64,000 bases of DNA from the IMG/VR virus record IMGVR_UViG_3300032225_002272; one strand, written 5' to 3'. Position 1 is the first letter of the stretch; the number at the start of each line of letters is the position of its first letter. This stretch comes from an uncultured virus (IMG/VR IMGVR_UViG_3300032225_002272). Its lineage: Duplodnaviria > Heunggongvirae > Uroviricota > Caudoviricetes. Both the position numbers and the translations under genes were made by a program. Below the pieces are notes generated by a model that saw only the letters and a program-made list of their open reading frames with translations, was not told the DNA's origin and searched no databases. This document shows positions 1 to 64,000 of this stretch, in pieces.

Positions 1-111
1 ATAAAGTATGTAGATCTTGTTAATCTAAGTACATCATATCGCGTCAGATATGCTGATATAACAGAGAAGTATGAAGAAAGAGATAATAAATTAGAAGAAA
101 TATTAAATTAA
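1..111 (+). CDS. partial hypothetical protein (3' end)
   Basis: Frame open from base 1, ends ...EERDNKLEEILN* with the recurrent C-terminal motif. Confidence 0.6.
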   Translation: MKYVDLVNLSTSYRVRYADITEKYEERDNKLEEILN

Positions 112-112
112 T

Positions 113-574
113 ATGGAATTAGTAACAACAAAAATTTGTATGGCATTAGACTTAGGAGTTCACGGTAATCTCTTTGGTGGTAATATGATGTCATTCTTAG
201 ACGAAGCGGCGGCAGCATACGCTTGTCAAATATGTGACTCAGCTAAAATGGTTACAATGAAAATAGAAGAAGTAGTATTTAAGAGTCCAGTTAAAGTTGG
301 TAACTTAATTAAGATATATGCTTCAGTTGATAAATTTGGAACTACCTCAATAACAATTAATCTTGAGGCAAGAAAACATAATGTTCATACCGGTAAACAA
401 GAATTAGTATGTTCAACAAAAATGGTATTCGTTAAACTCGATGAAGAAGGTTCATCCATTCCAATTTCAGATAGAGTTAAACTAAGATACGCAGAAAGAT
501 TTAAAACTTATGGAAGAGGCTTACTTCATCCAGAAGAATTGGAAAAAGAAAAAATGCTAGACAATAAAAAATAA
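113..574 (+). CDS. acyl-CoA thioesterase (hotdog fold)
   Basis: DLGVHGNLFGGNMMSFLDEAAA motif; FKSPVKVG; GTTSI. Confidence 0.85.
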   Translation: MELVTTKICMALDLGVHGNLFGGNMMSFLDEAAAAYACQICDSAKMVTMKIEEVVFKSPVKVGNLIKIYASVDKFGTTSITINLEARKHNVHTGKQELVCSTKMVFVKLDEEGSSIPISDRVKLRYAERFKTYGRGLLHPEELEKEKMLDNKK

Positions 575-584
575 ACAATTAAAA

Positions 585-962
585 ATGGAAAATTTACAAT
601 TAATTTTAGTAACAGTTTTGATTACTCTTGTGTCAGTTGCGGTCGTAGGCTCTATAGCTTACTTGGTTGCGGTTGTGAGAAAGTTGAGACGAGTTGTTAA
701 AGACAACACAGTAGATATTACACATCTACAAACTGCCTTAAATAATGAGGTACAAAATATAAACAATAGATTTGACGAGTTTGATAGCTCAATGTCTAAT
801 GTTTATAACGATTTAGATAGAAAATTAGATAGCCGTTGTGATAAACTATACGATGGTTATAACAGAGAAGTAGCAAATATCTATCAGGAGCTACAAAAAA
901 GAGATGAAAGTATTGAACATCTTAGAGAATTAACAAGACAAGCTTTAGGTCTTAAAAAATAA
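585..962 (+). CDS. hypothetical membrane-anchored coiled-coil protein
   Basis: N-terminal hydrophobic helix followed by a heptad-rich region. Confidence 0.7.
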   Translation: MENLQLILVTVLITLVSVAVVGSIAYLVAVVRKLRRVVKDNTVDITHLQTALNNEVQNINNRFDEFDSSMSNVYNDLDRKLDSRCDKLYDGYNREVANIYQELQKRDESIEHLRELTRQALGLKK

Positions 963-982
963 GCAAAAAAATAGTCTAGCAT

Positions 983-1012
983 AAAAAAAGAGAGTCATTG
1001 ACTCTCTTTTTT
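983..1012. terminator. bidirectional intrinsic terminator
   Basis: AAAAAAAGAGAGTCA-T-TGACTCTCTTTTTT inverted repeat between convergent genes. Confidence 0.75.
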
Positions 1013-1352
1013 AGTTTAATATCATATCAATAACTGAATTTCTTTCTTCTTGTAAAGAGTATTTTTTTAATTCAGATTCTAAGAACCAATATTTTAATAC
1101 ACTTCCTTTACTATTCTTAAAAGAAACATAATATTCTACTCGCCAGCTTTCTTCAATTGAAGGAACAGCATATCTGGCATTAATATCTAATATCTTACCA
1201 ATATACCAAAATTCTGGCACTTCTGAGTAGATAGTTACCTTAACTTCATCAACTCTTTCAAATTTGATAAAACCAAAGTTATTTTCTACTTTCTTTTTTT
1301 TGAATATAGATAATAGTTTCTTTATCATTTTAATACTTTTTTTAGTTTCCAA
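1011..1352 (-). CDS. hypothetical protein
   Basis: ORF ending EERNSVIDMILN; start may be the second Met. Confidence 0.65.
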   Translation of the reverse strand: METKKSIKMIKKLLSIFKKKKVENNFGFIKFERVDEVKVTIYSEVPEFWYIGKILDINARYAVPSIEESWRVEYYVSFKNSKGSVLKYWFLESELKKYSLQEERNSVIDMILN

Positions 1353-1684
1353 TCTCTTTCTTTAGAGTTATCTTCAAATGCTAATTCTTCTTCCGCAAAT
1401 AAAATAGGAATTAGATGTTGCTTTAGTTGATATCCACTTGGATATAAATCTAAAGCAACTCTGTAAACATTTAAGTCTGGTGTTGATTCTTTAGCAGCAA
1501 CTATTGAACCAGTTCGATATTTAAGATCATCATATGATCTTGTCATTATAACAACACGATCACCCTTTGAGAACTTTAAATTGTTCTCTGTACCTAAAAA
1601 CTGCGAGGTCTTTTGCTTTCGCTTCAATCTCTGTGTCAAAGTCAAGACCAAATGTTTTAATTTCTTCATATATGTAATCGGCAT
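1325..1684 (-). CDS. hypothetical protein (start uncertain, 5' part overlaps uvsE)
   Basis: KFSKGDRV SH3/KOW-like segment; ends ERDWKLKKVLK. Confidence 0.5.
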   Translation of the reverse strand: MPITYMKKLKHLVLTLTQRLKRKQKTSQFLGTENNLKFSKGDRVVIMTRSYDDLKYRTGSIVAAKESTPDLNVYRVALDLYPSGYQLKQHLIPILFAEEELAFEDNSKERDWKLKKVLK

Positions 1685-2486
1685 GTGCTGTTTGTTTTCC
1701 TGAATTATCTTCTAATGTTTTTGGTGAACTCATATGAGTCATTGGTGTTATATCACCCCAGGTAGAACAGGCAAGTCTAATTGCTTCTTCCTGTGAGATA
1801 TCCTGAGGTCCGTAGTTATGATGATGAAAATCATGTGTAATAGGAATTCCTATTTTTTTATAAATCAAATCATATAAAATTTTAGTTGAATATTGATTTG
1901 GACCATCATCATTTTCAACTACTAATCTTTTTTGACAAGATTCACTTAGATTATAAAATTGAAGGCAAAATCTCTCAGCCGCTTCCTCTCTTGTTGGTTT
2001 AGTTGTGTTGACATGTATATTGATTGGATAGTAATGTGTCTGTTCTAGTCCCATTAAATCCATTATTTGAGCATGTTTATCTAATTCATCAATAGCGTTT
2101 TTTACAACAACTGGGTTTTCACTAGCTGGAATACAGAAGTGAGTTGGGTGGAAGGAAAGTCTCATTCCTTTAGATTTTGAGTAATCACCTATTAGTTTTA
2201 ACTTATTAGATATAATCTTAAAGTTTGGCAAATCTTCTAATTTATAGAAGCCAATACATGGAAACATATCACTTGACATTCTATAAACAAGAATATTATT
2301 TCTAAAATTCCATTGAAGTATTTTTTCAAGATCATTAATATTCTGTATTGCTAACTCAGACACATATCCAAGACCTTTAGTCTCAAATGTTTTTTTGGTC
2401 ATTCCTCTATTGACCGTTACTTGGTCTTTCTTACTCTTACCCTCGTTCAACGAGATATTAATACAACAATATCCTATATTACCCAT
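1560..2486 (-). CDS. uvsE: UV damage endonuclease UvsE
   Basis: IGYCCIN, YRMSSDMFP, RLSFHP, INIHV, LVVENDD, DFHHH, AHADYI, EAKAKDLA motifs. Confidence 0.92.
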   Translation of the reverse strand: MGNIGYCCINISLNEGKSKKDQVTVNRGMTKKTFETKGLGYVSELAIQNINDLEKILQWNFRNNILVYRMSSDMFPCIGFYKLEDLPNFKIISNKLKLIGDYSKSKGMRLSFHPTHFCIPASENPVVVKNAIDELDKHAQIMDLMGLEQTHYYPINIHVNTTKPTREEAAERFCLQFYNLSESCQKRLVVENDDGPNQYSTKILYDLIYKKIGIPITHDFHHHNYGPQDISQEEAIRLACSTWGDITPMTHMSSPKTLEDNSGKQTAHADYIYEEIKTFGLDFDTEIEAKAKDLAVFRYREQFKVLKG

Positions 2487-2490
2487 GATA

Positions 2491-2514
2491 CAAATATACT
2501 AAAAATAATATATA
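2491..2514. promoter_or_regulatory. back-to-back promoters: minus TATATTTG (host-sigma -7 element) and plus TAATATATA (late-type)
   Basis: caaatata at 2491-2498, 4 nt from the uvsE ATG; taatatata at 2506-2514. Confidence 0.6.
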
Positions 2515-2518
2515 GTAT

Positions 2519-2683
2519 ATGATAATTTATAGAATTTTTAATAAAATAAATGGAAAATCTTATATAGGTCAATCTGTTGTGAGTTTTAATAAGAGGTATA
2601 GAGGTGACTGGGCAAGTAACTTGGTGTATTAAAAAAAATAAATTAGAAATGCCAGGTAAAAACTATTGGCAAACTAATAAATA
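2519..2683 (+). pseudogene. internally deleted GIY-YIG homing endonuclease remnant
   Basis: MIIYRIFNKINGKSYIGQS.. stops at 2632; another frame gives WCIKKNKLEMPGKNYWQ*. Confidence 0.55.
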
Positions 2684-2708
2684 AGGAATTATTTTTAATA
2701 TATACATT

Positions 2709-3287
2709 ATGAAGATTAGAAAATACGCAGATTTTATCAACGAAGAGATTATGAATGATACGCCAGAATCTTATGTTGAAATTGCTTTAAAGCAAATCAA
2801 AAGAAAGATTGATAAAATGTTTGAATTTCAAGAAAATGAACAACAACCTGAGGAACAACCAATGTCAGAAGAAGGAGAAGATTCAAAATCTATTAAAAGA
2901 GCTAAGGCTGAATCTAAAGATAGATCTAAGATGTCTCTAAAAGACTTAGGTGTTAGACTTGAAAGTTCTGAGATATCTAAATACTCAAAGATGTATGATA
3001 ACTTAACAGTTAAATTTTCAGACGATGCTGCTACTTACAATCTTTATTTAGCAATTGATCTTAAAGATGCTCTACCAAAAGATGCTACAAAAGACTTCTC
3101 ATATGAAGATATTAAAACTTGCTACATTAAATTCAAAAAATATGACCTTGACACATTCGAGGTTATTGGTCAAATAACTAAAAACGTAGAGATTAAAAAA
3201 ATCGATGAAGAGTTTTTAGTTGATTTAAAGATTGAGATGGATGACAAATTCGGAGAAGAAGAAGAGTTTGAAATCGAAACAGAATAA
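2709..3287 (+). CDS. hypothetical acidic protein with capsid-targeting-like N-terminus
   Basis: MKIRKYADFINEE; TAATATATA at 2696. Confidence 0.75.
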   Translation: MKIRKYADFINEEIMNDTPESYVEIALKQIKRKIDKMFEFQENEQQPEEQPMSEEGEDSKSIKRAKAESKDRSKMSLKDLGVRLESSEISKYSKMYDNLTVKFSDDAATYNLYLAIDLKDALPKDATKDFSYEDIKTCYIKFKKYDLDTFEVIGQITKNVEIKKIDEEFLVDLKIEMDDKFGEEEEFEIETE

Positions 3288-3323
3288 TCAAGGAAAACAT
3301 CATTATTTAATAAATAAGTTACT

Positions 3324-3830
3324 ATGGCATATAATATGGTAACTAATTCTGTTGTTATACAGGAAATGAAAAAATGTAGATATTTTAAGATAAACTTAGG
3401 TCTTGCTGCCACTGTAGATAAAAACGGTCAAAGATTATTTAATGAGGCTGATAAGTTTGCTTACTACTATAATTCACAATACCGAACAACTATCTACGCT
3501 CAAGGCAATATTGGTGATATAAAATTTTATACAGACGTTTTTATTCAAGAACCTTTACTGGCTATTTATGTTGGCTCTGAGCATGAAGAGTTTATAATTA
3601 ATGTTGATTTTCAATTAATTAAAGAAAAAGGTATAGATTTTTATTTAGGTCATATTTTAAAGAAAGTCGAAGACGAACATGAAGAAAGAGTTAGATTAAA
3701 TGAACAGAAAAAGGTTGAACCTAAACCCACAGGTAATGCTGATTTGGTAAAAGCTAATCCTGGTGCTGTTAGATATGAAGATTTAAAAGCTTTCTTAGAG
3801 CAACAAAACGCACAAAGATATAAGCAATAA
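3324..3830 (+). CDS. hypothetical protein
   Basis: 168-aa ORF in a co-directional run. Confidence 0.7.
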   Translation: MAYNMVTNSVVIQEMKKCRYFKINLGLAATVDKNGQRLFNEADKFAYYYNSQYRTTIYAQGNIGDIKFYTDVFIQEPLLAIYVGSEHEEFIINVDFQLIKEKGIDFYLGHILKKVEDEHEERVRLNEQKKVEPKPTGNADLVKANPGAVRYEDLKAFLEQQNAQRYKQ

Positions 3831-3844
3831 TTAATATATAAGTT

Positions 3845-4825
3845 ATGAAACTAAAAAGAACATTAACATTAAGAACATCTGGAGAAGATGTTACTTTATT
3901 ACAAACAGTACTAAAAGAACATGGATTTTTTAATGAAAAAATTGATGGCAATTTTGGTCAAAATGTTTTAGTTTCAGTTACTAATTTTCAAAGAACTGTA
4001 GGCACTAAAGCCGATGGTATTGTTAATTCTATTACTTGGAATAAATTGATGAATTATGGTAAACAAGAAATTATTCAAAGTGAAATACCTTATGAAATAT
4101 ACTATGAGAATCAAAACGGATTAACAATATACAACTATTCTTTATCATCTGATTTATATTATCAAGAAGATATTAAAAAAGAAACTATCTGGTTACATAA
4201 TACTGGTGGTGGTTCTCGTCCTGATTGGAGTGTCAATGGTTGGGAAAAAGAATTTGAAAAAGATTTAAGTGGTAACTTAGTTTTAGATCAAAATGCAAAA
4301 ATTAAACCTCTAAAGGTTGGAGTTTCCTATATTATTGGTAGAAAATCATCTTCAACAGATGAATCTGTTTGGGATGGTAAAATATTAAACACATTTGATG
4401 ATAAATACTGGGCATATCATTTAGGTGTTAGTAATCAATCTTCTTTAGACCTTAATTCTAAATCAATTGGTATTGAGTTTTGTAATTATGGACCACTAAC
4501 ATTAGGTAATGATGGTAGATTTTATAACTCAGTTAATAAATTAGTCAATGAAAAAGATGTTGTTAAATTAGATAGACCTTTTAGAGGCTATGATTATTTT
4601 GAAAAATACACAGATTCTCAAATAGAAAATGCAAGAAATTTAATTGTTTATTTAATTAATAAACATGCTATTAAAATTGATGGTAGAATTTATAATGAAA
4701 ATTGGTTTAACTATAATGTCACATACCATACAAATGGTGGTATAAGAAGCCACTCTCACATCAGAAAAGATGTATTTGATATCTTTCCTCAGAAAGAAAT
4801 GATACAAATGTTAAATAGTCTTTAA
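3845..4825 (+). CDS. N-acetylmuramoyl-L-alanine amidase with N-terminal peptidoglycan-binding domain (endolysin)
   Basis: GEDVTLLQ..DGNFG..FQR..ADGIV PG-binding motif; WLHNTGG, WAYHLG, SIGIEFCN, RSHSHIRKD..DIFP amidase_2 motifs. Confidence 0.85.
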   Translation: MKLKRTLTLRTSGEDVTLLQTVLKEHGFFNEKIDGNFGQNVLVSVTNFQRTVGTKADGIVNSITWNKLMNYGKQEIIQSEIPYEIYYENQNGLTIYNYSLSSDLYYQEDIKKETIWLHNTGGGSRPDWSVNGWEKEFEKDLSGNLVLDQNAKIKPLKVGVSYIIGRKSSSTDESVWDGKILNTFDDKYWAYHLGVSNQSSLDLNSKSIGIEFCNYGPLTLGNDGRFYNSVNKLVNEKDVVKLDRPFRGYDYFEKYTDSQIENARNLIVYLINKHAIKIDGRIYNENWFNYNVTYHTNGGIRSHSHIRKDVFDIFPQKEMIQMLNSL

Positions 4826-5061
4826 TTTAAAAATACTGCTAATGTTTTATAGACTTTAATTTGTTTATCTATATCAATACCCTCAAAATCACAATGATGA
4901 TCCATTTCGTTTTCTTCATCAAAGATATGAAGAAGTACTTTATCTTGCTCTGGATCCCACTCAATTGAATTAAATTTCACACCATCGATATCAAAGTCAA
5001 AAACAAGCTCATTCAAGCCCATACCTAAAATTCTGATTATATCAGCTACTTTATCTTTCAT
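4822..5061 (-). CDS. hypothetical protein
   Basis: ORF with TAATATATA (minus, 5087-5095) upstream. Confidence 0.6.
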   Translation of the reverse strand: MKDKVADIIRILGMGLNELVFDFDIDGVKFNSIEWDPEQDKVLLHIFDEENEMDHHCDFEGIDIDKQIKVYKTLAVFLN

Positions 5062-5171
5062 TTTTCCGGGATTATTTTTTATAACATATATATTATTCGA
5101 TCAAAATGATTATAATTTAAATATTGGAATTTTAGAAATTAATATATATCCTAACAAAAATATTTTTACAA

Positions 5172-6428
5172 ATGGCAATTCTTAAATACGAAGATTATAT
5201 TTCAGAGAAAGTTGTTTATGAACTTTTACTTGAATCTAAAGTTGTTTATTCAAAAAAGTTTATCAACTTATTAAATAAAATGAAAGCTAATAAATTAGCT
5301 ACACAATTATTAAGTCTTTATTCTAGAGATGTTGATGGTGTTACTCAAAATTATATTGATATAACAGACTTAAAAGATGCTGTTAGTTTTACTCCTGATA
5401 GAAAAGTTCAAGAATTAACTAAAGACAAACCAGAAACTTGGGTTATAACAGAATCTGGTAAATATTTAACTACAAGTGATAGAAATAATAAAATATTTGA
5501 AGCACTTGGTTATGATAAAGTAAAATATAATTGTTGGGCACCAAATACTGGAGAAATGGGTTTAATCTTAGCGGAAACTGTTAGTTCAGCCTCAGGTAAA
5601 ATATATGTTATGTTTAAGGAACTTGAAGGTGAAAGAATCGGTGTTATTAATAAAGTCGCTATGGAACCTAAAGAAGCTGAAGACCAAAGAATTTGGTCAA
5701 CATCAAGAAATAATATTAAAATTGGTAGACTTGTAAGAGCTATTCTTACTGCGGCTAAAATACCTTTTGCTGATCAAGAAATTGAACAATTTACTAATGT
5801 TTATAAAGCAACTTATGATTTTGCTAAAGATGTTCTTAAACAATTTGATATCGTTAAAGGTGATAAAATTGCTTATTGGTATGATAATAATGATGAAGAT
5901 AGATATGTTGATGGTGGTGGATCATTAAATAATTCTTGTATGGCTGAGGTTAGTTCTGATTATTTTGATATCTATACACAAAATCCTCAAGTATCACTTG
6001 TTATTCTTTATGGAGATAGTGGTTCTATTACGGCTGAAAAATATACTGACGATAGAATAAAAGGTAGAGCAATTCTTTGGGATTGTAAATTAGATGGACA
6101 ACCTATTAAATTTATGGATAGAATTTATACAACGCTTGATGCTGATGTTGAATTATTCAAACAATTTGCTGAAAAGAATGGTTGGTGGTATAAGAAAAGA
6201 CAATCTATGGAACCAACTGAAGATTTTACAGATGGTAATTCTGTTAGAAGAGGAACTATTGAAGTTAGATTAAATAGTGCCGATTTTAAATATTATCCTT
6301 ATTGTGATACTATTTGTTATATTGATAGTGATACAGGAACGGCTTGTAATGTTTATTGGGATGATTCCGATAGATTGTTAAGAGATACTGGTGGATCATA
6401 TGAAGATTCATATGATATGGCGAATTAA
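5172..6428 (+). CDS. conserved phage protein (SCM/GRAxxW/YPYxDT family), paralog of 56521..58398
   Basis: GSLNNSCMA, GRAILW, FMDRIYT, YPYCDT; tag-like N-terminus. Confidence 0.8.
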   Translation: MAILKYEDYISEKVVYELLLESKVVYSKKFINLLNKMKANKLATQLLSLYSRDVDGVTQNYIDITDLKDAVSFTPDRKVQELTKDKPETWVITESGKYLTTSDRNNKIFEALGYDKVKYNCWAPNTGEMGLILAETVSSASGKIYVMFKELEGERIGVINKVAMEPKEAEDQRIWSTSRNNIKIGRLVRAILTAAKIPFADQEIEQFTNVYKATYDFAKDVLKQFDIVKGDKIAYWYDNNDEDRYVDGGGSLNNSCMAEVSSDYFDIYTQNPQVSLVILYGDSGSITAEKYTDDRIKGRAILWDCKLDGQPIKFMDRIYTTLDADVELFKQFAEKNGWWYKKRQSMEPTEDFTDGNSVRRGTIEVRLNSADFKYYPYCDTICYIDSDTGTACNVYWDDSDRLLRDTGGSYEDSYDMAN

Positions 6429-6458
6429 AGAAAAATTAAATATTATAAATATTAAAAT

Positions 6459-6488
6459 AAAAAACCCAGTCAAATGACTGGGTTTTTT
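6459..6488. terminator. bidirectional intrinsic terminator
   Basis: AAAAAACCCAGTCA-AA-TGACTGGGTTTTTT. Confidence 0.85.
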
Positions 6489-6507
6489 GTTTTCCTACGA
6501 GACTCTG

Positions 6508-8394
6508 TTATTTAACTTCTTCGTAAGAAGTGTCTTCAACATCACCGCCATTACCAGTGTCAGTATCTGTATTAACTTGTGGTTCTGATTGAGATTCTTG
6601 GTACAATCTTGTTGAGATTGTTCCCCAAGTTGAATTCAATTTCTCAGATGCTGTATCAATTGCTTGAGCATCTTTAGATGAATGAGCTGTTTTTAACGTT
6701 TCTAAATCAGCAGTCAAAACAGACTTATCTTCTTCAGTTAATTTTTCAGCAAACTCTTTCATTTGTTTCTCTGTTTGGAAGATAAGGTTATCAGCCATAT
6801 TTACTTTATCAACCAATTCTCTTTCAAGACGGTCAGATTCAGCATTTAATTCAGCTTCAGCTTTCATTCTTTCAATTTCCTCTTTAGATAGTTGAGAACC
6901 ACCTTCAATTCGGATTTTGTTTTCTTTTCCACTAGCTTTGTCTTTAGCAGACACAGATAGAATACCATTAGCATCAATATCTAATGTTACTTCTACTTGA
7001 GGAATACCTCTCGGAGCTGGCATGATACCATCAAGATGGAATCTACCTAACGAACGGTTATCCTTAGCCATTGGTCTTTCACCTTGTAGAACGTGAATTT
7101 CTACAGATGGTTGATTATCAGAAGCTGTTGAGAACGTTTCAGACTTACGGGTCGGAATTGTTGTGTTAGCTTCAATCAACTTAGTCATTACACTACCCAT
7201 TGTCTCAATACCAAGTGATAGTGGTGTTACATCTAAAAGAAGAACGTCAGTAATACCACCACTCAAAACAGCTCCTTGAATAGCCGCTCCAAGAGCAACA
7301 ACTTCATCAGGGTTAACTGATTTGTTTGGTTTCTTACCAGTGTACTTCTCTAATGCTTCTTGTAAAGAAGGAATTCTTGTAGAACCACCAACAAGAATAA
7401 CTTCGTCAATATCAGATGGTTTTAATCCAGCACTTTTTAAAGCAGATTTAGCACAAGCGATAGCTCTTTCAACAAGACTTGAAGTCATTTGGTCAAACTT
7501 AGCTTTAGTTAATTGTTTTACAAAGTGTAAAGGAATACCATCTTTAGCAGTGATGTATGGAAGATTGATTTCACTTTGAGTTGTAGAAGATAATTCAATC
7601 TTCGCTTTCTCAGCGGCTTCTTTCAAACGTTGAAGACCCATTGGATCCTTTGAAAGATCCATTCCGTGTTCAGATTTGAATTCATCAACCATCCAAGTAA
7701 TGATTGCGTTATCAAAGTCATCACCACCTAAGTGAGTATCACCATCAGTAGATTTAACTTCAAATACACCATCACCAATTTCTAGAACTGATACATCATG
7801 AGTACCACCACCACAGTCGAATACTAAGATTTTAGAATCTGTATTCTTTTTGTCTAAGCCATAAGCCAAGGCAGCAGCAGTTGGTTCATTGATGATACGC
7901 TCAACTTTCAAACCAGCGATTTCACCAGCTTCAATTGTTGCCGTTCTTTCAGCGTCACCGAAGTAAGCAGGTACTGTAATAACAGCTCTTTTTACTTCAT
8001 ATCCTAAATAGTCTTCAGCAGTTTTCTTCATTTTCTGAAGAATCATAGCTGAGATTTCTTGAGGTGTGTAAGTTCTATCTCCGATTTGAACACCAGGTAC
8101 ATTCTTACCAGCTTTAACTACTTGATAAGGAACTTTCGTTACCTCGTCAGTACAAGCTGAAAAGTCTTTACCGATGAATCTCTTGATAGAGTAAACAGTA
8201 TTTTTTGGATTGGTAACTGCTTGTCTTTTAGCAGGATCTCCAATTTTTCTATCGTTGTCGGTAAATCCGACAACTGAAGGAGTTGTTCTTTTTCCTTCAG
8301 AGTTGGTGATTACGATTGGTTCACCATTTTCAACCACAGCGACTGCCGAATTTGTGGTCCCAAGATCAATTCCGATAATTACGTCTTTTGCCAT
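6508..8394 (-). CDS. dnaK: molecular chaperone DnaK (Hsp70)
   Basis: [48 protein letters not shown]. Confidence 0.98.
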
Positions 8395-8525
8395 ATTTAT
8401 TTATTCTTTTTTTATTAGTATTATATCAATCTAAGTGCCAAAGTTTATTTACTGACAATTTGTCATTTTTTCATTCAGCACTAAGTTTATATTTTTTGAT
8501 GTAGTAAAAGTTTAATATATAATTT

Positions 8526-8807
8526 ATGAAATTTATAAAAGAATGGTCAGAATGGAATCCTACCTTAAACAAGAAGGTATTGGATTTTATAGAAATTAAT
8601 AAGACCAATCTAAAAAATCTTTGGGATGATTCTAAAAGTGAAGAAGAAAATATGAAATTCTTAATAGACTACTTTACAGAATATCCTGATGAAATGAATT
8701 CTTCTATAAATCCAGACAATATTAAAACAGTTATGTCTAAATCCGGTATGAGAAATTCAGTACCTATATTGATGAATATTGGTGGTACTGACTTTAGAAG
8801 TTTCTAA
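8526..8807 (+). CDS. hypothetical protein with tag-like N-terminus
   Basis: MKFIKEWSE; TAATATATA at 8513. Confidence 0.7.
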   Translation: MKFIKEWSEWNPTLNKKVLDFIEINKTNLKNLWDDSKSEEENMKFLIDYFTEYPDEMNSSINPDNIKTVMSKSGMRNSVPILMNIGGTDFRSF

Positions 8808-10141
8808 TTATCATCTTCACTTTCTTCTGGATCTTTGAAGAATAAAGTTTTATCTTTTGTTTGTAACCATTCTCTAGATAAGTTTAATCTCTTAGTTGTA
8901 TCTCTCAACCACATCTTAGCCATTTCATATGGTTCACATCTTTGTAATGCCTTTTCATAGTCTTCCATATTATCATAGATATCAAGGATTTCTTCTTTAG
9001 ACATCCTTCTTAAATCATCGGCTTTAACCATATTCATTACAAAACCAAAGTTAGGATTACCTTTTCTTTGATTTATAGCATAATCTTTTTTAGAAACACC
9101 AGACTTGACAAATTGTTCGTAAGATTTTTCTATTTCTAACACTTTATCAGAAATAGCCTTTTTCACAATAGAAATAATTTTATTAATTCTTTCGTGTGCT
9201 TCTTTTTCATCTTCTGGTATCTGACCTAAGATATCATCTATCTTATCATCTAAGATATAACCAATAATAATGTGTTCTCTATATAAATCTTCAGTAAGTA
9301 AACCATGACGTTCACAGTACCAAGGAGTCTTTAACTTAAAGAAGAAATCTCTTCCGTTTTCATCTTCACAAGTAACAATTGACCCTTCTTTATCTACTTG
9401 TGTAGCAGTTAATTCAATTAATTGGTCTAAACTTTGAATTTCATCTTCAAATGGCGCAACTCTAATAGAACCAACTTTATCTAAGTGGTCTCTAATATCA
9501 ATATGTTTACCAGTAGCATTATCTCTTAATCTTAATAAGATTAATTCTTCACTTGGATATCTTAAAACAATACGATTGTTTGGTGCCACATATTCAAAAA
9601 TTGGCACGATATTATTATTCAAAGCCCAATCAACTAAAGATTTAACTTCTTTATTAGTTTTGTAAACTCTATTAATACCATCAGCTTGGTCATTGTCAAA
9701 TCCCATTTTAGATTTACCAACAATCTTATCGTTTGGTAACTTAACAAAAGAAGCAATAGAACCATCTTCTTTGTTGTTCACAAATTTGATTTTATAGTTC
9801 TTAACAACTGAGTATAAAGATTCTGGTACTTGATTTAAGTTAAAGAACTTTTCAAGTAGTACATATCTATTGAATAAAGAACCATCTTCATTAAAAACAA
9901 AAGTTAAACCTCTCATTTCATATCCTTTCAACTCTGGATTCTCTGGAATAGGATTAGCAAAGTCTTTGTATTGAGCAAGACGATAATTGAATACAGATAC
10001 ATTAAATCCATCTACAACCATCTTAGATTCATAAAATGGTGCTTCTTCACCTGAACATAACTCTTTAGCTTGTTCATATGTTGGAATAGCATTTTGAGAA
10101 AGACTTTCCTTTATAAATTCTGTATATCTAAATAATTTCAT
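8804..10141 (-). CDS. RNA ligase 1 (T4 Rnl1-like)
   Basis: EMRGLTF, KFFNLNQ, KEDGS (motif I), FEYVAPNNRIV, EG, KLKTPWY. Confidence 0.85.
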   Translation of the reverse strand: MKLFRYTEFIKESLSQNAIPTYEQAKELCSGEEAPFYESKMVVDGFNVSVFNYRLAQYKDFANPIPENPELKGYEMRGLTFVFNEDGSLFNRYVLLEKFFNLNQVPESLYSVVKNYKIKFVNNKEDGSIASFVKLPNDKIVGKSKMGFDNDQADGINRVYKTNKEVKSLVDWALNNNIVPIFEYVAPNNRIVLRYPSEELILLRLRDNATGKHIDIRDHLDKVGSIRVAPFEDEIQSLDQLIELTATQVDKEGSIVTCEDENGRDFFFKLKTPWYCERHGLLTEDLYREHIIIGYILDDKIDDILGQIPEDEKEAHERINKIISIVKKAISDKVLEIEKSYEQFVKSGVSKKDYAINQRKGNPNFGFVMNMVKADDLRRMSKEEILDIYDNMEDYEKALQRCEPYEMAKMWLRDTTKRLNLSREWLQTKDKTLFFKDPEESEDDN

Positions 10142-10166
10142 ATATTTTATATATTAAAAAACCAGA

Positions 10167-10595
10167 TTATTTAATCTGGTTTGTATCTTCTAAGTATCTA
10201 TTAATGACTCGACCTCTTAATTCAGTTGTAGAAAAAGAGTGTTTTCTATCATTATAATAAATTTCTATATAATCTAAATCTTTTCCAGTAAAGTCTTTAG
10301 ATTCGTATTCTTTACCCAATACTCTTACATTAATTGGATATGATTTAAGTATGTCTAAAAGATCTTTCTCACTCTCATAGACAACTACTTCATCTACATA
10401 CTTACATGCTTGTAATTGAACAAATCTTTCAAATACACTTTGAATTGGTTTATTTTTTTCTTTTCTATCAATAGTAGGGTCAGTTTGTAAACCTACAATT
10501 AAATAGTCACAAACAGCCTTTGCTTCTTTCAACATCATTATATGTCCAGCATGAAATAAATCAAAACAAGAACAAGTAAATCCAACTTTCTTCAT
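10167..10595 (-). CDS. cytidylyltransferase (glycerol-3-phosphate CT/TagD-like)
   Basis: FDLFHAGH HIGH-like motif, LIVGLQTD, RKHSFSTT. Confidence 0.88.
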   Translation of the reverse strand: MKKVGFTCSCFDLFHAGHIMMLKEAKAVCDYLIVGLQTDPTIDRKEKNKPIQSVFERFVQLQACKYVDEVVVYESEKDLLDILKSYPINVRVLGKEYESKDFTGKDLDYIEIYYNDRKHSFSTTELRGRVINRYLEDTNQIK

Positions 10596-10620
10596 ATAAA
10601 TTTTATTATTATTCATCATT

Positions 10621-10860
10621 TTAGAGATTTAATCTAAAAAAGTTTAATATTCTTTCACTTTTTTCAAAAACTCCACCATTTTCATCAGTAATCATAATTT
10701 CACCGGTTTCAAAAACTTCTATCAACCAATAAACCAAACCGTCTTTTTCAGTTCCAAAAAAGACAGCCTCATTAGTCTCATAAACAAATTCAAGTTCTAA
10801 GGCATCTATCTCTTTGTATAGTTTAGTCTTTATGATATTTTCTGAATAATTACTCACCAA
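10621..10860 (-). CDS. hypothetical protein
   Basis: ORF abutting its neighbours. Confidence 0.6.
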   Translation of the reverse strand: MVSNYSENIIKTKLYKEIDALELEFVYETNEAVFFGTEKDGLVYWLIEVFETGEIMITDENGGVFEKSERILNFFRLNL

Positions 10861-11269
10861 TTAATTTATCCAAGTTAGCATTTCGATTAATAATCTTATC
10901 ACCACCAATCAAAGCTTTTACTTGAGAGACCGAATACTTATACATTTTAGCACCGGTTAATGACTTAGCAATAATTGGATAAGTTCTATTTTTTGTTTTA
11001 ATGTCTACGATTTCATAGATACCATTAGTACCATGAAATCTCATACCTATAATATTCTGAGTGAACCCAAGTCTTCGACAGATAGCTTTATAAACATCAC
11101 CAACAGCTTCAGTTTTTTCTAAAGTCTTAACAATCATTTTAGAAGTGTAAAAAGCTTTATTATAACTGACAGTTCCAAAATCAATTTTAATATTTTCTTC
11201 TGCTTCAATTTTGAGAATTGCTGCTTTTATTCTATCTTGTACTTTCTTAATTTTAGCTTCGTCAATCAT
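10850..11269 (-). CDS. hypothetical protein
   Basis: Likely start MIDEAK downstream of TAAATTTG; ends RNANLDKLIGE. Confidence 0.7.
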   Translation of the reverse strand: MIDEAKIKKVQDRIKAAILKIEAEENIKIDFGTVSYNKAFYTSKMIVKTLEKTEAVGDVYKAICRRLGFTQNIIGMRFHGTNGIYEIVDIKTKNRTYPIIAKSLTGAKMYKYSVSQVKALIGGDKIINRNANLDKLIGE

Positions 11270-11322
11270 AGTTTTAGTTTTTAAGATTACAAATTTAAGG
11301 AAATAATTTAATATATACAAAT

Positions 11323-11913
11323 ATGATAAGAAATAGACCATTAACACCAAAAGAAAAAGAAGCTTGGGACTTCGCAAAAGAATTACATAAAGACCAAGTT
11401 AGAAAGTTTATTAATAAATCATACTTTATGGCTCACGTTCAGAAGGTTAATGGAATTGCTAAGCAATACACAACTGATGAAGATATCTTATGTGCTGCTT
11501 TACTTCACGATACAATTGAAGATTGTTTTGATGATCCAGATGTAGGTTACCATATTATTGAAGAAAAATTTGGTAAAAAAATAGCTGATATCGTACAAGA
11601 ATTAACTTCATCTAAAGATGAGATTGATAATGACTATGATAGTAAAGCTGACTATCTTATTGTTAAAATGGTTCATATGACTGATGAAGCCTTATTCATT
11701 AAGCTTTGTGATAGATTACAAAATATATCTGATGCTTTTACAGCATCTGAGAGATTTAGAAATAAATACTTTCAAGAAACTGTTCAAATTATGGACGAAT
11801 TAGAAAAGAATAGAAGATTCAACCGTATTCAAGGTTTACTTGTTAATCAGATTAAAATGAAACTTGCTAATATTAGTTCAATGTTCAAGATAAAAAGATT
11901 TAATGAGATTTAA
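11323..11913 (+). CDS. HD-domain small alarmone hydrolase-like protein (SpoT/Mesh1 HD domain)
   Basis: HKDQVRK..Y..H, AALLHDTIED, IVQELT, IKLCDRLQN. Confidence 0.85.
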   Translation: MIRNRPLTPKEKEAWDFAKELHKDQVRKFINKSYFMAHVQKVNGIAKQYTTDEDILCAALLHDTIEDCFDDPDVGYHIIEEKFGKKIADIVQELTSSKDEIDNDYDSKADYLIVKMVHMTDEALFIKLCDRLQNISDAFTASERFRNKYFQETVQIMDELEKNRRFNRIQGLLVNQIKMKLANISSMFKIKRFNEI

Positions 11914-12332
11914 TGAAATATTTAAAAACATATAAGATATTTGAATCTTATCCACCTAATAAATTTGAAATTGAATCAGAAAGATTATTTAGTAAGTTAG
12001 AATCTGATGTTAAGGATATATTTTTAGAATTAATTGATTTAGGTGTTAAAGTACATATAAATAAATATATTGATGATGTGGTATCTGAGTTTCAAATACA
12101 AATAGATTTTATTGAATCAAGTGAAAAAAAACAATTAGCTGAAGATTCTATCTTTAGATTAGAAGATTTTTTGAGTGAATATGATATTAGTTTATCTAAA
12201 ATAGAAATGGTTCAAATTGAATCTGCTAATAGACATGATTATGAACTTTATGATATAGAAGAACTTAAAGACTTAAAAAATACAGCAGGTGAAATAGACA
12301 TACTTGTTTACTTCACAAAACATAATAATTAA
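11913..12332 (+). CDS. hypothetical protein with capsid-targeting-like tag
   Basis: MKYLKTYKIFES. Confidence 0.75.
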   Translation: MKYLKTYKIFESYPPNKFEIESERLFSKLESDVKDIFLELIDLGVKVHINKYIDDVVSEFQIQIDFIESSEKKQLAEDSIFRLEDFLSEYDISLSKIEMVQIESANRHDYELYDIEELKDLKNTAGEIDILVYFTKHNN

Positions 12333-12336
12333 TAAT

Positions 12337-12777
12337 ATGAAACACTTAAAGACATATAAAATATTTGAATCTCAAGATTTTTCTTGGTTTAGAGATTTAT
12401 TTTTAGAACTTAAACACGATGGATTTAATGTTAGTGTGAAAGAATCTACTACTCAAAAATTAGATTTTTCAAGATTAGATTCTTTTGGCTCTTGGGATTT
12501 ACAAACTAAAAACTACAATATTAAAACGATTGATGTTAAAGTTGATAAAAGAATTCTTGACGAGGCAGGACAACCAACTCTTAAATCTTTTAATATAGAT
12601 GAAATAAAAGAAACCTTATTATTTGCTGAATCCTATGCTAAAGGTGAACTAGGTTTAGAATTGGAATATATTTATGTTATAAGAATACCAAGTTATACTT
12701 ATTATAAATCAGTTGATGCTTTACCAGATAATAAAGAAGTTGATTCTGTAACATTTGCTTTTAGAAAAATAGATTAA
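12337..12777 (+). CDS. hypothetical protein with capsid-targeting-like tag
   Basis: MKHLKTYKIFES (ATG at 12337). Confidence 0.75.
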   Translation: MKHLKTYKIFESQDFSWFRDLFLELKHDGFNVSVKESTTQKLDFSRLDSFGSWDLQTKNYNIKTIDVKVDKRILDEAGQPTLKSFNIDEIKETLLFAESYAKGELGLELEYIYVIRIPSYTYYKSVDALPDNKEVDSVTFAFRKID

Positions 12778-12781
12778 TATA

Positions 12782-13948
12782 ATGAAACACTTACAATCAT
12801 ATAACAACTTTAATAAAGTAAACGAAGAATTCACATCAAGTGAAAAAAGATCTATTAGATTTATACCTCAAGCTATTTTAGGATTCTTAGGTAAGAAACT
12901 ATTAGGAATCTATCCTATGTTGAATCTTAGATGGAGAGAAATGAAAAGAGCAACTACCGGCCTTAAAGATAGCCCATTTTCAACCGGTGATACAAATGTA
13001 ATGAAACATGAACTAATTAAAATGAGTATTGATGACTTACCAGAAAACAAACTTAAATTAGCAATGTTTTTAAGAGATTGGAATCTTTATTTAGCTAAAG
13101 ATTACAAGTCAACTGGTGGTGGAGAACACGGTAAAATTGGTAGAGATGTTTTTTATATTTCTAAAGATGAAATTAAATTGGGTGATACTTATAGAGGTCA
13201 AAGATTAAGTGATTCTGATATTTATCCAGAAGATGATTTTATTATGGGTAAAAATTCTAAAGGTAAACCATATCCATCTAAATTAAAAGATCCTGCTAAC
13301 TTCCCAATGATTATAATGGTAGCAAAATATGATGAATTGGAAAAGGTTAAAGAAGTTCAACAATTAGTAGATGATATCTGTTTAGAACTTGAAGATGAAT
13401 TACCAGTTAATGTAAAACCTTTCTTCAGTAAAGAACAAGACCATCTTAGTTTAGATATAAGAGTTGGTGAAAGTAGAAATCTTTTATATTCAAGTGATGT
13501 CAATTCCTTACTAACTGATGTCTCAGAAAGAATTAAAGATTATTTGAAAAGTGAAAAAATTAATTTCAATTATATTATAAAGTATAGAGTTGAAGGACCT
13601 TTATTCTATAATGGTAATGCTGGTAGATTTGGAACTGAAATAAATGTCGCTGCTTATGTCTACTCAACAAGACATGATGATGATACTGATAAGCCACTTT
13701 GGGATAGATATTATAAAACTCTTAATGTTGAAAAGTTAAGTATGAGTTATGTTTCTGATGATAAATTGATTTTAACAGGTTCTGACTTAGATACATTATT
13801 ATCTGATTTAGATAATTGTACTAAATCTTGGTCACTTAATGTTGACTTAGAAAGATATCCTGAAAGAGCAGATGATTTGAAAGAAAGAAATAAAGTAACT
13901 GAAATAAAATTAAAACAAATTTCAGTTGTATTTAAGAAAGTGAGCTAA
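12782..13948 (+). CDS. hypothetical protein with capsid-targeting-like tag
   Basis: MKHLQSYNNFNKVNEE; 388-aa ORF. Confidence 0.75.
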   Translation: MKHLQSYNNFNKVNEEFTSSEKRSIRFIPQAILGFLGKKLLGIYPMLNLRWREMKRATTGLKDSPFSTGDTNVMKHELIKMSIDDLPENKLKLAMFLRDWNLYLAKDYKSTGGGEHGKIGRDVFYISKDEIKLGDTYRGQRLSDSDIYPEDDFIMGKNSKGKPYPSKLKDPANFPMIIMVAKYDELEKVKEVQQLVDDICLELEDELPVNVKPFFSKEQDHLSLDIRVGESRNLLYSSDVNSLLTDVSERIKDYLKSEKINFNYIIKYRVEGPLFYNGNAGRFGTEINVAAYVYSTRHDDDTDKPLWDRYYKTLNVEKLSMSYVSDDKLILTGSDLDTLLSDLDNCTKSWSLNVDLERYPERADDLKERNKVTEIKLKQISVVFKKVS

Positions 13949-14120
13949 TAGCCGCTTCGTATTGTTTATCACTTAAAATCTTAACTTCTTTACCTTTATA
14001 CTCAACTTTAGTTAAGTACTTATTTGTTTTAAGTTGTTTCTGTAAAGAAAGCACAAAAGTATTTGAACCTTTGTAACCTCTAATTTGTTTGTTTAATTCT
14101 ATTTTATTTTCAAGTTCCAT
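13932..14120 (-). CDS. hypothetical protein
   Basis: 62-aa ORF, YKGSNTFVLSL..LSDKQ. Confidence 0.6.
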   Translation of the reverse strand: MELENKIELNKQIRGYKGSNTFVLSLQKQLKTNKYLTKVEYKGKEVKILSDKQYEAAISSLS

Positions 14121-14121
14121 A

Positions 14122-14358
14122 TTATTTGTTATATTTCTTTAAATTATCTTCTTTCCATAAAGGTCTTAAATTATTTAGAGAGTTAACTATAGAAGCATCA
14201 TCACTTTCATTAAAACTTGATAATGGTCTAATATGGTCAATATGCCAATCTCCATAGTTTTCCCAAGACATTCCTTCTAAAAACAAACTTTCAATGTGTA
14301 TCTTTAAATCTTCGCTTGAATAACCAAGTTGATTTTCAGTTTTTGATGTTTTTTTAAT
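14122..14358 (-). pseudogene. HNH endonuclease C-terminal remnant lacking a start
   Basis: Frame reads LGYSSEDLKIHIESLFLEGMSWENYGDWHIDHIRPLSSF..NLRPLWKEDNLKK*. Confidence 0.7.
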
Positions 14359-14504
14359 TTAGTCATGCCACAATTTTCACCGTCTAATTTTTCAGTAATA
14401 ACAATATCAATACCTAACAGACTTTCAACTCCGTTTGATATCCTATCGTCATTGGTAGAACCAGGTGACCAAGGTAAATGATATGTTCGGTTGTATTTTG
14501 ACAT
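14304..14504 (-). pseudogene. truncated RNA ligase (N-terminal fragment)
   Basis: KYNRTYHLPWSPG..VITEKLDGEN motif I, then the similarity stops. Confidence 0.7.
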
Positions 14505-14548
14505 TTTACAAATATATATAAAAATTGATTTAAAAAAAAGAAAGTTGG

Positions 14549-14815
14549 TTATTTAACCAACTTTTCTTCTAGTGTTATATGTTCTGTCCATTCAGATACT
14601 AAATTCAATCCATCTGATTTTAGTAGGTTTTTAAGAGACCCAATTATGTGATTAATATAAACACCTTTTTTTGGGTAATAAAGTTTTGCCATAATGTAAC
14701 CTAATTCTGTTACATAGATTTCCTTTAGAGTGGCTTTGCCGTCAGGGGTATCCACTTCTGAATTAACAATGTTTTTCAATTCATAAATATTGATTTTTTT
14801 ATCTTTTATGGTCAT
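14549..14815 (-). CDS. hypothetical protein
   Basis: 88-aa ORF. Confidence 0.6.
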   Translation of the reverse strand: MTIKDKKINIYELKNIVNSEVDTPDGKATLKEIYVTELGYIMAKLYYPKKGVYINHIIGSLKNLLKSDGLNLVSEWTEHITLEEKLVK

Positions 14816-14989
14816 AAAAGTGAGATTATATATTACATTTTTTTATAATTTTTCTTGATTTTTTGAATAATTTTCAACTTTTTTTCAACTTTATTTTAAA
14901 AGTACTGTATCTATTGATTTATATAGATAATTTCATTTTAGAAAACTTTGTATCTCTGATACACTATAATAAAAAAATAATATAATTAA

Positions 14990-15475
14990 ATGACTATAAA
15001 AATTTATCCAGAGGATATTGTAAGAATGTGTTTATGGGATCATTATGTTTACTACATCATAGGATCAGAGAAGGAATCAGAAAAATTACTGAAAGAAAAT
15101 GCTGAAATGGAACTATCAGAAAGAGACGCTCTTGTTATTGGTTTATTAAAAGTTATTGAAACTGATAATCTTATACATAAATTCAACTCTTATATAATGG
15201 AGTTCTTAACAAACAAATCCATTAAAGAAAAAGAATATCTACTTGTTAGAAAGAAAACATTTGACTTTGCTATTGATAAGTTTGTTGATAAATTTCCTGA
15301 CTATTGGGAGCCAAATTCAACTTGGTCAAGATCACTAAAAGAATTAGTTGATTATGTTGAAATTATGAAAATTGAAGTAGAGAAACTTGAAATACATAAA
15401 ATTGTAGACAAAAATGTAACTTATGAGTTTTATAACTCAAACAATATAAGAAAACTATTAAAATTTAACTATTAA
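14990..15475 (+). CDS. hypothetical protein
   Basis: 161-aa ORF heading the grpE-dnaJ run. Confidence 0.7.
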   Translation: MTIKIYPEDIVRMCLWDHYVYYIIGSEKESEKLLKENAEMELSERDALVIGLLKVIETDNLIHKFNSYIMEFLTNKSIKEKEYLLVRKKTFDFAIDKFVDKFPDYWEPNSTWSRSLKELVDYVEIMKIEVEKLEIHKIVDKNVTYEFYNSNNIRKLLKFNY

Positions 15476-15479
15476 TACT

Positions 15480-15917
15480 ATGGAAGAAAATCAAATTGAA
15501 AATGAACAAACATTAGTTGAAAAGTTGGCAGAAGCTGAAGATAAGTATGTTCGTCTTTATGCTGAATTTGAAAACTACAAAAGAAGAGTCCAAAAAGACA
15601 AAGAAGAAATTAAATTTAACACTAAAGTTAATATGGTTTCTCCTATTCTTGATATGGACAATGATGTAGCCATTGCTATTAAAAACATCAAAGATGAGTC
15701 AGCAAAACAAGGCGTTCAACTAATTGCTCAAAAGCTTGAGAACTTCTTAAAGTCTCAAGGTATTGAAACTATTCAAACTGAAACTTATGATGATGAGCTA
15801 CATGAAGTTATTAGTGTAGTTCCTACTGGTAAATCAGAAGTTATAGATGTTGTTAGTAAAGGTTATTCTTTAAATGGTAAACCTTTCAGACACCCAAAAA
15901 TTGTTATTGGTAAATAA
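15480..15917 (+). CDS. grpE: nucleotide exchange factor GrpE
   Basis: YVRLYAEFENYKRR, LHEVI, KGYSLNGK..RHPKIV. Confidence 0.92.
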   Translation: MEENQIENEQTLVEKLAEAEDKYVRLYAEFENYKRRVQKDKEEIKFNTKVNMVSPILDMDNDVAIAIKNIKDESAKQGVQLIAQKLENFLKSQGIETIQTETYDDELHEVISVVPTGKSEVIDVVSKGYSLNGKPFRHPKIVIGK

Positions 15918-16516
15918 TGTCAAGAGAGGTAGAAAACAAAAAAAGTTTCTTAGATCTTTATAAAGATGAACTTTATAAAAAAACTATAATTGATGCACTT
16001 TGTCAAGGTATAGATAGTAAATATCTTAACTCATTTAAATCTTTATTAGAATATGTTATTGATGAAAAATATAATTTATTTGATAGAGAAGAATTCAAAG
16101 GAGCTTTATACTTAGATGATGATGAAACTTTAGATCTTATTCTACCAGCAGTTAAAAGAGTATTTGGTAAAATTTTTATTGACCCACCAACTCTTTTCAA
16201 AGATTTCAGTTATGGCAGAGCTTTACCAGAAAATAAAAGATACAAGTTATTTACTATGTACTTTAATATTGATGAGTTTATTGATTATTTAATTGATATG
16301 TTTATCAAGTCAAAAAATTGTTTAGAACATTTTGAACATATTGATAGAACAGTTGAAACATTGACATTAATTGTTGATAATTATGTAGCTGGTTTAGTTC
16401 AACAAGTTAGAGATATTGGTGACCACGAACAAGCTATTGATAATCTCATTAAACAGTATAAAAGAGAAGAAACTATAAATCAAATCTTTGAAGAAAATAA
16501 AGATGAGTTGTTATGA
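15917..16516 (+). CDS. hypothetical protein
   Basis: Translationally coupled; KREETINQIF near the C-terminus. Confidence 0.7.
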   Translation: MSREVENKKSFLDLYKDELYKKTIIDALCQGIDSKYLNSFKSLLEYVIDEKYNLFDREEFKGALYLDDDETLDLILPAVKRVFGKIFIDPPTLFKDFSYGRALPENKRYKLFTMYFNIDEFIDYLIDMFIKSKNCLEHFEHIDRTVETLTLIVDNYVAGLVQQVRDIGDHEQAIDNLIKQYKREETINQIFEENKDELL

Positions 16517-16833
16517 TAGATTGGTATGTAGAAATATCTGAATCAGCACCAGAAGGATTCAAAAATGATAAGTATTTGGGAAATGTTATAGATACTGCTT
16601 CACCTTGTATGGATTACTTCTGTAATCGATTAACTGATATGAAGGATTGGAAGCTAGAAGATGCTAATACTATCTTCAAAGAAATTATAGAAGAGCTTCC
16701 GATTATGACGGCGCATGTTTATAACAATAAGTTCAGAATAAAGTATAATAATTGGGTTACTATAAAACTGACTGAAACACCCGTACAAATATATAGAGAT
16801 TCAAAAATAAAACAAATATTGGCATATGAGTAA
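16513..16833 (+). CDS. hypothetical protein
   Basis: ATGA overlap; ends [12 protein letters not shown]. Confidence 0.7.
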
Positions 16834-17878
16834 AGATTATTACAACATATTAGGCGTAGATAGAAACGCCTCAGATGATGAGATTAAAAAAGCATATAGA
16901 AAAAAAGCTATGGAATTTCATCCAGACAAAAATCCTGATAATCCATCAGCAGAAGCTAAATTCAAAGAAGCGGCTGAAGCTTATGATGTTTTATCAACTC
17001 CAGATAAAAAATCTAACTATGATAGATTTGGTTCATCAAGTGGCGGTGGAAATCCATTTGGTGGTGGATTCAATATGGAAGATATCTTCAGTAACTTTGG
17101 TGATATCTTTGGTGGTGCATTTAATCAAAGGTATGGTGGTGGTCAAAGACCACAAAGCAGAGGATCCAATCTAAGAATTAAAGTTACTTTGAGCATTGAT
17201 GAAATATTAAAAGGTACTTCTAAGAAATTAAAATACAAAAGACAAGATAAGTGTACAACTTGTTCTGGTAAAGGCGGCACTGATGTTAGAAATTGTATTC
17301 CTTGTAATGGCACCGGACAAAGAACAGTTGTACAGAACACACCATTCGGTCAAATAAGACAAGCTACTTCTTGTCCTGATTGTGCTGGAAGTGGTCAACA
17401 AGTACATAGTAAATGTAATGATTGTAAAGGTGATGGCACTGTAGTTAAAGAACAAACGGTTGATGTTGAAATTCCAGCAGGTGTTTCAAACGGAATGCAA
17501 CTATCTATGAATGGCTTTGGTAATCATATTAGAAATGGACAAGCAGGTGACTTACATATTATTATTGAAGAAGAAAGAGATTTTTCATTTAAGAGAGAAA
17601 ATAATAACATTATTGTTGAAAAAACGATTTCAGTTATTGATGCTATTATTGGATCTAATGTTAAAGTTAAAACACCACACGGTGAAATGACTGTAGCAAT
17701 TGAACCAGGAACTGAACATGGTAAAGTCATTAGAATGAGTGGTAAAGGTATTCCTGATATTCAATATGGTATGGGTGACTTGTATATTAAGATATCAGTA
17801 AAAATACCTAAAAACATTGAACTTGATGAGAAATTAGCTCTTGAAAAATTGAGAAAATCTAAAAACTTTGAAGTATGA
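16826..17878 (+). CDS. dnaJ: chaperone DnaJ
   Basis: J domain with HPD, G/F-rich region, four CxxCxGxG repeats. Confidence 0.97.
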
Positions 17879-18099
17879 TAAAAACAATTACGGAATTAGT
17901 TCAAAATACTTGGCATGTAACTTCTTCTATTAATACAATTAAATCTCATAGTCCATCAACAGGTGATGTTTACTATGATACTAATAAAAGTAAAACTTAT
18001 ATATTTGATGGAGGTAATTGGAAAGAGTTAATAGTCTCTGAAAAAGATACTCTCAATCATAAAAGAATGAAAAAAATTAAAAGACTATTCAATGAATAG
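17875..18099 (+). CDS. hypothetical protein
   Basis: [15 protein letters not shown]; ends [12 protein letters not shown]. Confidence 0.6.
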
Positions 18100-18124
18100 T
18101 CTTTTTTATTTTAATATATAATTT

Positions 18125-18862
18125 ATGAAGTACATTAAACTTTATGAAGATTATTTAGACAACTCAACCAGAGATCATTCTGGTGAGAAAATTGAAGTTG
18201 TTGATTCACCTGATACAAGAGTAAGAATTGAAAATGGTAAACTTGTATGTGGTAATGTATTTTATCACGGAGCAATGATTAATGATGTTACTAAAGAAGA
18301 ACTACCACAATACTTTTCTAAAAAAGAAACAAGATTTGAAATAAAGTTAAAAAGATTATCAGGTAAAGCACATGAGGCTTTATTCATTACTCCTTCTTTT
18401 AGAGAATCTTTAGCTTGGGCAATCGCAAATGTTGGAGAAGAATTTAAAAATAAAGAATTACCAGCAAATGTTGTTCCATCTGTATATAAAGTTACACTGA
18501 AACCTGGAATACTTTTAGAATATAAAGTTATTACTCACTTCTCATACGGTGATAAAGAACGATTAGAAAGTAATGGTTGTTGTGGAAGTTATGGTGGTGT
18601 TAATAAAACTTCTTCAAGTTTACATATGAGTGAATGTGGAATAATAAATCCTTCTTGTATTCTTAATTGGGAATTAGTTAAAGGCGATGATGTAGTAAAA
18701 GGAATTTATTCAGATAAATATAATGATAAACATTTTAATAAAAACTTAACTAAAGACCAGTTTGAGAAATTGATGTTAAGTTGGAATGTCGAAAGAAATG
18801 ATCCAAGATGGAACGAGTACAAAGACCAGTTTCTAAATCCTTGGTATAAAAATAGTTTATAA
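18125..18862 (+). CDS. putative ADP-ribosyltransferase-fold protein with capsid-targeting-like tag
   Basis: MKYIKLYED; FYHGA..LFITPS..YKVTLKP..E pattern. Confidence 0.55.
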   Translation: MKYIKLYEDYLDNSTRDHSGEKIEVVDSPDTRVRIENGKLVCGNVFYHGAMINDVTKEELPQYFSKKETRFEIKLKRLSGKAHEALFITPSFRESLAWAIANVGEEFKNKELPANVVPSVYKVTLKPGILLEYKVITHFSYGDKERLESNGCCGSYGGVNKTSSSLHMSECGIINPSCILNWELVKGDDVVKGIYSDKYNDKHFNKNLTKDQFEKLMLSWNVERNDPRWNEYKDQFLNPWYKNSL

Positions 18863-18866
18863 AATA

Positions 18867-19562
18867 ATGAAATACTTAAAGTTATTTGAAGATTATAAAT
18901 CAGATGATGTTATTAATAAAATATGGTATCACGGTTCAACAAATGATATTACTAAAGATGATTTGGATCCATTATATCGTCACTCACAAAAGTACAAAGA
19001 TAATTATGACTTTAAACATGCATGGCAAAGTACTGGATCTAGTGACGGTGGTATAGGAATTTATTTTGGTTCTAAGAAAGATGAATATGGTCCTTTTGGT
19101 GCTCTTCAATATTCTGGATTTAGCAACCATGCACCTGGATTAACTCAAGGCTTTATATATGAAATGAAATTAAAACCTAATGCAAATATTCAAATTGGGT
19201 CAGGTGAGTATAATTTAGCAAACTTATCAATGAATAGTTATAATAATCTTAGAAAAAATGGAGTTGATGGTCTTATTGATAATCTGAAAGAACTTAATTT
19301 AATAAACTCAGAAGCTGTTGAGTACTTCAAGAAGATTGAGTATTGGAAAGAAATACCAGTTGTTTATCCAATGGGTAATAATGGTAAACCTAAAAGAGAT
19401 AAGGCTATTCTTTTTGATAATGAAGAAGAATTAAAAAACTACTTAACTAAAAACTTAGGTGAATACGACACAGTTGACTTAGACGGACGAACTCTTTATA
19501 TGCCAAAAGAAAGAAATGGTGTAGTATTAGAAAGAGGCTCTGAAAGAAAATGGTTCAAGTAA
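18867..19562 (+). CDS. putative ADP-ribosyltransferase-fold protein with capsid-targeting-like tag
   Basis: MKYLKLFED; WYHGS..GIGIYFG..YEMKLKP..GVDGL..E pattern. Confidence 0.6.
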   Translation: MKYLKLFEDYKSDDVINKIWYHGSTNDITKDDLDPLYRHSQKYKDNYDFKHAWQSTGSSDGGIGIYFGSKKDEYGPFGALQYSGFSNHAPGLTQGFIYEMKLKPNANIQIGSGEYNLANLSMNSYNNLRKNGVDGLIDNLKELNLINSEAVEYFKKIEYWKEIPVVYPMGNNGKPKRDKAILFDNEEELKNYLTKNLGEYDTVDLDGRTLYMPKERNGVVLERGSERKWFK

Positions 19563-19566
19563 AAAG

Positions 19567-19755
19567 TTATTCAAATGAATAGCTTTTTTTATGCTTAGGA
19601 TTTCTTGTATAATCTTTTACGGATTTATGAGCTTTATGAGTAGCAACCCATCCAGTTGAGTTAACTAAATCTATTTCACGACCAGCCGCTCTATTAGCTT
19701 TAAGAGCATCCTCTTTTGTGAACTTACCAAGATTTATAATTTTACCGTTTTTCAT
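19567..19755 (-). CDS. small basic hypothetical protein
   Basis: KANRAAGREI..HKSVKDYTR; host-type promoter upstream. Confidence 0.65.
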   Translation of the reverse strand: MKNGKIINLGKFTKEDALKANRAAGREIDLVNSTGWVATHKAHKSVKDYTRNPKHKKSYSFE

Positions 19756-19787
19756 AGCCGTAGTGATTATTTGTTTGTTTTGTTATA

Positions 19788-19829
19788 CAAAGATAAGCAT
19801 AATAAGTGAAAATGCCAAATTAATATATA
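19788..19829. promoter_or_regulatory. divergent promoter pair: minus TTTG-N20-TATCTTTG and plus TAATATATA
   Basis: caaagata 19788-19795, caaa 19816-19819, taatatata 19821-19829. Confidence 0.7.
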
Positions 19830-19849
19830 AGTAAAATAAAGATAATTTT

Positions 19850-20650
19850 ATGTCAGATGTAAATAGATATGGAGATACATATGTGCCTTATCAAGGTGGA
19901 TATACAATCGAAGAGTTGGTTGACTTAGTTCAAAATGAGTTAACAATATCATGTGCTTTGCCAAAAACTTTACCTGATGCTAATATCAGACAAATTATTG
20001 AAACAAGAGCACTTCCTTGGTTCTATCGTAGCTATCAATATGCTGTTCAAAAGTTATATTATTTTATTGATAAACAAGCTTTCTTTGAAGAAGAATTTAC
20101 AAGATATAATTATGTAAATGTGCCTTGTGAAATTCAAACTGTAGTTTATCTTTATGAAGTTAGAGGTGATAGTTTATTTCAATTAGGTATCAACTCACCT
20201 AACTTATCAGTTAACTTGGGTGTTACTAACCAGCCTTACTTATCTTCATATGTTACTACAATTGGTGAATTAGGTGTTTATAAAACAGTATTAGATAATA
20301 TGTCCGATATGTTAAATCAAATGAATAAATATACTTTAAGATATCAATTCAATCAACTGAATCATAGATTACATATCTTAACTAATGTTAAACACCATGT
20401 TATTATGGAAGCTTATGCTAATATCCCACAAGAAAACTTATTCAAAGATGATTTATTCTTTAAGTATGTTACTGGATATTGTAAACAACAATTAGGTAAC
20501 TTAATGGGTCGTTATGATTTTACTTTACCAGGTGGTGTTAAAATTCAAGCAGCAGACTTAGTCACTCAAGGTAAAGAAGAAGTAAAAGAAGTTGAAGAAG
20601 AAATAAAAGGACAATCAACATCAAGTTGGTTCTATATGGTAAAACGATAA
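19850..20650 (+). CDS. neck/head-tail connector protein (T4 gp13-like)
   Basis: C-terminal KQQLG..YDFTLPGGVKI..GKEEVKEVEEEI, typical of gp13-like neck proteins. Confidence 0.7.
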   Translation: MSDVNRYGDTYVPYQGGYTIEELVDLVQNELTISCALPKTLPDANIRQIIETRALPWFYRSYQYAVQKLYYFIDKQAFFEEEFTRYNYVNVPCEIQTVVYLYEVRGDSLFQLGINSPNLSVNLGVTNQPYLSSYVTTIGELGVYKTVLDNMSDMLNQMNKYTLRYQFNQLNHRLHILTNVKHHVIMEAYANIPQENLFKDDLFFKYVTGYCKQQLGNLMGRYDFTLPGGVKIQAADLVTQGKEEVKEVEEEIKGQSTSSWFYMVKR

Positions 20651-20675
20651 GATTACCATACTTAGATATAAAATA

Positions 20676-20701
20676 AAAAAAACCACTTAAAGTGGTTTTT
20701 T
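20676..20701. terminator. bidirectional intrinsic terminator
   Basis: AAAACCACT-TAA-AGTGGTTTT. Confidence 0.7.
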
Positions 20702-20705
20702 ATTT

Positions 20706-21179
20706 TTAAATAATTCTAATTACTAATTTAATATTTTCAATGGCTGTGTTATCGTCTAATGAATTAAAATCGTCCGGTGATACTCTTTCATCATTAACTT
20801 TAATTATCACCTTAGATTCAGGATAAACCTCTGTAATGATACTCGATGTTAATGTAACATACTCTTTTATATCACCTATCTGAAACTCACCTTCTAATTT
20901 AACAATATTTACTTTGTATAAAGACTTGAACTTACCGTAAGTTGTAGTACCATCTTCATTTTGATAAACATCACTTTCTCTAAAATAAACAGAGATTTTA
21001 TATTTAGCATCTTCGGATAGATAGTAAGTTATATTGTCTATTAGTTTGGATAAATCTTTAGATAATTCAGGTAAAGAAGGTCTTAATTCAGTTATAACAC
21101 TAACCAATTCAATAACTTCCTCTTTATCTAAAGAATCAACTTTTACTTTTCCTGAAAACTTGTTAAATTCAACTATCAT
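20706..21179 (-). CDS. hypothetical protein
   Basis: 157-aa ORF starting MIVEFNKF. Confidence 0.65.
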   Translation of the reverse strand: MIVEFNKFSGKVKVDSLDKEEVIELVSVITELRPSLPELSKDLSKLIDNITYYLSEDAKYKISVYFRESDVYQNEDGTTTYGKFKSLYKVNIVKLEGEFQIGDIKEYVTLTSSIITEVYPESKVIIKVNDERVSPDDFNSLDDNTAIENIKLVIRII

Positions 21180-21200
21180 AATATTTAATATATATAAAAT

Positions 21201-21494
21201 ATGGAATACAAAATAATAAATAGAACTCTTTATATCTGTGATAAATGGGGAAACTTAGGTCGTAGAATATCAGAAAATGTTGTTTTTGGAACATTTGATG
21301 ATGAAACATCTACTTTCTTAGTAACTAAATCTGACGGTAAAGTCGAGCTTAAAGATTTGAACGGTACCGTAAGAAGAGTTATATCAAAAGATGGATTTGA
21401 GGCAAGATTCCAAGGCAATGATATAATACTAAGAAAGAAAGATGGTAGAACTTGTATAGTTGATAGATCAGGTAATATACAAAGATATCTTTAA
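21201..21494 (+). CDS. hypothetical beta-repeat protein
   Basis: Repeated DxxG/KxDG strands; TAATATATA at 21186. Confidence 0.65.
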   Translation: MEYKIINRTLYICDKWGNLGRRISENVVFGTFDDETSTFLVTKSDGKVELKDLNGTVRRVISKDGFEARFQGNDIILRKKDGRTCIVDRSGNIQRYL

Positions 21495-22565
21495 TTATTT
21501 ACTGAATCTATTATGAGCATTTTGTGATATCACAGTCCATTTAACATTTCCAATAAAATCATTTAATGTTCTACTATTAGTATAAGACATCGCAGATTTT
21601 AAGTAATCAACAAAGTTTTCAGTCCAACCTTGTAAAGTATATTTAACAGTTCTCATTCTAACAACCCCTTCAGATGTAGTTAACTTAGCCTTACCCCATT
21701 TCTTTTGTACTTCTTTTGTACTCATACCTCTAAACTTCTTTTCTAATTTAAACTTACGTCTCCAAAGAAAACCAGCTATTTCGGGAGAAACCTTAATACC
21801 TTTCCAATAAGTATCACCGGAAGATTCTAAACATTTATTTAATATAGAGCCTAACATAACATAGTCAGCGCCTAAAGCCAAGGCTTTAATAATATCAGAA
21901 TATTCTCGGAATCCACCATCAGCAACAATCATAGCGGTTCTATCACCCATAGATTCCATTTTATCTTTTACATCAGCACATTCTTTTACAAGTTGAGCCA
22001 TTGAATAACCAACGCCAGTATTCATAGCGGTTAAACAACCACCACCAAACCCAATACCGACTCTAATAAAGTCAGCACCAGCTTCAGATAAAACTCTGAA
22101 TGTTTCAGGGTTAGCAATGTTACCAACCATGATTTTAACCTTAGTTCTTTCTCTTAATCTTTCAACTACATCAACCATATGAGACATATGACCATTAGCA
22201 ATATCAATTAAAATATTAAACTCTAAATCTTTGTTTTTATTACTATTTAACCACTCACACATTGCTGATGCTTCTTCTAAAGAGTAAGAAAAGAAAATAA
22301 CATCACTATAAGCTGATAGTAAACCCTTATCATCTTCTTTGAAAGATTCTGGTCTAATATCTCTTGGAAAACAAATAGGCATTTTATTATTCAAATATAA
22401 TTCCCAATTATCTAAACCAATAACTGTATCCATTGGGGATACAAATAAAGGTAACCAAGAAGTTTCACCTATATCTACTCGATAAGCTTTAATCTCACTT
22501 CTTGATCGAATAGTTGATATAACAGCCGGAGTTATCAGGATGTCATTAAAATCTGGATGAACCAT
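21495..22565 (-). CDS. GMP reductase / IMP dehydrogenase family protein
   Basis: DFNDILITP, SPMDTV, IDIANGH, RVGIGFGGGCLT, ADGG, KALALGAD, FRGM, SEG. Confidence 0.88.
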   Translation of the reverse strand: MVHPDFNDILITPAVISTIRSRSEIKAYRVDIGETSWLPLFVSPMDTVIGLDNWELYLNNKMPICFPRDIRPESFKEDDKGLLSAYSDVIFFSYSLEEASAMCEWLNSNKNKDLEFNILIDIANGHMSHMVDVVERLRERTKVKIMVGNIANPETFRVLSEAGADFIRVGIGFGGGCLTAMNTGVGYSMAQLVKECADVKDKMESMGDRTAMIVADGGFREYSDIIKALALGADYVMLGSILNKCLESSGDTYWKGIKVSPEIAGFLWRRKFKLEKKFRGMSTKEVQKKWGKAKLTTSEGVVRMRTVKYTLQGWTENFVDYLKSAMSYTNSRTLNDFIGNVKWTVISQNAHNRFSK

Positions 22566-22584
22566 AATAAATTTGTTTGATTTT

Positions 22585-22899
22585 TTAATAGAAGATATAT
22601 TTCTCTTCTTCTTGAATACAGTAAATAGAGATTGGATAAAGTCTGATTTCACCAGATGTTTCATCAATCATAAATCTCATAGCACCATCAATAACTTCTT
22701 CATTTGTTATCTTTGCTGTAGCACTATTTAAACCTTTGAAAATTGTGTAAGCCACATCATCTGTTGATTCATCAACTGTAATGAAATGGTTTTTTCCTAA
22801 AATCTTACCCATTTGACCTTCTTCAAAGTAGGCTTTTTGGATAATTGTTTTAAGTGCTTCTGAGTTTGAAAACTCAACTTTGATTTCGTGTTTAATCAT
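22585..22899 (-). CDS. hypothetical protein
   Basis: 104-aa ORF. Confidence 0.65.
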   Translation of the reverse strand: MIKHEIKVEFSNSEALKTIIQKAYFEEGQMGKILGKNHFITVDESTDDVAYTIFKGLNSATAKITNEEVIDGAMRFMIDETSGEIRLYPISIYCIQEEEKYIFY

Positions 22900-22987
22900 T
22901 TGTTTATTTTGTTATGTTGGACATTAGTTTACTTTTGTTTTATGGATTAGAGAGCAGAAAGTTTAATATATACTTTATAAATTTAAT

Positions 22988-23068
22988 CCGACTTAGGACC
23001 GGAATAGTTATAACCCCAACGGGTGACTATTGAGAACACCGAATTCGCTCCTCGGTGTTCTCGCTTTT
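22988..23068 (+). ncRNA. candidate small structured RNA ending in a terminator-like hairpin
   Basis: GC-rich island after TAATATATA (22964) with no ORF; AATAGTT/GACTATT, ACCC/GGGT and GAGAACACCGA/TCGGTGTTCTC helices. Confidence 0.45.
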
Positions 23069-23462
23069 AAACAAGTTCATTTAATAAGATGTTTCTTAAT
23101 TCTGACTTATCTAACTCTTCTTCTTCAAAAATAGAAACTTCAAAAATAGCAGTTACTTCACCATTTCTAAATCTTGAGCTTATTGAAACTCTATCTAAAT
23201 AAGAGTCTATCTTCCAATACTCATTTGTTTCTACTAAGAGTTTATCACGATCTCTTGATGTTTCACCTTTTTGTAATAGTAGATTGAATGAAAAAGTATC
23301 TCTATCACTTTTATCTAATTTGATATCCATTAAAATGGCTCTATATGTAGATTCAGGAAGTGTAAATTTAATTTTTACAGGTTCCATATTATACCACATA
23401 TCTTTTCTCATTAAGGATTTCCATATAACTGGATATCCTTTTCCATTATAATACAATTTCAT
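23067..23462 (-). CDS. hypothetical protein
   Basis: Likely start MKLYYNG 5 nt below TATATTTG; ends LRNILLNELV. Confidence 0.65.
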   Translation of the reverse strand: MKLYYNGKGYPVIWKSLMRKDMWYNMEPVKIKFTLPESTYRAILMDIKLDKSDRDTFSFNLLLQKGETSRDRDKLLVETNEYWKIDSYLDRVSISSRFRNGEVTAIFEVSIFEEEELDKSELRNILLNELV

Positions 23463-23517
23463 AACAACAAATATACAAATGAAAATTAATATATACACAA
23501 AATAGAAAACATTTTTT

Positions 23518-24501
23518 ATGATCCAAAACTGGCATCAATTCAACGAGTCATATGAAGATTCAAAAGACCAAAGAGATTTAGAAGCAATACTTAATTATAT
23601 TGCTAAAAATATTCCATCAAGTGAAATTTCAAATCTTAAAAAAGATTTAACTCCACTTTTAACTACAGAGTCATTAAATGAAGGTTTCTTTAGTGATATT
23701 AAAGATAGACTTATCAAATGGTTCGATGAAAAAATAATGAACTATATTGTTAATAAGAAAAAAAGATTCTATACTGAACTGATTGGTAAATTAGACCTTT
23801 TTGACTTAACTACTTTAGATGATATCAAAAAGAACTTTAGAGCATTTGAATTGAATTCTATATACCTTGCCGGTGGTATGGATAAAGCAAAAGATGTTGG
23901 AGCTGGTTGGAGAGCACAAGTTGAATATGAATTTGAAGTAAATAATCCAGGAACTCCTTATGAAGAAATGGAAAAGATTACTATTCCTTATCACGGTGAA
24001 AATGTTGTTTTAAAACCCGCTTATGTAGTAGATGGTGAACATTTAGCTCAATTTGTTGATAGTGGTAATAATTACACACTTAAATATTATGATAGACCAG
24101 CTATCTTAAATCCAGTTAGAAAAGAAATGGACAGAACTAAGAATCCTAACTTTGGTAAAGAAATGGGTAAGTTCAAATCTGGTGAATATGAAGATACTAA
24201 AGATCCAAGAACATTTGATGAGATATCAAGAATCTTTTCTCAAACAATTGAACCAGAAGATGAGTTAATTGTAAATAAATGTGATGCGGTATTTGTAGGC
24301 TTCAATGAAGTAACAAGTGGTGGTACATTTGGTGAATTACAACAAACATCATTCTTAAATAAGCCAATGTTTGCTTGGTATATTGATGGTTGGAAAATCT
24401 CTGGTCACTCACCTTGGAATCTTCCTCACGTTTCTAAAATTATGAGAACTGAAGAAGATATGAAGACTTTTGTAAAAACAATGGTAAATTTTGAAAAGTA
24501 A
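23518..24501 (+). CDS. nucleoside 2-deoxyribosyltransferase-like protein with tag
   Basis: IYLAGGM..W, ILNP, D..IVNKCDAVFV, SGGTFGEL..NKP; MIQNWHQFNES. Confidence 0.65.
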   Translation: MIQNWHQFNESYEDSKDQRDLEAILNYIAKNIPSSEISNLKKDLTPLLTTESLNEGFFSDIKDRLIKWFDEKIMNYIVNKKKRFYTELIGKLDLFDLTTLDDIKKNFRAFELNSIYLAGGMDKAKDVGAGWRAQVEYEFEVNNPGTPYEEMEKITIPYHGENVVLKPAYVVDGEHLAQFVDSGNNYTLKYYDRPAILNPVRKEMDRTKNPNFGKEMGKFKSGEYEDTKDPRTFDEISRIFSQTIEPEDELIVNKCDAVFVGFNEVTSGGTFGELQQTSFLNKPMFAWYIDGWKISGHSPWNLPHVSKIMRTEEDMKTFVKTMVNFEK

Positions 24502-24502
24502 T

Positions 24503-25264
24503 ATGAAAAAGATAAAGAACTACATACAATTTATAAAAGAGAACACTATGTTCCAGTATAACGATATGATTGATTATACTTTATTAGAAGAGTCTGCTAC
24601 AGACCAAGATATTATTGAGCTTTGTGAAAAAGCTGATATGTTAGGTGTTAAATCTGTATGTGTTCTTCCAAAACATGTTGCTTTAGCAGCAAAACAATTA
24701 GAAAATTCAAAAGTTTTAGTTTGTACAGTTATTTCTTTTCCAGAAGGTACAAATACAATAAAACAAAAAATATCAGAAACTAATCAAGTTATTTCAAATG
24801 GTGCTGATGAAGTTGATATGGTTTTAAACTATCACGAACTTCAAGGTAAAGACCATTTATATGAAGTAGATTATTTAGTAGAAGAGGTTTCTTCATTAGT
24901 TGATATTTGTCATTCAAGTAAAAATAAAAATGGAGAATCTATTATTTTAAAAGTTATTGTTGAATCTGGTGTTCTAACAGAAGGCGAAACTAAAATAGCA
25001 ACTGATATTTGTTTAGAAGCTGAAGCTGACTTTATTAAAACATCAACAGGTAAAGTATCTGTAGGTGCTGAACTTAATAAGATAAAAGTTATGTATGATA
25101 CTATTAAGAATGTTAATTCTGATATGAGAATTAAAGCTTCTGGTGGTGTTAGAACAGCTGAACAGATTAACTCTATGTTAGGTATGGTTGATAGATTTGG
25201 AATGGGTTATGCGGCTGTAGACAAGTTAAATAATTTAACAGTAGATAATACTTCTTCTTATTAA
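24503..25264 (+). CDS. deoC: deoxyribose-phosphate aldolase with N-terminal tag
   Basis: IDYTLL, CTVISFPEG, GADEVDMV, LKVIVE, FIKTSTG, IKASGGVR. Confidence 0.93.
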   Translation: MKKIKNYIQFIKENTMFQYNDMIDYTLLEESATDQDIIELCEKADMLGVKSVCVLPKHVALAAKQLENSKVLVCTVISFPEGTNTIKQKISETNQVISNGADEVDMVLNYHELQGKDHLYEVDYLVEEVSSLVDICHSSKNKNGESIILKVIVESGVLTEGETKIATDICLEAEADFIKTSTGKVSVGAELNKIKVMYDTIKNVNSDMRIKASGGVRTAEQINSMLGMVDRFGMGYAAVDKLNNLTVDNTSSY

Positions 25265-25383
25265 TATTTTTTATTTTCAATATAAAACATCAATATAATT
25301 GATGTTTTTTTATTTTTTAAACAAAGAGTAACTAAACATTATTAATAAATACTCATATAAAAAAAACAAACTAATTTAAAAAC

Positions 25384-26340
25384 ATGGAACATATATTACA
25401 AGAAAACAAAGATCGTTTTGTAATGTTTCCCTTAAAATATCACGATATTTGGGAAATGTATAAAACTCAACAACATTCATTCTGGACAGCTGAAGAAATT
25501 GACTTAGCTCAAGATTTAACCGATTGGAATGAAAAATTAAATGATAATGAACAACATTTTATTAAAATGGTTCTAGCTTTCTTTGCGGCATCTGATGGTA
25601 TCGTAAACGAAAACTTAGCTGAGAACTTTTTGAAAGAAGTTCAATATCCAGAAGCAAAATCATTTTATGGTTTTCAAATCGCTATGGAGAATATTCACTC
25701 TGAAACATATTCTTTATTGATTGATACTTATATTAAGGATTCAGCTGAGAAAGATAGATTGTTTCACGCAATTGATAACTTCCCTTCTATCAAAGAAAAA
25801 GCTGATTGGGCTTTGAAATGGATTGAATCTGATTCACTTGATGAAAGATTAATTGCTTTTGCAGCAGTTGAAGGTATCTTCTTCTCAGGATCATTCTGTT
25901 CTATCTTCTGGTTGAAGAAAAGAGGGTTAATGCCAGGATTATCATTCTCTAATGAGTTAATTTCTAGAGATGAGGCTTTACATTGTCAATTTGCTTGTTT
26001 GTTACATAACAGATATATTAAAGATAAAGTATCAGAAGAAAAAATCAAAGAAATTATCTGCTCAGCAGTTGACATTGAAAAAAAATTCATTACCGAATCT
26101 TTACCAGTTTCTTTAATTGGAATGAACTCTAAATTAATGGAGCAATACATTCAATTCACAGCAGACTTCTGGTTACAAGCTTTAGGATGTAAAAAAGTTT
26201 ATAATGTTGAAAATCCGTTTGACTTTATGGATATGATTTCCTTACAAGGTAAAACTAATTTCTTTGAGAAGAGAGTTGCTGAGTATCAAAAAGTTTCTGA
26301 CAAAGCTATTGACTTTGATAAATTAGATGACGATTTTTAA
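25384..26340 (+). CDS. nrdB: ribonucleotide reductase class Ia beta subunit
   Basis: [47 protein letters not shown]. Confidence 0.97.
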
Positions 26341-26341
26341 T

Positions 26342-26554
26342 ATGGAACAGAAACCTAAAATTTGGAAAATGATGTTAATATCTTGGTTATTTGTTTATCC
26401 AGTTATTAATATTATGTTTGCTCTGGTATTTCCTTTAGTATCGGATTTACCACAACTATTAAAGACTTTAGTCTTTACAATTATACTAGTTCCATTAATG
26501 GGAATATTTATTCCCAAACTTCATAAGAGGTTTTGGAATTGGATTACAAAATAA
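26342..26554 (+). CDS. small membrane protein
   Basis: Two hydrophobic helices; WLFVYP motif. Confidence 0.65.
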   Translation: MEQKPKIWKMMLISWLFVYPVINIMFALVFPLVSDLPQLLKTLVFTIILVPLMGIFIPKLHKRFWNWITK

Positions 26555-26563
26555 TTTATATTA

Positions 26564-27679
26564 GTGAGTCCTAGATTTTCAATAGTAACATCCTTTTTTG
26601 GAGATGATCCTTCCTATGTTTACAGGTTATATGAGTGTGCTAAATCTCAAAATGTAGACTGGGAATGGATCGTTACCGATGATTTTTCTGATAATCCTGA
26701 AACTGATAAAGCTCTTATAGAAATATCTAAAAAAGATAAAAGAGTTAGAAGAATAATACAAACACATAAAAGACAATTTTATCAAAATCCATCTTTATAT
26801 GCTAGAGGTGAGTTTGTATTTCATATAGATGGTGATGATTTATATCATCCTTCTTATTTAGAAAATTGTCAAATTTGGTTTGATAGACTACCAGATGTTT
26901 CTATTATTTTATCTGGCTCAAAATGGATGAAAAAAAGTGGACATCTTGAAAGATATTACTTACACAATCCATTTATTAATAACGTAATCCGTGATACTGA
27001 TGGTAATTACATAATAAATATTAATTTTTTGGGAAGAATTTGGAGAAATAAATTCAAAATTGATTGGGATAATATATTTGAAGATTCAACTGAGATGATT
27101 AGAATGAATGATAAATATATTGTAAACTACTTAAGCACTAAAGGAGATATTCTTTGTTTACCAAGATGCTATGTTCAATATGAAACTCATAAAATATCAA
27201 ATAGCTCAAGAGAAAGAACTGAGGATGAAAAAGTTTTAATAAAAAAAGTAGATAGAGAGTTCAATAATTGGTTTAACCATAATAGACCCGAATATACATT
27301 TTCTACTCACTTCTGTAATGGAGAAAATACTGATTTCGAAATAGATTGTTATCCATTTTTAACCCTTCCTTGGACTAAAGATAAATTAAAAATTGGTGTT
27401 CTAGGATTTCCAGAACAAAAATTCAAAAGAAAACAACTTACACAACTTTTTTCCGATATTGATATCAGATTCGATCCAAATGAACTAGAGTTAACTAATA
27501 TAAATACTTTTGTTATAAATTCTTTAGGTGATAAAATTTTTGATATACCTAATGGTAGATTATTTATTTTAACAAATAATGAAGAAACTAGAAACTTTTA
27601 TTTTGATTTATTAAGAAAAAAAGGAAAACAGGTTTCTTGGTTTTTATATGACAACTTTTGCTGGATGACAACTAATTAA
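26564..27679 (+). CDS. glycosyltransferase family 2
   Basis: FSIVTSFF, WEWIVTDDFS, HIDGDD. Confidence 0.8.
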   Translation: MSPRFSIVTSFFGDDPSYVYRLYECAKSQNVDWEWIVTDDFSDNPETDKALIEISKKDKRVRRIIQTHKRQFYQNPSLYARGEFVFHIDGDDLYHPSYLENCQIWFDRLPDVSIILSGSKWMKKSGHLERYYLHNPFINNVIRDTDGNYIININFLGRIWRNKFKIDWDNIFEDSTEMIRMNDKYIVNYLSTKGDILCLPRCYVQYETHKISNSSRERTEDEKVLIKKVDREFNNWFNHNRPEYTFSTHFCNGENTDFEIDCYPFLTLPWTKDKLKIGVLGFPEQKFKRKQLTQLFSDIDIRFDPNELELTNINTFVINSLGDKIFDIPNGRLFILTNNEETRNFYFDLLRKKGKQVSWFLYDNFCWMTTN

Positions 27680-27681
27680 TT

Positions 27682-28683
27682 ATGATTACTATACTATCTT
27701 ACTGTGATACTCAACAAAAGAAAGACCAACTTTTAAATCTTATAACAGGTCTTAAAAGTAAATTTCCTGAAAAAGAAATATTGGTTTATTCACACTATCA
27801 AAATCTAGAACCTAAGTATTATAAAGGATCTAATTATTACATATTTGATTTTACCAATCCAATATCATCTAAATCATTTTCTGACTGGATTTATGTATAT
27901 CATCAATCTAAAAAGTTTTATAGAAGTGGATTAGATTTTGGATTCGCGGTTATTCAAATGATTAAAAGATCTTGTTTATTCTTATTATCAATGGATATAA
28001 AAGAAACAATAATATTAAACTATGATTGTTCTGTTGATGACTTAGACAATATTAATCTAATAAAAGTAAATGATGATAGTATTGGTGCTTTTTCTTTTTG
28101 GGGACCTAATAATGAAAATAATCCAAGTCCTCCAATAAATTTAACATTTATGTATCTAAAGATATTAGATATGGGCAAGGAATTTTTTGAATCGATGACA
28201 TATGAAAAATATATGTCATATGATACAAGTATAATACCAGAAGCTATATTTGGTAAAATTTTAAATGAGAAGTTCAAAGATAGATGGTCTTTAATTAGAA
28301 ATAAAATATCACCAACTATAAGCGGCGCTAGTAGACAAATACCAAATGACCACTATCTGAATAAATACTTTAGTACGATATTACCAACAAGAAATAACTT
28401 CTTAGGTAATAAACATAAGTGTTTAGCAATTTGGACTTGTAAAGATAGAATTAATCAAATTGATATTGATATAAATGAAAATAAATATACTTTATATAAT
28501 GAAATAGAAGGTGATTATTCAAATATGTCTTTCTTTTCACATTTACCAGGAGGTATTACTATTGAAGAAATAACATTATTATCTATTAACTCCGTGGAGA
28601 TAGAACCTTATACTATAGGTGGATTGAGTGAACATTATTGGAAATCAAACCATCACGAACCATGTTTCGATAAAGTAGTTTAA
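27682..28683 (+). CDS. hypothetical protein, possibly glycan-related
   Basis: 333-aa ORF coupled to the GT2 gene. Confidence 0.65.
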   Translation: MITILSYCDTQQKKDQLLNLITGLKSKFPEKEILVYSHYQNLEPKYYKGSNYYIFDFTNPISSKSFSDWIYVYHQSKKFYRSGLDFGFAVIQMIKRSCLFLLSMDIKETIILNYDCSVDDLDNINLIKVNDDSIGAFSFWGPNNENNPSPPINLTFMYLKILDMGKEFFESMTYEKYMSYDTSIIPEAIFGKILNEKFKDRWSLIRNKISPTISGASRQIPNDHYLNKYFSTILPTRNNFLGNKHKCLAIWTCKDRINQIDIDINENKYTLYNEIEGDYSNMSFFSHLPGGITIEEITLLSINSVEIEPYTIGGLSEHYWKSNHHEPCFDKVV

Positions 28684-28727
28684 GAAATCAATTTAAAAGA
28701 TTGATTTTTCTTTTTAATATATACTTT

Positions 28728-29246
28728 ATGAAAATTATTAGAGCTAGACTTAAACCGTATGGTGGTGTAACAGAATTTATATCTATAGCAGGTAGAATCA
28801 AAGGACTTATTGATAAAAACAAAGGTGATGAATTTCATTTTGTTATCGATAGTGATGGTGTTAAAACTGTTAAAGAGTTTGGACCTGAAAATATTAATCC
28901 AGAATTAGTTGGTCAATCTATTAACATATGTGATAGTCCTTGGTTAGCTCAATTTAATGAAGATGGTACAATAGATGTTGTAATTGAAACAAATGAATCT
29001 CTACCTCACCAACAAACGGTCGATCAACTTAAAAAAGTTATGAAAATATCAGCTAAAACTGATATTGGTAATAGAATCTCTGATATGAATAAACAAGGTG
29101 CTAATATTCAATATATTGAAAATCCTATTGATTCCGGCATTGAATCATATGAAGATTATGAAAAGCATAATAAAAAATTTGTACCTTCTTGGAACTTAAA
29201 ACACTTAATGTCTCCATTTTCAGGTGAATCAAAAAAGAAGAAATAA
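28728..29246 (+). CDS. hypothetical protein
   Basis: Start MKIIR just below TAATATATA (28715). Confidence 0.7.
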   Translation: MKIIRARLKPYGGVTEFISIAGRIKGLIDKNKGDEFHFVIDSDGVKTVKEFGPENINPELVGQSINICDSPWLAQFNEDGTIDVVIETNESLPHQQTVDQLKKVMKISAKTDIGNRISDMNKQGANIQYIENPIDSGIESYEDYEKHNKKFVPSWNLKHLMSPFSGESKKKK

Positions 29247-29248
29247 TT

Positions 29249-29839
29249 ATGAAATACTTAAATAAATTTAACGAAAATATACTATTAGCCGCTCTTATTG
29301 GAAATAAACCAATTGATAAAAAGAAAGAAGTAAATGTATTGGGTGTGTCTAATAAACCATATGATTCAAAAGAAAATACTGATGAAAAACCTGAAATTAA
29401 AGATAAAGAAGAATTATCAATTGACCAAGAAATGGAACAACCTCAAGGTGAACCTGAAATGGAACAACCTCAAGGTGAACCTGAAATGGAACAACCTCAA
29501 GGTGAACCTGAAATGGAACAACCTCAAGGTGAAAATGAATCATATAGTATGAAATACTTAAAAACATTTGAAGCATACGGTAAAATTGATTCTGATATTC
29601 ATGAAGATATCGCAGTAAGTATATTACCTGAAATGCAAAAATTAAAATCTGAAAAAGGTTACTATACAGTAGAAGATTTTGAAGCTTATATGAAAGAAAG
29701 AGGAGCTGATGATATTATGATAAATTCAGTAATGAATTACTTAGTTAGTATGGATTTTGACTTTGACACAGAACCGGAAGAGGAATTACCAGAAGGTTGG
29801 GAGGATGAAATTAAATTAGTTTATAAAGACGAAGAATAA
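29249..29839 (+). CDS. acidic protein with N-terminal and internal capsid-targeting-like tags
   Basis: MKYLNKFNEN at the start; MKYLKTFEAY at 29549. Confidence 0.7.
   Translation: MKYLNKFNENILLAALIGNKPIDKKKEVNVLGVSNKPYDSKENTDEKPEIKDKEELSIDQEMEQPQGEPEMEQPQGEPEMEQPQGEPEMEQPQGENESYSMKYLKTFEAYGKIDSDIHEDIAVSILPEMQKLKSEKGYYTVEDFEAYMKERGADDIMINSVMNYLVSMDFDFDTEPEEELPEGWEDEIKLVYKDEE
29429..29533 (+). repeat. 27-bp coding tandem repeat, about 3.9 copies (EMEQPQGEP)
   Basis: GAAATGGAACAACCTCAAGGTGAACCT in perfect tandem copies. Confidence 0.95.
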
Positions 29840-29868
29840 AAAAAACCCACTCAAATGAGTGGGTTTTT
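29838..29868. terminator. bidirectional intrinsic terminator
   Basis: AAAAACCCACTCA-AA-TGAGTGGGTTTTT. Confidence 0.85.
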
Positions 29869-29960
29869 CTTTAGTTAATTTCTTTAATTCTTTTCCTAAT
29901 TACATATTCAGATACTTTGAAAATATCAGCCAGTTCTTTAGCTTTTAGTCCACTAAACTA

Positions 29961-31049
29961 CTAAGATAACTCCTCACCTGATTCTTTGTATGCCGGGTTG
30001 ATGATTTTCAACCTAAGTTTAGTACCATCTTTAGCATCACGGTCAATGTAAGGACGAAGTACAACACCTTCACGGATATGTAACTCTTTACCAGACACTA
30101 ACTCTTTTCCCTTACAAAGTTCTACGACATCTTTTGGAAGGATGAAGTCAACTCTTGTCTTACGGATTCCTCTTGATTCATCTTCGTAAAGAACTACTTC
30201 TTTAGATTCTAAATTAAGAGTACCATCGTAAATGATTGGTACCCACAACGCTCTCAATTCATCAGGCACCATATCGTAAGGAATAGATTTACCATTTACC
30301 CTAACATCAAACAACCTTGCGGTTGGATTTGTTTGTCCGTAGTTATATCCTTTTTGAACAGGAATAACCTCACCGAACACTTGGACAACACCTTCTGTAA
30401 AACTATTTCTAATCTTACCAACGATGTTATCATTTTTAGATGCCATCCAGTATGTGTTTCCTTCTTCATCTTGTAGAGACAATCCAGCTTTTAACATACC
30501 TTTAGAACTTACAATCGTTTTCTCAGTTTCAATCTCATGTGCTAAGATGAATTGAGATCCGTGTACTTTCTCGGTGATAACAACTCTTTCACCTGGTACT
30601 AAATCATTGACATAAACATTCGCATGTTCACAGTCGTGATTTCCAATGTGTGGCATTTCAAATCGTGTCACACTTCCAGCCAAGTGAACTGGAATTGGTG
30701 GTTCGTATTTAGTGATGCCCAAGTCTTCAGAAATATCTACACCAACCGTGTAGCTTTCAAAGTTTGGAACTAAATGTTTAGGAATGATAATCCCAGAAGA
30801 GATTTCATTTCTAAGACGAACTGCCTTCACCCTGTCTTTTTCGGGACCAGAAAGGTATTTTTCATACTCTGCTTTAAGCTGTCCGGTTAGAACAGATTTT
30901 TCAGGTGCGAAGATTACCTCGTCTCCGGTCACATAAAGACCTTTTTGAACTACTACTTGGTATGAACCAATTTTTGCTAGCTCAAGAGCATCTGCGTTTG
31001 GGTGAACGAAGAGCTCGATTTTTTCTTTAGATACTTTAAAATTACTCAT
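29961..31049 (-). CDS. RNA ligase, DRB0094/Rnl5 family
   Basis: HPNADALELA, VRLRNEISSG, ITKYEPP, ITEKVHGS, FGEV, REGVV, LKIINPAY. Confidence 0.88.
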   Translation of the reverse strand: MSNFKVSKEKIELFVHPNADALELAKIGSYQVVVQKGLYVTGDEVIFAPEKSVLTGQLKAEYEKYLSGPEKDRVKAVRLRNEISSGIIIPKHLVPNFESYTVGVDISEDLGITKYEPPIPVHLAGSVTRFEMPHIGNHDCEHANVYVNDLVPGERVVITEKVHGSQFILAHEIETEKTIVSSKGMLKAGLSLQDEEGNTYWMASKNDNIVGKIRNSFTEGVVQVFGEVIPVQKGYNYGQTNPTARLFDVRVNGKSIPYDMVPDELRALWVPIIYDGTLNLESKEVVLYEDESRGIRKTRVDFILPKDVVELCKGKELVSGKELHIREGVVLRPYIDRDAKDGTKLRLKIINPAYKESGEELS

Positions 31050-31077
31050 AATTATTTATTTAATTTGTTTAACAATC

Positions 31078-31105
31078 TGGGTTCGAGTCCGTCCTTGTAC
31101 CACCA
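31078..31105 (+). other. tRNA 3'-end-like fragment
   Basis: GGTTCGAGTCC..CACCA with no 5' half. Confidence 0.35.
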
Positions 31106-31185
31106 ATTAAATTCTATCTAAGAAGAAATTAACAATACAAAGATATCAATTAATTTTGATTGTACCAAATAATATATATAGATAT

Positions 31186-31635
31186 ATGAAATATCTTAAA
31201 AGTTTTAATGAATCAATAGAAAATCAAATCTATCAACAAGTTCTTGATAGCATCAAAGATTGTTTTCAAGAGTTTGAAGATAATGGTTGGCATTGGATAA
31301 TCGATCCATCTTCTGTTTATGGTGCAGAACAACCAGGTATATCTGTTTGGCATAGTCCACAGTTCAATTGTAGAATGATGCACAAAGAAGAATCTGATCC
31401 AAGAAACTGGACTCTAAATAAAAATCCTTACGAAAAAAACATTGATATTACTGGTGAAATTAAATCAGATGGTTCTATTAATTGGGAAATGAATGAAGAC
31501 GAAACAGATAGTGAAGATGGTAAAGATTTCTTAGTTGCTGTAAAAAGATTACATGATGAAACTGGACTTGATTTCAGATTTTCATATAATAATAGAGGTG
31601 GTGAAAGAAGAATAATAATACAAGGTAGAATATGA
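31186..31635 (+). CDS. hypothetical protein with capsid-targeting-like tag
   Basis: MKYLKSFNES; TAATATATA at 31170. Confidence 0.75.
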   Translation: MKYLKSFNESIENQIYQQVLDSIKDCFQEFEDNGWHWIIDPSSVYGAEQPGISVWHSPQFNCRMMHKEESDPRNWTLNKNPYEKNIDITGEIKSDGSINWEMNEDETDSEDGKDFLVAVKRLHDETGLDFRFSYNNRGGERRIIIQGRI

Positions 31636-32162
31636 TAATTAAGAGTTATATACAATTTATAAAAGAATCATCTGGATATGAATACGGATGTGTAATGATT
31701 GAAGTACCAGTAAGTAACTGGGATGAAATAACTTCATTTATTGATCCAGAAGATGTTTATACTGGTAGAGATGATTCTCACGGTATCCAAGAATTGCCAC
31801 ATGTTACTATATTATATGGTTTGCATAAAGAAGTAACTCCGGAGATGGTTAAATCAGTATTTGAAGAGTTTACTGGGAATATTAATATAGAAGTTAATGG
31901 TATTGGTATCTTTGAAAATAAAGATTATGATGTTGTTAAATTTAATGTTAATCCAGATGGTGCTCTTCAAGAACTACACGATAAACTTTCTGAATTTCCT
32001 AATTCAAATGAATACCCAGATTACAAACCACATATAACACTGTGCTACACTAAAAAAGGAACAGGGAAAAAGTATGTTAAAGATTACAGATATACAGTTA
32101 ATAATGTTAACAAGATATGCTATTCTTTACCAAATGGCAAAAAGTTCTATTTTGAGATATAA
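31632..32162 (+). CDS. 2H phosphoesterase (T4 57B/Acb1-like) with tag
   Basis: GCVM, PHVTILYGLH and PHITLCY (two HxT motifs). Confidence 0.8.
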   Translation: MIIKSYIQFIKESSGYEYGCVMIEVPVSNWDEITSFIDPEDVYTGRDDSHGIQELPHVTILYGLHKEVTPEMVKSVFEEFTGNINIEVNGIGIFENKDYDVVKFNVNPDGALQELHDKLSEFPNSNEYPDYKPHITLCYTKKGTGKKYVKDYRYTVNNVNKICYSLPNGKKFYFEI

Positions 32163-32827
32163 TCAGACTCTCTTATTCTAATAAATTCACAATTAAGAAA
32201 TTTTTCAATTTCTATTTGTCTTTTAATATCTTTTTCGCTTAATCTACCATCAACATAGTGATGATATTCCTCATCCCATTCATAGACAATATTATTCTCT
32301 TTATCATACCCATCTACCCAATAACCAAGTTCTTTAATATGATACTCGCCACCATTTAGAGCATGTTGTATGAATGTATTATTATCAACCATTAAATTGT
32401 TAAAATAATCACAAGATTTTTCATTATAAGGTGGATGAAAGTTTTTATTAGTTTTTGATAATTTCTCAATCATATTCAATCTAAATTTCTTCTTATTATC
32501 TTCAGTACATCTTCTACCTTTGTTGTGTGTTCCACACTTAGATTTTTTACAAGATACACTTCTTTTAATATTAGATTCTATAGATTGTTTTCTTCCCTTT
32601 TTTGAGTCACCTTGTTTTCTTCTTGATTCAGTTGAATGAGCCCCTGACATATTAGCTACAATATCACCACTTTTATATTTATTTTTAAGAGTCTTTGATA
32701 TTTTTGATTTTTTTATTTCAATAGAGCAAGTTTTACAATTAGATTGAAGTCTAATTGATTGAAGTAATGCTTTTCTATCTTTATAAGATATTTCTGTTCC
32801 ACAAATTGGACATTTTTTTGTTTCCAT
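32147..32827 (-). CDS. putative free-standing homing endonuclease (Zn finger, basic repeats, PD-(D/E)xK/Vsr-like C-terminus)
   Basis: CPICG..CKTC; YWVDGYDKENNIVYEWDEEYHH..DIKRQ..FIRI. Confidence 0.7.
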   Translation of the reverse strand: METKKCPICGTEISYKDRKALLQSIRLQSNCKTCSIEIKKSKISKTLKNKYKSGDIVANMSGAHSTESRRKQGDSKKGRKQSIESNIKRSVSCKKSKCGTHNKGRRCTEDNKKKFRLNMIEKLSKTNKNFHPPYNEKSCDYFNNLMVDNNTFIQHALNGGEYHIKELGYWVDGYDKENNIVYEWDEEYHHYVDGRLSEKDIKRQIEIEKFLNCEFIRIRESDYISK

Positions 32828-32903
32828 ATTATATATATTAACTTATAAACCTCACAACACTTATTTTTAAAATAAAAGTTAATTTTTTAATATATACTAA
32901 ATA

Positions 32904-33779
32904 ATGAAACATTTAACTCCATATAAAATATTTGAATCAGTGAAAGATTATGGTATCTATGATTGGTTTGAAGATATAAAGTCTTCTCAATGGGGTCGTA
33001 GTAACAATAAAGTAAGTGAATCATCTCTTAGATTAAATACAGAGCATTTTATTGGTGAAGGTTATTGGCAAAAAATTACTTCTTTAGTTGATAAAATATT
33101 TAATTCACTATCAAAGGTTGATATTGAAACCGTAAATGATAGAATGTATGATGTTTATGATGAGATTCCATCTGCTAAAGATAAGTATTCAGTTTTATGT
33201 ATAGCTTATGGTAATTACGAAAATCATGATAAACCAAATAAGAATAAATACAATGGTTTAATATCTGTTATGAATGTAAATGAAGAATCTAAGTTAAGAA
33301 TAGTTAAACATATATTAATAGATATTATTTCACCAACTTTAAATATTGGTAGTTATCCAAATACAATGTTAAGAAGAAGTGACGAACAGTATTATGTAAC
33401 TGATAAAAAATGGAATTGTGTCAATTTTGATATTGATAATTATGGATTCAAAGATGGTGATGAATTTCCAGGAGATGAAAGAAGAAGAGTTACAATTCAC
33501 AGCTATGAAATTAAAAATAAAAAAGACTATTCAGTTGATAAAATTTTAGATATGTATAAACCAGCTATTAGTATAAACATAGGTGGGTATAATAACTCAC
33601 ATCTAACAGGCAAAATGAATCTTAGAAAATTAGAATCGGATATAGATGAGGCTTTGTTAAGTATTTTACCAGAATTAGATTATGAAGAAGTTGTTTTTGA
33701 TATGTCAAGATTTGACAGAGTGTATGATGATGATACTGATATTAATGATTATTCATTTAAAATTCTATTAAACTTCTAA
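32904..33779 (+). CDS. hypothetical protein with capsid-targeting-like tag
   Basis: MKHLTPYKIFES; TAATATATA at 32888. Confidence 0.75.
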   Translation: MKHLTPYKIFESVKDYGIYDWFEDIKSSQWGRSNNKVSESSLRLNTEHFIGEGYWQKITSLVDKIFNSLSKVDIETVNDRMYDVYDEIPSAKDKYSVLCIAYGNYENHDKPNKNKYNGLISVMNVNEESKLRIVKHILIDIISPTLNIGSYPNTMLRRSDEQYYVTDKKWNCVNFDIDNYGFKDGDEFPGDERRRVTIHSYEIKNKKDYSVDKILDMYKPAISINIGGYNNSHLTGKMNLRKLESDIDEALLSILPELDYEEVVFDMSRFDRVYDDDTDINDYSFKILLNF

Positions 33780-33803
33780 TGAGATAAAAGTAATTAAATC
33801 AAA

Positions 33804-34379
33804 ATGAAAAATATAAAAAACTTTAAATTATTTATTGAATCATTATCTGATGATTTTAAATCAACTATAAAATCATATAATGCTAACCCCGATAAATATA
33901 ATATTGGATATCAAGCTGAGCAATTTGCTAAAGCTTTACCAAAGTCAAATAAACAAGAGTTTATGTATAGAGTCTCTGATGGTGAAGATATTCTAAGTAT
34001 CATTGAAGACATGGTTGATAAGTGTGATTTATCAGATGAGGATCAATTTAAATTTAGAGTTTTAGTTATGGATAACAAGTTAAAGAAACTTAAATCCGAA
34101 TATAATATGCAAGCCTTACAAGTAGCATTTCAAGCTATTATAGGTACTATTGAAATGGGATTTGATGATTCTGTTGAAGATCTTAAAAAGCATATTGAGG
34201 AAGGTGAAAATGTTGAACCAGAACAAATTATTACTATTTTAGAAGATGCTGTAGAATATCTTACAAAAGCTCAGGTTTTGGCAAATTGGGCTTATGAAAG
34301 ACCAATGTGGAATCCAAACGAAGAGAAAATTGAAGTTGGTAATAGATTAATTGATTTCTTAAAAGGTTATTTCATTTAA
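33804..34379 (+). CDS. hypothetical protein with capsid-targeting-like tag
   Basis: MKNIKNFKLFIES. Confidence 0.75.
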   Translation: MKNIKNFKLFIESLSDDFKSTIKSYNANPDKYNIGYQAEQFAKALPKSNKQEFMYRVSDGEDILSIIEDMVDKCDLSDEDQFKFRVLVMDNKLKKLKSEYNMQALQVAFQAIIGTIEMGFDDSVEDLKKHIEEGENVEPEQIITILEDAVEYLTKAQVLANWAYERPMWNPNEEKIEVGNRLIDFLKGYFI

Positions 34380-34380
34380 T

Positions 34381-34433
34381 ATGATGATACCGATGTTAAT
34401 GATTGCTCTCTCAAGATTTTATTGAACTTTTAA
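34381..34433 (+). repeat. diverged duplicate of the 3' end of gene 32904..33779
   Basis: 42/53 nt identical to 33727-33779; DDTDVNDCSLKILLNF* vs DDTDINDYSFKILLNF*. Confidence 0.85.
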
Positions 34434-34597
34434 TAATTTTTTTTCTATAAAAAGTGTGGAATTTTTTCAAATTTCCAATAATATATTAAATATTAACCAC
34501 ACTTCCAAACAATCTTAAAACTTTTTCTAATCTTAGAATATAAATATTAATCAGATACACAAAGTATTTGATATAAACAAAAAAATAAAAAGCAATT

Positions 34598-35566
34598 ATG
34601 GCAGAATTAGATGATTTATTTAATGGCGGTTTAGACAGTAAAATGGACTTCCTTAATGAGGCAAAATCAAACACGAACAATGATGGAATTTATCGTGTAG
34701 ATCTTTCAAAAGTGAAAGACAAAAAAAGAGGATGGAGATCTGTAGTAAGATTACTTCCTAATTTGACCAAAGACGGTAAAGTTGGTCAATCAGCAATTGA
34801 GAAAGTTACTCACTATGTTGATATTAAACAACCTAAAGAATTAAGCGGTTGGTTTGATTCACCAAAGAACTTCAACGAGAAGTGTCCTTTGACTGATTTG
34901 TATTACACAATGCAAAATTCAAAAAATGCGATTTTGATTGAAAAATCAAAACAATTAAAGTACTCTAAGAAATACTATTCTTATGTATTAGTTATCGAAG
35001 ACGAACAACAACCAGAATTAGTTGGTAAGATTTTAATCTTCCAATACGGTAAAACTATCAAAGATAAAATCATGGCTGAAAAGAATGGTGAAATCTCTGG
35101 AGTTGGTTGTAACGTATTTGACTTAGCAGCTGGTAAAGATTTCGTATTAGTTGTTAAAGAAATCCAAACAGGTGATGAAACATACCCTGATTACAAAATG
35201 AGTATGTTCAAACCAGAAACTACTTCTCTTCCGATTTATTTCAAAGAGAAGCAAGCTTTCAAAAATGCTCCTCTTAACGAAGGCAAAATTGAAGCTGGTG
35301 TTCAAAGTAAAATCAAAGATTTCTTATTAGACCGTGAACACGATTTAGAAGAATTTGCTCCTAAGAAATTAACTGATGAGCAACAAGCTAAAATCACTGA
35401 GATTTCAAACTTCTTAACTGGTAAAGCTTCTTCTTCTTTCTCTAACCCTAAACAAGAGGCAAAACCATCATCTGATGATTTTGAATTTGAAGATAACTTC
35501 GCAAAAACAGCGGCTACTACTGCTAGTGCTTCTGAAGATGAAGATGACTTCTTCAATGACCTATAA
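34598..35566 (+). CDS. single-stranded DNA-binding protein (T4 gp32-like)
   Basis: VVRLLP, KCPL, YYSYVLVIED..P..VGKI..FQYGK..DKI, GKDF, acidic DDFFNDL tail. Confidence 0.85.
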   Translation: MAELDDLFNGGLDSKMDFLNEAKSNTNNDGIYRVDLSKVKDKKRGWRSVVRLLPNLTKDGKVGQSAIEKVTHYVDIKQPKELSGWFDSPKNFNEKCPLTDLYYTMQNSKNAILIEKSKQLKYSKKYYSYVLVIEDEQQPELVGKILIFQYGKTIKDKIMAEKNGEISGVGCNVFDLAAGKDFVLVVKEIQTGDETYPDYKMSMFKPETTSLPIYFKEKQAFKNAPLNEGKIEAGVQSKIKDFLLDREHDLEEFAPKKLTDEQQAKITEISNFLTGKASSSFSNPKQEAKPSSDDFEFEDNFAKTAATTASASEDEDDFFNDL

Positions 35567-35577
35567 GAAAATTAATT

Positions 35578-35614
35578 AAGAATAGGGATTATCATTTGAT
35601 AGTCCCTTATTCTT
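35578..35614 (+). terminator. hairpin after the SSB gene
   Basis: AAGAATAGGGATTATCA/TGATAGTCCCTTATTCTT. Confidence 0.55.
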
Positions 35615-35638
35615 AGTTTAAAAACTAAAAAATTAAAT

Positions 35639-36571
35639 ATGAGTCTTAGTAATAAAACATACAAGAATAACAGAACTGGTGAAACAATAAAAGTTATTGA
35701 TTCATTTGAAGATATTGCTGTTCTTGAAAATAAAGGAAAGGAAAAAGTTTCTAATCTTCTAAATCCAGATTTATATACTGAACAAATTGACGTTTCTAAT
35801 TTTTTTAATAATCAAGGTGCTTATAACAACTTAGCTGAAAAAATTAAAAATATTCCTGCAGATAAAATTAGAGATGATATAGATGGTGAAGAAGTAATGG
35901 TCAATATTGATGGTAATAATAGTTTTGCTAGACCAGCAATGAATGAAAGTGCTATAGTAATGACAACTGAAGAAGATGAAAGAGCTGAATTAGCAAGAAA
36001 ATATGGAGTAACAACTCCACAAAATGATGTTGCTAAACAAAATGAAGCATTTAATAAATTATTAAATCCAGAATCTGAAGAAGTTCAAAAAGTTGAAATG
36101 AGTAGAAATCCTCAACCAATTCAACAACCAGTATCTCAACCGGTTTATCAAGCTCCTGTAGAAGATCCAATAATCACAATGTTTAAGAATGTTAAAAGAT
36201 CTAAAGACTTTTCAATATCTATTGAGATTAAGAATAAAATTCCTCGTCCTGATTTCATTGAGATGATGGAAGATTCTTATAATACAAGTATCATTGATTT
36301 CTTAGCAGCAGAGTTCACTGATAATCTTTTAAGAAATCCTCAAGTGATTGAAGATATGATTAAGCAAAAGATTAAAGAAGTTGTTTACGGTGCTGAATTG
36401 GTTAAAGATGTTAATCCACAAATCACTGATTCAGTTACTCAGATACATAATGAGAAAGTTGAAAAAAAAGAACCTCTTGATTGGGAGAAAGAACCTGTTT
36501 TAACAAAAGACCTTCCTAAAAAGCCAACTACTACTAGAAAACCTAGAGCTAAAAAAGAAGTTTCTAAATAA
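35639..36571 (+). CDS. hypothetical protein
   Basis: 310-aa ORF. Confidence 0.75.
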   Translation: MSLSNKTYKNNRTGETIKVIDSFEDIAVLENKGKEKVSNLLNPDLYTEQIDVSNFFNNQGAYNNLAEKIKNIPADKIRDDIDGEEVMVNIDGNNSFARPAMNESAIVMTTEEDERAELARKYGVTTPQNDVAKQNEAFNKLLNPESEEVQKVEMSRNPQPIQQPVSQPVYQAPVEDPIITMFKNVKRSKDFSISIEIKNKIPRPDFIEMMEDSYNTSIIDFLAAEFTDNLLRNPQVIEDMIKQKIKEVVYGAELVKDVNPQITDSVTQIHNEKVEKKEPLDWEKEPVLTKDLPKKPTTTRKPRAKKEVSK

Positions 36572-36984
36572 TGATTGATGAAAAATACTTACAGATGGCG
36601 ATTTCTATTAGAAGAACCTATCTAAAGTTAATAAACAACTTAGATCTTTATCGATCAAGAGCTTTACAAATAGCCGATAGATTAGAAGATACTGTAAAGA
36701 AATTAGATGTCTTTAATAAAGAAGTTGAAGAAAGTTCAAAATCTAAAAATAATCAAATTAGTCAAGTAGAAGTATTTGAAAGATTACTTAAAATGATTGA
36801 TGAGGTTGAAGACGAAGGTAAAAGATTGGAGAATCTTATAGATCCAATTAATATTGAAATAGAAAAATTAGCAAAAGAAGAAATGGAATTATATCGACAA
36901 ATAGTCGATGGACATCCAAAACTAACTGAAGACCAAATAGTCGAGATAGTTAAAGATAGATTAATAAAAGAGGGCCTTTCTTAA
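36571..36984 (+). CDS. hypothetical coiled-coil protein
   Basis: Coupled ORF, heptad-rich. Confidence 0.7.
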   Translation: MIDEKYLQMAISIRRTYLKLINNLDLYRSRALQIADRLEDTVKKLDVFNKEVEESSKSKNNQISQVEVFERLLKMIDEVEDEGKRLENLIDPINIEIEKLAKEEMELYRQIVDGHPKLTEDQIVEIVKDRLIKEGLS

Positions 36985-37034
36985 TAAGAAAGGTTTTCTT
37001 TTTTAATATATAAACCAAAAGATAATCTATCTAA

Positions 37035-38897
37035 ATGGCTAAAATTTCTAAATTTGTAAAACTTGACAAAGATGTTTTACTTGAATATATTTATGACGAC
37101 GGTAACTTATTAAGTGAGTCTTATGATGTATTAGTAGATTCCAGAGACAGAAGTCAATCTTTTATATCAGGTAGTTCATCTGTTACTGGAAACACAATGG
37201 GTAACCAATTATTTAAAATTGATTCAGTAACTCAAAAATATGCAAAAGTAAACACTTCATATTATTCATTTTTACAATTAAAAGAATATGCTGCTGGTAC
37301 TCCAACCAGATTTGATACAATTAAAATTCACGTTCCAATAAATTGGACATTTGGTGAACATTTGGGATTTTATGTTAAAGTTTATGGATTTGATATTTCA
37401 AATCAAAGAACATTCGATGTGTCAAATTTTTATTTTGATATGACAGATGTTAGTCAACAATACTTATTAAACTTTACAAGTCCACCACTTCTATTTCAAG
37501 AGAAATTATGGGGTAAGAATATAACTATTCAAGTTCCAGCTTTAAGTGATATTGCTTCTCAAAAAACAAATAATCTTCCAAAAGAAAATAGTATAAACTC
37601 AAATCTTACTAATGGATCTGGTATAAACTCAACATCACCAGTTTTTATAGATTTTCATTTTATAAGTAATATACAAACTTTAAATGGCGTAACAAGTTAT
37701 CTCTTAACTTCTAAAGTAACAACAACTGTTCCTCAAACTCCAGAGTTTGAAAGATTAGGCTTAGTTGTTTCACACTCTATTAATGGCGACTTCTTTGAGA
37801 TATATGGTACATATAATGATACTATAGCTGGCTTTAATCAGTTTATAGATGAGTCTTATAATATTGGACATAGATACTATGTTCAGTATAATATCACAAT
37901 GTATGAACAAAATATTAGAGGCAAAACCACAACAGTTACCGTTCATGATAATTTTAATGAAACTATTGAATATAGACCTATTATTAAGTACTCAACTACA
38001 ACAGCTATTATAGATGTTGAAATGAGATTAATAGACGCTGTAGACGACTCTTATATCATCAGAAGAGCTTCTTATGGTATGTTACAAGATGAAGTATCTA
38101 AATACTCTCTAAACTTAACTAAAATTAATTTAGCGAATGCTCATAAACCTAAGATTTATAATATTAAATCTAATATTGATCCATCATTAGTTGGCTTATC
38201 TAACTCAATGGGTAGAATAACTTTACAGAATTCGGCTAAAGGTAAAACTGGTAGAGTTACTCAAACTTCAAATAAACCAATTATTCAAATTGAAACTGTT
38301 AAAGTTCCATTCCCTGTTTTAATTGATAGATCAAACATTGTCGGTAAGTCAGATAATGCTTTATTTAATAATACAACATTTTATGGTAATGGTAAAATTA
38401 CTATTGTACTTTATCCTTTTGATAATATAGTTACATTCTATTTAGCAAATGGTGATATTAATAAACCAAATTATTTAAATTTAAATACCTATGGTGATAT
38501 AAAATTAGTATTCAAAACAGATTCTAAATATTTTGAATTTCCTCTTTATACAGAGTCTGGTTCAATTGATTTATCAATTGGTCAAGTAGCATTCAAAGTA
38601 AATCAAAATAAATATCCAGATCTTAAAAAGATTTATGAATCCGGTGTTAATTTATTTTATATAACAAGTTATGTTCAAAATATTACATCCGTTATTTATA
38701 CTGGATTGTATAAAGTTCATGATAATATGGCTAATGTTGCTGGATTGAATCAAGCGGCAAATGCTAATCCAACGATTATTAAAGACCCTAATTTACCTAA
38801 AGAAACAGCTGTTGTGACAAGAACTGCTATTAAAGCTGAGTCGTATCCAGTATCTAAACCAGGAGCTGGTAAATCATCCGGTTATACAGCAGGATAA
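37035..38897 (+). CDS. probable virion structural protein
   Basis: 620 aa, beta-rich with N/T/S bias; late motif at 37004; next to the tail-tube-like gene. Confidence 0.55.
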   Translation: MAKISKFVKLDKDVLLEYIYDDGNLLSESYDVLVDSRDRSQSFISGSSSVTGNTMGNQLFKIDSVTQKYAKVNTSYYSFLQLKEYAAGTPTRFDTIKIHVPINWTFGEHLGFYVKVYGFDISNQRTFDVSNFYFDMTDVSQQYLLNFTSPPLLFQEKLWGKNITIQVPALSDIASQKTNNLPKENSINSNLTNGSGINSTSPVFIDFHFISNIQTLNGVTSYLLTSKVTTTVPQTPEFERLGLVVSHSINGDFFEIYGTYNDTIAGFNQFIDESYNIGHRYYVQYNITMYEQNIRGKTTTVTVHDNFNETIEYRPIIKYSTTTAIIDVEMRLIDAVDDSYIIRRASYGMLQDEVSKYSLNLTKINLANAHKPKIYNIKSNIDPSLVGLSNSMGRITLQNSAKGKTGRVTQTSNKPIIQIETVKVPFPVLIDRSNIVGKSDNALFNNTTFYGNGKITIVLYPFDNIVTFYLANGDINKPNYLNLNTYGDIKLVFKTDSKYFEFPLYTESGSIDLSIGQVAFKVNQNKYPDLKKIYESGVNLFYITSYVQNITSVIYTGLYKVHDNMANVAGLNQAANANPTIIKDPNLPKETAVVTRTAIKAESYPVSKPGAGKSSGYTAG

Positions 38898-38913
38898 AAA
38901 ATAATAATAGAAA

Positions 38914-39513
38914 ATGAGATTAAGTAGTCAAGGTAGTCAGTTTATATTTAACTTACCAAGTGATTTTTTACAACAAGAGACCATTAACACTTATACTCCA
39001 GTTTTAGAAAAAAACTGGGTTCAGTATGAGAATGTAATTGACTATATTAACTCAACTATTAAAGCTGTTAACTTTCCGGGTATTGGATTTGAAATGCCTA
39101 AACAAACCAATATGAGAGGTAAGGAAAGACAGTTTAAGCCTGCAAAAAATGTTCAAGATATCACAACAACTCACGATTTAACAGTAACATTTAGATCGGT
39201 TGACTCTGATTTAAATTATTGGTTAATGTTTGATATTTTAACCAAACACTATTTAGATGTTGACAATGCTTGGGTAAATCCATTTACAATTACTTGTGTT
39301 GATATACACAGAGATGCTATTTATGTAATTAGATTCTATGAGATTATTCTTAAAGGTCTTTCTGAAAACACATTTAACTATTCACAACAAAAAGTTAATG
39401 CTAAAGAATTTACAATGAACTTTCATTTTAACTTTTATGATATTGAATTCTTATTAAATAAATCTAAAGTTCTTGAATTAGGAACTTTACCAACTATTAT
39501 TCAACGTCTTTAA
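38914..39513 (+). CDS. tail-tube-like protein (T4 gp19/gp54 superfamily)
   Basis: IKAVNFPG..LTVTFRSVD..NYWLM..EFTMNFHFN pattern. Confidence 0.55.
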   Translation: MRLSSQGSQFIFNLPSDFLQQETINTYTPVLEKNWVQYENVIDYINSTIKAVNFPGIGFEMPKQTNMRGKERQFKPAKNVQDITTTHDLTVTFRSVDSDLNYWLMFDILTKHYLDVDNAWVNPFTITCVDIHRDAIYVIRFYEIILKGLSENTFNYSQQKVNAKEFTMNFHFNFYDIEFLLNKSKVLELGTLPTIIQRL

Positions 39514-39721
39514 ATATCTTATTAATAGAATCCATTCTTCTGATGTTTCTAGAATAAATACCCATACTTTTTAGAATCTGTTTATCAATATTTTTGGCTA
39601 TTTCAGCCGATAACATAGATGATAATTGATCAGCTATATCAATACCATAGTGCTCACTTAATTTATCTGCTTCTGGATTTGAATAGATTTCACCACCTGC
39701 TCCTGTTTTAATTTGATTCAT
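39497..39721 (-). CDS. small protein resembling a major-capsid segment
   Basis: GIDIADQLSSMLSAEIAKNIDKQIL. Confidence 0.55.
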   Translation of the reverse strand: MNQIKTGAGGEIYSNPEADKLSEHYGIDIADQLSSMLSAEIAKNIDKQILKSMGIYSRNIRRMDSINKIFKDVE

Positions 39722-40305
39722 TAGTCAGATATTTTTTGAATTAAGACTTGATATTTTTTTTCTAAGATTGAATATTTACCATCATATTCTTCTAGAAATT
39801 TATCTATACCAACACCAGTATCTTCCCAGTTATAATCATCAAAAAGAATATAACCTTCTTTCTTACAAAGTTTAAATGAATTTATGGCATCTATATAAAC
39901 ACCTTCAGGTCGGTGGTCACCATCAATATAAATAAAATCAAATTTTCCTTTATACTTCTTAATAAGATCTTTGAATACATTAATACTTAAATCTCTTATA
40001 AGTTCTATTTTACCAGATTCTAAATGATCTTCAACATTATTCACAAACCTATTATATTGACCATCAAAAAAATCATAACTAGTATTCATTTCTTTGTCTT
40101 TGTCAGTTAGGTTATCATTTAAATAATTATCTGTTAATGGATCAATACATATCAATTTACCCTCATCCGTTAATATATTATCAACAATATAGTTTGATGT
40201 TAAGCCTTCATAAGATCCAATTTCTAAACAAAAATTAAAACTCTTTTTAAAATTAATTGTGTTGTCAATAAATTGTTTATTCCAACTATGTGTGTAGTTT
40301 TTCAT
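39721..40305 (-). CDS. class I SAM-dependent methyltransferase (Methyltransf_24-like)
   Basis: LEIGSYEG, FDFIYIDGDH, ILFDDY. Confidence 0.88.
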   Translation of the reverse strand: MKNYTHSWNKQFIDNTINFKKSFNFCLEIGSYEGLTSNYIVDNILTDEGKLICIDPLTDNYLNDNLTDKDKEMNTSYDFFDGQYNRFVNNVEDHLESGKIELIRDLSINVFKDLIKKYKGKFDFIYIDGDHRPEGVYIDAINSFKLCKKEGYILFDDYNWEDTGVGIDKFLEEYDGKYSILEKKYQVLIQKISD

Positions 40306-40311
40306 TCTTGA

Positions 40312-40974
40312 TTAATTTTTTTCACAAACAAAAAGACCAAATCCATTCCAGTATTCTGATCTACCTGTTACTTCTTGATATGTTATTATTTCAACATTAT
40401 GATGTATGGTTAAACCAGCTTCTTCTATACCATCATAAGTTCCTTTTCTAACATTAGCCCAAGCAGGTGTATCACTTCTGAAGTCATCAACTATTATTAT
40501 AACATACTTTGAAAATAAGTGTTTATAGTAAGTGATTGCTTTTCTTTGAGATTCATAATCGTGCGCACCATCAAATAGATAAATATCTATACTATCATAT
40601 ATTGATTTTATCTCATCATCAGTGACCTTAAAGCAATCTTTTTCAATAAAGTTGTATTTTACTTCTGGACAAAATCTATTTACATTAGATATGAACTCAT
40701 CAAACGGTCCATTAAACTCACTCCAATTATCAATTACAATTGAATTTACATTATTACCGTAGCTGGCTGATATAAAGCTAGAACCTTTCCAAGTTCCTAT
40801 CTCTAAATAGTTAGCACCATCTAAGCTACATATATTGTTATATAAATGTCTAGTTTTATTACCAGACATACCATCCATATCTAAAATATCATTTGTTAAT
40901 TTAGATATGTTATTATTTGCATTATCAACAGATTGATTAACGTGATTGATTAATTGTTCTAAGTTAAATTTCAT
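40312..40974 (-). CDS. class I SAM-dependent methyltransferase
   Basis: YLEIGTWKGSS, YLFDGAHD, IIVDD. Confidence 0.85.
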   Translation of the reverse strand: MKFNLEQLINHVNQSVDNANNNISKLTNDILDMDGMSGNKTRHLYNNICSLDGANYLEIGTWKGSSFISASYGNNVNSIVIDNWSEFNGPFDEFISNVNRFCPEVKYNFIEKDCFKVTDDEIKSIYDSIDIYLFDGAHDYESQRKAITYYKHLFSKYVIIIVDDFRSDTPAWANVRKGTYDGIEEAGLTIHHNVEIITYQEVTGRSEYWNGFGLFVCEKN

Positions 40975-40990
40975 TTTATTTTATATTTTT

Positions 40991-41698
40991 TTAATTTTCA
41001 TATTTAAAGTCAGCGTTGCCCATACCAGCTGAGAAGTGTAACAAGACGCCGTCAAAATCTGTTATGAAATTTCCATTATTTGATATATATTTATCAAATA
41101 ATGTATTATATAAATTATTTCTATATAGATATGTATTTATATATGGTTGTTCTAAACATTTATAAACTTTAAAGTTTTGGTTAAGGAAATTGTCTATATT
41201 CTCTATTACACTTATCATTGAAATTTTAAATGCAAAAAAACCACCATTTAAACCCTTAATCTTGTGATTATTAATAAAATCAACCTCATCTCTTGTCATT
41301 AAATCTCCACTCCAAAAATCATGTGACATTAGTGAATCCTGATGATGCTCACTAACCATATAAATTTTATCATCTTGGATATCATCAAATAAAATATCTG
41401 GTGATTTAAACCACATAGTATCTATATCACAAAAAATAATTTTATCATACATATTTATATTATCATACTTATATATTTTTAACTTATTAGCTGATGATGA
41501 TAATATGTTATTGGCTCCAAAATTTAAAAAATATACATTATTTTTAAATTCTACACTCTCTCTTATCTCATTTTCAAGGTCTGTAATAAATAAGATATCA
41601 CCATCATAGTCAAACTTATTTAGACTGTCAATACATAGACTTAATAATTTTAAGTACCCTATGTCATTACTAATAGTAAAGTATATTAGTTTTTTCAT
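40991..41698 (-). CDS. glycosyltransferase (GT8-like)
   Basis: KIIFCDID, NGGFF, EQPYIN, LLHF. Confidence 0.75.
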   Translation of the reverse strand: MKKLIYFTISNDIGYLKLLSLCIDSLNKFDYDGDILFITDLENEIRESVEFKNNVYFLNFGANNILSSSANKLKIYKYDNINMYDKIIFCDIDTMWFKSPDILFDDIQDDKIYMVSEHHQDSLMSHDFWSGDLMTRDEVDFINNHKIKGLNGGFFAFKISMISVIENIDNFLNQNFKVYKCLEQPYINTYLYRNNLYNTLFDKYISNNGNFITDFDGVLLHFSAGMGNADFKYEN

Positions 41699-42483
41699 AT
41701 ATTTTTTTTTATAAATTTTTTCCAATAATTAATTTTGAGTTTATCCATATTCCATTCTTTATTTATCATTTCTTCATACATCTCATTTAAAAAATCCTCA
41801 CTTATTTCATTCCATTCTTTTATAAAAAGAATAGGTAGGTCTGTAAATAAATGGTGAGCATTTTCATATTTAACAATTGGTATGCTACCCATATATAAAG
41901 ACTCCCATATTCTGTGTGTATCTTTACCATTTCCTCTTGGGCAAAATACAAACTTAGACGACCTTAAATCCCTAAGAAATCTTTTTCTACCTTCTATACT
42001 GTTATCAATATCACCTATTTTAATCCAACTCTCATTCTTAAATTTATCAAAAATAAATTGTCTTTCAGTTGGATAGTTTGATATATTAAAGTTAATGTAA
42101 GATAGGTTTTCTTTCTTTATAGACTCGTTATAAACATCAACCATTATTTCTCTATTACCATATACTTTATGTAAAGGAGAGTCATCACAATCATTTGTGA
42201 TACCTAATGGTAGTCCATAAGTATTTTCATTTAAACTATCTTTATTTATACAAAATACTTTAGTAAATCTATTTGATATTTTATCAACAACCGAATAGTC
42301 AGAATGACCTATTACACAAACATCATTAATAAACTTTGGATGTGATTCTCCACGCCAGTTGAAAGCACCTGTATAAAAAAAATCTGTTTTTATATAACAA
42401 ATATTATTATCATTACAAAATGATAAATAACCATCTGTTGTTATGATGTCATTAGTATTATATTTGAATTCTTTTATTTTCAT
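41695..42483 (-). CDS. exostosin-like glycosyltransferase (GT47)
   Basis: SKFVFCPRGNGKDTHRIWESLYMGSIP. Confidence 0.8.
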   Translation of the reverse strand: MKIKEFKYNTNDIITTDGYLSFCNDNNICYIKTDFFYTGAFNWRGESHPKFINDVCVIGHSDYSVVDKISNRFTKVFCINKDSLNENTYGLPLGITNDCDDSPLHKVYGNREIMVDVYNESIKKENLSYINFNISNYPTERQFIFDKFKNESWIKIGDIDNSIEGRKRFLRDLRSSKFVFCPRGNGKDTHRIWESLYMGSIPIVKYENAHHLFTDLPILFIKEWNEISEDFLNEMYEEMINKEWNMDKLKINYWKKFIKKNI

Positions 42484-43109
42484 AATTTCTTGGCTACTAA
42501 ATATCCATTCCTTTCATTTGAGTCATGTAATACTTTAAATTCATTATTATTTCTAATTAAGTTAGCAACTTCATAGTTTTTAATAACATTAGTATCATCT
42601 AATATAAAATAGATTGATCTATCTTTTAATTTATTAAATTCAGAAAGACCACTGAATTCACCACCATCTAATATTAGTAAGTCTATCTTTTCAGGTATAA
42701 TATCTATTACATTTTTAACATTTTTGCAATTTTCAACATCTTCATTTCTCCAAGATTTTTGTGTTTCTCTTGAATAAATATTAAAAAATTTATCATCAAA
42801 GTTTGAAATTGGATCAATGTTTTCTTCCGGATCCACAATTGTGCCTAATATAAAATTAAAATTATCTAACTTTGGTAGATTTTTATAATTCTCAAGACAC
42901 TTTTGATAAAATTCCTCATTACACTCTAAAGTATAGACTAAATACTCTTCTTTTTTATCTAAAACTGCATCATAGATACATTTAGTACTTCCCATACCAT
43001 TCCATGTACCTATTTCAACTATATTCTTAACATCTTCTTGTAAACAAAGATTGTATATTATTTCTCCCAAACTTGATTCTCTATTTATTTGACCTGGTGT
43101 TCCTATCAT
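42480..43109 (-). CDS. putative methyltransferase
   Basis: IVEIGTWNGMGST, LLILDGGEFS, ILDD. Confidence 0.7.
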   Translation of the reverse strand: MIGTPGQINRESSLGEIIYNLCLQEDVKNIVEIGTWNGMGSTKCIYDAVLDKKEEYLVYTLECNEEFYQKCLENYKNLPKLDNFNFILGTIVDPEENIDPISNFDDKFFNIYSRETQKSWRNEDVENCKNVKNVIDIIPEKIDLLILDGGEFSGLSEFNKLKDRSIYFILDDTNVIKNYEVANLIRNNNEFKVLHDSNERNGYLVAKKL

Positions 43110-43798
43110 ATTATTGTAAAATTTAATTTTGAATGAGGCTTATAACCTCTATTTACTTTATTTTTTAAGTTTAGATGAAAAAATATATTACTATTTCTTA
43201 GTTGAAGTGAGTCAAAAATTAATCTAAAAGAACTATCAATAAAGTGTGACTCTTTACTATTTTGCATTAAGTAACAATAATCAAAACTGTTTTTGGTAAA
43301 TCCATCTACTGGTCTTATTATCTTTAAGTCTTTATTAATTATATATGATTCATCTATTTCATATCCTCTACTTTTATCATCATGTATAAAAATATACTCT
43401 TCTTCTTTTACATTAAACTTATCAAATAACTTTTTTTCAGATTCTGTATCTCTATCACATTTAAAACTAGACCATCTCTTCTCAAATGGTATATTATGTT
43501 GAATATAAAATGAATCATCAAAGTCATTAGCGCCTGATAAAGGAAGATGACAAAATCCTATTATTTTAATAGAGTTATTATCTATTCTATTTTCAATTAG
43601 ATATTGAACAACTTCAGCATCATCATTAATACTCTTTATAGATATATTATTTAAATCTCTAATCATAAAAGATACCGTATCAACGTTATGATGCTTAACA
43701 AATAAAGTATATTCATCATTATCATTTGTTAATTCACGATATAATCCATTACAAATTATATGATCTCCTAGTCCTAAGTGGTTATAAATATATTTCAT
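43106..43798 (-). CDS. putative glycosyltransferase (GT-B-like)
   Basis: HLGLGDHII, YIFIHDD, HFIDSSF. Confidence 0.6.
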   Translation of the reverse strand: MKYIYNHLGLGDHIICNGLYRELTNDNDEYTLFVKHHNVDTVSFMIRDLNNISIKSINDDAEVVQYLIENRIDNNSIKIIGFCHLPLSGANDFDDSFYIQHNIPFEKRWSSFKCDRDTESEKKLFDKFNVKEEEYIFIHDDKSRGYEIDESYIINKDLKIIRPVDGFTKNSFDYCYLMQNSKESHFIDSSFRLIFDSLQLRNSNIFFHLNLKNKVNRGYKPHSKLNFTII

Positions 43799-44475
43799 TA
43801 GCCTATTAAATTTTTTATTAATAACCAATAGTCAGGATGTCTAACCTCATTTTCATCAAACACATCACCAACAAATTCGTAGTTATTTCTTATAGTAGGA
43901 AAAGGTTTAATTGATCCACCAAAGTTTAAATTAAATTCTGAATGTTCCATACAGTTATTAATAATCAATGGGTAGACACATCTTCCTAAAAAATCTTGGT
44001 CTATTCCTTTTCTTTGAAACTGACCCCAACTTTCTATCATTTTTATTAGTCCAATTTTTTTCATTAGACTATTTCTACAACCCCACATTCCTCCTAAAAT
44101 AGGAACTGTATGATATGGATGGTCTCTCATTATATGAAAATCTTTATCAGAATCTAACCATTCTTTTATTGCCAATACTTCTCTCTCTGAAAATCTTGAA
44201 TCACAATCTCTTGATAAAAAAATATCAACATTCTCATCCTCAGCTGCCCAGAATCTCCAAAACATACCGTGAAAAGAATCTTTTGAATTAACTAAAATAA
44301 CTTCAACATTATCACCTTTAATTGATTCTATTAATTTTTGATTACAGCTTTCATCTATATAAAATCGGCAAATCCAACCTGGAAAATATTCTTTAACTTG
44401 TTCAATATTTCTAAGAGCTCCTTTCCAATAAATTGGATGGTTACCCCACAACGAATAAGATATTACATTTATCAT
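43798..44475 (-). CDS. putative glycosyltransferase
   Basis: ISYSLWG, MFWRF, SRDCDSR, FHIMRDHP, ILGGMWG, DQDFL. Confidence 0.65.
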   Translation of the reverse strand: MINVISYSLWGNHPIYWKGALRNIEQVKEYFPGWICRFYIDESCNQKLIESIKGDNVEVILVNSKDSFHGMFWRFWAAEDENVDIFLSRDCDSRFSEREVLAIKEWLDSDKDFHIMRDHPYHTVPILGGMWGCRNSLMKKIGLIKMIESWGQFQRKGIDQDFLGRCVYPLIINNCMEHSEFNLNFGGSIKPFPTIRNNYEFVGDVFDENEVRHPDYWLLIKNLIG

Positions 44476-45188
44476 AACCACATTGTATTTGTATCTAATT
44501 TAAACATTCTATCCTTAGATAAAGGAATATAATATTCAATTAGTCCTTCTTTTACAAAAAGTTCTAAATATCTATCACATGCTATAAATGGCTTTATATT
44601 ATTTAATATAATTTTTTTACATTCTTTAGTTATATAATAAGCTGATGTTCCTGATATATCACCAATATTATATTTACCTATATTATCACTTACTTTTTGT
44701 GAAGTAAAATTTTTCTCATCAGCATCTTTAAGCCATGGTGTGGATATTTGAAGATACAAAATTTTACCAATGGATTGTATTGATTTAAACTCTGTTATAA
44801 TAGTAAATAGATTATTAAATAAATCATTATCAAATAAAACATCATCTTCTAGTACTAATGTATCTTCATCTATATTCCATATTTCATAATGGCTTAAAGT
44901 ATTCGCCATATAAAAAATTGAATTTTCAGCATATGGTAATTTTTTATTTTTATAGTTTATATTTCCATCTTCAAGAGTAAAAATATTTGGAGTAATAGCA
45001 TTGAAATATTCAATATTAAAATTATCATTATTGAATGAATTTAAAAAAAAATCTATTTTTTCTCTTCTCTTAATATATCTTAATTTTTCACCAACAGTAT
45101 CCTTTTGATGACCAAAGTTTTGAACAGATTTAGAATCTTGCTCATCTTTTATATTAACTGATATAACTTTACAATTTATTATTTCCAT
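44472..45188 (-). CDS. glycosyltransferase family 25
   Basis: LSHYEIW, LVLEDD, GTSAYYI. Confidence 0.75.
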   Translation of the reverse strand: MEIINCKVISVNIKDEQDSKSVQNFGHQKDTVGEKLRYIKRREKIDFFLNSFNNDNFNIEYFNAITPNIFTLEDGNINYKNKKLPYAENSIFYMANTLSHYEIWNIDEDTLVLEDDVLFDNDLFNNLFTIITEFKSIQSIGKILYLQISTPWLKDADEKNFTSQKVSDNIGKYNIGDISGTSAYYITKECKKIILNNIKPFIACDRYLELFVKEGLIEYYIPLSKDRMFKLDTNTMWL

Positions 45189-45222
45189 ATATGAATTTTA
45201 ATTCCAAGATTTTTTATTTCTT

Positions 45223-46056
45223 CTACAATTTTTGATAAATTTTATATAAGAATGACTTTATATTTTCAATCTTATTATTGTCTGGTATATTATACTCTTC
45301 AAACCAAGGTTGTTTAAGTGTTTCTAAGTATTTACTTTCGTCTTTATCCAACTCTATGATATAATCAATCATATCTTTTTCTGAGTTGAAATCATAAAAG
45401 TTAACAAATGACTTAGTATTAAACTCTTTACCAATTAATGGATTTCCCCAATACAAAGGAATTGAATTAACAGTCATTGGTTCCATTATCTTTTCAGTTG
45501 TGTAGCCAGGTTGTTGAGGTCTATAAGCATTATTCTCAAAAGCAATAGAAAATTTATATTCTGATTGAAACTTTCTTTTTTCTGCAACAGCATAACCTAA
45601 GTTATTCATAAAACGACCACCAGAATCAACTTTCTTATATTTAGATAATTGATTAAAGAAGTTATTTCTTTCTGAACAATTACCATTAGACACAATAAAG
45701 TTACAGAACTTTCTTTTAGCCATTGACTCATCAATTTTCTTTTGATTGACTAACTCATAGTAACCATCATATAATAAATAATGAGGTAGTCTGTAATTTC
45801 TTTCATCATTTAAATAATCAAATGAAAATGAGTATTGACAATAATCTAATGGTGGTGCTACATTTTCTCCTGTATAAAATATCTTAGTACATTTATAATT
45901 CTGATGTTGATTCCCAAATACTGAAAAGAAAAGGTAATCTGGATTGTTAGATATCTCGACATCAAATTCTTCTTTCAATAAGTTATAAAAGTAGTTGTTT
46001 GTTTTATCAAATCCTCCCCAGAAATCAGAAAAGTCTATTTTAATTTTATTCTTCAT
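45223..46056 (-). CDS. alpha-1,3-fucosyltransferase (GT10)
   Basis: FYTGEN, KFCNFIVSN, YKFSIAFEN..GYTTEKI, IPLYWG. Confidence 0.9.
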   Translation of the reverse strand: MKNKIKIDFSDFWGGFDKTNNYFYNLLKEEFDVEISNNPDYLFFSVFGNQHQNYKCTKIFYTGENVAPPLDYCQYSFSFDYLNDERNYRLPHYLLYDGYYELVNQKKIDESMAKRKFCNFIVSNGNCSERNNFFNQLSKYKKVDSGGRFMNNLGYAVAEKRKFQSEYKFSIAFENNAYRPQQPGYTTEKIMEPMTVNSIPLYWGNPLIGKEFNTKSFVNFYDFNSEKDMIDYIIELDKDESKYLETLKQPWFEEYNIPDNNKIENIKSFLYKIYQKL

Positions 46057-46754
46057 ATCTTAATTCTTTCTTCTACTGGTAGTAATTTTCTTTTATCCCA
46101 AGTTGCCTGGTCTTCACCCCATTTAGCATTATAAGCTCTATCAGCATCATCAGGGTTTCTTTTATTTGCAGCATAGTGTAAATGCTCAAATGTAGTATCA
46201 TCATTCATTCTGTCATCATATAATAAACTTAAATCTTTTAAGTTATTGTACAACTCACAATCTGAAAACATATGATTATAAGCTGGATGATAAATAGTCA
46301 TATTTAATTTCTTCAAACAACCATAAGTCATAATAGGAATTGTAATAGCCGCATGTAACATATTAGATGAATCTGGTAATTGATAACCATCTCTAACCAT
46401 CAAAGCAACATCTCCTTTACCATTTAACTTATTAATCAAATAAGTGTCCCAACCTTGAGGTGCCATAAAATCATCAGAAGCAAATACAACGATATCATCA
46501 TCCTTCGCAGTTCCCATTTTAACTCCTAAATTAGAAGATAATTGGTAAGATGGATAACAAACACCAATCTTATTAGTATTTACTGTTATAATAAAGTTTT
46601 TATTTAAGTATTCTCTTAATTGGTCTGCGTGTTCTTTCCAATTAACAGCAACATAAGTTTGTATGTTTTCTGGATTATCAGCTCTTTTAATCCATTCTGT
46701 GTGTGCGTGTTGAAACTGAGCAGGTCTTAGTGTACACCATAAAATATGTATCAT
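46053..46754 (-). CDS. glycosyltransferase (GT-A/GT2-like)
   Basis: FASDDF..GWD, IYHPAY..FSD, FEHLHY. Confidence 0.7.
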
Positions 46755-47779
46755 AGATTGTTTATATTTTTAATATCATGACTCATCATGAGTTTTACCA
46801 ACTCTTCAAATTTAACTTTAGGTTCCCAACCTAAAACTGTCTTAGCTTTAGTGTAATCACCAATAAGCAAATCAACCTCAGCAGGTCTTAAATACTTTTT
46901 ATCTAATTCCACTATAACTAATCCATCTGATACGCCTTTTTCATTTTCTCCTTCGCCTTCCCAAGTTAAGTTCCAACCACACTCTTTACAAGCTAATTCA
47001 ACGAATTCTTTAATAGTATGTGTTTCATTGGTTGAAAGGACATAATCATCTGGAGTATCTTGTTGTAACATCAACCACATACCATATACAAAGTCTTTAG
47101 CATAACCCCAATCTCTTTTAGAATAAAGATTACCCAAAACTAATTTAGGAAATTCTTGACCGTTATCTATACAGTTTTTAATTTTAGCTAAAGCTAAAGT
47201 TATTTTACGAGTAACAAATGTTTCACCTCTTCTTTCACCTTCATGATTAAAGAGTATACCATTACTAATATGTAAACCATAAGCTTCTCTGTAGTTTTTA
47301 CAAATCCAGAAAGAATATAATTTAGCAACGCCATAAGGACTTCTTGGATGAAAAGGTGTTATCTCTGTTTGAGGTACTTCTTTAACTAAACCATACATTT
47401 CTGATGTACAAGCATTATAGAATCTAGCATTAGGACAATGCTTTCTATAAGCTTCAATAAATCTAAGTGTACCTAAAGCATCAACTTGACCAGTATATTC
47501 TGGTAATTCAAATGATACTTTCACATGTGATTGAGCGGCTAAGTGATAAATTTCATCTGGTTTAATTTCACTCATAAGTCTATCAAGACAAAGTGAGTCA
47601 GTCATATCACCATAGTGTAATTTAATTTTATTATAGATATGATCAATTCGACCAGTATTGATAGTAGATGATCTTCTAACAATTCCATGAACTTCATATC
47701 CTTTCTCAAGTAATAACTCGGCTAAATAAGAGCCATCTTGTCCTGTTATACCTGTTATAAATGCTTTTTTATTTGACAT
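46751..47779 (-). CDS. gmd: GDP-mannose 4,6-dehydratase
   Basis: [47 protein letters not shown]. Confidence 0.97.
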
Positions 47780-48689
47780 AATCTTTATAAGTTTTTTCTA
47801 TACCATCTCTCAAAGAGGTTTTGTATTCCCAACCTAAATCTTTTAACTTAGAAACATCTAAAAGTTTTCTTGGTGTACCATCCGGCATATCTGTATTAAA
47901 ATAAATATCACCTTCAAAGTTAACAACTTCTTTTATTGTTAAAGCCAAGTCTTTAATTGTTATATCCACACCAGTGCCAATGTTTACAAATTCACTATTA
48001 TTATATTTCAACATAAGATGATGACAAGCATCAGCTAAATCATCAACATAAAGAAACTCTCTCATTGGAGTTCCAGTTCCCCAGATTTCAACTTTATCTT
48101 TACCTTCTAATTTAGCCTCATGAAATTTACGAATCATTGCAGGTAAAACGTGAGAGTTATTCAAATCATAATTATCATTTGGTCCGTAAAGATTGGTAGG
48201 CATTACTGAAATGAAATTAGTACCATATTGTTGATTAAAGCTTTGACACATTTTAATACCGGCTATCTTAGCAATAGCATAAGCATCATTTGTTGGTTCT
48301 AATGAACCGGTTAATAAATACTCTTCTTTAATAGGCTGAGGTGACATCTTAGGATAAATACAAGATGAGCCTAAGAATAGTAATTTTTTAACATTATAAT
48401 CTTTAGAGGCTTTAATTATATTAGACTGAATCATAATATTTTCATAAATAAAATCACCTTTCATTTCATTGTTTGCTTTTATACCACCTACTTTAGCGGC
48501 ACAAAGAAAAACATATTCTGGTTTTTGTTTATTAAAAAAATTATCAACTTCTGATTGATCTATAAGATTACATTTATTTTTAGAGATTGTTATTATATTT
48601 TTATATCCTAACTCTGTTAGTTTCCTAACTATTGCAGATCCAACCATTCCTCGGTGACCTGCTACAAAAATTTTATCATTAAGTTCCAT
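47769..48689 (-). CDS. fcl: GDP-L-fucose synthase
   Basis: [39 protein letters not shown]. Confidence 0.96.
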
Positions 48690-48772
48690 TTGACTTATAT
48701 TGATTAATATAGGAATTGTTTAAAATAAAAAAGAGAGAGAGTTAAAAAACTCTCTCTTAAAGAACAAAGATT

Positions 48773-50905
48773 TTATTCTGTATCTTTTTTCTTTCTTGTA
48801 GTAGTTTTCTTCTTTGGTGGAGAAGTTATTACGACAACCATCTTGTCGTCTTCTTTATTGTAATCTAACAATAATTTAGACATCTTTTCTGGATTTTGTT
48901 GGATGATTTCTTCTGTTAGAACATCTTCAACATACTTCTGAATAGCTCTCTTCAAAGGTCTAGCACCATATTCTGGGTCAAATCCTTGAGAAGCAATATA
49001 CTCAATAGCACCTTCCGTAATTTCTAATTCAAATTCCATCTTTTGAACACGGTCAACTAATTTTTCTAATTCAATACCAATAATCTTATTGATATCTTCT
49101 TTTACTAAAGAGTTGAACATTACAACATCATCAATACGATTTAAGAACTCAGGTGCGAATTTCTTCTTCAACTCTTTATCAATCACCGCATTTGATTCTT
49201 GTTGACCTTTCATTTCTTTATTCTTAGTATTGAAACCAACTCCAGTTCCAAATTCTTTCAACTGACGTGAACCAGTATTAGAAGTCATAATGATAATGGT
49301 ATTTTTAAAGTTAACTTTTCTACCAAGAGAATCTGTTAACTGACCATCGTCAAGAACTTGAAGTAACAAGTTGAATACTTCTGGGTGAGCTTTCTCAATT
49401 TCATCAAGAAGTACCACAGAGTAAGGCTTACGTCTAACTTTTTCAGTTAACTGTCCACCTTCATCGTGACCAACATATCCTGGAGGCGCACCAATCAAAC
49501 GAGATACGGCAAATTTCTCCATGTATTCAGACATATCAATTCTAATTAAAGAATCTTCTGAGTCGAATAGATACTTAGCCAAGACTTTAGCCAATTGTGT
49601 TTTACCAACACCAGTAGGCCCTAAGAACATAAATGAACCGATTGGTTTGTTTGGGTCTTTCAAACCAACACGACCTCTTTGAATTGCTTTCACAATTTTC
49701 TTAACCGCATCATCTTGTCCAATAACTTTACCAACGATAGAGTCTTGCATTTTACCAAGTTTAGAAGTTTCATTTTCAGAGACCTTTTGAAGAGGAATAC
49801 CTGTCATCATCGAAACGACTTCAGCTACGTTATCTTCTGTTACGGTTTGTTTGTTGTTAGAGCATTCATCTTCCCATTTCTTTCTCTCAGCTTCTAAAGA
49901 TTCATTAAGTTGACGTTCAACGTCTCTTAATTTAGCCGCTTCTTCATAACGTTGAGAACGAATAACTTGATTCTTTTTCTCTTTAATTTCACTAATCTTG
50001 TTCTCAATATCAGTAATTGATTGAGGAACAACAATGTTTGAAATGTGTACACGAGATCCAGCTTCGTCTAAAGCATCGATAGCTTTATCTGGTAAAAATC
50101 TATCAGTAACATAACGGTCAGTTAAATCAACACAAGCTTTGATAGCTTGCTCAGTGTAAACTACATTGTGATGAGATTCATACTTATCTTTAATGTTAGC
50201 GATAATTTGAATTGTTTCTTCAGCAGAAGCTGGTTCAACAATTACTTTTTGGAAACGTCTTTCGAGAGCACCATCTTTTTCAATATGCTTACGATATTCA
50301 TCTAACGTAGTAGCACCAATGATTTGGATTTCACCACGAGCTAAAGCCGGTTTGAACATATTAGAAGCATCTAATGATCCAGAAGCACCACCAGCACCGA
50401 TGATTGTATGGATTTCATCAATGAAAAGGATTACATCTGGCTCTTTCTCCATTTCAGCCATTAAGGCTTTGATACGTTCTTCAAACTGACCACGGTATTT
50501 AGTACCAGCAACCATAGAAGCTAAGTCAAGCATTACAACTCTTTTGTTAAAAAGAATTCTACTTACTTTTCTTTGAACGATACGAAGTGCCAAACCTTCA
50601 GCAATTGAAGACTTACCAACTCCTGGCTCACCAATTAAGATTGGATTGTTTTTCTTTCTACGAGAAAGAATTTGAGAAACTCTTTCAATCTCTTTTTCTC
50701 TACCAATGATAGCATCTAATTTTCCCTCTTCAGCCATTTTAGTTAAATCACGGCTGTATGTATCTAATACAGGAGTTTTAGACTTAGAGTCTGGTTTTCT
50801 TGAATTAGAAAATGAAGGTCCATCATCATCATCATCTTCGATAGCGGCTTTGATGTCTGGTGAAACATAGTCTCTACCCTCGATGTCGTTTTTTATATTC
50901 TTCAT
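48773..50905 (-). CDS. clpC: ClpC/ClpB-type AAA+ chaperone lacking the N-terminal Clp repeats
   Basis: Two AAA modules ([16 protein letters not shown]), UVR-like middle coiled coil, GAPPGYVG. Confidence 0.9.
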
Positions 50906-50922
50906 ATTTTAAATTTACTTGT

Positions 50923-51270
50923 TTATTTTATATTATTATTTTGCTCGTTGTTTAGAACTTCGTCAATAATTTCTTCTCTTCGTTCTGAAATGTCTTTATT
51001 ATTCAGTAAATCACATCTTAAAGAGATATTCATTGTAGTATTATCAGTGTCAATTGTTTTAATTATTGTTCCTTTTGCTTCAAACTCTTTACCAACAATA
51101 TTAAACTTTTCTCTATTTTCAAACTTATTAAAGAATAAATTTGAATAACTTGGATATTTACTAATGTCAAACGATAACAATATTGAAGCATGAACTCCAA
51201 TACTTAATTGAATACTCATATCTTTTATAAAGAATGTCTCGTTATTAATTTTTATCCAAGATTCTTTCAT
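50923..51270 (-). CDS. hypothetical protein
   Basis: Ends RREEIIDEVLN.. Confidence 0.65.
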   Translation of the reverse strand: MKESWIKINNETFFIKDMSIQLSIGVHASILLSFDISKYPSYSNLFFNKFENREKFNIVGKEFEAKGTIIKTIDTDNTTMNISLRCDLLNNKDISERREEIIDEVLNNEQNNNIK

Positions 51271-51851
51271 TATGCTAACCTAAAGTTTTTTAAGAAGTCT
51301 CTCAAGAAAGCATTCTTTTCACCGCCAACTAAATTTATCCACTCTTGATAAACTTTTTTATCATGTTTACTTTTAGAGTTTTTTATTTCATTTGCAATTT
51401 GATAAGCACTTCCAGTACCAACAATTAAATCACCATAGTTTTCAATAACCCAATCTTCAAAGTCAGGATATTTCTTACGATTAAAAACTCGCTCATCAAC
51501 AATAAACACGACAGCTGTCAATTGGTCACCTAAGTCTGGCTCATTGAAATGAGCTAACTCAACACCATTATCCATTAAAGTAAGTAAATGATTATTCAAA
51601 CTTCCAAATGGCATACCATCTTCTAAAGAAGTTTTATGATTTGTTGTACCACCATTAAGAATGATAAATGTTTTCCAGTTATCAGCCCAATCATCATATT
51701 TTTTTGTAACTTCAATATCATTGAATGGTAGTTTTTTCATTTTTTGACCATACTCAACAACCGCGTGTCCAAATTGAATTGCTTGTTGAATTGGTGAAAT
51801 ATTATATGGTACAAGACCATACATCCTTAATTCTAATTTCCTATTATTCAT
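51270..51851 (-). CDS. peptidyl-tRNA hydrolase type 2-like protein
   Basis: AIQFGHAV, W..KTFIILNG, FNEPDLGDQLTAV. Confidence 0.6.
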   Translation of the reverse strand: MNNRKLELRMYGLVPYNISPIQQAIQFGHAVVEYGQKMKKLPFNDIEVTKKYDDWADNWKTFIILNGGTTNHKTSLEDGMPFGSLNNHLLTLMDNGVELAHFNEPDLGDQLTAVVFIVDERVFNRKKYPDFEDWVIENYGDLIVGTGSAYQIANEIKNSKSKHDKKVYQEWINLVGGEKNAFLRDFLKNFRLA

Positions 51852-51861
51852 ATTTTTTATA

Positions 51862-52350
51862 TTAGATTTTATTAGAAAGGTTTCTATTACTAAATTGTTT
51901 TAATCCAGTTACTTCAAGTAATAGTTTATCCGCTATAAAATTAGGAATATTTACTTTATGATTTTTTGTAGGAATTTCAATTTCAGCGACAATCAAATGG
52001 TGACCACTATTGAACATATCTACTTCCCAGTATAATTTACCATCAGGATAAATCCATCTTTCTTTAGTTATAAATCTGGATTCAGTTGTAGATAATAAAC
52101 AATGAGATTTAAATTCTTTGAATTCTTTTTCAGTTAGAAATTTTTCATCTTCAAGGTTGACACCTTTTGAAACACTTTTCTTTACAGTATGAATATACGA
52201 TTTACCATTGATATTAGAATTCCAAGATCTGGCCCTTTCCCAAACACCGCTTGAGTTTTTAAAGTAATACTGGTCAATTTTAACAATCTCAGTTGGAGGT
52301 ATGTCAGGCATTGCTTTTAGCAAAAATTTGCGCTCGATTTCTAATTTCAT
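51862..52350 (-). CDS. CYTH-domain triphosphatase/adenylate cyclase-like protein
   Basis: EIERKFL, ITKER, WEVD, AEIE. Confidence 0.85.
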   Translation of the reverse strand: MKLEIERKFLLKAMPDIPPTEIVKIDQYYFKNSSGVWERARSWNSNINGKSYIHTVKKSVSKGVNLEDEKFLTEKEFKEFKSHCLLSTTESRFITKERWIYPDGKLYWEVDMFNSGHHLIVAEIEIPTKNHKVNIPNFIADKLLLEVTGLKQFSNRNLSNKI

Positions 52351-52410
52351 TAATCTAGTATTTTATAACAGCAAATATATAATTTTTTTCTTAAACTATA
52401 ACTAAATATC

Positions 52411-52441
52411 AAAAAAAAATCCCGTCATTTGACAGGATTTA
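52411..52441 (-). terminator. intrinsic terminator ending the ncRNA/tRNA unit
   Basis: AAATCCTGTCA-AA-TGACGGGATTTTTTTTT on the minus strand. Confidence 0.75.
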
Positions 52442-52549
52442 ATTTTCTCTATTTTTTTCCATCTTTTTCTTCTCCTTGTACATTATTACTGCTAGAGTAG
52501 ACAATAATACTACTGGTGTGGCAATAGCCGCATAGATTTCTGAATTCAT
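52439..52549 (-). CDS. 36-aa single-pass membrane peptide
   Basis: MNSEIYAAIATPVVLLSTLAVIMYKEKKKMEKNREN*. Confidence 0.55.
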   Translation of the reverse strand: MNSEIYAAIATPVVLLSTLAVIMYKEKKKMEKNREN

Positions 52550-52563
52550 TAAGATTTTGTTTA

Positions 52564-52636
52564 GTGTGGAGTTTGGTATCCACCCTGTCTTTGACAGACC
52601 CCTCTGTTTAGAGGTGAGTTAACCACTACGAAAACT
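52564..52636 (-). ncRNA. structured RNA repeat, copy A
   Basis: Three hairpins CCTCT/AGAGG, CTGTC/GACAG, GTGGA/TCCAC; near-identical to copy B. Confidence 0.55.
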
Positions 52637-52638
52637 TT

Positions 52639-52715
52639 GTGTGGAGTTTGGTACCCACCCTGTCTGTGACAGACCCCTCAGTTAGAGGAATTAAGAGTTA
52701 ACCACTACGAAAACT
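52639..52715 (-). ncRNA. structured RNA repeat, copy B
   Basis: Same hairpins; changes fall in loops or linkers, or give G.U on the minus strand. Confidence 0.55.
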
Positions 52716-52774
52716 CTTTATTATCTTTTATACTTTACGATTTTACAAAAGTTGTAAAAAACCGCAAAATTTTG

Positions 52775-52861
52775 TGAGGAAGGGTAGGATTTGAACCTCC
52801 GAAGACCATTAAGTCAACTGTGTTACGACACAGCCGCATTTGACCACTTTGCTACTTCCTC
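52775..52861 (-). tRNA. atypical tRNA-Tyr(GUA)-like gene
   Basis: GAGGAAG/CTTCCTC acceptor with A73, D-loop GG, long variable arm, GGTTCAAATCC; anticodon loop is the 6-nt TCGTAA. Confidence 0.65.
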
Positions 52862-52870
52862 ATTTTTCGG

Positions 52871-52931
52871 ACGGTGACAGCCTCCTATTTGGGCTCACGC
52901 TTCGTGCGTTACTTTTATTGTCCCTCACCGT
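52871..52931 (-). ncRNA. candidate structured RNA (three-way junction)
   Basis: ACGGTGA/TCACCGT closing CACG/CGTG and AGCC/GGCT hairpins. Confidence 0.4.
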
Positions 52932-52970
52932 TTAGGTTATCTTTAATATTTAATTATCTCTTTTGTTACA

Positions 52971-53002
52971 CAAAGATAATACTTATTTTTTATTTTGCCA
53001 AA
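52971..53002 (-). promoter_or_regulatory. Bacteroidota-type promoter TTTG-N20-TATCTTTG
   Basis: caaagata 52971-52978 and caaa 52999-53002. Confidence 0.7.
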
Positions 53003-53403
53003 TTTTTCTTCAAAAGATTTTGACAAGTTTCTTTCCACTCAAAATGTTCTACATGAACTGGAAAACATTTACCTTGGTCAAATTTATTAGACTCAAAAAT
53101 GTCCATTAATTCAATATCATCATCATCTAAGTGAAATATAAATCCTTTACCTTCTAAAAAGTAAGACTTAGATTCCATACAAGTGAAATGAATATTTTCT
53201 TTTTTGATGCCACATTCTTCAGCAACATCAAATAGTTTTTGATTTTGTCCTTCTATCCAATGCCACTTATTTTCTTTTGCGGCTTCATCACTAAATCTTG
53301 ATGTAACAATCCATACTTCGTGTCCTTCATCTACCAACTGTTTGGCAAACTTCTGAACATCCTTTCTGGATAATGTATGATCGAAATCAAAACTTACTTT
53401 CAT
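52990..53403 (-). CDS. HAD-superfamily phosphatase
   Basis: SFDFDHTL, IVTSR, K, HLDDD. Confidence 0.8.
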   Translation of the reverse strand: MKVSFDFDHTLSRKDVQKFAKQLVDEGHEVWIVTSRFSDEAAKENKWHWIEGQNQKLFDVAEECGIKKENIHFTCMESKSYFLEGKGFIFHLDDDDIELMDIFESNKFDQGKCFPVHVEHFEWKETCQNLLKKNLAK

Positions 53404-53430
53404 AGTACAAAGATACGTTAAAATTTTAAC

Positions 53431-53751
53431 TTAAACAAGTGTATCACCTGTAAAAAAGATATTTTTATCTCTTAGTAGTTTTTCTAATAACATGCTATCT
53501 TTAGCAAAAACATCCCAACAATTTTTATCGGGTTTAATTATAAAGTAATATTTAACTTCATCAATTTCCACATCATAAACTCTAACAACACTTTGGTCTA
53601 AATCATCTAGTGAGTAGTTTCTTGTCCATGATAAAATGTGATAGGATTCTTCATTTGTTTTAAAATCAACGGCTTTGAAATTATAAAAATCTTCTAATTC
53701 ATTAACAATCCATTGACCGTACTTTTCTTTGTCAAAGTAAACTTTTTCCAT
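53431..53751 (-). CDS. hypothetical protein
   Basis: 106-aa ORF. Confidence 0.65.
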   Translation of the reverse strand: MEKVYFDKEKYGQWIVNELEDFYNFKAVDFKTNEESYHILSWTRNYSLDDLDQSVVRVYDVEIDEVKYYFIIKPDKNCWDVFAKDSMLLEKLLRDKNIFFTGDTLV

Positions 53752-53752
53752 A

Positions 53753-54115
53753 TTATAAATTTTTTTTAATCACTTCTGAAAACAACTCTTTAAGTTCTTT
53801 TGTTAACTCAATGTTGTAATCATCCAGTGTAACTTCTGTTACATTAATAGTCTCGTCGGTTATTTCAAAATCTGAATATGGCGGATTCCAATAATCACCA
53901 GGATCATAGTCTACTCGACCTGATACGTCTAGATCATATATTATTACTAAATCCAAACCATTTACTTCAAATAACATGAATTCACTCTCACTACTAAAGT
54001 GACCTTCATTTTCACATATTAATTCTTCCCATTGGTCTGATTTTTTACAATCAGAATCGATTAAATTACTGATTTTATTAAGGTCCAATGAATATGTAGA
54101 AATAAAGTTTGTCAT
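53753..54115 (-). CDS. hypothetical acidic protein
   Basis: DPGDYWNPP motif. Confidence 0.65.
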   Translation of the reverse strand: MTNFISTYSLDLNKISNLIDSDCKKSDQWEELICENEGHFSSESEFMLFEVNGLDLVIIYDLDVSGRVDYDPGDYWNPPYSDFEITDETINVTEVTLDDYNIELTKELKELFSEVIKKNL

Positions 54116-54150
54116 ATATATTCTGTTTAGAAATATAAAGATATAAAAAA

Positions 54151-55026
54151 TTATTGTAAATTCAAAACTTTAGACTCTTTTATATAGTCTGAAAGGTTTT
54201 TTTCAGCTCTCCACTTAATTAGTGAATAAGTTTTCATCCATTCTGATTCAGTATGCTGACCTTCATTTTTTCTTAAAGGCACAAATGTTATTCTTGATAA
54301 ATCATTATCAACCCACATTTTAGCAACATCTAGAATAGAAACTGGATTACCTCTACCTAAATCAAAGTTTTGACCTCTCCAATCACCTTCACTTATTTTA
54401 ATAAGACCATTACAGATATCTTCAACATGTGTAAAATCTCTTGATTGTAAACCATCACCAACAACTGTTAGTTTTTCACCATCTTCAAACTGTCTTCCAA
54501 ACTTAGCAACAACAGTAGCCCACTCACCAACTCTTGGTTCTCTTGGACCATAAACATTATAAAATGTAGCCATCGCACAGTTCATATCAAAACAATTAGC
54601 ATATGTTTTTAAGACACCCTCACCAACAACTTTATAATAAGTATAAGGACTAATATAATCACCATGATTTTTAGAAGAGGTGGTGGCATAAACAACAATA
54701 CCAGACTTAGATAATCTGGCAAACTCCATAACTTCAGAAGTACCTAAGGCATTTGAGCTAAAGTACTCAGATGGATTTTCAAAAGAAGGTTGTATTCTTG
54801 CTTTGGCGGCTAGGTGGAATATTCTGTCAAATTTATATCCAACAAAATACTTATTGATATCTTCAACTTTGCCTATAACAAGGTTTGCTTTTTCATTATG
54901 ATTTTCCATAAATGAAGACTCAGATGATAAGTCGTCTAATATAGAAACTTCATCACCTAAGTCAATTAATATATCTACTAAATTAGACCCTACAAATCCT
55001 AAACCACCGGTAACTAAAGACTTCAT
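54151..55026 (-). CDS. NAD-dependent epimerase/dehydratase
   Basis: VTGGLGFVGS, HLAA, SPYTYYK, FYNVYGP, RDFTHVED. Confidence 0.9.
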   Translation of the reverse strand: MKSLVTGGLGFVGSNLVDILIDLGDEVSILDDLSSESSFMENHNEKANLVIGKVEDINKYFVGYKFDRIFHLAAKARIQPSFENPSEYFSSNALGTSEVMEFARLSKSGIVVYATTSSKNHGDYISPYTYYKVVGEGVLKTYANCFDMNCAMATFYNVYGPREPRVGEWATVVAKFGRQFEDGEKLTVVGDGLQSRDFTHVEDICNGLIKISEGDWRGQNFDLGRGNPVSILDVAKMWVDNDLSRITFVPLRKNEGQHTESEWMKTYSLIKWRAEKNLSDYIKESKVLNLQ

Positions 55027-55346
55027 TAACCCGCTACTTTTTTTATTTCACCAAAAACAGATTTTCTTGGTTGTCTCAACTTTACATCATTGTGTGAGTT
55101 ATCGGTGTAATCAACAACAACAGATTCTTGCATTTGATAAGTTGTTCCAGCATCTCCACTTGAACTCATATTTTTTGTTTTCTTTTTAGGATTAAAGACT
55201 TCTTCTAACTTTTGATAAGTTGTCTCCCAAGTATTTCTTGGCTCACCTTGTCTTTCAAGAAAAGCAAGAATTGAATCTTTACTAATCTCACTAAATTTTT
55301 TCCCAGAAGCTTGAACTGCCTCTACTAACGAATTAAATGTTGACAT
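55026..55346 (-). CDS. hypothetical protein
   Basis: Coupled ORF. Confidence 0.65.
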   Translation of the reverse strand: MSTFNSLVEAVQASGKKFSEISKDSILAFLERQGEPRNTWETTYQKLEEVFNPKKKTKNMSSSGDAGTTYQMQESVVVDYTDNSHNDVKLRQPRKSVFGEIKKVAG

Positions 55347-55351
55347 ATATT

Positions 55352-55840
55352 TTATTTTAAAGTAATTACTTTGTTAAATCCTTCATCAGGTGTTATTGGT
55401 TGGTAAGAAGAAATCATAGATTTAACAATTCTCATTGGAAGGTCTTTATTTTCTTCTTCAATTCTTTTTTGATTACGTCTTACATATTCATCATCTGATA
55501 AAATAGGAAAGATAACACCTAACTTATAGTAATCATCTGAGAAATAGTTTAGATTTTGTTTTCTACGTTTAGAAGCCATGTGTGTCATATCAACAATCAC
55601 ACTCTTTTTAGCCAAATTAGCATCTAAAAACTTTTGAGTTAAAACTCTATCCACTTCTTTTTGATCAACATTGTTGAAAGCCTCAGTATAGTTTCTTGAG
55701 CCATATACTTCCATAACAGTTTCATCACGACTAATTACTTCAGTCGTTGGAAAGTTTTCTCTAATCCAAGTTGTTTTACCAGATAGAGGTGGTCCGATAA
55801 GGATAATAACAAATGGTTCTTTTAAGTATTTAAGATTCAT
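55352..55840 (-). CDS. P-loop kinase (polynucleotide kinase-like, AAA_33)
   Basis: GPPLSGKTT, ISRD, IVDMT..R. Confidence 0.85.
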   Translation of the reverse strand: MNLKYLKEPFVIILIGPPLSGKTTWIRENFPTTEVISRDETVMEVYGSRNYTEAFNNVDQKEVDRVLTQKFLDANLAKKSVIVDMTHMASKRRKQNLNYFSDDYYKLGVIFPILSDDEYVRRNQKRIEEENKDLPMRIVKSMISSYQPITPDEGFNKVITLK

Positions 55841-56442
55841 ATTGATTGAATTGATTTTTTAATTATTTCTGCGTGGTCGAATGCCATATCAACGGTTACA
55901 TCACCGTCATAGCTCACATCATTCCAAGTACATTCTGTAGCATCATCACCAGCTTGAACAACTGGAATTTCATCTAATACAACAACAAAAGCGTGACTAA
56001 CACAATTTTTATTTCTAGGGTCACGATAAGGTTTATCAAAAGCACCTACATAAGTAAAGTACTTACCAGGTATCATAAGTCCTGTTTCTTCTTCCAACTC
56101 ACGAACAGCGGCATCTAAAGGAATCTCACCTTCATCTATGTTACCACCTGGATTAGCCCACATGCCAACAAATGGTGGACGACCTCTTTTAATTGAAAGT
56201 ACTTTATAGTTTGTTCCAGTATCTACTAAAACAACTAAGTCAACACAAGACATTCCTGTATCAACAATATCATTACCAACAACTCTTAAAATATAAGAGT
56301 ATCCTATAGTTAATTTATTTTCTGATTTATTGAAAAAGTTACCAAAGTTGGTATAAATTGTATTCTCTTTAATATCAAGAACCTTTAAGGGTCCTATCCA
56401 CTCAGATGTATTGAATTGATTAAACTTTTTTATAGTCGTCAT
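55837..56442 (-). CDS. Nudix hydrolase
   Basis: PGGNIDEGE..AAVRELEEETG Nudix box; RDPR; AGDDA. Confidence 0.92.
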   Translation of the reverse strand: MTTIKKFNQFNTSEWIGPLKVLDIKENTIYTNFGNFFNKSENKLTIGYSYILRVVGNDIVDTGMSCVDLVVLVDTGTNYKVLSIKRGRPPFVGMWANPGGNIDEGEIPLDAAVRELEEETGLMIPGKYFTYVGAFDKPYRDPRNKNCVSHAFVVVLDEIPVVQAGDDATECTWNDVSYDGDVTVDMAFDHAEIIKKSIQSI

Positions 56443-56520
56443 TATCGAATATTATTTTTCGTCTCACAAAGATATGATTTATTTATTAATTTACCAATAT
56501 AAAATTAATATATAGTGTAT

Positions 56521-58398
56521 ATGATTTCAAAGTATAATAGTTTTATTGTAGATATGTTGTTAGAAAAGGCTATCAATGAGTCTTTCTTATACTATTCTCC
56601 AAATGCTAGAAAAGCGTTAAGTAGAATAAAGTCTAATGATATTGCCAAAGAATTATTAGACTCGGAAGGAACTGATGTAAAACCTGATATGACTTTTATT
56701 GATTTAGGTAAAGAAGGATATCTTTCTTTCATTACAATGAGAAATGCTAAACCTTTAATTGTTGCTAAATATCCAAATACAGATTGGTCAATAAATATTG
56801 ACAATAAACCAATGCCAGATCCTGAAACATATTCAAATGATTTACATGAATTTGATATGGATTCTGGTGGAAGTGATGCTAGTGGAGTATTCACTAAATC
56901 AAGAAATGAAGTAGGATTAGGTAGATTTGTTAATAAACTATTTCCTGGTAAATATAATTCAAAACAAATTGAAGATTTTATCAATTCATTCAAAGCTTCT
57001 TTAGAAAAACAAGGTGAACATTTTGATTTAGTTGAAGGAGAAGATATTGAATTTTGGTATAATTCCAATAATTATAAAGCTAATGCGGGCACTCTTGGCT
57101 CATCTTGTATGGCTCAAAAGAGAAATCTATTTGGTATCTATACTCAGAATCAAGATGTTTGTAAAATGTTAATTCTTAAAGAAGATGATAAAATCTTAGG
57201 TAGAGCTTTAGTTTGGAAATTAGCATCTATAAAACATATGAGAAAAGATGTTGAAGGTGTTGAGTATTTCATGGATAGACAATATACTATTAAAGACTCT
57301 GATGTTCAAAAATTCAGAAACTATGCTAAAGAACAAGGTTGGTGTTATAAATCTTATAACAATCACCATAGTTATTCAACAGTTACCATAAATGATGAGG
57401 TAAAAAATGTTGATATGACTGTTAAAGTTAAAGATAAAGATTACAACAGATATCCTTATATGGACACATTTAGAAGATATGATGTTAGTAATGGTATTTT
57501 ATATAATGATTCAGAACAAGATGGAGAAGATTATGAAGGTCAATATATCTTAGAAGATACCGGTGGTGGATACATGGAAATTGAAGGTGGTTATTATTCT
57601 GAATGGTATGATAGAAGAATCCCTCGTGATGAAGCTGTTTGGTCTGATCCACTTGATTCTTACTTATATGAAGATAGAGCTGTTCAAGTTAGAAGAGGTA
57701 GTAGTAGAAAAAGAGGATGGTATCCAGAAGATTATGATGATATATTCTTTGATGAAGATCATGATGAGTACTTCCACATAGATGATGGTGTTTATTCTTA
57801 TATTGAGAATAGAACTTTATATGATGAAACTGCTGTAAAAGTAGTTACTGAAATTTTTGATGATGGTGATGTGCCAAGTTCAGATGATCAATATATGTAT
57901 GAGGGTGATAGAGATATTACTGAAATAGACACTGATTGGTTCTGGTTTGATAAAATCACTGATAAGTTCAGAGATTGGAGAGATTATGGTTACATTAGTC
58001 AAAAATTATTAGTTGTTGATTACAAAGGTAATTATATTCCTAAAGCATTTGCTACTGAAGTTTATAATATAGAACCTAGAGATAATGCTGTTGATATAAC
58101 AGGAGTTGAGTATTTAACTAAAGCTGATTCTTTAGGATTAGGATATAATATTATTGAGTCAGAAAAGAGAATAATTGATTGGTTTACTTACACAGAAACT
58201 ATTTCTGAATATACAGATATTCTTTTAGAAAGAATACCTAAATTAATTGTGAGATATAGTGATGTTTTAAATAATAAAGGTCAGTTACAACTTCAGTTCC
58301 AAGGTGAAGATCAACAAGAGTACAGAGGTAAGATTTATATTAACAGAGCACTTTGTCAAGATAGATTAGAGAATTTAGAAGAAGAAACTTGGAACTAA
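56521..58398 (+). CDS. conserved phage protein (SCM/GRAxxW/YPYxDT family), paralog of 5172..6428
   Basis: GTLGSSCMA, GRALVW, FMDRQYT, YPYMDT; TAATATATA at 56506. Confidence 0.8.
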   Translation: MISKYNSFIVDMLLEKAINESFLYYSPNARKALSRIKSNDIAKELLDSEGTDVKPDMTFIDLGKEGYLSFITMRNAKPLIVAKYPNTDWSINIDNKPMPDPETYSNDLHEFDMDSGGSDASGVFTKSRNEVGLGRFVNKLFPGKYNSKQIEDFINSFKASLEKQGEHFDLVEGEDIEFWYNSNNYKANAGTLGSSCMAQKRNLFGIYTQNQDVCKMLILKEDDKILGRALVWKLASIKHMRKDVEGVEYFMDRQYTIKDSDVQKFRNYAKEQGWCYKSYNNHHSYSTVTINDEVKNVDMTVKVKDKDYNRYPYMDTFRRYDVSNGILYNDSEQDGEDYEGQYILEDTGGGYMEIEGGYYSEWYDRRIPRDEAVWSDPLDSYLYEDRAVQVRRGSSRKRGWYPEDYDDIFFDEDHDEYFHIDDGVYSYIENRTLYDETAVKVVTEIFDDGDVPSSDDQYMYEGDRDITEIDTDWFWFDKITDKFRDWRDYGYISQKLLVVDYKGNYIPKAFATEVYNIEPRDNAVDITGVEYLTKADSLGLGYNIIESEKRIIDWFTYTETISEYTDILLERIPKLIVRYSDVLNNKGQLQLQFQGEDQQEYRGKIYINRALCQDRLENLEEETWN

Positions 58399-58408
58399 AT
58401 TTCAAGTT

Positions 58409-59119
58409 TTATCTTGCGATTAAAAGTTGAATCTTAATATTCTCTGATGTTGATGAACGGTGATAACCATCAATCAATCTATATTTATCATCTTTAACTA
58501 AAGCAATACCTCTAATACCTGTATAATTCTTATCAGAATAGTGTTGTAGATTTTTAGTATTTACTTTTCTATAATGTTCATCTGAACCAAAAATGATACT
58601 GTCTCTTTCAACAGTTTCAATTGAATATTGACGACCTTGTAAAGCTGGTAGAATACTACCATACTCCAACATTAGAAGATATTCAATTCTTGATGTTAAA
58701 TCAATTATTGAAAGAGCTTCATTAATTTGGTCTTCAATTTTTTGAGCAACAGAATTCTCTAATAAAACATCATCAATTTCTTGACCATAGTACCCACCAC
58801 AAACTTGAACTTCCCAATTAGTTGGTTCATATGCCTTATTAATTCTTAGAATTCTATCAATAGTATAAATATCAATTTCTTTTGAAACGCCACCTAATAT
58901 AGAATTAATAGCAGAGTTTCTTTTTGAAGATAAAGAGTTATCAAAAATAGAGTTATATACCTCATTAACTATTGAAGGTATATCAACTGTTACAACATGA
59001 GCATTTTCTAAGGTCTCACAACGGCAAATACCTTCCTCATCACAACCATGAGCGCCACAATCTCTGTAGGCATCATAATCATAATTAGTGTGATACTTAA
59101 AACTTACTCCAACTATCAT
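58409..59119 (-). CDS. hypothetical protein with Cys cluster and ParB/Srx-like C-terminus
   Basis: CGAHGCDEEGICRC; LIDGYHR. Confidence 0.6.
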   Translation of the reverse strand: MIVGVSFKYHTNYDYDAYRDCGAHGCDEEGICRCETLENAHVVTVDIPSIVNEVYNSIFDNSLSSKRNSAINSILGGVSKEIDIYTIDRILRINKAYEPTNWEVQVCGGYYGQEIDDVLLENSVAQKIEDQINEALSIIDLTSRIEYLLMLEYGSILPALQGRQYSIETVERDSIIFGSDEHYRKVNTKNLQHYSDKNYTGIRGIALVKDDKYRLIDGYHRSSTSENIKIQLLIAR

Positions 59120-59418
59120 TTGTTTTTAATTCTTGTTTTGTAGCTTTTACCGTCTTCTAATTTCTTATAGATGTAAAACTGGTTATATTTTAGCTTCATA
59201 TAAAGTTCTCTTAAAGAAGAACCATCTAAGGCATACCAAGTAGTTGGTAGAATTTCCTCCTTAGCAAAAGGATTCCACCTATTAACTCTATCAATTAATC
59301 TTTTACCATCTTTGATAGGTTCATCAAAGTAATAAAAATGATCATGCTTTAAAGTTGCTTGTTTCTTTTTAAGTTGTTCTTCAATTTTACCTATTAGATG
59401 TCTTCTAATAAAATTCAT
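59116..59418 (-). CDS. hypothetical protein
   Basis: Likely start MNFIRRH. Confidence 0.6.
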   Translation of the reverse strand: MNFIRRHLIGKIEEQLKKKQATLKHDHFYYFDEPIKDGKRLIDRVNRWNPFAKEEILPTTWYALDGSSLRELYMKLKYNQFYIYKKLEDGKSYKTRIKNK

Positions 59419-59419
59419 T

Positions 59420-59836
59420 TTATACAAATTTACCGTTAACAATTCCGTTGTGATAATATCTGAAGTCAGTAAGGTCTTTACCTTCAATTACTTTCAAATA
59501 TCCATTAATAGCACCAATTATATTTTGACGACCAGAAGTATTGTCAGTATGAGCATACCAATCTGGAAAGTGTTTTACATGGTCTAAACAATAGTTGATT
59601 AAATAATCAGCCGCATCTTTACCAGTCCACTCTTTACCGTCTTTATCAACACAAGCCAAATCGTGGTCAAATGAAACTAATTCAATTTCATCAAAATGTT
59701 TATTAACAATATCAACAAATTCAAAATAGTCACGAGCAATGGTCCACTTGTTAGTTGGTAAATAATCCAATCCTAAGCCCTTAACTGCGTTATGAGCCAT
59801 TCCTGGAATTCTGATGTCGTCTAAAAATAAGTTCAT
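59420..59836 (-). CDS. cyclic-phosphate-processing receiver-like domain protein
   Basis: LFLDDIR, VSFDHDL, TG.D, HTDN..G. Confidence 0.75.
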   Translation of the reverse strand: MNLFLDDIRIPGMAHNAVKGLGLDYLPTNKWTIARDYFEFVDIVNKHFDEIELVSFDHDLACVDKDGKEWTGKDAADYLINYCLDHVKHFPDWYAHTDNTSGRQNIIGAINGYLKVIEGKDLTDFRYYHNGIVNGKFV

Positions 59837-59840
59837 TTTT

Positions 59841-60017
59841 TTAATTTAAGTACACTCCTTTGTTTATACAATAAAGATTTAAATATAATGCGATTGTAAA
59901 CCAAGTTTCAAATTCTTGATTATCTTGTGATGTTTCTAATCTTTGGATTAAAAAGTCAGCCATTGGTTGAGCCCAACTCATAATAAATCTAGATCTTAGT
60001 TCTTTTAATTTTTTCAT
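59841..60017 (-). CDS. 58-aa hypothetical protein (absent from the ORF track)
   Basis: MKKLKELRSRFIMSWAQPMADFLIQRL..GVYLN* fills the gap with an ATGA overlap. Confidence 0.6.
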   Translation of the reverse strand: MKKLKELRSRFIMSWAQPMADFLIQRLETSQDNQEFETWFTIALYLNLYCINKGVYLN

Positions 60018-60469
60018 ACGTTATAATTATTATTAAGAAATTCTTTTTCTATTTTAGTAAGTGAGTCTAAACCCACTTGACTTATTCTATCTAATATAGT
60101 ATCAATATCCAAATTGTTGTATATCCAATCATTTAAATCATCAATAAAAAAAGAATATTTTATTGAATCAGTAGGATATACTTTATCACCAACTTCTAAA
60201 TCCATATTAAATTTTCCTTTTAATATATCTTCTGTTAAATCTGTTAGTTCAAATTTTATTAAATTCTCTGCTAATATACCTAAATATCTTTTAACTTGTA
60301 TAGGTTCGGCAATAGCAAAAAATGTATATACTCTATCTTCTTCATACTCAAAATAAGAATCTGCCTCCATATCATCAAGTTTTTCTTTATCTATGTCAGA
60401 AAGTCTGTCATAGTCTTCAGTTAGATCAAAAGAAGATTTAGAAAATTTAATTTTATAAACGCAGTACAT
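60014..60469 (-). CDS. hypothetical protein
   Basis: C-terminal IDTILDRISQVGLDSLT..EKEFL helix motif. Confidence 0.65.
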   Translation of the reverse strand: MYCVYKIKFSKSSFDLTEDYDRLSDIDKEKLDDMEADSYFEYEEDRVYTFFAIAEPIQVKRYLGILAENLIKFELTDLTEDILKGKFNMDLEVGDKVYPTDSIKYSFFIDDLNDWIYNNLDIDTILDRISQVGLDSLTKIEKEFLNNNYNV

Positions 60470-60578
60470 ACAATATATATTCACAAATATAATACTTATT
60501 TTACAATATAGGAAATTTAAATTCATGAAACATCATGATATCCTTTATAAACATTATAATTATTATTAGTATAATTGT

Positions 60579-60962
60579 ATGGAACAAAAGAAAAGACCTG
60601 ATAGCTTTGTAGAAAACAGATTATCTAAGAGATATCCAACGGAAATTGGCGCACCAAAATTTGAACCTGATAATATTTCTCTTTTTAAAATTGAAAAAAC
60701 TTCTAAAATAAAAAAATACTATTCTTCAAGATTTGAAGAGATGACTAAAGAGTATGAAAAGTTAATGTCAGAAATTCAAATGAATGAAAGACTTTATACG
60801 GCTTCACACAACTTTGAACCAATCTCTGGCGAAACTTACCACTTATATAAAAAGGAATCCGGTCAAGAATTTCTTTCTTTAATATCTCCGGAACAATGGG
60901 CAAAATTTGATTTCATCGGATCTTATAGATTCTTATCAGACGGTAGATGGGAGGCTATTTAA
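60579..60962 (+). CDS. DUF2452-like protein
   Basis: YPTEIGAPKF, FEPISGETYHLY, FLSLISPEQW. Confidence 0.7.
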   Translation: MEQKKRPDSFVENRLSKRYPTEIGAPKFEPDNISLFKIEKTSKIKKYYSSRFEEMTKEYEKLMSEIQMNERLYTASHNFEPISGETYHLYKKESGQEFLSLISPEQWAKFDFIGSYRFLSDGRWEAI

Positions 60963-62563
60963 CCTACCCACCCTTCTTTCAAACTTACAGTCTTATTGAA
61001 ACTTTTACCGTCAGTGTCTAAAATATAATACCCTTTTCTCATCATTTGAACTGGTGCCTTGACTTTTAAAACATGAGGTTCAAAGATTGCCTTATCATTA
61101 ATTATAAGTGAATCTGGGTTGATATAATTGATAAAATCATCTTCATTTTTATCAGGTGATTCATCATTGAATAATCTATCATATTCATTTACATTCATTC
61201 TAACTCCGTGTTCAGCAGATACCCAGTGAATGGTTCCTTTAATCTTTCTTTCAATAAACATACCTGATCTTGTTAAAGGATCGTAAGTACATCTAATCTC
61301 AATGATTTCTCCGAATTCATCTTTGATAACTTCATTAGCCATAATAACATAAGCACCTTTTAATCTTACTTCACCACCTAATTTCAATCTATGAAATTTA
61401 TTATTAGCTTCTTCTCTAAAATCTTCTCTTTCAATAAATAATTCTCCATTAAAAGGAATCATTCTAGTACCAGCACTTTCATCACCAGGATTATTTTCAA
61501 CTTCAACCATTTCAGTTCCGTTATCCCAATTAGTAATAACTAACTTAACTGGATCCATGACACCCATTAATCTGTTGGTAACTATATTCAAATCAGTTCT
61601 TAAACATTCTTCTAAAAGTAAATAAGAAACAACCGATTCTTTTCTGGTAACAGAAATTCTATCACAAAAATCTTTAATAGCATTTGGTGTAAAACCTCTT
61701 CTTCTTAAACCGGAAATAGTAGGCATTCTTGGATCATCCCAACCATCAACATAAGATTCTTCAACCAATCTTTTTAATTTTCTCTTTGACATAACTGTAT
61801 AGTCAATGTTCAAACGAGCAAACTCAGTTTCTTCTGGAAGTGGATTTTCTAAATCACAATTTTCTAATACCCACATATATAAAGGTCTATGAACTTCAAA
61901 TTCTAAAGTACATAAAGAATCAGTGATACCTTCTTTATAATCTGAAAGTGGATGAGCAAAGTCATACATTGGATAAATCTTCCAAGTATCACCAGCTCTG
62001 TGGTGTGACTTAGATATTATTCTATAAAGAACCGGATCTCTTAAAATCATATTAGGAGAAGTCATATCAATATTGGCTCTTAAAATTTTAGAACCTTCAG
62101 AGAATTCACCTAATCTCATTCTATTAAATAAGTCTAAGTTTTCTTCTATACTTCTAGATTTATAAGGTGAGTCTTTACCAACTGAAGTTGGAGTTCCTTT
62201 TAAGTTAGCAATTTCTTCACTGGTTGAATCATCAACATAAGCTAATCCTTTCTTAATTAAAGTAACAGCACAATCATAAAGAAAATCAAAATAATCAGAT
62301 GTATAGAAAATGTTGGCTGGTTTGTAACCTAACCATTCTATATCTTTTATAATTGATTCAACAAAGTGAGTATCTTCAGTAGTTGGATTTGTATCATCAA
62401 ATCTCAAGTTACAAGGTCTATTATATTTTTCAGCCAAGCCAAAATTTAGTATAATGGATTTAGCGTGACCCAGGTGTAGCAGACCATTGGGTTCAGGAGG
62501 AAATCTTAATGTTAGTTTATCAAGATTGTCTTTTTCTAATATTTTATCTTCAATGAAATTCAT
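60959..62563 (-). CDS. glnS: glutaminyl-tRNA synthetase
   Basis: RFPPEPNGLLHLGHAK, LRFDDTNP, IYPMYDFAH, CTLEF, MSKR, GWDDPRMPT, KGTIHWVS. Confidence 0.96.
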   Translation of the reverse strand: MNFIEDKILEKDNLDKLTLRFPPEPNGLLHLGHAKSIILNFGLAEKYNRPCNLRFDDTNPTTEDTHFVESIIKDIEWLGYKPANIFYTSDYFDFLYDCAVTLIKKGLAYVDDSTSEEIANLKGTPTSVGKDSPYKSRSIEENLDLFNRMRLGEFSEGSKILRANIDMTSPNMILRDPVLYRIISKSHHRAGDTWKIYPMYDFAHPLSDYKEGITDSLCTLEFEVHRPLYMWVLENCDLENPLPEETEFARLNIDYTVMSKRKLKRLVEESYVDGWDDPRMPTISGLRRRGFTPNAIKDFCDRISVTRKESVVSYLLLEECLRTDLNIVTNRLMGVMDPVKLVITNWDNGTEMVEVENNPGDESAGTRMIPFNGELFIEREDFREEANNKFHRLKLGGEVRLKGAYVIMANEVIKDEFGEIIEIRCTYDPLTRSGMFIERKIKGTIHWVSAEHGVRMNVNEYDRLFNDESPDKNEDDFINYINPDSLIINDKAIFEPHVLKVKAPVQMMRKGYYILDTDGKSFNKTVSLKEGWVG

Positions 62564-62581
62564 AATGTTTATATTTTTTAG

Positions 62582-62653
62582 TTGTCTCGCCAGGATTCGA
62601 ACCTGGACTCTTTCCGTTCAAAGCGGCTTGTGTTGCCCTTACACCACGAGACA
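62582..62653 (-). tRNA. tRNA-Gln(UUG), weak anticodon stem
   Basis: TGTCTCG/CGAGACA acceptor (U1-A72), loop CT-TTG-AA, GGTTCGAATCC. Confidence 0.8.
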
Positions 62654-62659
62654 TTGTTG

Positions 62660-62731
62660 TTGCTCCACTTGGACTCGAACCAAGCTCATCTGTTTCAAAG
62701 ACAGATATGATCACCCATATACTATGGAGCA
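62660..62731 (-). tRNA. tRNA-Gln(UUG)
   Basis: TGCTCCA/TGGAGCA acceptor, TCTGT-CTTTGAA-ACAGA, GGTTCGAGTCC. Confidence 0.92.
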
Positions 62732-62733
62732 AT

Positions 62734-62767
62734 AAAAAACCCGAATCAATTAGATTGATTCGGGTTT
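62734..62767 (-). terminator. attenuator terminator upstream of tRNA-Gln/glnS
   Basis: AAACCCGAATCAAT-CTA-ATTGATTCGGGTTTTTT, ending 2 nt before tRNA-Gln. Confidence 0.85.
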
Positions 62768-62795
62768 GTAAAGTTTAGACAATACGATACCATTA

Positions 62796-62846
62796 TCAAT
62801 CTGTTGGATTAATTTGTTGTTGTTGGTATTGTGATGTTGTTCTCAT
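62796..62846 (-). CDS. Gln-rich attenuator leader peptide
   Basis: MRTTSQYQQQQINPTD*; five CAA codons. Confidence 0.8.
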   Translation of the reverse strand: MRTTSQYQQQQINPTD

Positions 62847-62874
62847 AGTTCTATTTATATATTTTGTTTCCTTG

Positions 62875-62952
62875 TCGAGATGGCAGGATTCGAACCTGCG
62901 AAATTCTCCTGCTCCCAAAGCAGGCGGGGTGACCTGGCTCCCCAACATCTCG
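62875..62952 (-). tRNA. tRNA-Pro(UGG)
   Basis: CGAGATG/CATCTCG with A73, CCTGC-TTTGGGA-GCAGG, GGTTCGAATCC. Confidence 0.92.
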
Positions 62953-62961
62953 TTATTTTAG

Positions 62962-63034
62962 CGGTCCATACCGGATTCGAACCGGTACCACACACCGTGA
63001 CAGGGTGGTATTGTAACCATTCAACCAATGGACC
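62962..63034 (-). tRNA. tRNA-Asp(GUC)
   Basis: GGTCCAT/ATGGACC with G73, loop CT-GTC-AC, GGTTCGAATCC. Confidence 0.9.
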
Positions 63035-63096
63035 ATTTTGAGAATTCTTTTACTCTATTCTCTAAAGAGTATCTTTCGCTCCAAAGCTACTTTTTG

Positions 63097-63170
63097 TCGG
63101 GAAGGTCGGAATCGAACCGACTAACTGAAGCCTCCAGAGCCCCCGTGCTTAAAACCTTAGTCACTTCCCG
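63097..63170 (-). tRNA. atypical tRNA-Pro(UGG)-like gene
   Basis: CGGGAAG/CTTCCCG with A73 (C1:G72), GGGGC-TCTGGAG-GCTTC (C33), GGTTCGATTCC. Confidence 0.65.
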
Positions 63171-63185
63171 GTTTTAATATAAAAC

Positions 63186-63218
63186 AAAAAACCCAGTTAA
63201 TCTTTCGACTAACTGGGT
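63186..63218 (-). terminator. attenuator terminator upstream of tRNA-Pro/Asp/Pro
   Basis: ACCCAGTTAGTC-GAAA-GATTAACTGGGT-TTTTT. Confidence 0.85.
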
Positions 63219-63242
63219 AATGTTTCATAGTTAATATTTTCT

Positions 63243-63341
63243 TTAACTTAAAACCACATAGTTAGCCTCTTTCGAACCAGGATCCTGATCGATTACAACT
63301 TGCGGTTGCGGGTTAACGATATTTAAGTTTAAGTTTTTCAT
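63243..63341 (-). CDS. Pro/Gln/Asp-containing leader peptide
   Basis: MKNLNLNIVNPQPQVVIDQDPGSKEANYVVLS*. Confidence 0.65.
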   Translation of the reverse strand: MKNLNLNIVNPQPQVVIDQDPGSKEANYVVLS

Positions 63342-63346
63342 TTCTT

Positions 63347-63419
63347 TATATATTAAAAAGTTTTTCTTCCTTTTGTTCTTATTTTATACAAATATACAAC
63401 AAAGTTTTAATTTGTCAAA
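63347..63419 (-). promoter_or_regulatory. tandem promoters for the tRNA operon: TTTG-N19-TATATTTG and TAATATATA
   Basis: caaa 63416-63419, caaatata 63389-63396, tatatatta 63347-63355; a further TTTG-N20-TATCTTTG at 63460-63491. Confidence 0.7.
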
Positions 63420-63478
63420 TATTTTTTTAATTTATTTTATTTTTTCTCTTTTGTGACTACAAAGATATGTAGTTTATT

Positions 63479-63853
63479 TTAGATTGCCAAATTTTCTTTT
63501 GATTTATAATCTAAAATTTCAATGTTAAAAGCCGATGATAGTTTATGACCTAATTCATCAACTATAGCAAATATTTCTTTTTCATTATAAACAGTAATAT
63601 TAAAGTGGACAACAGCATCTATTTCAACAGCACCATCTGCTAATTCAGCAACAGTTCCTTCTTCAAGAATGTTAACTTCAATAGATTCAGGGTTATAAAC
63701 CAACTCACTAACTTTAGATAATCCTAAGTTTATTTTATCTTCTGTGATGTCTTCACCTTTACATAGAATATCTATGTTATAAGATTCTTTTGGGGCAGAA
63801 TATCTGAATCCTACGGTTCTTTGATATTCATTTATTGATTTTAAATGCTTCAT
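63479..63853 (-). CDS. hypothetical protein with capsid-targeting-like tag
   Basis: MKHLKSINEY; TAATATATA (minus) at 63858-63866. Confidence 0.7.
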   Translation of the reverse strand: MKHLKSINEYQRTVGFRYSAPKESYNIDILCKGEDITEDKINLGLSKVSELVYNPESIEVNILEEGTVAELADGAVEIDAVVHFNITVYNEKEIFAIVDELGHKLSSAFNIEILDYKSKENLAI

Positions 63854-63879
63854 ATATTATATATTAATTTTTACAAACA

Positions 63880-63907
63880 AAAAAACCCTCAGATAAATCT
63901 AAGGGTT
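63880..63907 (-). terminator. intrinsic terminator
   Basis: AACCCTTAGAT-TT-ATCTGAGGGTTTTTTT on the minus strand. Confidence 0.7.
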
Positions 63908-63929
63908 AATTAATTAGTGTTAAAATATA

Positions 63930-64000
63930 TTAAGCGTTAACTGATACGTTAACTGCGTTTAATCCTTTTTTACCTTCTGTTACTTCAAAGCTAACTGAAT
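63930..64000 (-). CDS. cold-shock protein (partial, C-terminus)
   Basis: SVSFEVTEGKKGLNAVNV CSD tail. Confidence 0.8.
   Translation of the reverse strand, partial: SVSFEVTEGKKGLNAVNVSVNA

Follow-up and report, generated by a model that had tools for sequence, protein, structure and literature searches.

A predicted ribosome-mediated, glutamine-specific attenuator ahead of tRNA-Gln genes and glnS in a two-tier phage tRNA operon

The window analysed here, a stretch of 64,000 nt from an uncultured phage, carries on its minus strand a series of tRNA genes followed by glnS, with two short leader ORFs and two intrinsic terminators set between a promoter and these genes (Table 1). The glnS product scored 656.2 bits against the equivalog TIGR00440 (cut-off 425.8), which identifies it as a GlnRS, and it contained the class I E/Q catalytic domain PF00749 (tRNA-synt_1c, 5.9e-97) together with both anticodon-binding domains, PF03950 (1.4e-25) and PF20974 (2e-16). 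The most upstream tRNA gene of the operon, a tRNA-Pro-like gene, was missed by ARAGORN under default settings, and in Rfam it gave only a weak tmRNA match. The genome has a GC content of 29%, and a T4 Rnl1-like RNA ligase is also encoded within the window.

Table 1. Features of the phage tRNA operon, in order of transcription
Feature	Position	Strand	Details
Operon promoter, Bacteroidetes sigma-A type	63389..63419	-	TTTG 63419-63416, 19-nt spacer, TATATTTG 63396-63389
Leader 1 ORF	63243..63341	-	MKNLNLNIVNPQPQVVIDQDPGSKEANYVVLS; core PQPQVVIDQDP at 63311-63279
Leader 1 antiterminator, 5' strand	63267-63260	-	GGCUAACU
Terminator 1	63181..63218	-	12-bp stem 63218-63191 and U-tract; -18.0 kcal/mol
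Antiterminator partner in terminator 1	63214-63207	-	AGUUAGUC
Atypical tRNA-Pro(UGG)-like gene	63096..63170	-	ARAGORN tRNA-Pro(tgg) at relaxed threshold only
tRNA-Asp(GUC)	62961..63034	-	
tRNA-Pro(UGG)	62874..62952	-	
Leader 2 ORF	62796..62846	-	MRTTSQYQQQQINPTD; 16 codons, ATG 62846 to TGA 62796
Region 1 (anti-antiterminator, 5' strand)	62807..62829	-	AUACCA 62829-62824 and AUUAAUC 62813-62807, either side of the CAA run
Region 2	62787..62802	-	AGAUUGAU 62802-62795 (overlaps the stop codon) and UGGUAU 62792-62787
Terminator 2	62734..62767	-	14-bp stem, 3-nt loop, then U6 to 62734
Region 3 (terminator 2, 5' arm and loop)	62767-62751	-	Contains ACC 62765-62763 and AUCAAUCU 62759-62752
Region 4 (terminator 2, 3' arm)	62750-62737	-	
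tRNA-Gln(UUG), copy 1	62659..62731	-	Starts 2 nt past the U-tract
tRNA-Gln(UUG), copy 2	62581..62653	-	
glnS, glutamine--tRNA ligase	60959..62563	-	534 aa; 17 nt past last tRNA-Gln, no intervening terminator

Leader 2 starts 27 nt past the end of tRNA-Pro(UGG) and lacks a Shine-Dalgarno sequence; ribosomes are assumed to load onto it on the nascent tRNA precursor. Glutamine makes up 5 of its 16 residues, as compared to 2.8% of codons in the 58 long ORFs of the window. All five Gln codons (62831-62829 and 62825-62814) are CAA, which gives MRTTSQYQQQQINPTD the cluster of cognate codons by which leader-peptide attenuators are recognised, and the UGA stop codon follows at 62798-62796. Runs of four CAR codons occur twice in the 64-kb window against an expectation of 0.05. 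The 143-nt region around leader 2 folded with z = -4.3. No promoter of its own was found for leader 2 within the window: a sigma-70-like match at 62799-62772 (score 9/12) was no better than shuffles (39 found vs 33 expected), and a promoter between terminator 2 and tRNA-Gln is ruled out by the 2 nt of room.

The stem of terminator 2, formed by AAACCCGAAUCAAU and AUUGAUUCGGGUUU, has an energy of -17.5 kcal/mol. Upstream of it, region 2 has two alternative partners, region 1 and region 3. In the latter pairing, the antiterminator, AGAUUGAU is exactly complementary to AUCAAUCU, and the duplex is extended by GGU (62791-62789) pairing with the ACC of region 3; its energy of -11.6 kcal/mol compares with a mean of -4.2 among 300 shuffles, of which a fraction of 0.003 did as well or better. 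The pairing with region 1 was seen in the minimum-energy fold, where the leader hairpin reached -9.8 kcal/mol. This anti-antiterminator hairpin, which takes in the Gln-codon region, is an addition to the original prediction for this locus. That prediction had described a minus-strand ORF of 16 codons with five CAA, a long-stem intrinsic terminator, and a U-tract ending 2 nt before the first of two tRNA-Gln(UUG) genes and glnS. Reading the sequence bore out the ORF, the 14-bp stem with its U-tract and all of the downstream positions. The antiterminator had been given as 8 bp long; its complementarity is indeed exact, but the real duplex comprises 8 + 3 bp.

At the head of the operon lies a promoter of Bacteroidetes type, whose consensus is TAnnTTTG / TTTG according to two reports (PMC7366714, PMC9723704), and identical promoter boxes were found 5' of leader 1 in relatives L001-L004 and L006-L008. 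By eye, the conserved motif that follows the leader 2 ORF does not fit TAnnTTTG and was rejected as a promoter. Leader 1 folded with z = -4.4, its Pro and Gln codons pairing with GGCUAACU. The P/Q/D core of this leader was kept in 12 distinct relatives, with the antiterminator 8-11 nt past the core in 10 of them, the core end having been miscalled by the script in the other two. The genes that follow leader 1 (PQPQ..DQDP) encode tRNA-Pro and tRNA-Asp, joined by a tRNA-Gln in L008 and L015. As judged from this gene order, the operon appears to have two tiers, the Pro/Gln/Asp leader heading the first and the Gln unit forming the second.

Conserved Gln-run leaders 5' of tRNA-Gln and glnS were looked for in related phages, and 23 distinct Gln leaders were found on huge-phage contigs, which represent about 6-8 lineages and are not 23 independent cases. 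All 23 had an in-frame ATG, a Gln run and a strong terminator, so that the layout of the trp, his and pheST attenuators, which had been proposed for the window, is present and conserved among these relatives. The run consists of 2-7 consecutive Gln codons plus adjacent extra ones, with degenerate versions in L015 (QYQQQK) and L026 (QYQQF), and in most of the loci 2-3 nt separate the end of the terminator from the first tRNA-Gln. An ATG-started ORF spanned the run in the Gln frame in 23/23 leaders, compared with 0/23 and 1/23 in the other two frames. Among phage-type loci, 23 of 26 distinct first-of-run tRNA-Gln genes were preceded by a short Gln-rich ORF with a terminator, as compared to none of five in cellular-type loci. 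Across 54 cellular-type glnS loci there was a single (CAR)4 run, in L089, and it lay downstream of glnS, not upstream. No association was seen by eye between CAG codons in the run and tRNA-Gln(CUG) in the array. A scan of IMG/VR for the core leader motif returned 6 contigs, 4 of them already in the comparison set, which indicates that the exact motif is confined to this clade.

The same design was found with other amino acids. In two relatives of about 640 kb, LR745206.1 and LR756502.1, each with seven leader/array units, the leader residues matched the tRNA array in 7/7 leader-bearing arrays per genome, and in each genome the true leader-array pairing was the single best of 5040 permutations. 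Matched units included HKFW with His/Phe/Trp/Lys, S/R with Arg/Ser, Y/E with Glu/Tyr, I/G with Ile/Gly/Met, and N/L/T/M/V/I/R with a large mixed array. Arrays without a nearby aaRS gene had an identical leader design for other amino acids. A shared design thus appears, from these sequences, to head every leader-bearing tRNA array in the two related genomes.

Conservation of the alternative pairings was examined across the 23 leaders. When the segment downstream of the run was paired with the 5' arm and loop of the terminator, the best duplex started 9-18 nt past the run in every leader. The antiterminator beat 300 shuffles at p <= 0.02 in 20/23 (median z -3.35), with weaker ones in L008, L006 and L031 (p = 0.06-0.11). 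In L011, L030 and L031 the antiterminator sequences are unrelated, and the leader's own pair was the best in both row and column of a cross matrix; these three divergent lineages retain the antiterminator and anti-antiterminator pairings with different sequences. Compensatory changes, as foreseen for the element, were present in the terminator and the anti-antiterminator. In the antiterminator core column-wise covariation did not rise above shuffles (two both-side pair changes, reached by 277/500 shuffles), because the sequence itself is conserved in the alignable core, and per-sequence duplex tests were used there in its place. In the core alignment 84.7% of cells were paired vs at most 57.8% with the partner slid. 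For the anti-antiterminator, 78.9% of cells were paired, which 0/500 shuffles matched, and its four both-side pair changes were matched by 1/500. RNAalifold on 16 sequences recovered the inner helix of the anti-antiterminator in 16/16 and the terminator with 5 compensatory pairs. Divergent members are not aligned correctly by MAFFT, and on all 23 MAFFT-aligned sequences RNAalifold therefore predicted zero pairs. The MAFFT alignment likewise understates the terminator stem at 82.7% of cells paired; each of the 23 sequences folds a full terminator stem on its own.

In the leader's own fold, prior to transcription of the terminator, 193 of 248 region 2 nucleotides were paired, and a ribosome stalled within the run would cover every one of their 193 partners. 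In a masking model, a ribosome on any Gln codon let the antiterminator form in 23/23 leaders, as expected for a stalled ribosome, and placing it at the stop codon instead lowered the upstream pairing of the terminator arm in 22/23 and left it equal in 1/23. The expected difference between masked and unmasked folds was incomplete, as in equilibrium folds of free truncated RNA the antiterminator also formed without a ribosome in 12/23 leaders, that of the window included. It must therefore be folding kinetics, or a ribosome covering region 2, that brings about basal termination. This failure of equilibrium folds to separate ribosome-free from stalled states in 12/23 leaders, and the strength of terminator 2 (-17.5 kcal/mol), would also suit a constitutive terminator or insulator that fixes the ratio of Asp/Pro tRNAs to Gln tRNA and glnS, the ORF being incidental or a micropeptide with another role. 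We consider this unlikely, as it leaves unexplained that ORF, frame and Gln run are kept in 23/23 leaders, that antiterminator and anti-antiterminator persist despite changed sequence, and that leader and tRNAs match across the 14 units of the two genomes, the true pairing ranking first among 5040 permutations in both.

In 23/23 loci the array and the glnS gene 3' of it share one strand. The gap between array and glnS measures 17-33 nt in 13/23, and a terminator lies inside it in 1/23. Since four glnS loci without an upstream tRNA-Gln have no leader, the leader appears to accompany the tRNA-Gln array and not glnS. These loci speak against control by a protein, in which GlnRS or another phage protein would bind the leader RNA and shift the balance of terminator and antiterminator with no sensing by ribosomes. 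Here the leader would act as a tRNA-Gln mimic through its CAA/UUG-rich segment and the conserved GUAUUGUCU motif, in the manner of thrS or of PyrR/TRAP-like systems. Such control could draw on a glnS within the same operon, and it could account for the UUG of the post-ORF motif, which is invariant in 23/23 leaders. It would, however, make the conserved ATG and frame superfluous, and arrays without a nearby aaRS gene share the leader design with other amino acids. Overall, we regard protein-mediated control as very unlikely.

Sensing could also be by RNA only, in the way of a T-box. T-box riboswitches bind tRNA directly, sense its charging, and switch aaRS and related genes via a terminator and antiterminator. 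In uncharged tRNA-Gln, the UUG anticodon would then pair with the CAA run and the 3' end with UGGU (62792-62789), which lies inside region 2, stabilising the antiterminator; the A after the acceptor stem in the tRNA-Gln genes would suit this pairing, and regulation of aaRS genes is what T-boxes do. Against it, the leader of about 115 nt has no Stem I, all 23 leaders have an in-frame ATG, and the multi-amino-acid leaders of sister arrays cannot be single specifiers. No Rfam riboswitch matched in 60000-64000 (E <= 1) or in the whole window (gathering score). The former search returned tRNA, two weak CRISPR-repeat matches, one weak tmRNA match and nothing else, with no T-box among them; the latter returned four tRNAs only, with no curated leader family (Trp, His, Leu, Thr or others). 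An RNA-only sensor of this kind seems to us extremely improbable. The phage element would have the same purpose as T-boxes, the control of aaRS genes by tRNA charging, the sensing by leader 2 being predicted; unlike T-boxes, it has no T-box match, and a leader ORF of translated type is conserved instead.

What the DNA directly establishes is the presence and conservation of the sequence elements, the alternative pairings and how the parts are spaced. We consider it likely on these grounds that the element is a ribosome-mediated, Gln-specific transcription attenuator forming tier 2 of a phage tRNA operon built in two tiers, and that the phage probably makes tRNA-Gln and its synthetase only when charged tRNA-Gln is short. 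Host RNA polymerase would start at the Bacteroidetes-type promoter (63419-63389) and meet leader 1 and terminator 1, and read-through would yield the tRNA-Pro-like, tRNA-Asp and tRNA-Pro transcripts and then the QYQQQQ leader 2. We infer that leader 2 is translated, that its translation is coupled to transcription, and that read-through responds to tRNA charging. With plentiful Gln-tRNA(Gln), the ribosome would reach the UGA inside region 2 (AGAUUGAU..GGU) and mask it, so that regions 3 and 4 form the terminator and transcripts stop at about 62734. With charged tRNA-Gln scarce, the ribosome would stall on the CAA run and melt the region 1:2 hairpin. Its leading edge about 10 nt past the run would leave region 2 free to pair with region 3, no terminator would form, and polymerase would enter the two tRNA-Gln(UUG) genes and glnS. 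The resulting tRNA-Gln and GlnRS would raise the level of charged tRNA-Gln, closing the loop. Attack by an anticodon nuclease might be one setting for such resupply of Gln-tRNA.

Leader-peptide attenuation is textbook control of amino-acid biosynthesis and of a few synthetase genes. In E. coli trpL and in the his, leu and pheA leaders, an ORF rich in cognate codons is followed by segments that form a 1:2 hairpin, a 2:3 antiterminator or a 3:4 terminator; segment 2 becomes available when the ribosome stalls within the run and is hidden beneath the ribosome once the stop codon is reached. The phage element resembles these leaders in its cognate-run ORF and its four-segment 1:2, 2:3, 3:4 layout. 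It differs from the trpL type, which serves biosynthetic enzymes, in that leader 2 would control tRNA genes and a synthetase, and in having a Bacteroidetes-type promoter, no Shine-Dalgarno sequence and no match to an Rfam leader family. We know of no Gln-sensing leader, and searches of the literature found no published account of a Gln-sensing attenuator gating phage tRNAs. The thr and ilv leaders are multivalent, and leader 1 similarly interleaves codons for Pro, Gln and Asp. In the E. coli pheST attenuator, the pheM leader places a synthetase gene under leader-peptide control by codons for its own amino acid. A His-codon leader has been described upstream of hisS/hisZ in bacilli (PMC2965389). 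Phage glnS resembles pheST and the bacilli hisS/hisZ genes as a synthetase gene under predicted attenuation by an own-amino-acid leader peptide. Unlike in those cases, the first genes past phage terminator 2 are the cognate tRNAs, and glnS loci without tRNA-Gln have no leader. Two attenuators in series on one transcript are likewise reported for Salmonella mgtCBR (PMC3641672). In contrast to thr/ilv and, as described there, mgtCBR, the phage tiers are separated by tRNA genes, and control would thereby be nested, tier 1 opening for Pro, Gln or Asp alike and tier 2 for Gln only.

Wiring this switch to tRNA genes would mean that the sensor, the speed of the ribosome on CAA, responds directly to the output, charged tRNA-Gln. 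The element would be the first Gln-specific leader known to us and an example of nested two-tier attenuation within a tRNA operon, part of a system that seemingly governs all leader-bearing tRNA arrays of the phages of about 640 kb. A broader and more doubtful possibility is that the Gln unit is one node of a phage-wide controller of decoding speed that senses and repairs the loss of specific host tRNAs. Every tRNA array, here with the synthetase too, would then be preceded by a leader made up of the codons decoded by its tRNAs, and with nested units a shortage of one amino acid's tRNA would open just the sub-operon needed. Loss of tRNAs might arise from codon-usage mismatch (29% GC), degradation of host tRNA or an anticodon-nuclease defence, and the controller would act alongside the T4 Rnl1-like RNA ligase of the same window. 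Compact amino-acid-specific switches of this kind may be on offer for synthetic biology in Bacteroidetes. For the phages themselves, the predicted attenuator would provide a testable answer to the long-standing question of why so many tRNA and synthetase genes are found in large phages and how their expression is timed.

The element claimed in the original prediction, a 16-codon minus-strand ORF with five CAA codons followed by an intrinsic terminator, two tRNA-Gln(UUG) genes and glnS, was present in all its parts (see table). The proposed 8-bp antiterminator has its exact 8-nt complement, AGAUUGAU (62802-62795) to AUCAAUCU (62759-62752), but the duplex is longer: with GGU:ACC added it reaches -11.6 kcal/mol vs. 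a shuffle mean of -4.2, and 0.003 of 300 shuffles were as good. The window has a GC content of 29.2%; in its 58 long ORFs Gln makes up 2.8% of codons, 411 of 461 Gln codons being CAA. The window has two (CAR)4 runs where 0.05 would be expected, and the only one besides the leader's lies at 55112-55123 (+).

Features of the window, with positions and strand
Feature	Position	Strand	Remarks
Bacteroidetes-type promoter	63419-63389	-	fits sigma-A boxes TTTG and TAnnTTTG
Leader 1	63341-63243	-	32-codon ORF; core PQPQVVIDQDP at 63311-63279
Terminator 1	63218-63181	-	then tRNA-Pro-like gene, tRNA-Asp, tRNA-Pro
tRNA-Pro(UGG)-like gene	63170-63096	-	atypical; missed by default ARAGORN and Rfam tRNA model, called only at relaxed ARAGORN threshold
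Gln leader	62846-62796	-	MRTTSQYQQQQINPTD; all 5 Gln codons CAA
Terminator 2	62767-62734	-	14-bp hairpin and U6 tract; -17.5 kcal/mol
tRNA-Gln(UUG) copy 1	start 62731	-	2 nt past U-tract end
tRNA-Gln(UUG) copy 2	62653-62581	-	
glnS	62563-60959	-	TIGR00440 656 bits (cut-off 426); three Pfam GlnRS domains
tRNA-like gene	52861-52774	-	four-letter anticodon call (cgta), long variable arm, under Rfam tRNA gathering score
ClpB-type AAA+ chaperone	50905-48773	-	
T4 Rnl1-like RNA ligase	10141-8804	-	Pfam 1e-19; NCBIfam 124 bits, under 242 cut-off
DnaK/Hsp70	8394-6508	-	

The region is 75-77% identical to two uncultured-phage records, LR745206.1 (634,780 bp) and LR756502.1 (642,428 bp); passages of PMC7162821 place phage genomes of more than 634 kb in the Mahaphage clade, with predicted replication in Bacteroidetes, and it is their size that links the two records to this clade. 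A glnS search yielded 9 IMG/VR and 80 metagenome loci (L numbers), among them phage-type loci with at least 61% glnS identity and 54 cellular-type controls at about 55%. Duplicates (L012, L016 twice, L025, L032) and tRNA-Gln genes too close to a locus end (L005, L013, L020, L036 at position 62) were left out of the count. Among tRNA-Gln genes that open a run, 23 of 26 from phage-type loci were preceded by a Gln-rich short ORF and a terminator, bearing out the expected conservation of Gln-run leaders, against 0 of 5 from cellular-type loci. The misses were L015 position 898 (behind leader 1, only two Gln in seven residues), L036 and L037. Upstream of glnS no (CAR)4 run was found in the 54 cellular-type loci, the sole run (L089) being downstream. 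The leader goes with the tRNA-Gln array, because four phage-type glnS loci without upstream tRNA-Gln (L009, L027, L034, L037) have none. Same-strand glnS lay downstream of the array in 23/23 loci, at a gap of 17-33 nt in 13 and 175-1400 nt in 10 (L010, L011, L015, L017, L021, L022, L026, L029-L031); eight of these long gaps contained ORFs of 60 aa or more on the same strand (none in L015 and L021), and a terminator fell within the gap in 1/23 loci. In L011 an ORF between tRNA arrays (480-1020) has, by eye, an HNH-like Cys/His motif.

The 23 distinct Gln leaders (alignment A1) all had an ATG-started ORF across the run in the Gln frame, as against 0/23 and 1/23 in the other two frames. The peptides vary (QYQQQQ(Q), QQIQQQQ, FQQQQQQQ, IQQQQQQQ), and the run is weakened in L015 (QYQQQK) and L026 (QYQQF). 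Each leader folds the full terminator stem with stem letters that vary among sequences, and RNAalifold on 16 core sequences gave eight terminator pairs, five with compensatory changes. When the segment behind the run is paired with the 5' arm and loop of the terminator, the best duplex begins 9-18 nt past the last Gln codon in 23/23 leaders, with p <= 0.02 in 20 and p = 0.06-0.11 in L008, L006 and L031. This antiterminator pairing is kept despite G-U and other changes in L002, L006, L022 and L029, while L011, L030 and L031 have unrelated antiterminator sequences, each pairing best with its own terminator. In the MAFFT alignment 84.7% of antiterminator cells were paired vs. at most 57.8% with a slid partner. 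The compensatory changes looked for in relatives were found in the terminator and, as four pairs with both-side changes (matched by 1/500 shuffles), in the anti-antiterminator hairpin, but antiterminator covariation in the alignment columns was not above shuffles because the core sequence is conserved. The hairpin, formed around the CAA run by AUUAAUC:GAUUGAU and AUACCA:UGGUAU (AUUCCA:UGGAAU in L008, a both-side change), had 78.9% of cells paired, reached by 0/500 shuffles. The post-ORF motif GUAUUGUCU (window 62784-62776, minus strand; A1 columns 113-121) contains a UUG invariant in 23/23 leaders, divergent ones included. Complementary to CAA, this UUG could base-pair with the run of Gln codons.

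For the masked folds nucleotides -15 to +12 around the A-site codon were hidden and transcripts ended at the terminator loop end. A ribosome on any Gln codon left the antiterminator in the minimum-energy fold of 23/23 leaders, as the original prediction would have it, but unmasked RNA formed the same antiterminator in 12/23, the window included; basal termination is therefore unexplained by equilibrium folding. It would have to rest on co-transcriptional order or on ribosome cover of region 2 (AGAUUGAU plus UGGUAU), which in the core group contains the UGA stop. With the mask at the stop codon, upstream pairing of the terminator arm was lower in 22/23 leaders and equal in one. In leader folds prior to the terminator 193 of 248 region-2 nucleotides were paired, every partner lying where a run-stalled ribosome would cover it.

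Upstream, outside the scope of the original prediction, a further attenuator (63419-63181) is predicted from its sequence to gate tRNA-Pro-like, tRNA-Asp and tRNA-Pro genes. Its promoter boxes follow the Bacteroidetes sigma-A consensus TTTG / TAnnTTTG, given in passages of PMC7366714 and PMC9723704. The P/Q/D core of leader 1 is kept in 12 distinct relatives (e.g. PQPQDQDP in L001), all with a GGCUAACU:AGUUAGUC-type antiterminator, which starts 8-11 nt past the core in 10/12 (the core-end call is off in L002 and L026). In the window fold the Pro/Gln codons pair with GGCUAACU (z = -4.4). The tRNA species downstream are exactly its Pro, Asp and Gln. CCG accounts for 2/3 Pro codons in the core vs. 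17/516 in the window's long ORFs, and such rare codons may sharpen the sensor. The tRNA-Pro(UGG)-like gene apparently has, by eye, C at anticodon-loop position 33. The Gln unit, nested in the window, has its own TAnnTTTG-type promoter in L008, L010, L017, L022 and L029. Upstream of the odd tRNA-like gene, to about 52985, stand a TATCTTTG box and about 100 nt in which we noted long-range complementarity. The T4 Rnl1-like ligase could be relevant to tRNA repair.

We mapped Rfam tRNA matches in LR745206.1 (61) and LR756502.1 (50) and examined the array regions. Every array starting behind a terminator had a short ORF with residues matching the array. Beyond the Pro/Gln/Asp and Gln units each genome held five, each with leader and terminator (L092-L094 and L099-L101, respectively): THKNFSKSHKWF before tRNAs His, Phe, Trp and Lys; SKSSSRSSS before Arg(ACG) and Ser(UGA); SYESYYEE before Glu and Tyr; ISIAVIGNGAGAI before Ile, Gly and Met; and MNLNMTMNLTLNVVNITL before a large array of Asn, Arg, Leu, Val, Ile, Thr and Met. 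With all seven units per genome, the true pairing gave the top matched fraction among 5040 permutations in both genomes, which are related, so that the two tests are not independent. No leader ORF accompanied the single tRNA-Met that follows a terminator in L096, and scans at the isolated tRNAs of L095, L097, L098, L102 and L103 gave no leader units.

Full-text literature search turned up no publication in which a leader peptide attenuates tRNA genes, and none on a Gln leader, in agreement with the original statement that no phage attenuator over tRNA genes is described; 'attenuat' and 'leader' are both missing from the main text of PMC7162821. Passages of PMC2965389 describe His-codon leaders preceding hisS/hisZ in bacilli, and passages of PMC9723704 report signs of attenuation by leader peptides ahead of amino-acid operons in a flavobacterium. 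From its anatomy and comparison with relatives, we consider it probable that the window element is a conserved Gln-specific leader-peptide attenuator. By the same predicted layout, this attenuator would form the second tier of a tRNA operon with nested units, glnS included.

Follow-up and report, generated by a model that had tools for sequence, protein, structure and literature searches.

What determines whether tRNA genes are transcribed when they lie directly behind an intrinsic terminator? The question is raised by one end of the window, by which we mean the whole stretch of DNA that was analysed, 64,000 nucleotides of an uncultured virus (IMG/VR record IMGVR_UViG_3300032225_002272). Here a short ORF is followed by a terminator, by a group of tRNA genes and by a second unit devoted to Gln, and the strand of all coordinates given below is the minus strand. 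We propose, with a probability of about three in four, that the locus is a four-segment leader-peptide transcription attenuator that has tRNA as its output and that acts in series with a Gln attenuator. The proposal builds on the sequence parts, their conservation, a frame-specific match between codons and tRNAs and the predicted alternative folds, and from these we infer translation of the leader ORF, ribosome stalling, conditional read-through and the quantity that is sensed. The window taken alone supplies weak to moderate evidence; taken together with its relatives, and judged by sequence comparison, its features clearly exceed chance.

The proposed unit starts with promoter-like sites and a short ORF:

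63460-63491, minus strand: upstream promoter-like site, TTTG-N20-TATCTTTG, the first of a tandem pair (pattern match)
63389-63419, minus strand: leader-proximal promoter-like site, TTTG-N19-TATATTTG (pattern match)
63341-63243, minus strand: leader ORF of 32 codons, MKNLNLNIVNPQPQVVIDQDPGSKEANYVVLS, with ATG at 63341 and TAA at 63243 (ORF list and translation)
63300-63311, minus strand: control codons CCG CAA CCG CAA, Pro Gln Pro Gln (ORF translation and aligned leaders)
63279-63290, minus strand: control codons GAT CAG GAT CCT, Asp Gln Asp Pro (aligned leaders)

Translation bears out the ORF and the codons that a preliminary description of this DNA had named, as the 32 codons include CCG CAA CCG CAA GTT GTA ATC GAT CAG GAT CCT. 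The control codons amount to three Pro, three Gln and two Asp codons. CCG, used twice in the leader, is rare elsewhere, accounting for 17 of 516 Pro codons (3%) in the long ORFs of the window, and GAT CAG GAT is unchanged in 11 of 15 related leaders. Over the whole leader ORF, Asp and Pro together are not enriched (5 of 31 residues versus 3.3 expected, p=0.24). Despite this, the codons cognate to the regulated product are clustered, as judged by local probabilities and by the family permutations described below: within an 11-residue window of the leader, P=0.028 for Asp and Pro and P=0.00015 for Asp, Pro and Gln. The conserved N-terminal Asn, Leu, Ile and Val codons are without a matching tRNA in the leader's own array.

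Promoters had been suspected ahead of the ORF, and promoter-like sites are indeed found there. The sequence TTGACA-16-TATATT (63418-63391) matches the sigma-70 pattern at 11 of 12 positions and overlaps the leader-proximal site; as a class, sigma-70-like sites are not enriched in the window (20 found versus 16.8 expected). The consensus TTTG-N17-21-TAnnTTTG, which we take to be a Bacteroidetes-type promoter motif, occurs 12 times in the window versus 4.4 expected, a count reached in 0 of 100 shuffles, and two of these matches stand in tandem before the leader (63491-63460 and 63419-63389). The same motif lies approximately 50-130 nt 5' of the leader ATG in eight of nine related leader-bearing loci, the locus without a match being L008. 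An internal promoter serving the tRNAs had been named as a finding that would speak against attenuation; in the motif scan, the full motif is absent between the leader and the GlnRS gene, tRNAs included.

The architecture is kept in two GenBank megaphage records and in seven of nine IMG/VR loci found via GlnRS, and metagenome contigs add five more distinct homologous leaders; the leader unit is absent from L009, a relative that does have GlnRS. Among 48 tRNA clusters examined, a terminator was detected within 150 nt upstream in only 27. Fourteen distinct leaders from huge-phage contigs, here termed class A, each contain Asp and Pro codons and are each followed by tRNA-Asp and tRNA-Pro. Fourteen distinct homologues, 24-35 codons long, preserve the reading frame, and the alignment indels are multiples of three. 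While the N-terminus (MKNLNLNI or MKTINVNI) and the C-terminus of the leader peptide are conserved, the part that leads from the control codons to segment 2 of the RNA varies freely in protein sequence (GSKE, DTIG, MRK). The family member L011 precedes a Leu/Arg/Met/Glu/Ile array whose tRNAs include Leu(UAA), Arg(UCU), Glu(UUC), Ile(UAU), Leu(UAG) and Leu(AAG); its leader reads CTA AGA CAA TTA GTG TTA GAA CAA CTT ATA GAA and is without an Asp codon. The correspondence has exceptions: L006 has tRNA-Glu in its array and no Glu codon in its leader, L007 has tRNA-Ser(GGA) and only one terminal Ser codon, and L033 has Glu codons in the leader and no tRNA-Glu in the array. In L008 and L031, tRNA-Gln lies directly behind the terminator.

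The leader RNA contains a terminator and the segments of two alternative helices:

63218-63191, minus strand: intrinsic terminator with a 12-bp stem and GAAA loop, ACCCAGTTAGTC-GAAA-GATTAACTGGGT (terminator scan)
63190-63181, minus strand: T run 3' of the terminator stem (terminator scan)
63311-63317, minus strand: segment 1, GUUAACC, codons V9-N10-P11, which can pair with segment 2 (covariation)
63306-63295, minus strand: alternative segment 1, ACCGCAAGUUGU, used by the MFE fold of the window
63260-63267, minus strand: segment 2, GGCUAACU (also given as GGCTAACT), common to the 1:2 and 2:3 helices (folding and aligned leaders)
63214-63207, minus strand: segment 3, AGUUAGUC (also given as AGTTAGTC), in the terminator 5' arm (folding)
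63202-63191, minus strand: segment 4 (terminator scan)

The terminator agrees with the GAAA-tetraloop hairpin that had been placed 3' of the ORF. Its hairpin energy is -18.0 kcal/mol, its stem is paired in 96.9% of cells among 11 aligned leaders, and the region 60500-64000 contains five terminator-like sites versus 1.7 +/- 1.4 in shuffles. Likewise, the pairing of 63267-63260 with the terminator 5' arm at 63214-63207 is present as the preliminary description gave it: GGCUAACU and AGUUAGUC form 8 bp with one G.U. Segment 2, which begins 11 nt after the end of GAT CAG GAT CCT, is conserved better than the rest of the ORF's 3' half, even at third codon positions. The 1:2 helix was absent from that description, and it completes the four-segment layout. 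This anti-antiterminator overlaps or adjoins the control codons, is present in the MFE fold of the window and is backed by covariation: GUUAACC:GGCUAAC is paired in 81.8% of cells among the 11 aligned leaders, and three of its pairs are changed on both sides, a covariation score reached by 0 of 500 shuffles.

Do the predicted folds switch as the proposal demands? The full leader folds into the terminator and the 1:2 helix (z=-3.9), and when the terminator 3' arm is left out, the MFE fold is the 2:3 helix (z=-3.0). With the 3' arm absent, a ribosome mask at the last Asp or Pro codon leads to the 2:3 fold in 10 of 10 related leaders. When the whole sequence is present, 10 of 10 leaders adopt the terminator as their MFE fold even if the ribosome mask is applied, and antitermination would therefore have to be kinetic.

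In the window, a 2:3 helix of 8 bp does not exceed chance, as it arises in 166 of 1000 dinucleotide shuffles, and its duplex energy is no better than that of shuffles (p=0.42); the 9-10 bp helices of relatives are reached in 22-44 of 1000 shuffles. When the 3' part of the leader is tested against the terminator 5' arm, the duplex energy has p<=0.05 in none of nine class-A units and in 9 of 36 units overall, mainly in classes with G+C-rich arms; because it is non-significant in class A, we do not count it as evidence for the window. The formal pair counts refer to 11 alignable leaders, with L006, L008, L030 and L011 left out; a MAFFT alignment of the 10 first-set leaders had misaligned L006, L008 and L011, which have different terminators. 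Among the 11, the 2:3 helix is paired in 96.6% of cells versus 11-42% with the partner slid, and no pair is changed on both sides. The pairing occurs at homologous codons in 14 of 14 class-A leaders and not in the related L011 leader, and segment 2 has changed in step with the terminator arm in L006, L031 and L042.

Behind the first terminator lie the following genes and a second leader:

63095-63170, minus strand: tRNA-like gene, Pro-like (Rfam below threshold; ARAGORN on homologues)
63034-62961, minus strand: tRNA-Asp (GUC) (ARAGORN; Rfam 60.3 bits)
62952-62874, minus strand: tRNA-Pro (UGG) (ARAGORN; Rfam 54.2 bits)
62796-62846, minus strand: second leader ORF, MRTTSQYQQQQINPTD (ORF translation)
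62802-62795, minus strand: segment 2 of the second leader, AGAUUGAU, overlapping the stop codon (pairing search)
62737-62767, minus strand: second terminator (terminator scan)
62759-62752, minus strand: AUCAAUCU in the second terminator, which pairs with segment 2 of the second leader (pairing search)
62581-62731, minus strand: two tRNA-Gln (UUG) genes (ARAGORN; Rfam)
60959-62563, minus strand: glutaminyl-tRNA synthetase (GlnRS) gene, 534 aa (Pfam PF00749, E=5.9e-97; PF03950; PF20974)

ARAGORN and Rfam thus agree with the preliminary description on a tRNA-Asp and a tRNA-Pro followed by the Gln unit. The putative tRNA-Pro-like gene begins only 20 nt after the terminator; it has a UCUGGAG loop in which position 33 is C, as well as C1-G72 and A73, and lacks a canonical D stem; its homologues in L001 and L002 are called tRNA-Pro(tgg) by ARAGORN, which makes no call for 63170-63095 in the window itself, and the only Rfam match reported is to the tmRNA model (19.6 bits, below the gathering score of 47). 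Only tRNAs reach threshold in Rfam, whether in 60500-64000 or, judged by gathering score, across the entire window. In the second leader, the Gln-codon run is kept in 10 of 10 first-set loci and in further metagenome loci. In L010, the Gln unit has a promoter motif of its own, and the first leader retains only one Gln codon. A host origin of the Gln leader was considered and rejected: 55 bacterial-type glnS loci contain no Gln-run ORF within 400 nt upstream.

We propose that transcription would start at a host-type promoter at approximately 63390-63490 and lead into the 32-codon ORF. If the Pro, Gln and Asp codons at 63311-63279 were read at normal speed, segment 2 would be inside the ribosome or paired again with segment 1; with segment 2 so occupied, the 12-bp terminator would form and transcription would end near 63186. 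If usable Pro-, Asp- or Gln-tRNA were short, the ribosome would stall at the control codons and cover segment 1, and segment 2, left free, would pair with the emerging 5' arm of the terminator. This follows the general mechanism of leader-peptide attenuation, in which ribosome stalling results in read-through, as it is outlined in one account (PMC1183508). RNA polymerase would then transcribe the tRNA-like gene, tRNA-Asp and tRNA-Pro, and would next reach a second, similarly designed attenuator with Gln control codons, which would gate the two tRNA-Gln genes and GlnRS. The outcome would be codon-specific feedback on tRNA supply.

The evidence that carries this proposal comes from the relatives. 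In four related genomes, other tRNA arrays have leaders written in the amino acids of their own tRNAs. For example, a KKKKK leader precedes Lys tRNAs, HKHFSKSNKWF precedes Phe/His/Trp/Lys tRNAs, SRSRSSRS precedes Ser/Arg, YYYEGE precedes Glu/Tyr and IIGGGAGA precedes Gly/Ala. When arrays are permuted among 11 leader classes, the observed score of 25.1 compares with a mean of 5.2 +/- 2.7, and 0 of 200,000 permutations attain it. Of the 11 leaders, 8 have their cognate array in first place; for the Pro/Asp leader, its own array ranks third of 11, after the Gln array and an Asn/Leu/Thr/Val array. Read in the ORF frame, the leaders match their arrays at 139 of 320 residues, which 0 of 50,000 permutations reach, and in frames +1 and +2 the match is not significant (13,972 and 41,623 of 50,000 permutations). 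The check suggested at the outset, whether leader codons follow tRNA identity in relatives, is thus positive: Asp and Pro accompany their tRNAs in 14 of 14 class-A leaders, L011 differs in both codons and array, and the permutations do not reach the observed score. Relatives, permutations and frame specificity together support the earlier idea of a multi-amino-acid attenuator that acts in series with the Gln leader and has control codons corresponding to the tRNAs behind it.

Could the leader instead report the general status of translation, responding to any slowing of the ribosome or loss of coupling, with the Pro, Gln and Asp codons incidental or structural? The absence of Asp and Pro enrichment over the whole ORF would fit, as would the many Asn, Leu, Val and Ile codons that are common to all leader classes, and the conservation of CCG and GAT CAG GAT could reflect RNA structure, as both fall within predicted helices. 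However, the leader-to-array match over 11 classes is specific and frame-dependent, and runs like KKKKK ahead of Lys tRNAs and QQQQ ahead of Gln tRNAs are hard to explain without codon identity; we consider a general sensor unlikely. A related idea places the stall in the nascent peptide or in slow peptide-bond chemistry, Pro and Asp being poor substrates, so that the readout would resemble elongation-factor P activity. Pro-containing motifs slow ribosomes, Pro-codon leaders regulate mgt operons, and the Pro and Asp codons are clustered here as PQPQ and DQDP. Against this, similarly built sister leaders contain Lys, Gln, Ser/Arg, Glu/Tyr and Gly/Ala codons that track their own tRNAs, which argues for a common mechanism read through tRNA, and the regulated genes are exactly the tRNAs for the codons of the leader. 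Intrinsic stalling therefore seems to us improbable.

Two further explanations dispense with a codon-reading attenuator. The ORF could be an ordinary small-protein gene with its own terminator, in which case tRNA transcription would be owed to constitutive leakage or to a promoter that escaped recognition, and the match of codons to tRNAs would be a coincidence. We regard this as quite improbable, even though both termini of the peptide are conserved, the statistics of the window by itself are weak and phage promoters unlike the searched motif would be missed: the protein varies freely just before segment 2, yet the third codon positions of segment 2 are conserved, the distance from terminator to first tRNA-like gene is very short and coincidence would have to account for a family-wide, frame-specific codon match. 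Alternatively, the leader RNA could sense tRNA directly, in the manner of a T-box and without translation, and with tRNA-related genes behind a terminator/antiterminator switch the logical outcome would be the same. In Rfam searches, neither a T-box nor another regulatory family matches at E<=10 in 60500-64000, and no T-box matches at the gathering score across the whole window. No specifier-loop-like structure was seen, and conservation of the ORF frame together with a frame-specific codon match points to translation, leaving direct sensing with hardly any probability.

How does the proposed attenuator compare with known systems? Among enterobacterial examples, the thr leader contains Thr and Ile codons and the ilvGMEDA leader contains Ile, Leu and Val codons. 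The unit described here resembles both in its short, putatively translated leader, in clustered codons for more than one amino acid and in a predicted four-segment RNA (1:2, 2:3, 3:4). It differs from them in being phage-borne, in regulating tRNA genes rather than biosynthetic enzymes, in having few control codons and a short 2:3 helix (8 bp), and in a stop codon that lies 14 nt past segment 2. A terminating ribosome would barely cover segment 2, unlike in the trp leader. The E. coli pheST attenuator, with its pheM leader, controls phenylalanyl-tRNA synthetase. There, too, a one-amino-acid leader gates a gene of the decoding apparatus, making pheST the closest analogue of the unit formed by the Gln leader, tRNA-Gln and GlnRS, except that here tRNA genes themselves lie behind the terminator. 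A possible E. coli precedent, an attenuator before a tRNA-Phe gene, was rejected: pheV is without a leader ORF or terminator between the upstream gene and the tRNA.

T-boxes bind a specific tRNA directly, need no ORF and switch between terminator and antiterminator before aminoacyl-tRNA synthetase and related genes. The proposed unit would share a terminator/antiterminator switch governed by tRNA state; unlike a T-box, which has no match here, it would take its signal from codons in a specific frame. One ORF of the Salmonella mgtCBR leader is read out via Pro codons. As in that leader, two short ORFs are predicted here to act in series on transcription; mgtCBR is a virulence and Mg2+-transport operon, whereas here tRNA genes lie between the attenuators and each attenuator would gate its own cognate tRNAs. 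Tandem attenuators with two short ORFs in one leader are described for mgtCBR in a published study (PMC3641672). In contrast to the attenuators of amino-acid biosynthetic and synthetase genes, a tRNA-like gene, tRNA-Asp and tRNA-Pro lie directly behind the first terminator, and a synthetase is the target only in the second unit, which ends in GlnRS.

The mechanism is a classical one, and the novelty is in its target and setting. To our knowledge, bacterial tRNA genes are controlled at their promoters. Our full-text literature searches returned no published case of codon-specific attenuation of tRNA genes, and the paper on huge phages has none of the terms 'attenuat', 'leader' and 'terminator' in its main text. 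If the proposal is correct, it would explain how phages with 40-70 tRNA genes avoid needless tRNA synthesis, it would link the tRNA arrays of phages to something measurable, the stalling of ribosomes at particular codons, and it would turn the old question of why phages carry tRNAs into one that can be tested with reporter fusions.

Finally, we raise as a tentative possibility that huge phages of Bacteroidetes-type hosts run genome-wide, codon-resolved feedback, in which each tRNA array would be preceded by a test ORF of its own that uses the codons decoded by that array, so that decoding speed would be measured per codon family and only those tRNAs in short supply, and for Gln also the synthetase, would be transcribed. 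On this genome-wide reading, the shortage could come from depletion of host tRNAs or from cleavage by anticodon nucleases in infection, and two sensors in series would require two successive stalls before the Gln tRNAs and GlnRS are made. The leader family represents a natural set of compact codon-specific sensors, to which the window would add a series of two attenuators, with GlnRS at the end of the second.

What controls the tRNA genes of the window? The simplest account of the sequence is two attenuators in series: a leader-peptide attenuator whose output would be tRNA, then a Gln attenuator, which would also gate the glutaminyl-tRNA synthetase (GlnRS) gene. Each unit consists of a leader ORF, a terminator and the tRNA array behind it.

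Features of the two units
63491-63460 and 63419-63389, minus: tandem promoter-like sites, TTTG-N17-21-TAnnTTTG (pattern match)
63418-63391, minus: sigma-70-like TTGACA-16-TATATT, matching at 11/12 positions
63341-63243, minus: leader ORF MKNLNLNIVNPQPQVVIDQDPGSKEANYVVLS, 32 codons (sequence)
63218-63191, minus: terminator, 12-bp stem, GAAA loop and T run (terminator scan)
63170-63095, minus: tRNA-like gene, 20 nt 3' of the terminator
63034-62961, minus: tRNA-Asp(GUC)
62952-62874, minus: tRNA-Pro(UGG)
62846-62796, minus: second short ORF MRTTSQYQQQQINPTD
62767-62737, minus: second terminator
Behind the second terminator, minus: two tRNA-Gln(UUG) genes
62563-60959, minus: GlnRS gene, last of the series (Pfam PF00749, E=5.9e-97)

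The region shows no excess of sigma-70-like sites (20 found against 16.8 +/- 3.8 expected), and the one at 63418-63391 is the same DNA as a match to TTTG-N17-21-TAnnTTTG, which we take to be the Bacteroidetes promoter consensus. The window has 12 matches to that pattern, where shuffles average 4.4 +/- 2.1, and 0/100 shuffles reached 12. Since the Gln genes of the window lack a promoter motif of their own, they would rely on polymerase reading past the first terminator, and the Gln codons in the first leader would make sense for that reason. The sensed quantity could be tRNA amount, charging or host-tRNA damage. Just 5' of the promoter sites lies a 124-aa ORF (63479-63853, minus) without a Pfam match, and a terminator-like hairpin (63907-63884) ends the gene preceding it.

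The evidence from the window by itself is not very strong. We number the attenuator segments 1-4, with 1:2 the predicted anti-antiterminator, 2:3 the predicted antiterminator and 3:4 the terminator. The preliminary description had paired GGCUAACU (63267-63260) in the leader with AGUUAGUC (63214-63207) in the terminator arm, correctly, over 8 bp including one G.U; when the 89-nt 3' part of the leader is compared with the 17 nt of arm and loop, 166/1000 dinucleotide shuffles give an 8-bp helix (G.U allowed), and the 2:3 duplex energy is ordinary (p=0.42). Across the whole leader ORF, Asp and Pro make up 5/31 residues where 3.3 would be expected (p=0.24). Local clustering gives a stronger signal than this count: against random peptides of window composition, the best 11-residue stretch holds five D/P (P=0.028) or eight D/P/Q (P=0.00015). 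CCG, used twice in the leader, accounts for 17/516 Pro codons (3%) in the 58 long ORFs of the window.

The comparison rests on related loci, numbered L001 onwards. Two uncultured-phage records (634,780 and 642,428 bp), both of the same architecture, are similar to the tRNA stretch. Scanning viral contigs with GlnRS yielded nine loci on contigs of 55-519 kb, seven with both units; L005 ends 127 nt upstream of GlnRS, and L009 has no tRNA or leader near GlnRS and a single tRNA match across its record. A metagenome scan gave 80 loci, among which the phage-type loci (69-94% identity) supplied five more distinct leaders (L030, L031, L033, L042 and L051) of class A, the window's class of Pro/Asp(/Gln)-codon ORFs ahead of an Asp and Pro tRNA array; L028, L032 and L041 duplicate L004, L031 and L011. 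The 55 bacterial-type loci (54-61% identity, 21 tRNAs in total) contain no matching terminator-before-tRNA unit; the sole pipeline hairpin, at L061, was rejected, the ORF having no Lys codon for its tRNA-Lys. Because no Gln-run ORF lies within 400 nt upstream of glnS in any of these 55 metagenome loci (L054-L107 range), the Gln attenuator looks like a property of the phage lineage and not something that came with the gene.

Within class A, leader codons track the downstream tRNAs, a match that the preliminary description had noted in the window: Asp and Pro codons occur in 14/14 distinct leaders, and tRNA-Asp and tRNA-Pro in 14/14 arrays. GAT CAG GAT is unchanged in 11 of the 15 leaders compared. 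In L008 and L031, tRNA-Gln stands immediately 3' of the terminator; L010 retains one Gln codon, and its Gln unit has a separate promoter motif. The family member L011 has the shared N-terminus MKNVNTYTVN and tail CSFTS. Its leader reads CTA AGA CAA TTA GTG TTA GAA CAA CTT ATA GAA, with no Asp codon, and its array is Leu(UAA), Arg(UCU), Leu(CAA), Met, Glu(UUC), Ile(UAU), Leu(UAG), Glu, Glu(CUC), Leu(AAG). There are mismatches: L006 has a tRNA-Glu and no Glu codon, L007 has a tRNA-Ser(GGA) and a Ser codon at the leader's end only, and L033 has Glu codons and no tRNA-Glu. The letters of the T-loop motif of the adjacent tRNAs recur inside the leader ORF as GGTTCGAA (63271-63278, minus) in the window, L003 and L004 only; L007 and others differ, so that chance or a small local copy is a more likely origin than conservation.

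Does the correspondence extend beyond class A? The records to which five loci belong contain 55, 68, 59, 41 and 1 tRNA matches, and from them we took 16 tRNA regions. In one array after another, a promoter motif, a short ORF and a terminator lie ahead of the tRNAs, and the ORF codons are those of the array's amino acids.

Leaders and their downstream tRNAs
MLVVVAIVIKKKKKPW..: five Lys
..HKHFSKSNKWFS..: Phe, His, Trp, Lys
..ISRSRSSRS..: Ser, Arg
..AYYYEGE..: Glu, Tyr
..AIIGGGAGA..: Gly, Ala
..IYIGYIAEGGYEAG..: Glu, Tyr, Gly, Ile(UAU), Ala
..NLNMNMNLTVVLNTL..: Asn, Leu, Thr, Val, Ile, Met

Thirty-six units were curated into 11 classes, the leader being an ATG ORF that ends 10-60 nt 5' of the terminator; where the frame ran back into a tRNA, the first ATG past that tRNA was the start. 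When arrays were permuted among class representatives, the observed score of 25.1 (permuted, 5.2 +/- 2.7) was reached by 0/200,000. The own array ranks first for 8/11 leaders; for class A it ranks third, after the Gln and the Asn/Leu/Thr/Val arrays. The match is frame-specific: 139/320 residues match in frame 0 (0/50,000 permutations as good), against 72/283 in frame +1 (13,972/50,000) and 69/298 in frame +2 (41,623/50,000). The leader could instead be a general sensor of translation, a site of intrinsic stalling at Pro and Asp, an ordinary small gene or a region that binds tRNA directly, and each of these is a poorer fit to a codon match that is both family-wide and frame-specific.

A terminator was detected within 150 nt upstream of 27/48 tRNA clusters, and some tRNAs lie outside such control. 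The 21 remaining clusters form four groups. One consists of single tRNAs (Met, Arg-UCU, Cys, Ser and CUA-anticodon), several with a promoter motif close upstream; a second consists of array continuations past ORF-sized gaps. The window's own unit is among the 21 because the tRNA-like gene was uncalled, and L012:1904, with leader MRTNTSHNHFNKSTFSNKS.. ahead of Phe, Ser, Asn, His and Thr tRNAs, counted as a miss when the scanner overlooked its imperfect hairpin. Gaps of 500-1000 nt in several arrays look like inserted ORFs (L011 3486-4013, L015 2089-2769, L017 1812-2493, L019 1567-2595), and tRNAs past them still fit the array's leader, for example the Lys tRNAs behind HKHFSKSNKWF. The CUA-anticodon tRNAs ('Pyl' in ARAGORN) are of amber-suppressor type and occur at L013 1331-1403 and L026 1133-1205, the records behind L006 and L007, which are related huge phages. 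No leader ORF or terminator precedes either of them, and that of L026 has a TAnnTTTG-like motif close upstream; their presence hints that some members of the clade have reassigned TAG.

For the 206-nt leader RNA, the predicted fold (-46.1 kcal/mol, z=-3.9, 0/200 shuffles as good) comprises the terminator and a helix of ORF nt 36-47 with nt 76-89, which joins the PQ/VV codons to segment 2. Removing the terminator 3' arm gives an MFE fold in which GGCUAACU pairs with AGUUAGUC (z=-3.0). The predicted helices 1:2, 2:3 and 3:4 make up the classical four-segment layout. Given the size of the ribosome footprint, a ribosome with Asp-20 or Pro-21 in the A site would cover about ORF nt 43-73, thereby masking the alternative segment 1 and leaving segment 2 (nt 75-82) free. 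Among 10 related leaders, the terminator forms in 9/10 full-length folds (the exception is L010), and without the 3' arm 2:3 forms in 9/10, L003 having 1:2. Ribosome-masked folds give 2:3 in 10/10. With the mask and the whole sequence, the terminator remains the MFE fold in 10/10, so antitermination would have to be kinetic, as is also assumed for classical attenuators.

The longest leader-arm helix lies at homologous codons (xCT AAC T..) in 14/14 class-A leaders, spans 8-10 bp and ends 10-24 nt ahead of the stop codon. In L011 the longest contiguous helix is elsewhere, and a duplex-energy search recovered the homologous AGCUGGG pairing. Changes in the terminator arm are mirrored in segment 2.

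Segments 2 and 3 compared
Window: GGCTAACT; AGTTAGTC
L010: TGACTAACTG; CAGTTAGTCA
L031: GGACTAACT; GGTTAGTCC
L042: TATGACTAAG; TTTAGTCATA
L006: TGCTGGCTG; CAGTTAGCA

Pairs were counted on 11 alignable leaders, excluding L006, L008, L030 and L011. For helix 2:3, 96.6% of 87 cells are paired, and sliding the partner lowers this to 11-42%; its changes are one-sided only, and shuffles do not discriminate. The share of paired cells is 96.9% for the terminator, where one pair changes on both sides, and 81.8% for segment 1:2 (GUUAACC:GGCUAAC), where three pairs do; the covariation score of 1:2 was reached by 0/500 shuffles, a comparison that related sequences can win even if they have no structure. 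Other classes have a strong 2:3 helix that covaries with the arm (z from -3.9 to -5.6), as in GAATCTGGGTT:AAACCCAGATT (L014), CTCTGAGGG:CCCTCAGA (L019) and GTGAGGGTTT:AAACCCTCA (L025). The window's Gln unit is predicted to be of the same design as the first: when the 3' arm is absent, AGAUUGAU (62802-62795, overlapping the stop codon) pairs with AUCAAUCU (62759-62752), with z from -2.1 to -3.3, and the full fold has z=-5.1.

Leader-peptide attenuation is a textbook mechanism, described in general terms in PMC1183508. In the open-access full texts covered (main texts), we found no description of attenuators ahead of tRNA genes or phage tRNA arrays. E. coli pheV differs from the window units in having neither leader ORF nor terminator before the tRNA.

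Elsewhere in the window, ARAGORN calls a tRNA (52774-52861, minus) whose anticodon has four bases (cgta) and whose variable arm is long; Rfam does not report it at gathering score. A promoter-like motif lies about 110 nt upstream (52971-53002, minus), with no leader ORF or terminator between the two.

The first gene past the terminator (63095-63170, minus) encodes an unusual tRNA-like RNA. Homologues occur in L001, L002, L003, L004, L030, L039, L045 and L051, and in 11 distinct homologues the acceptor, anticodon and T stems covary, with no canonical D stem. The anticodon loop is UCUGGAG, UCUGGAU or UCAGGAG, with C at position 33, a near-universal U in tRNAs. The gene has C1-G72 and A73, as in bacterial tRNA-Pro; ARAGORN identifies some copies as tRNA-Pro(tgg) but not others, and the sole Rfam match is a weak one, to the tmRNA model. 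The 60-nt spacer before tRNA-Asp (63035-63094, minus), nearly identical in the distant relative L001 (3025-3084), holds a small hairpin, TACTCT..AGAGTA, and then AAAAGAATTCTCAAAA; the spacer may be a processing signal.
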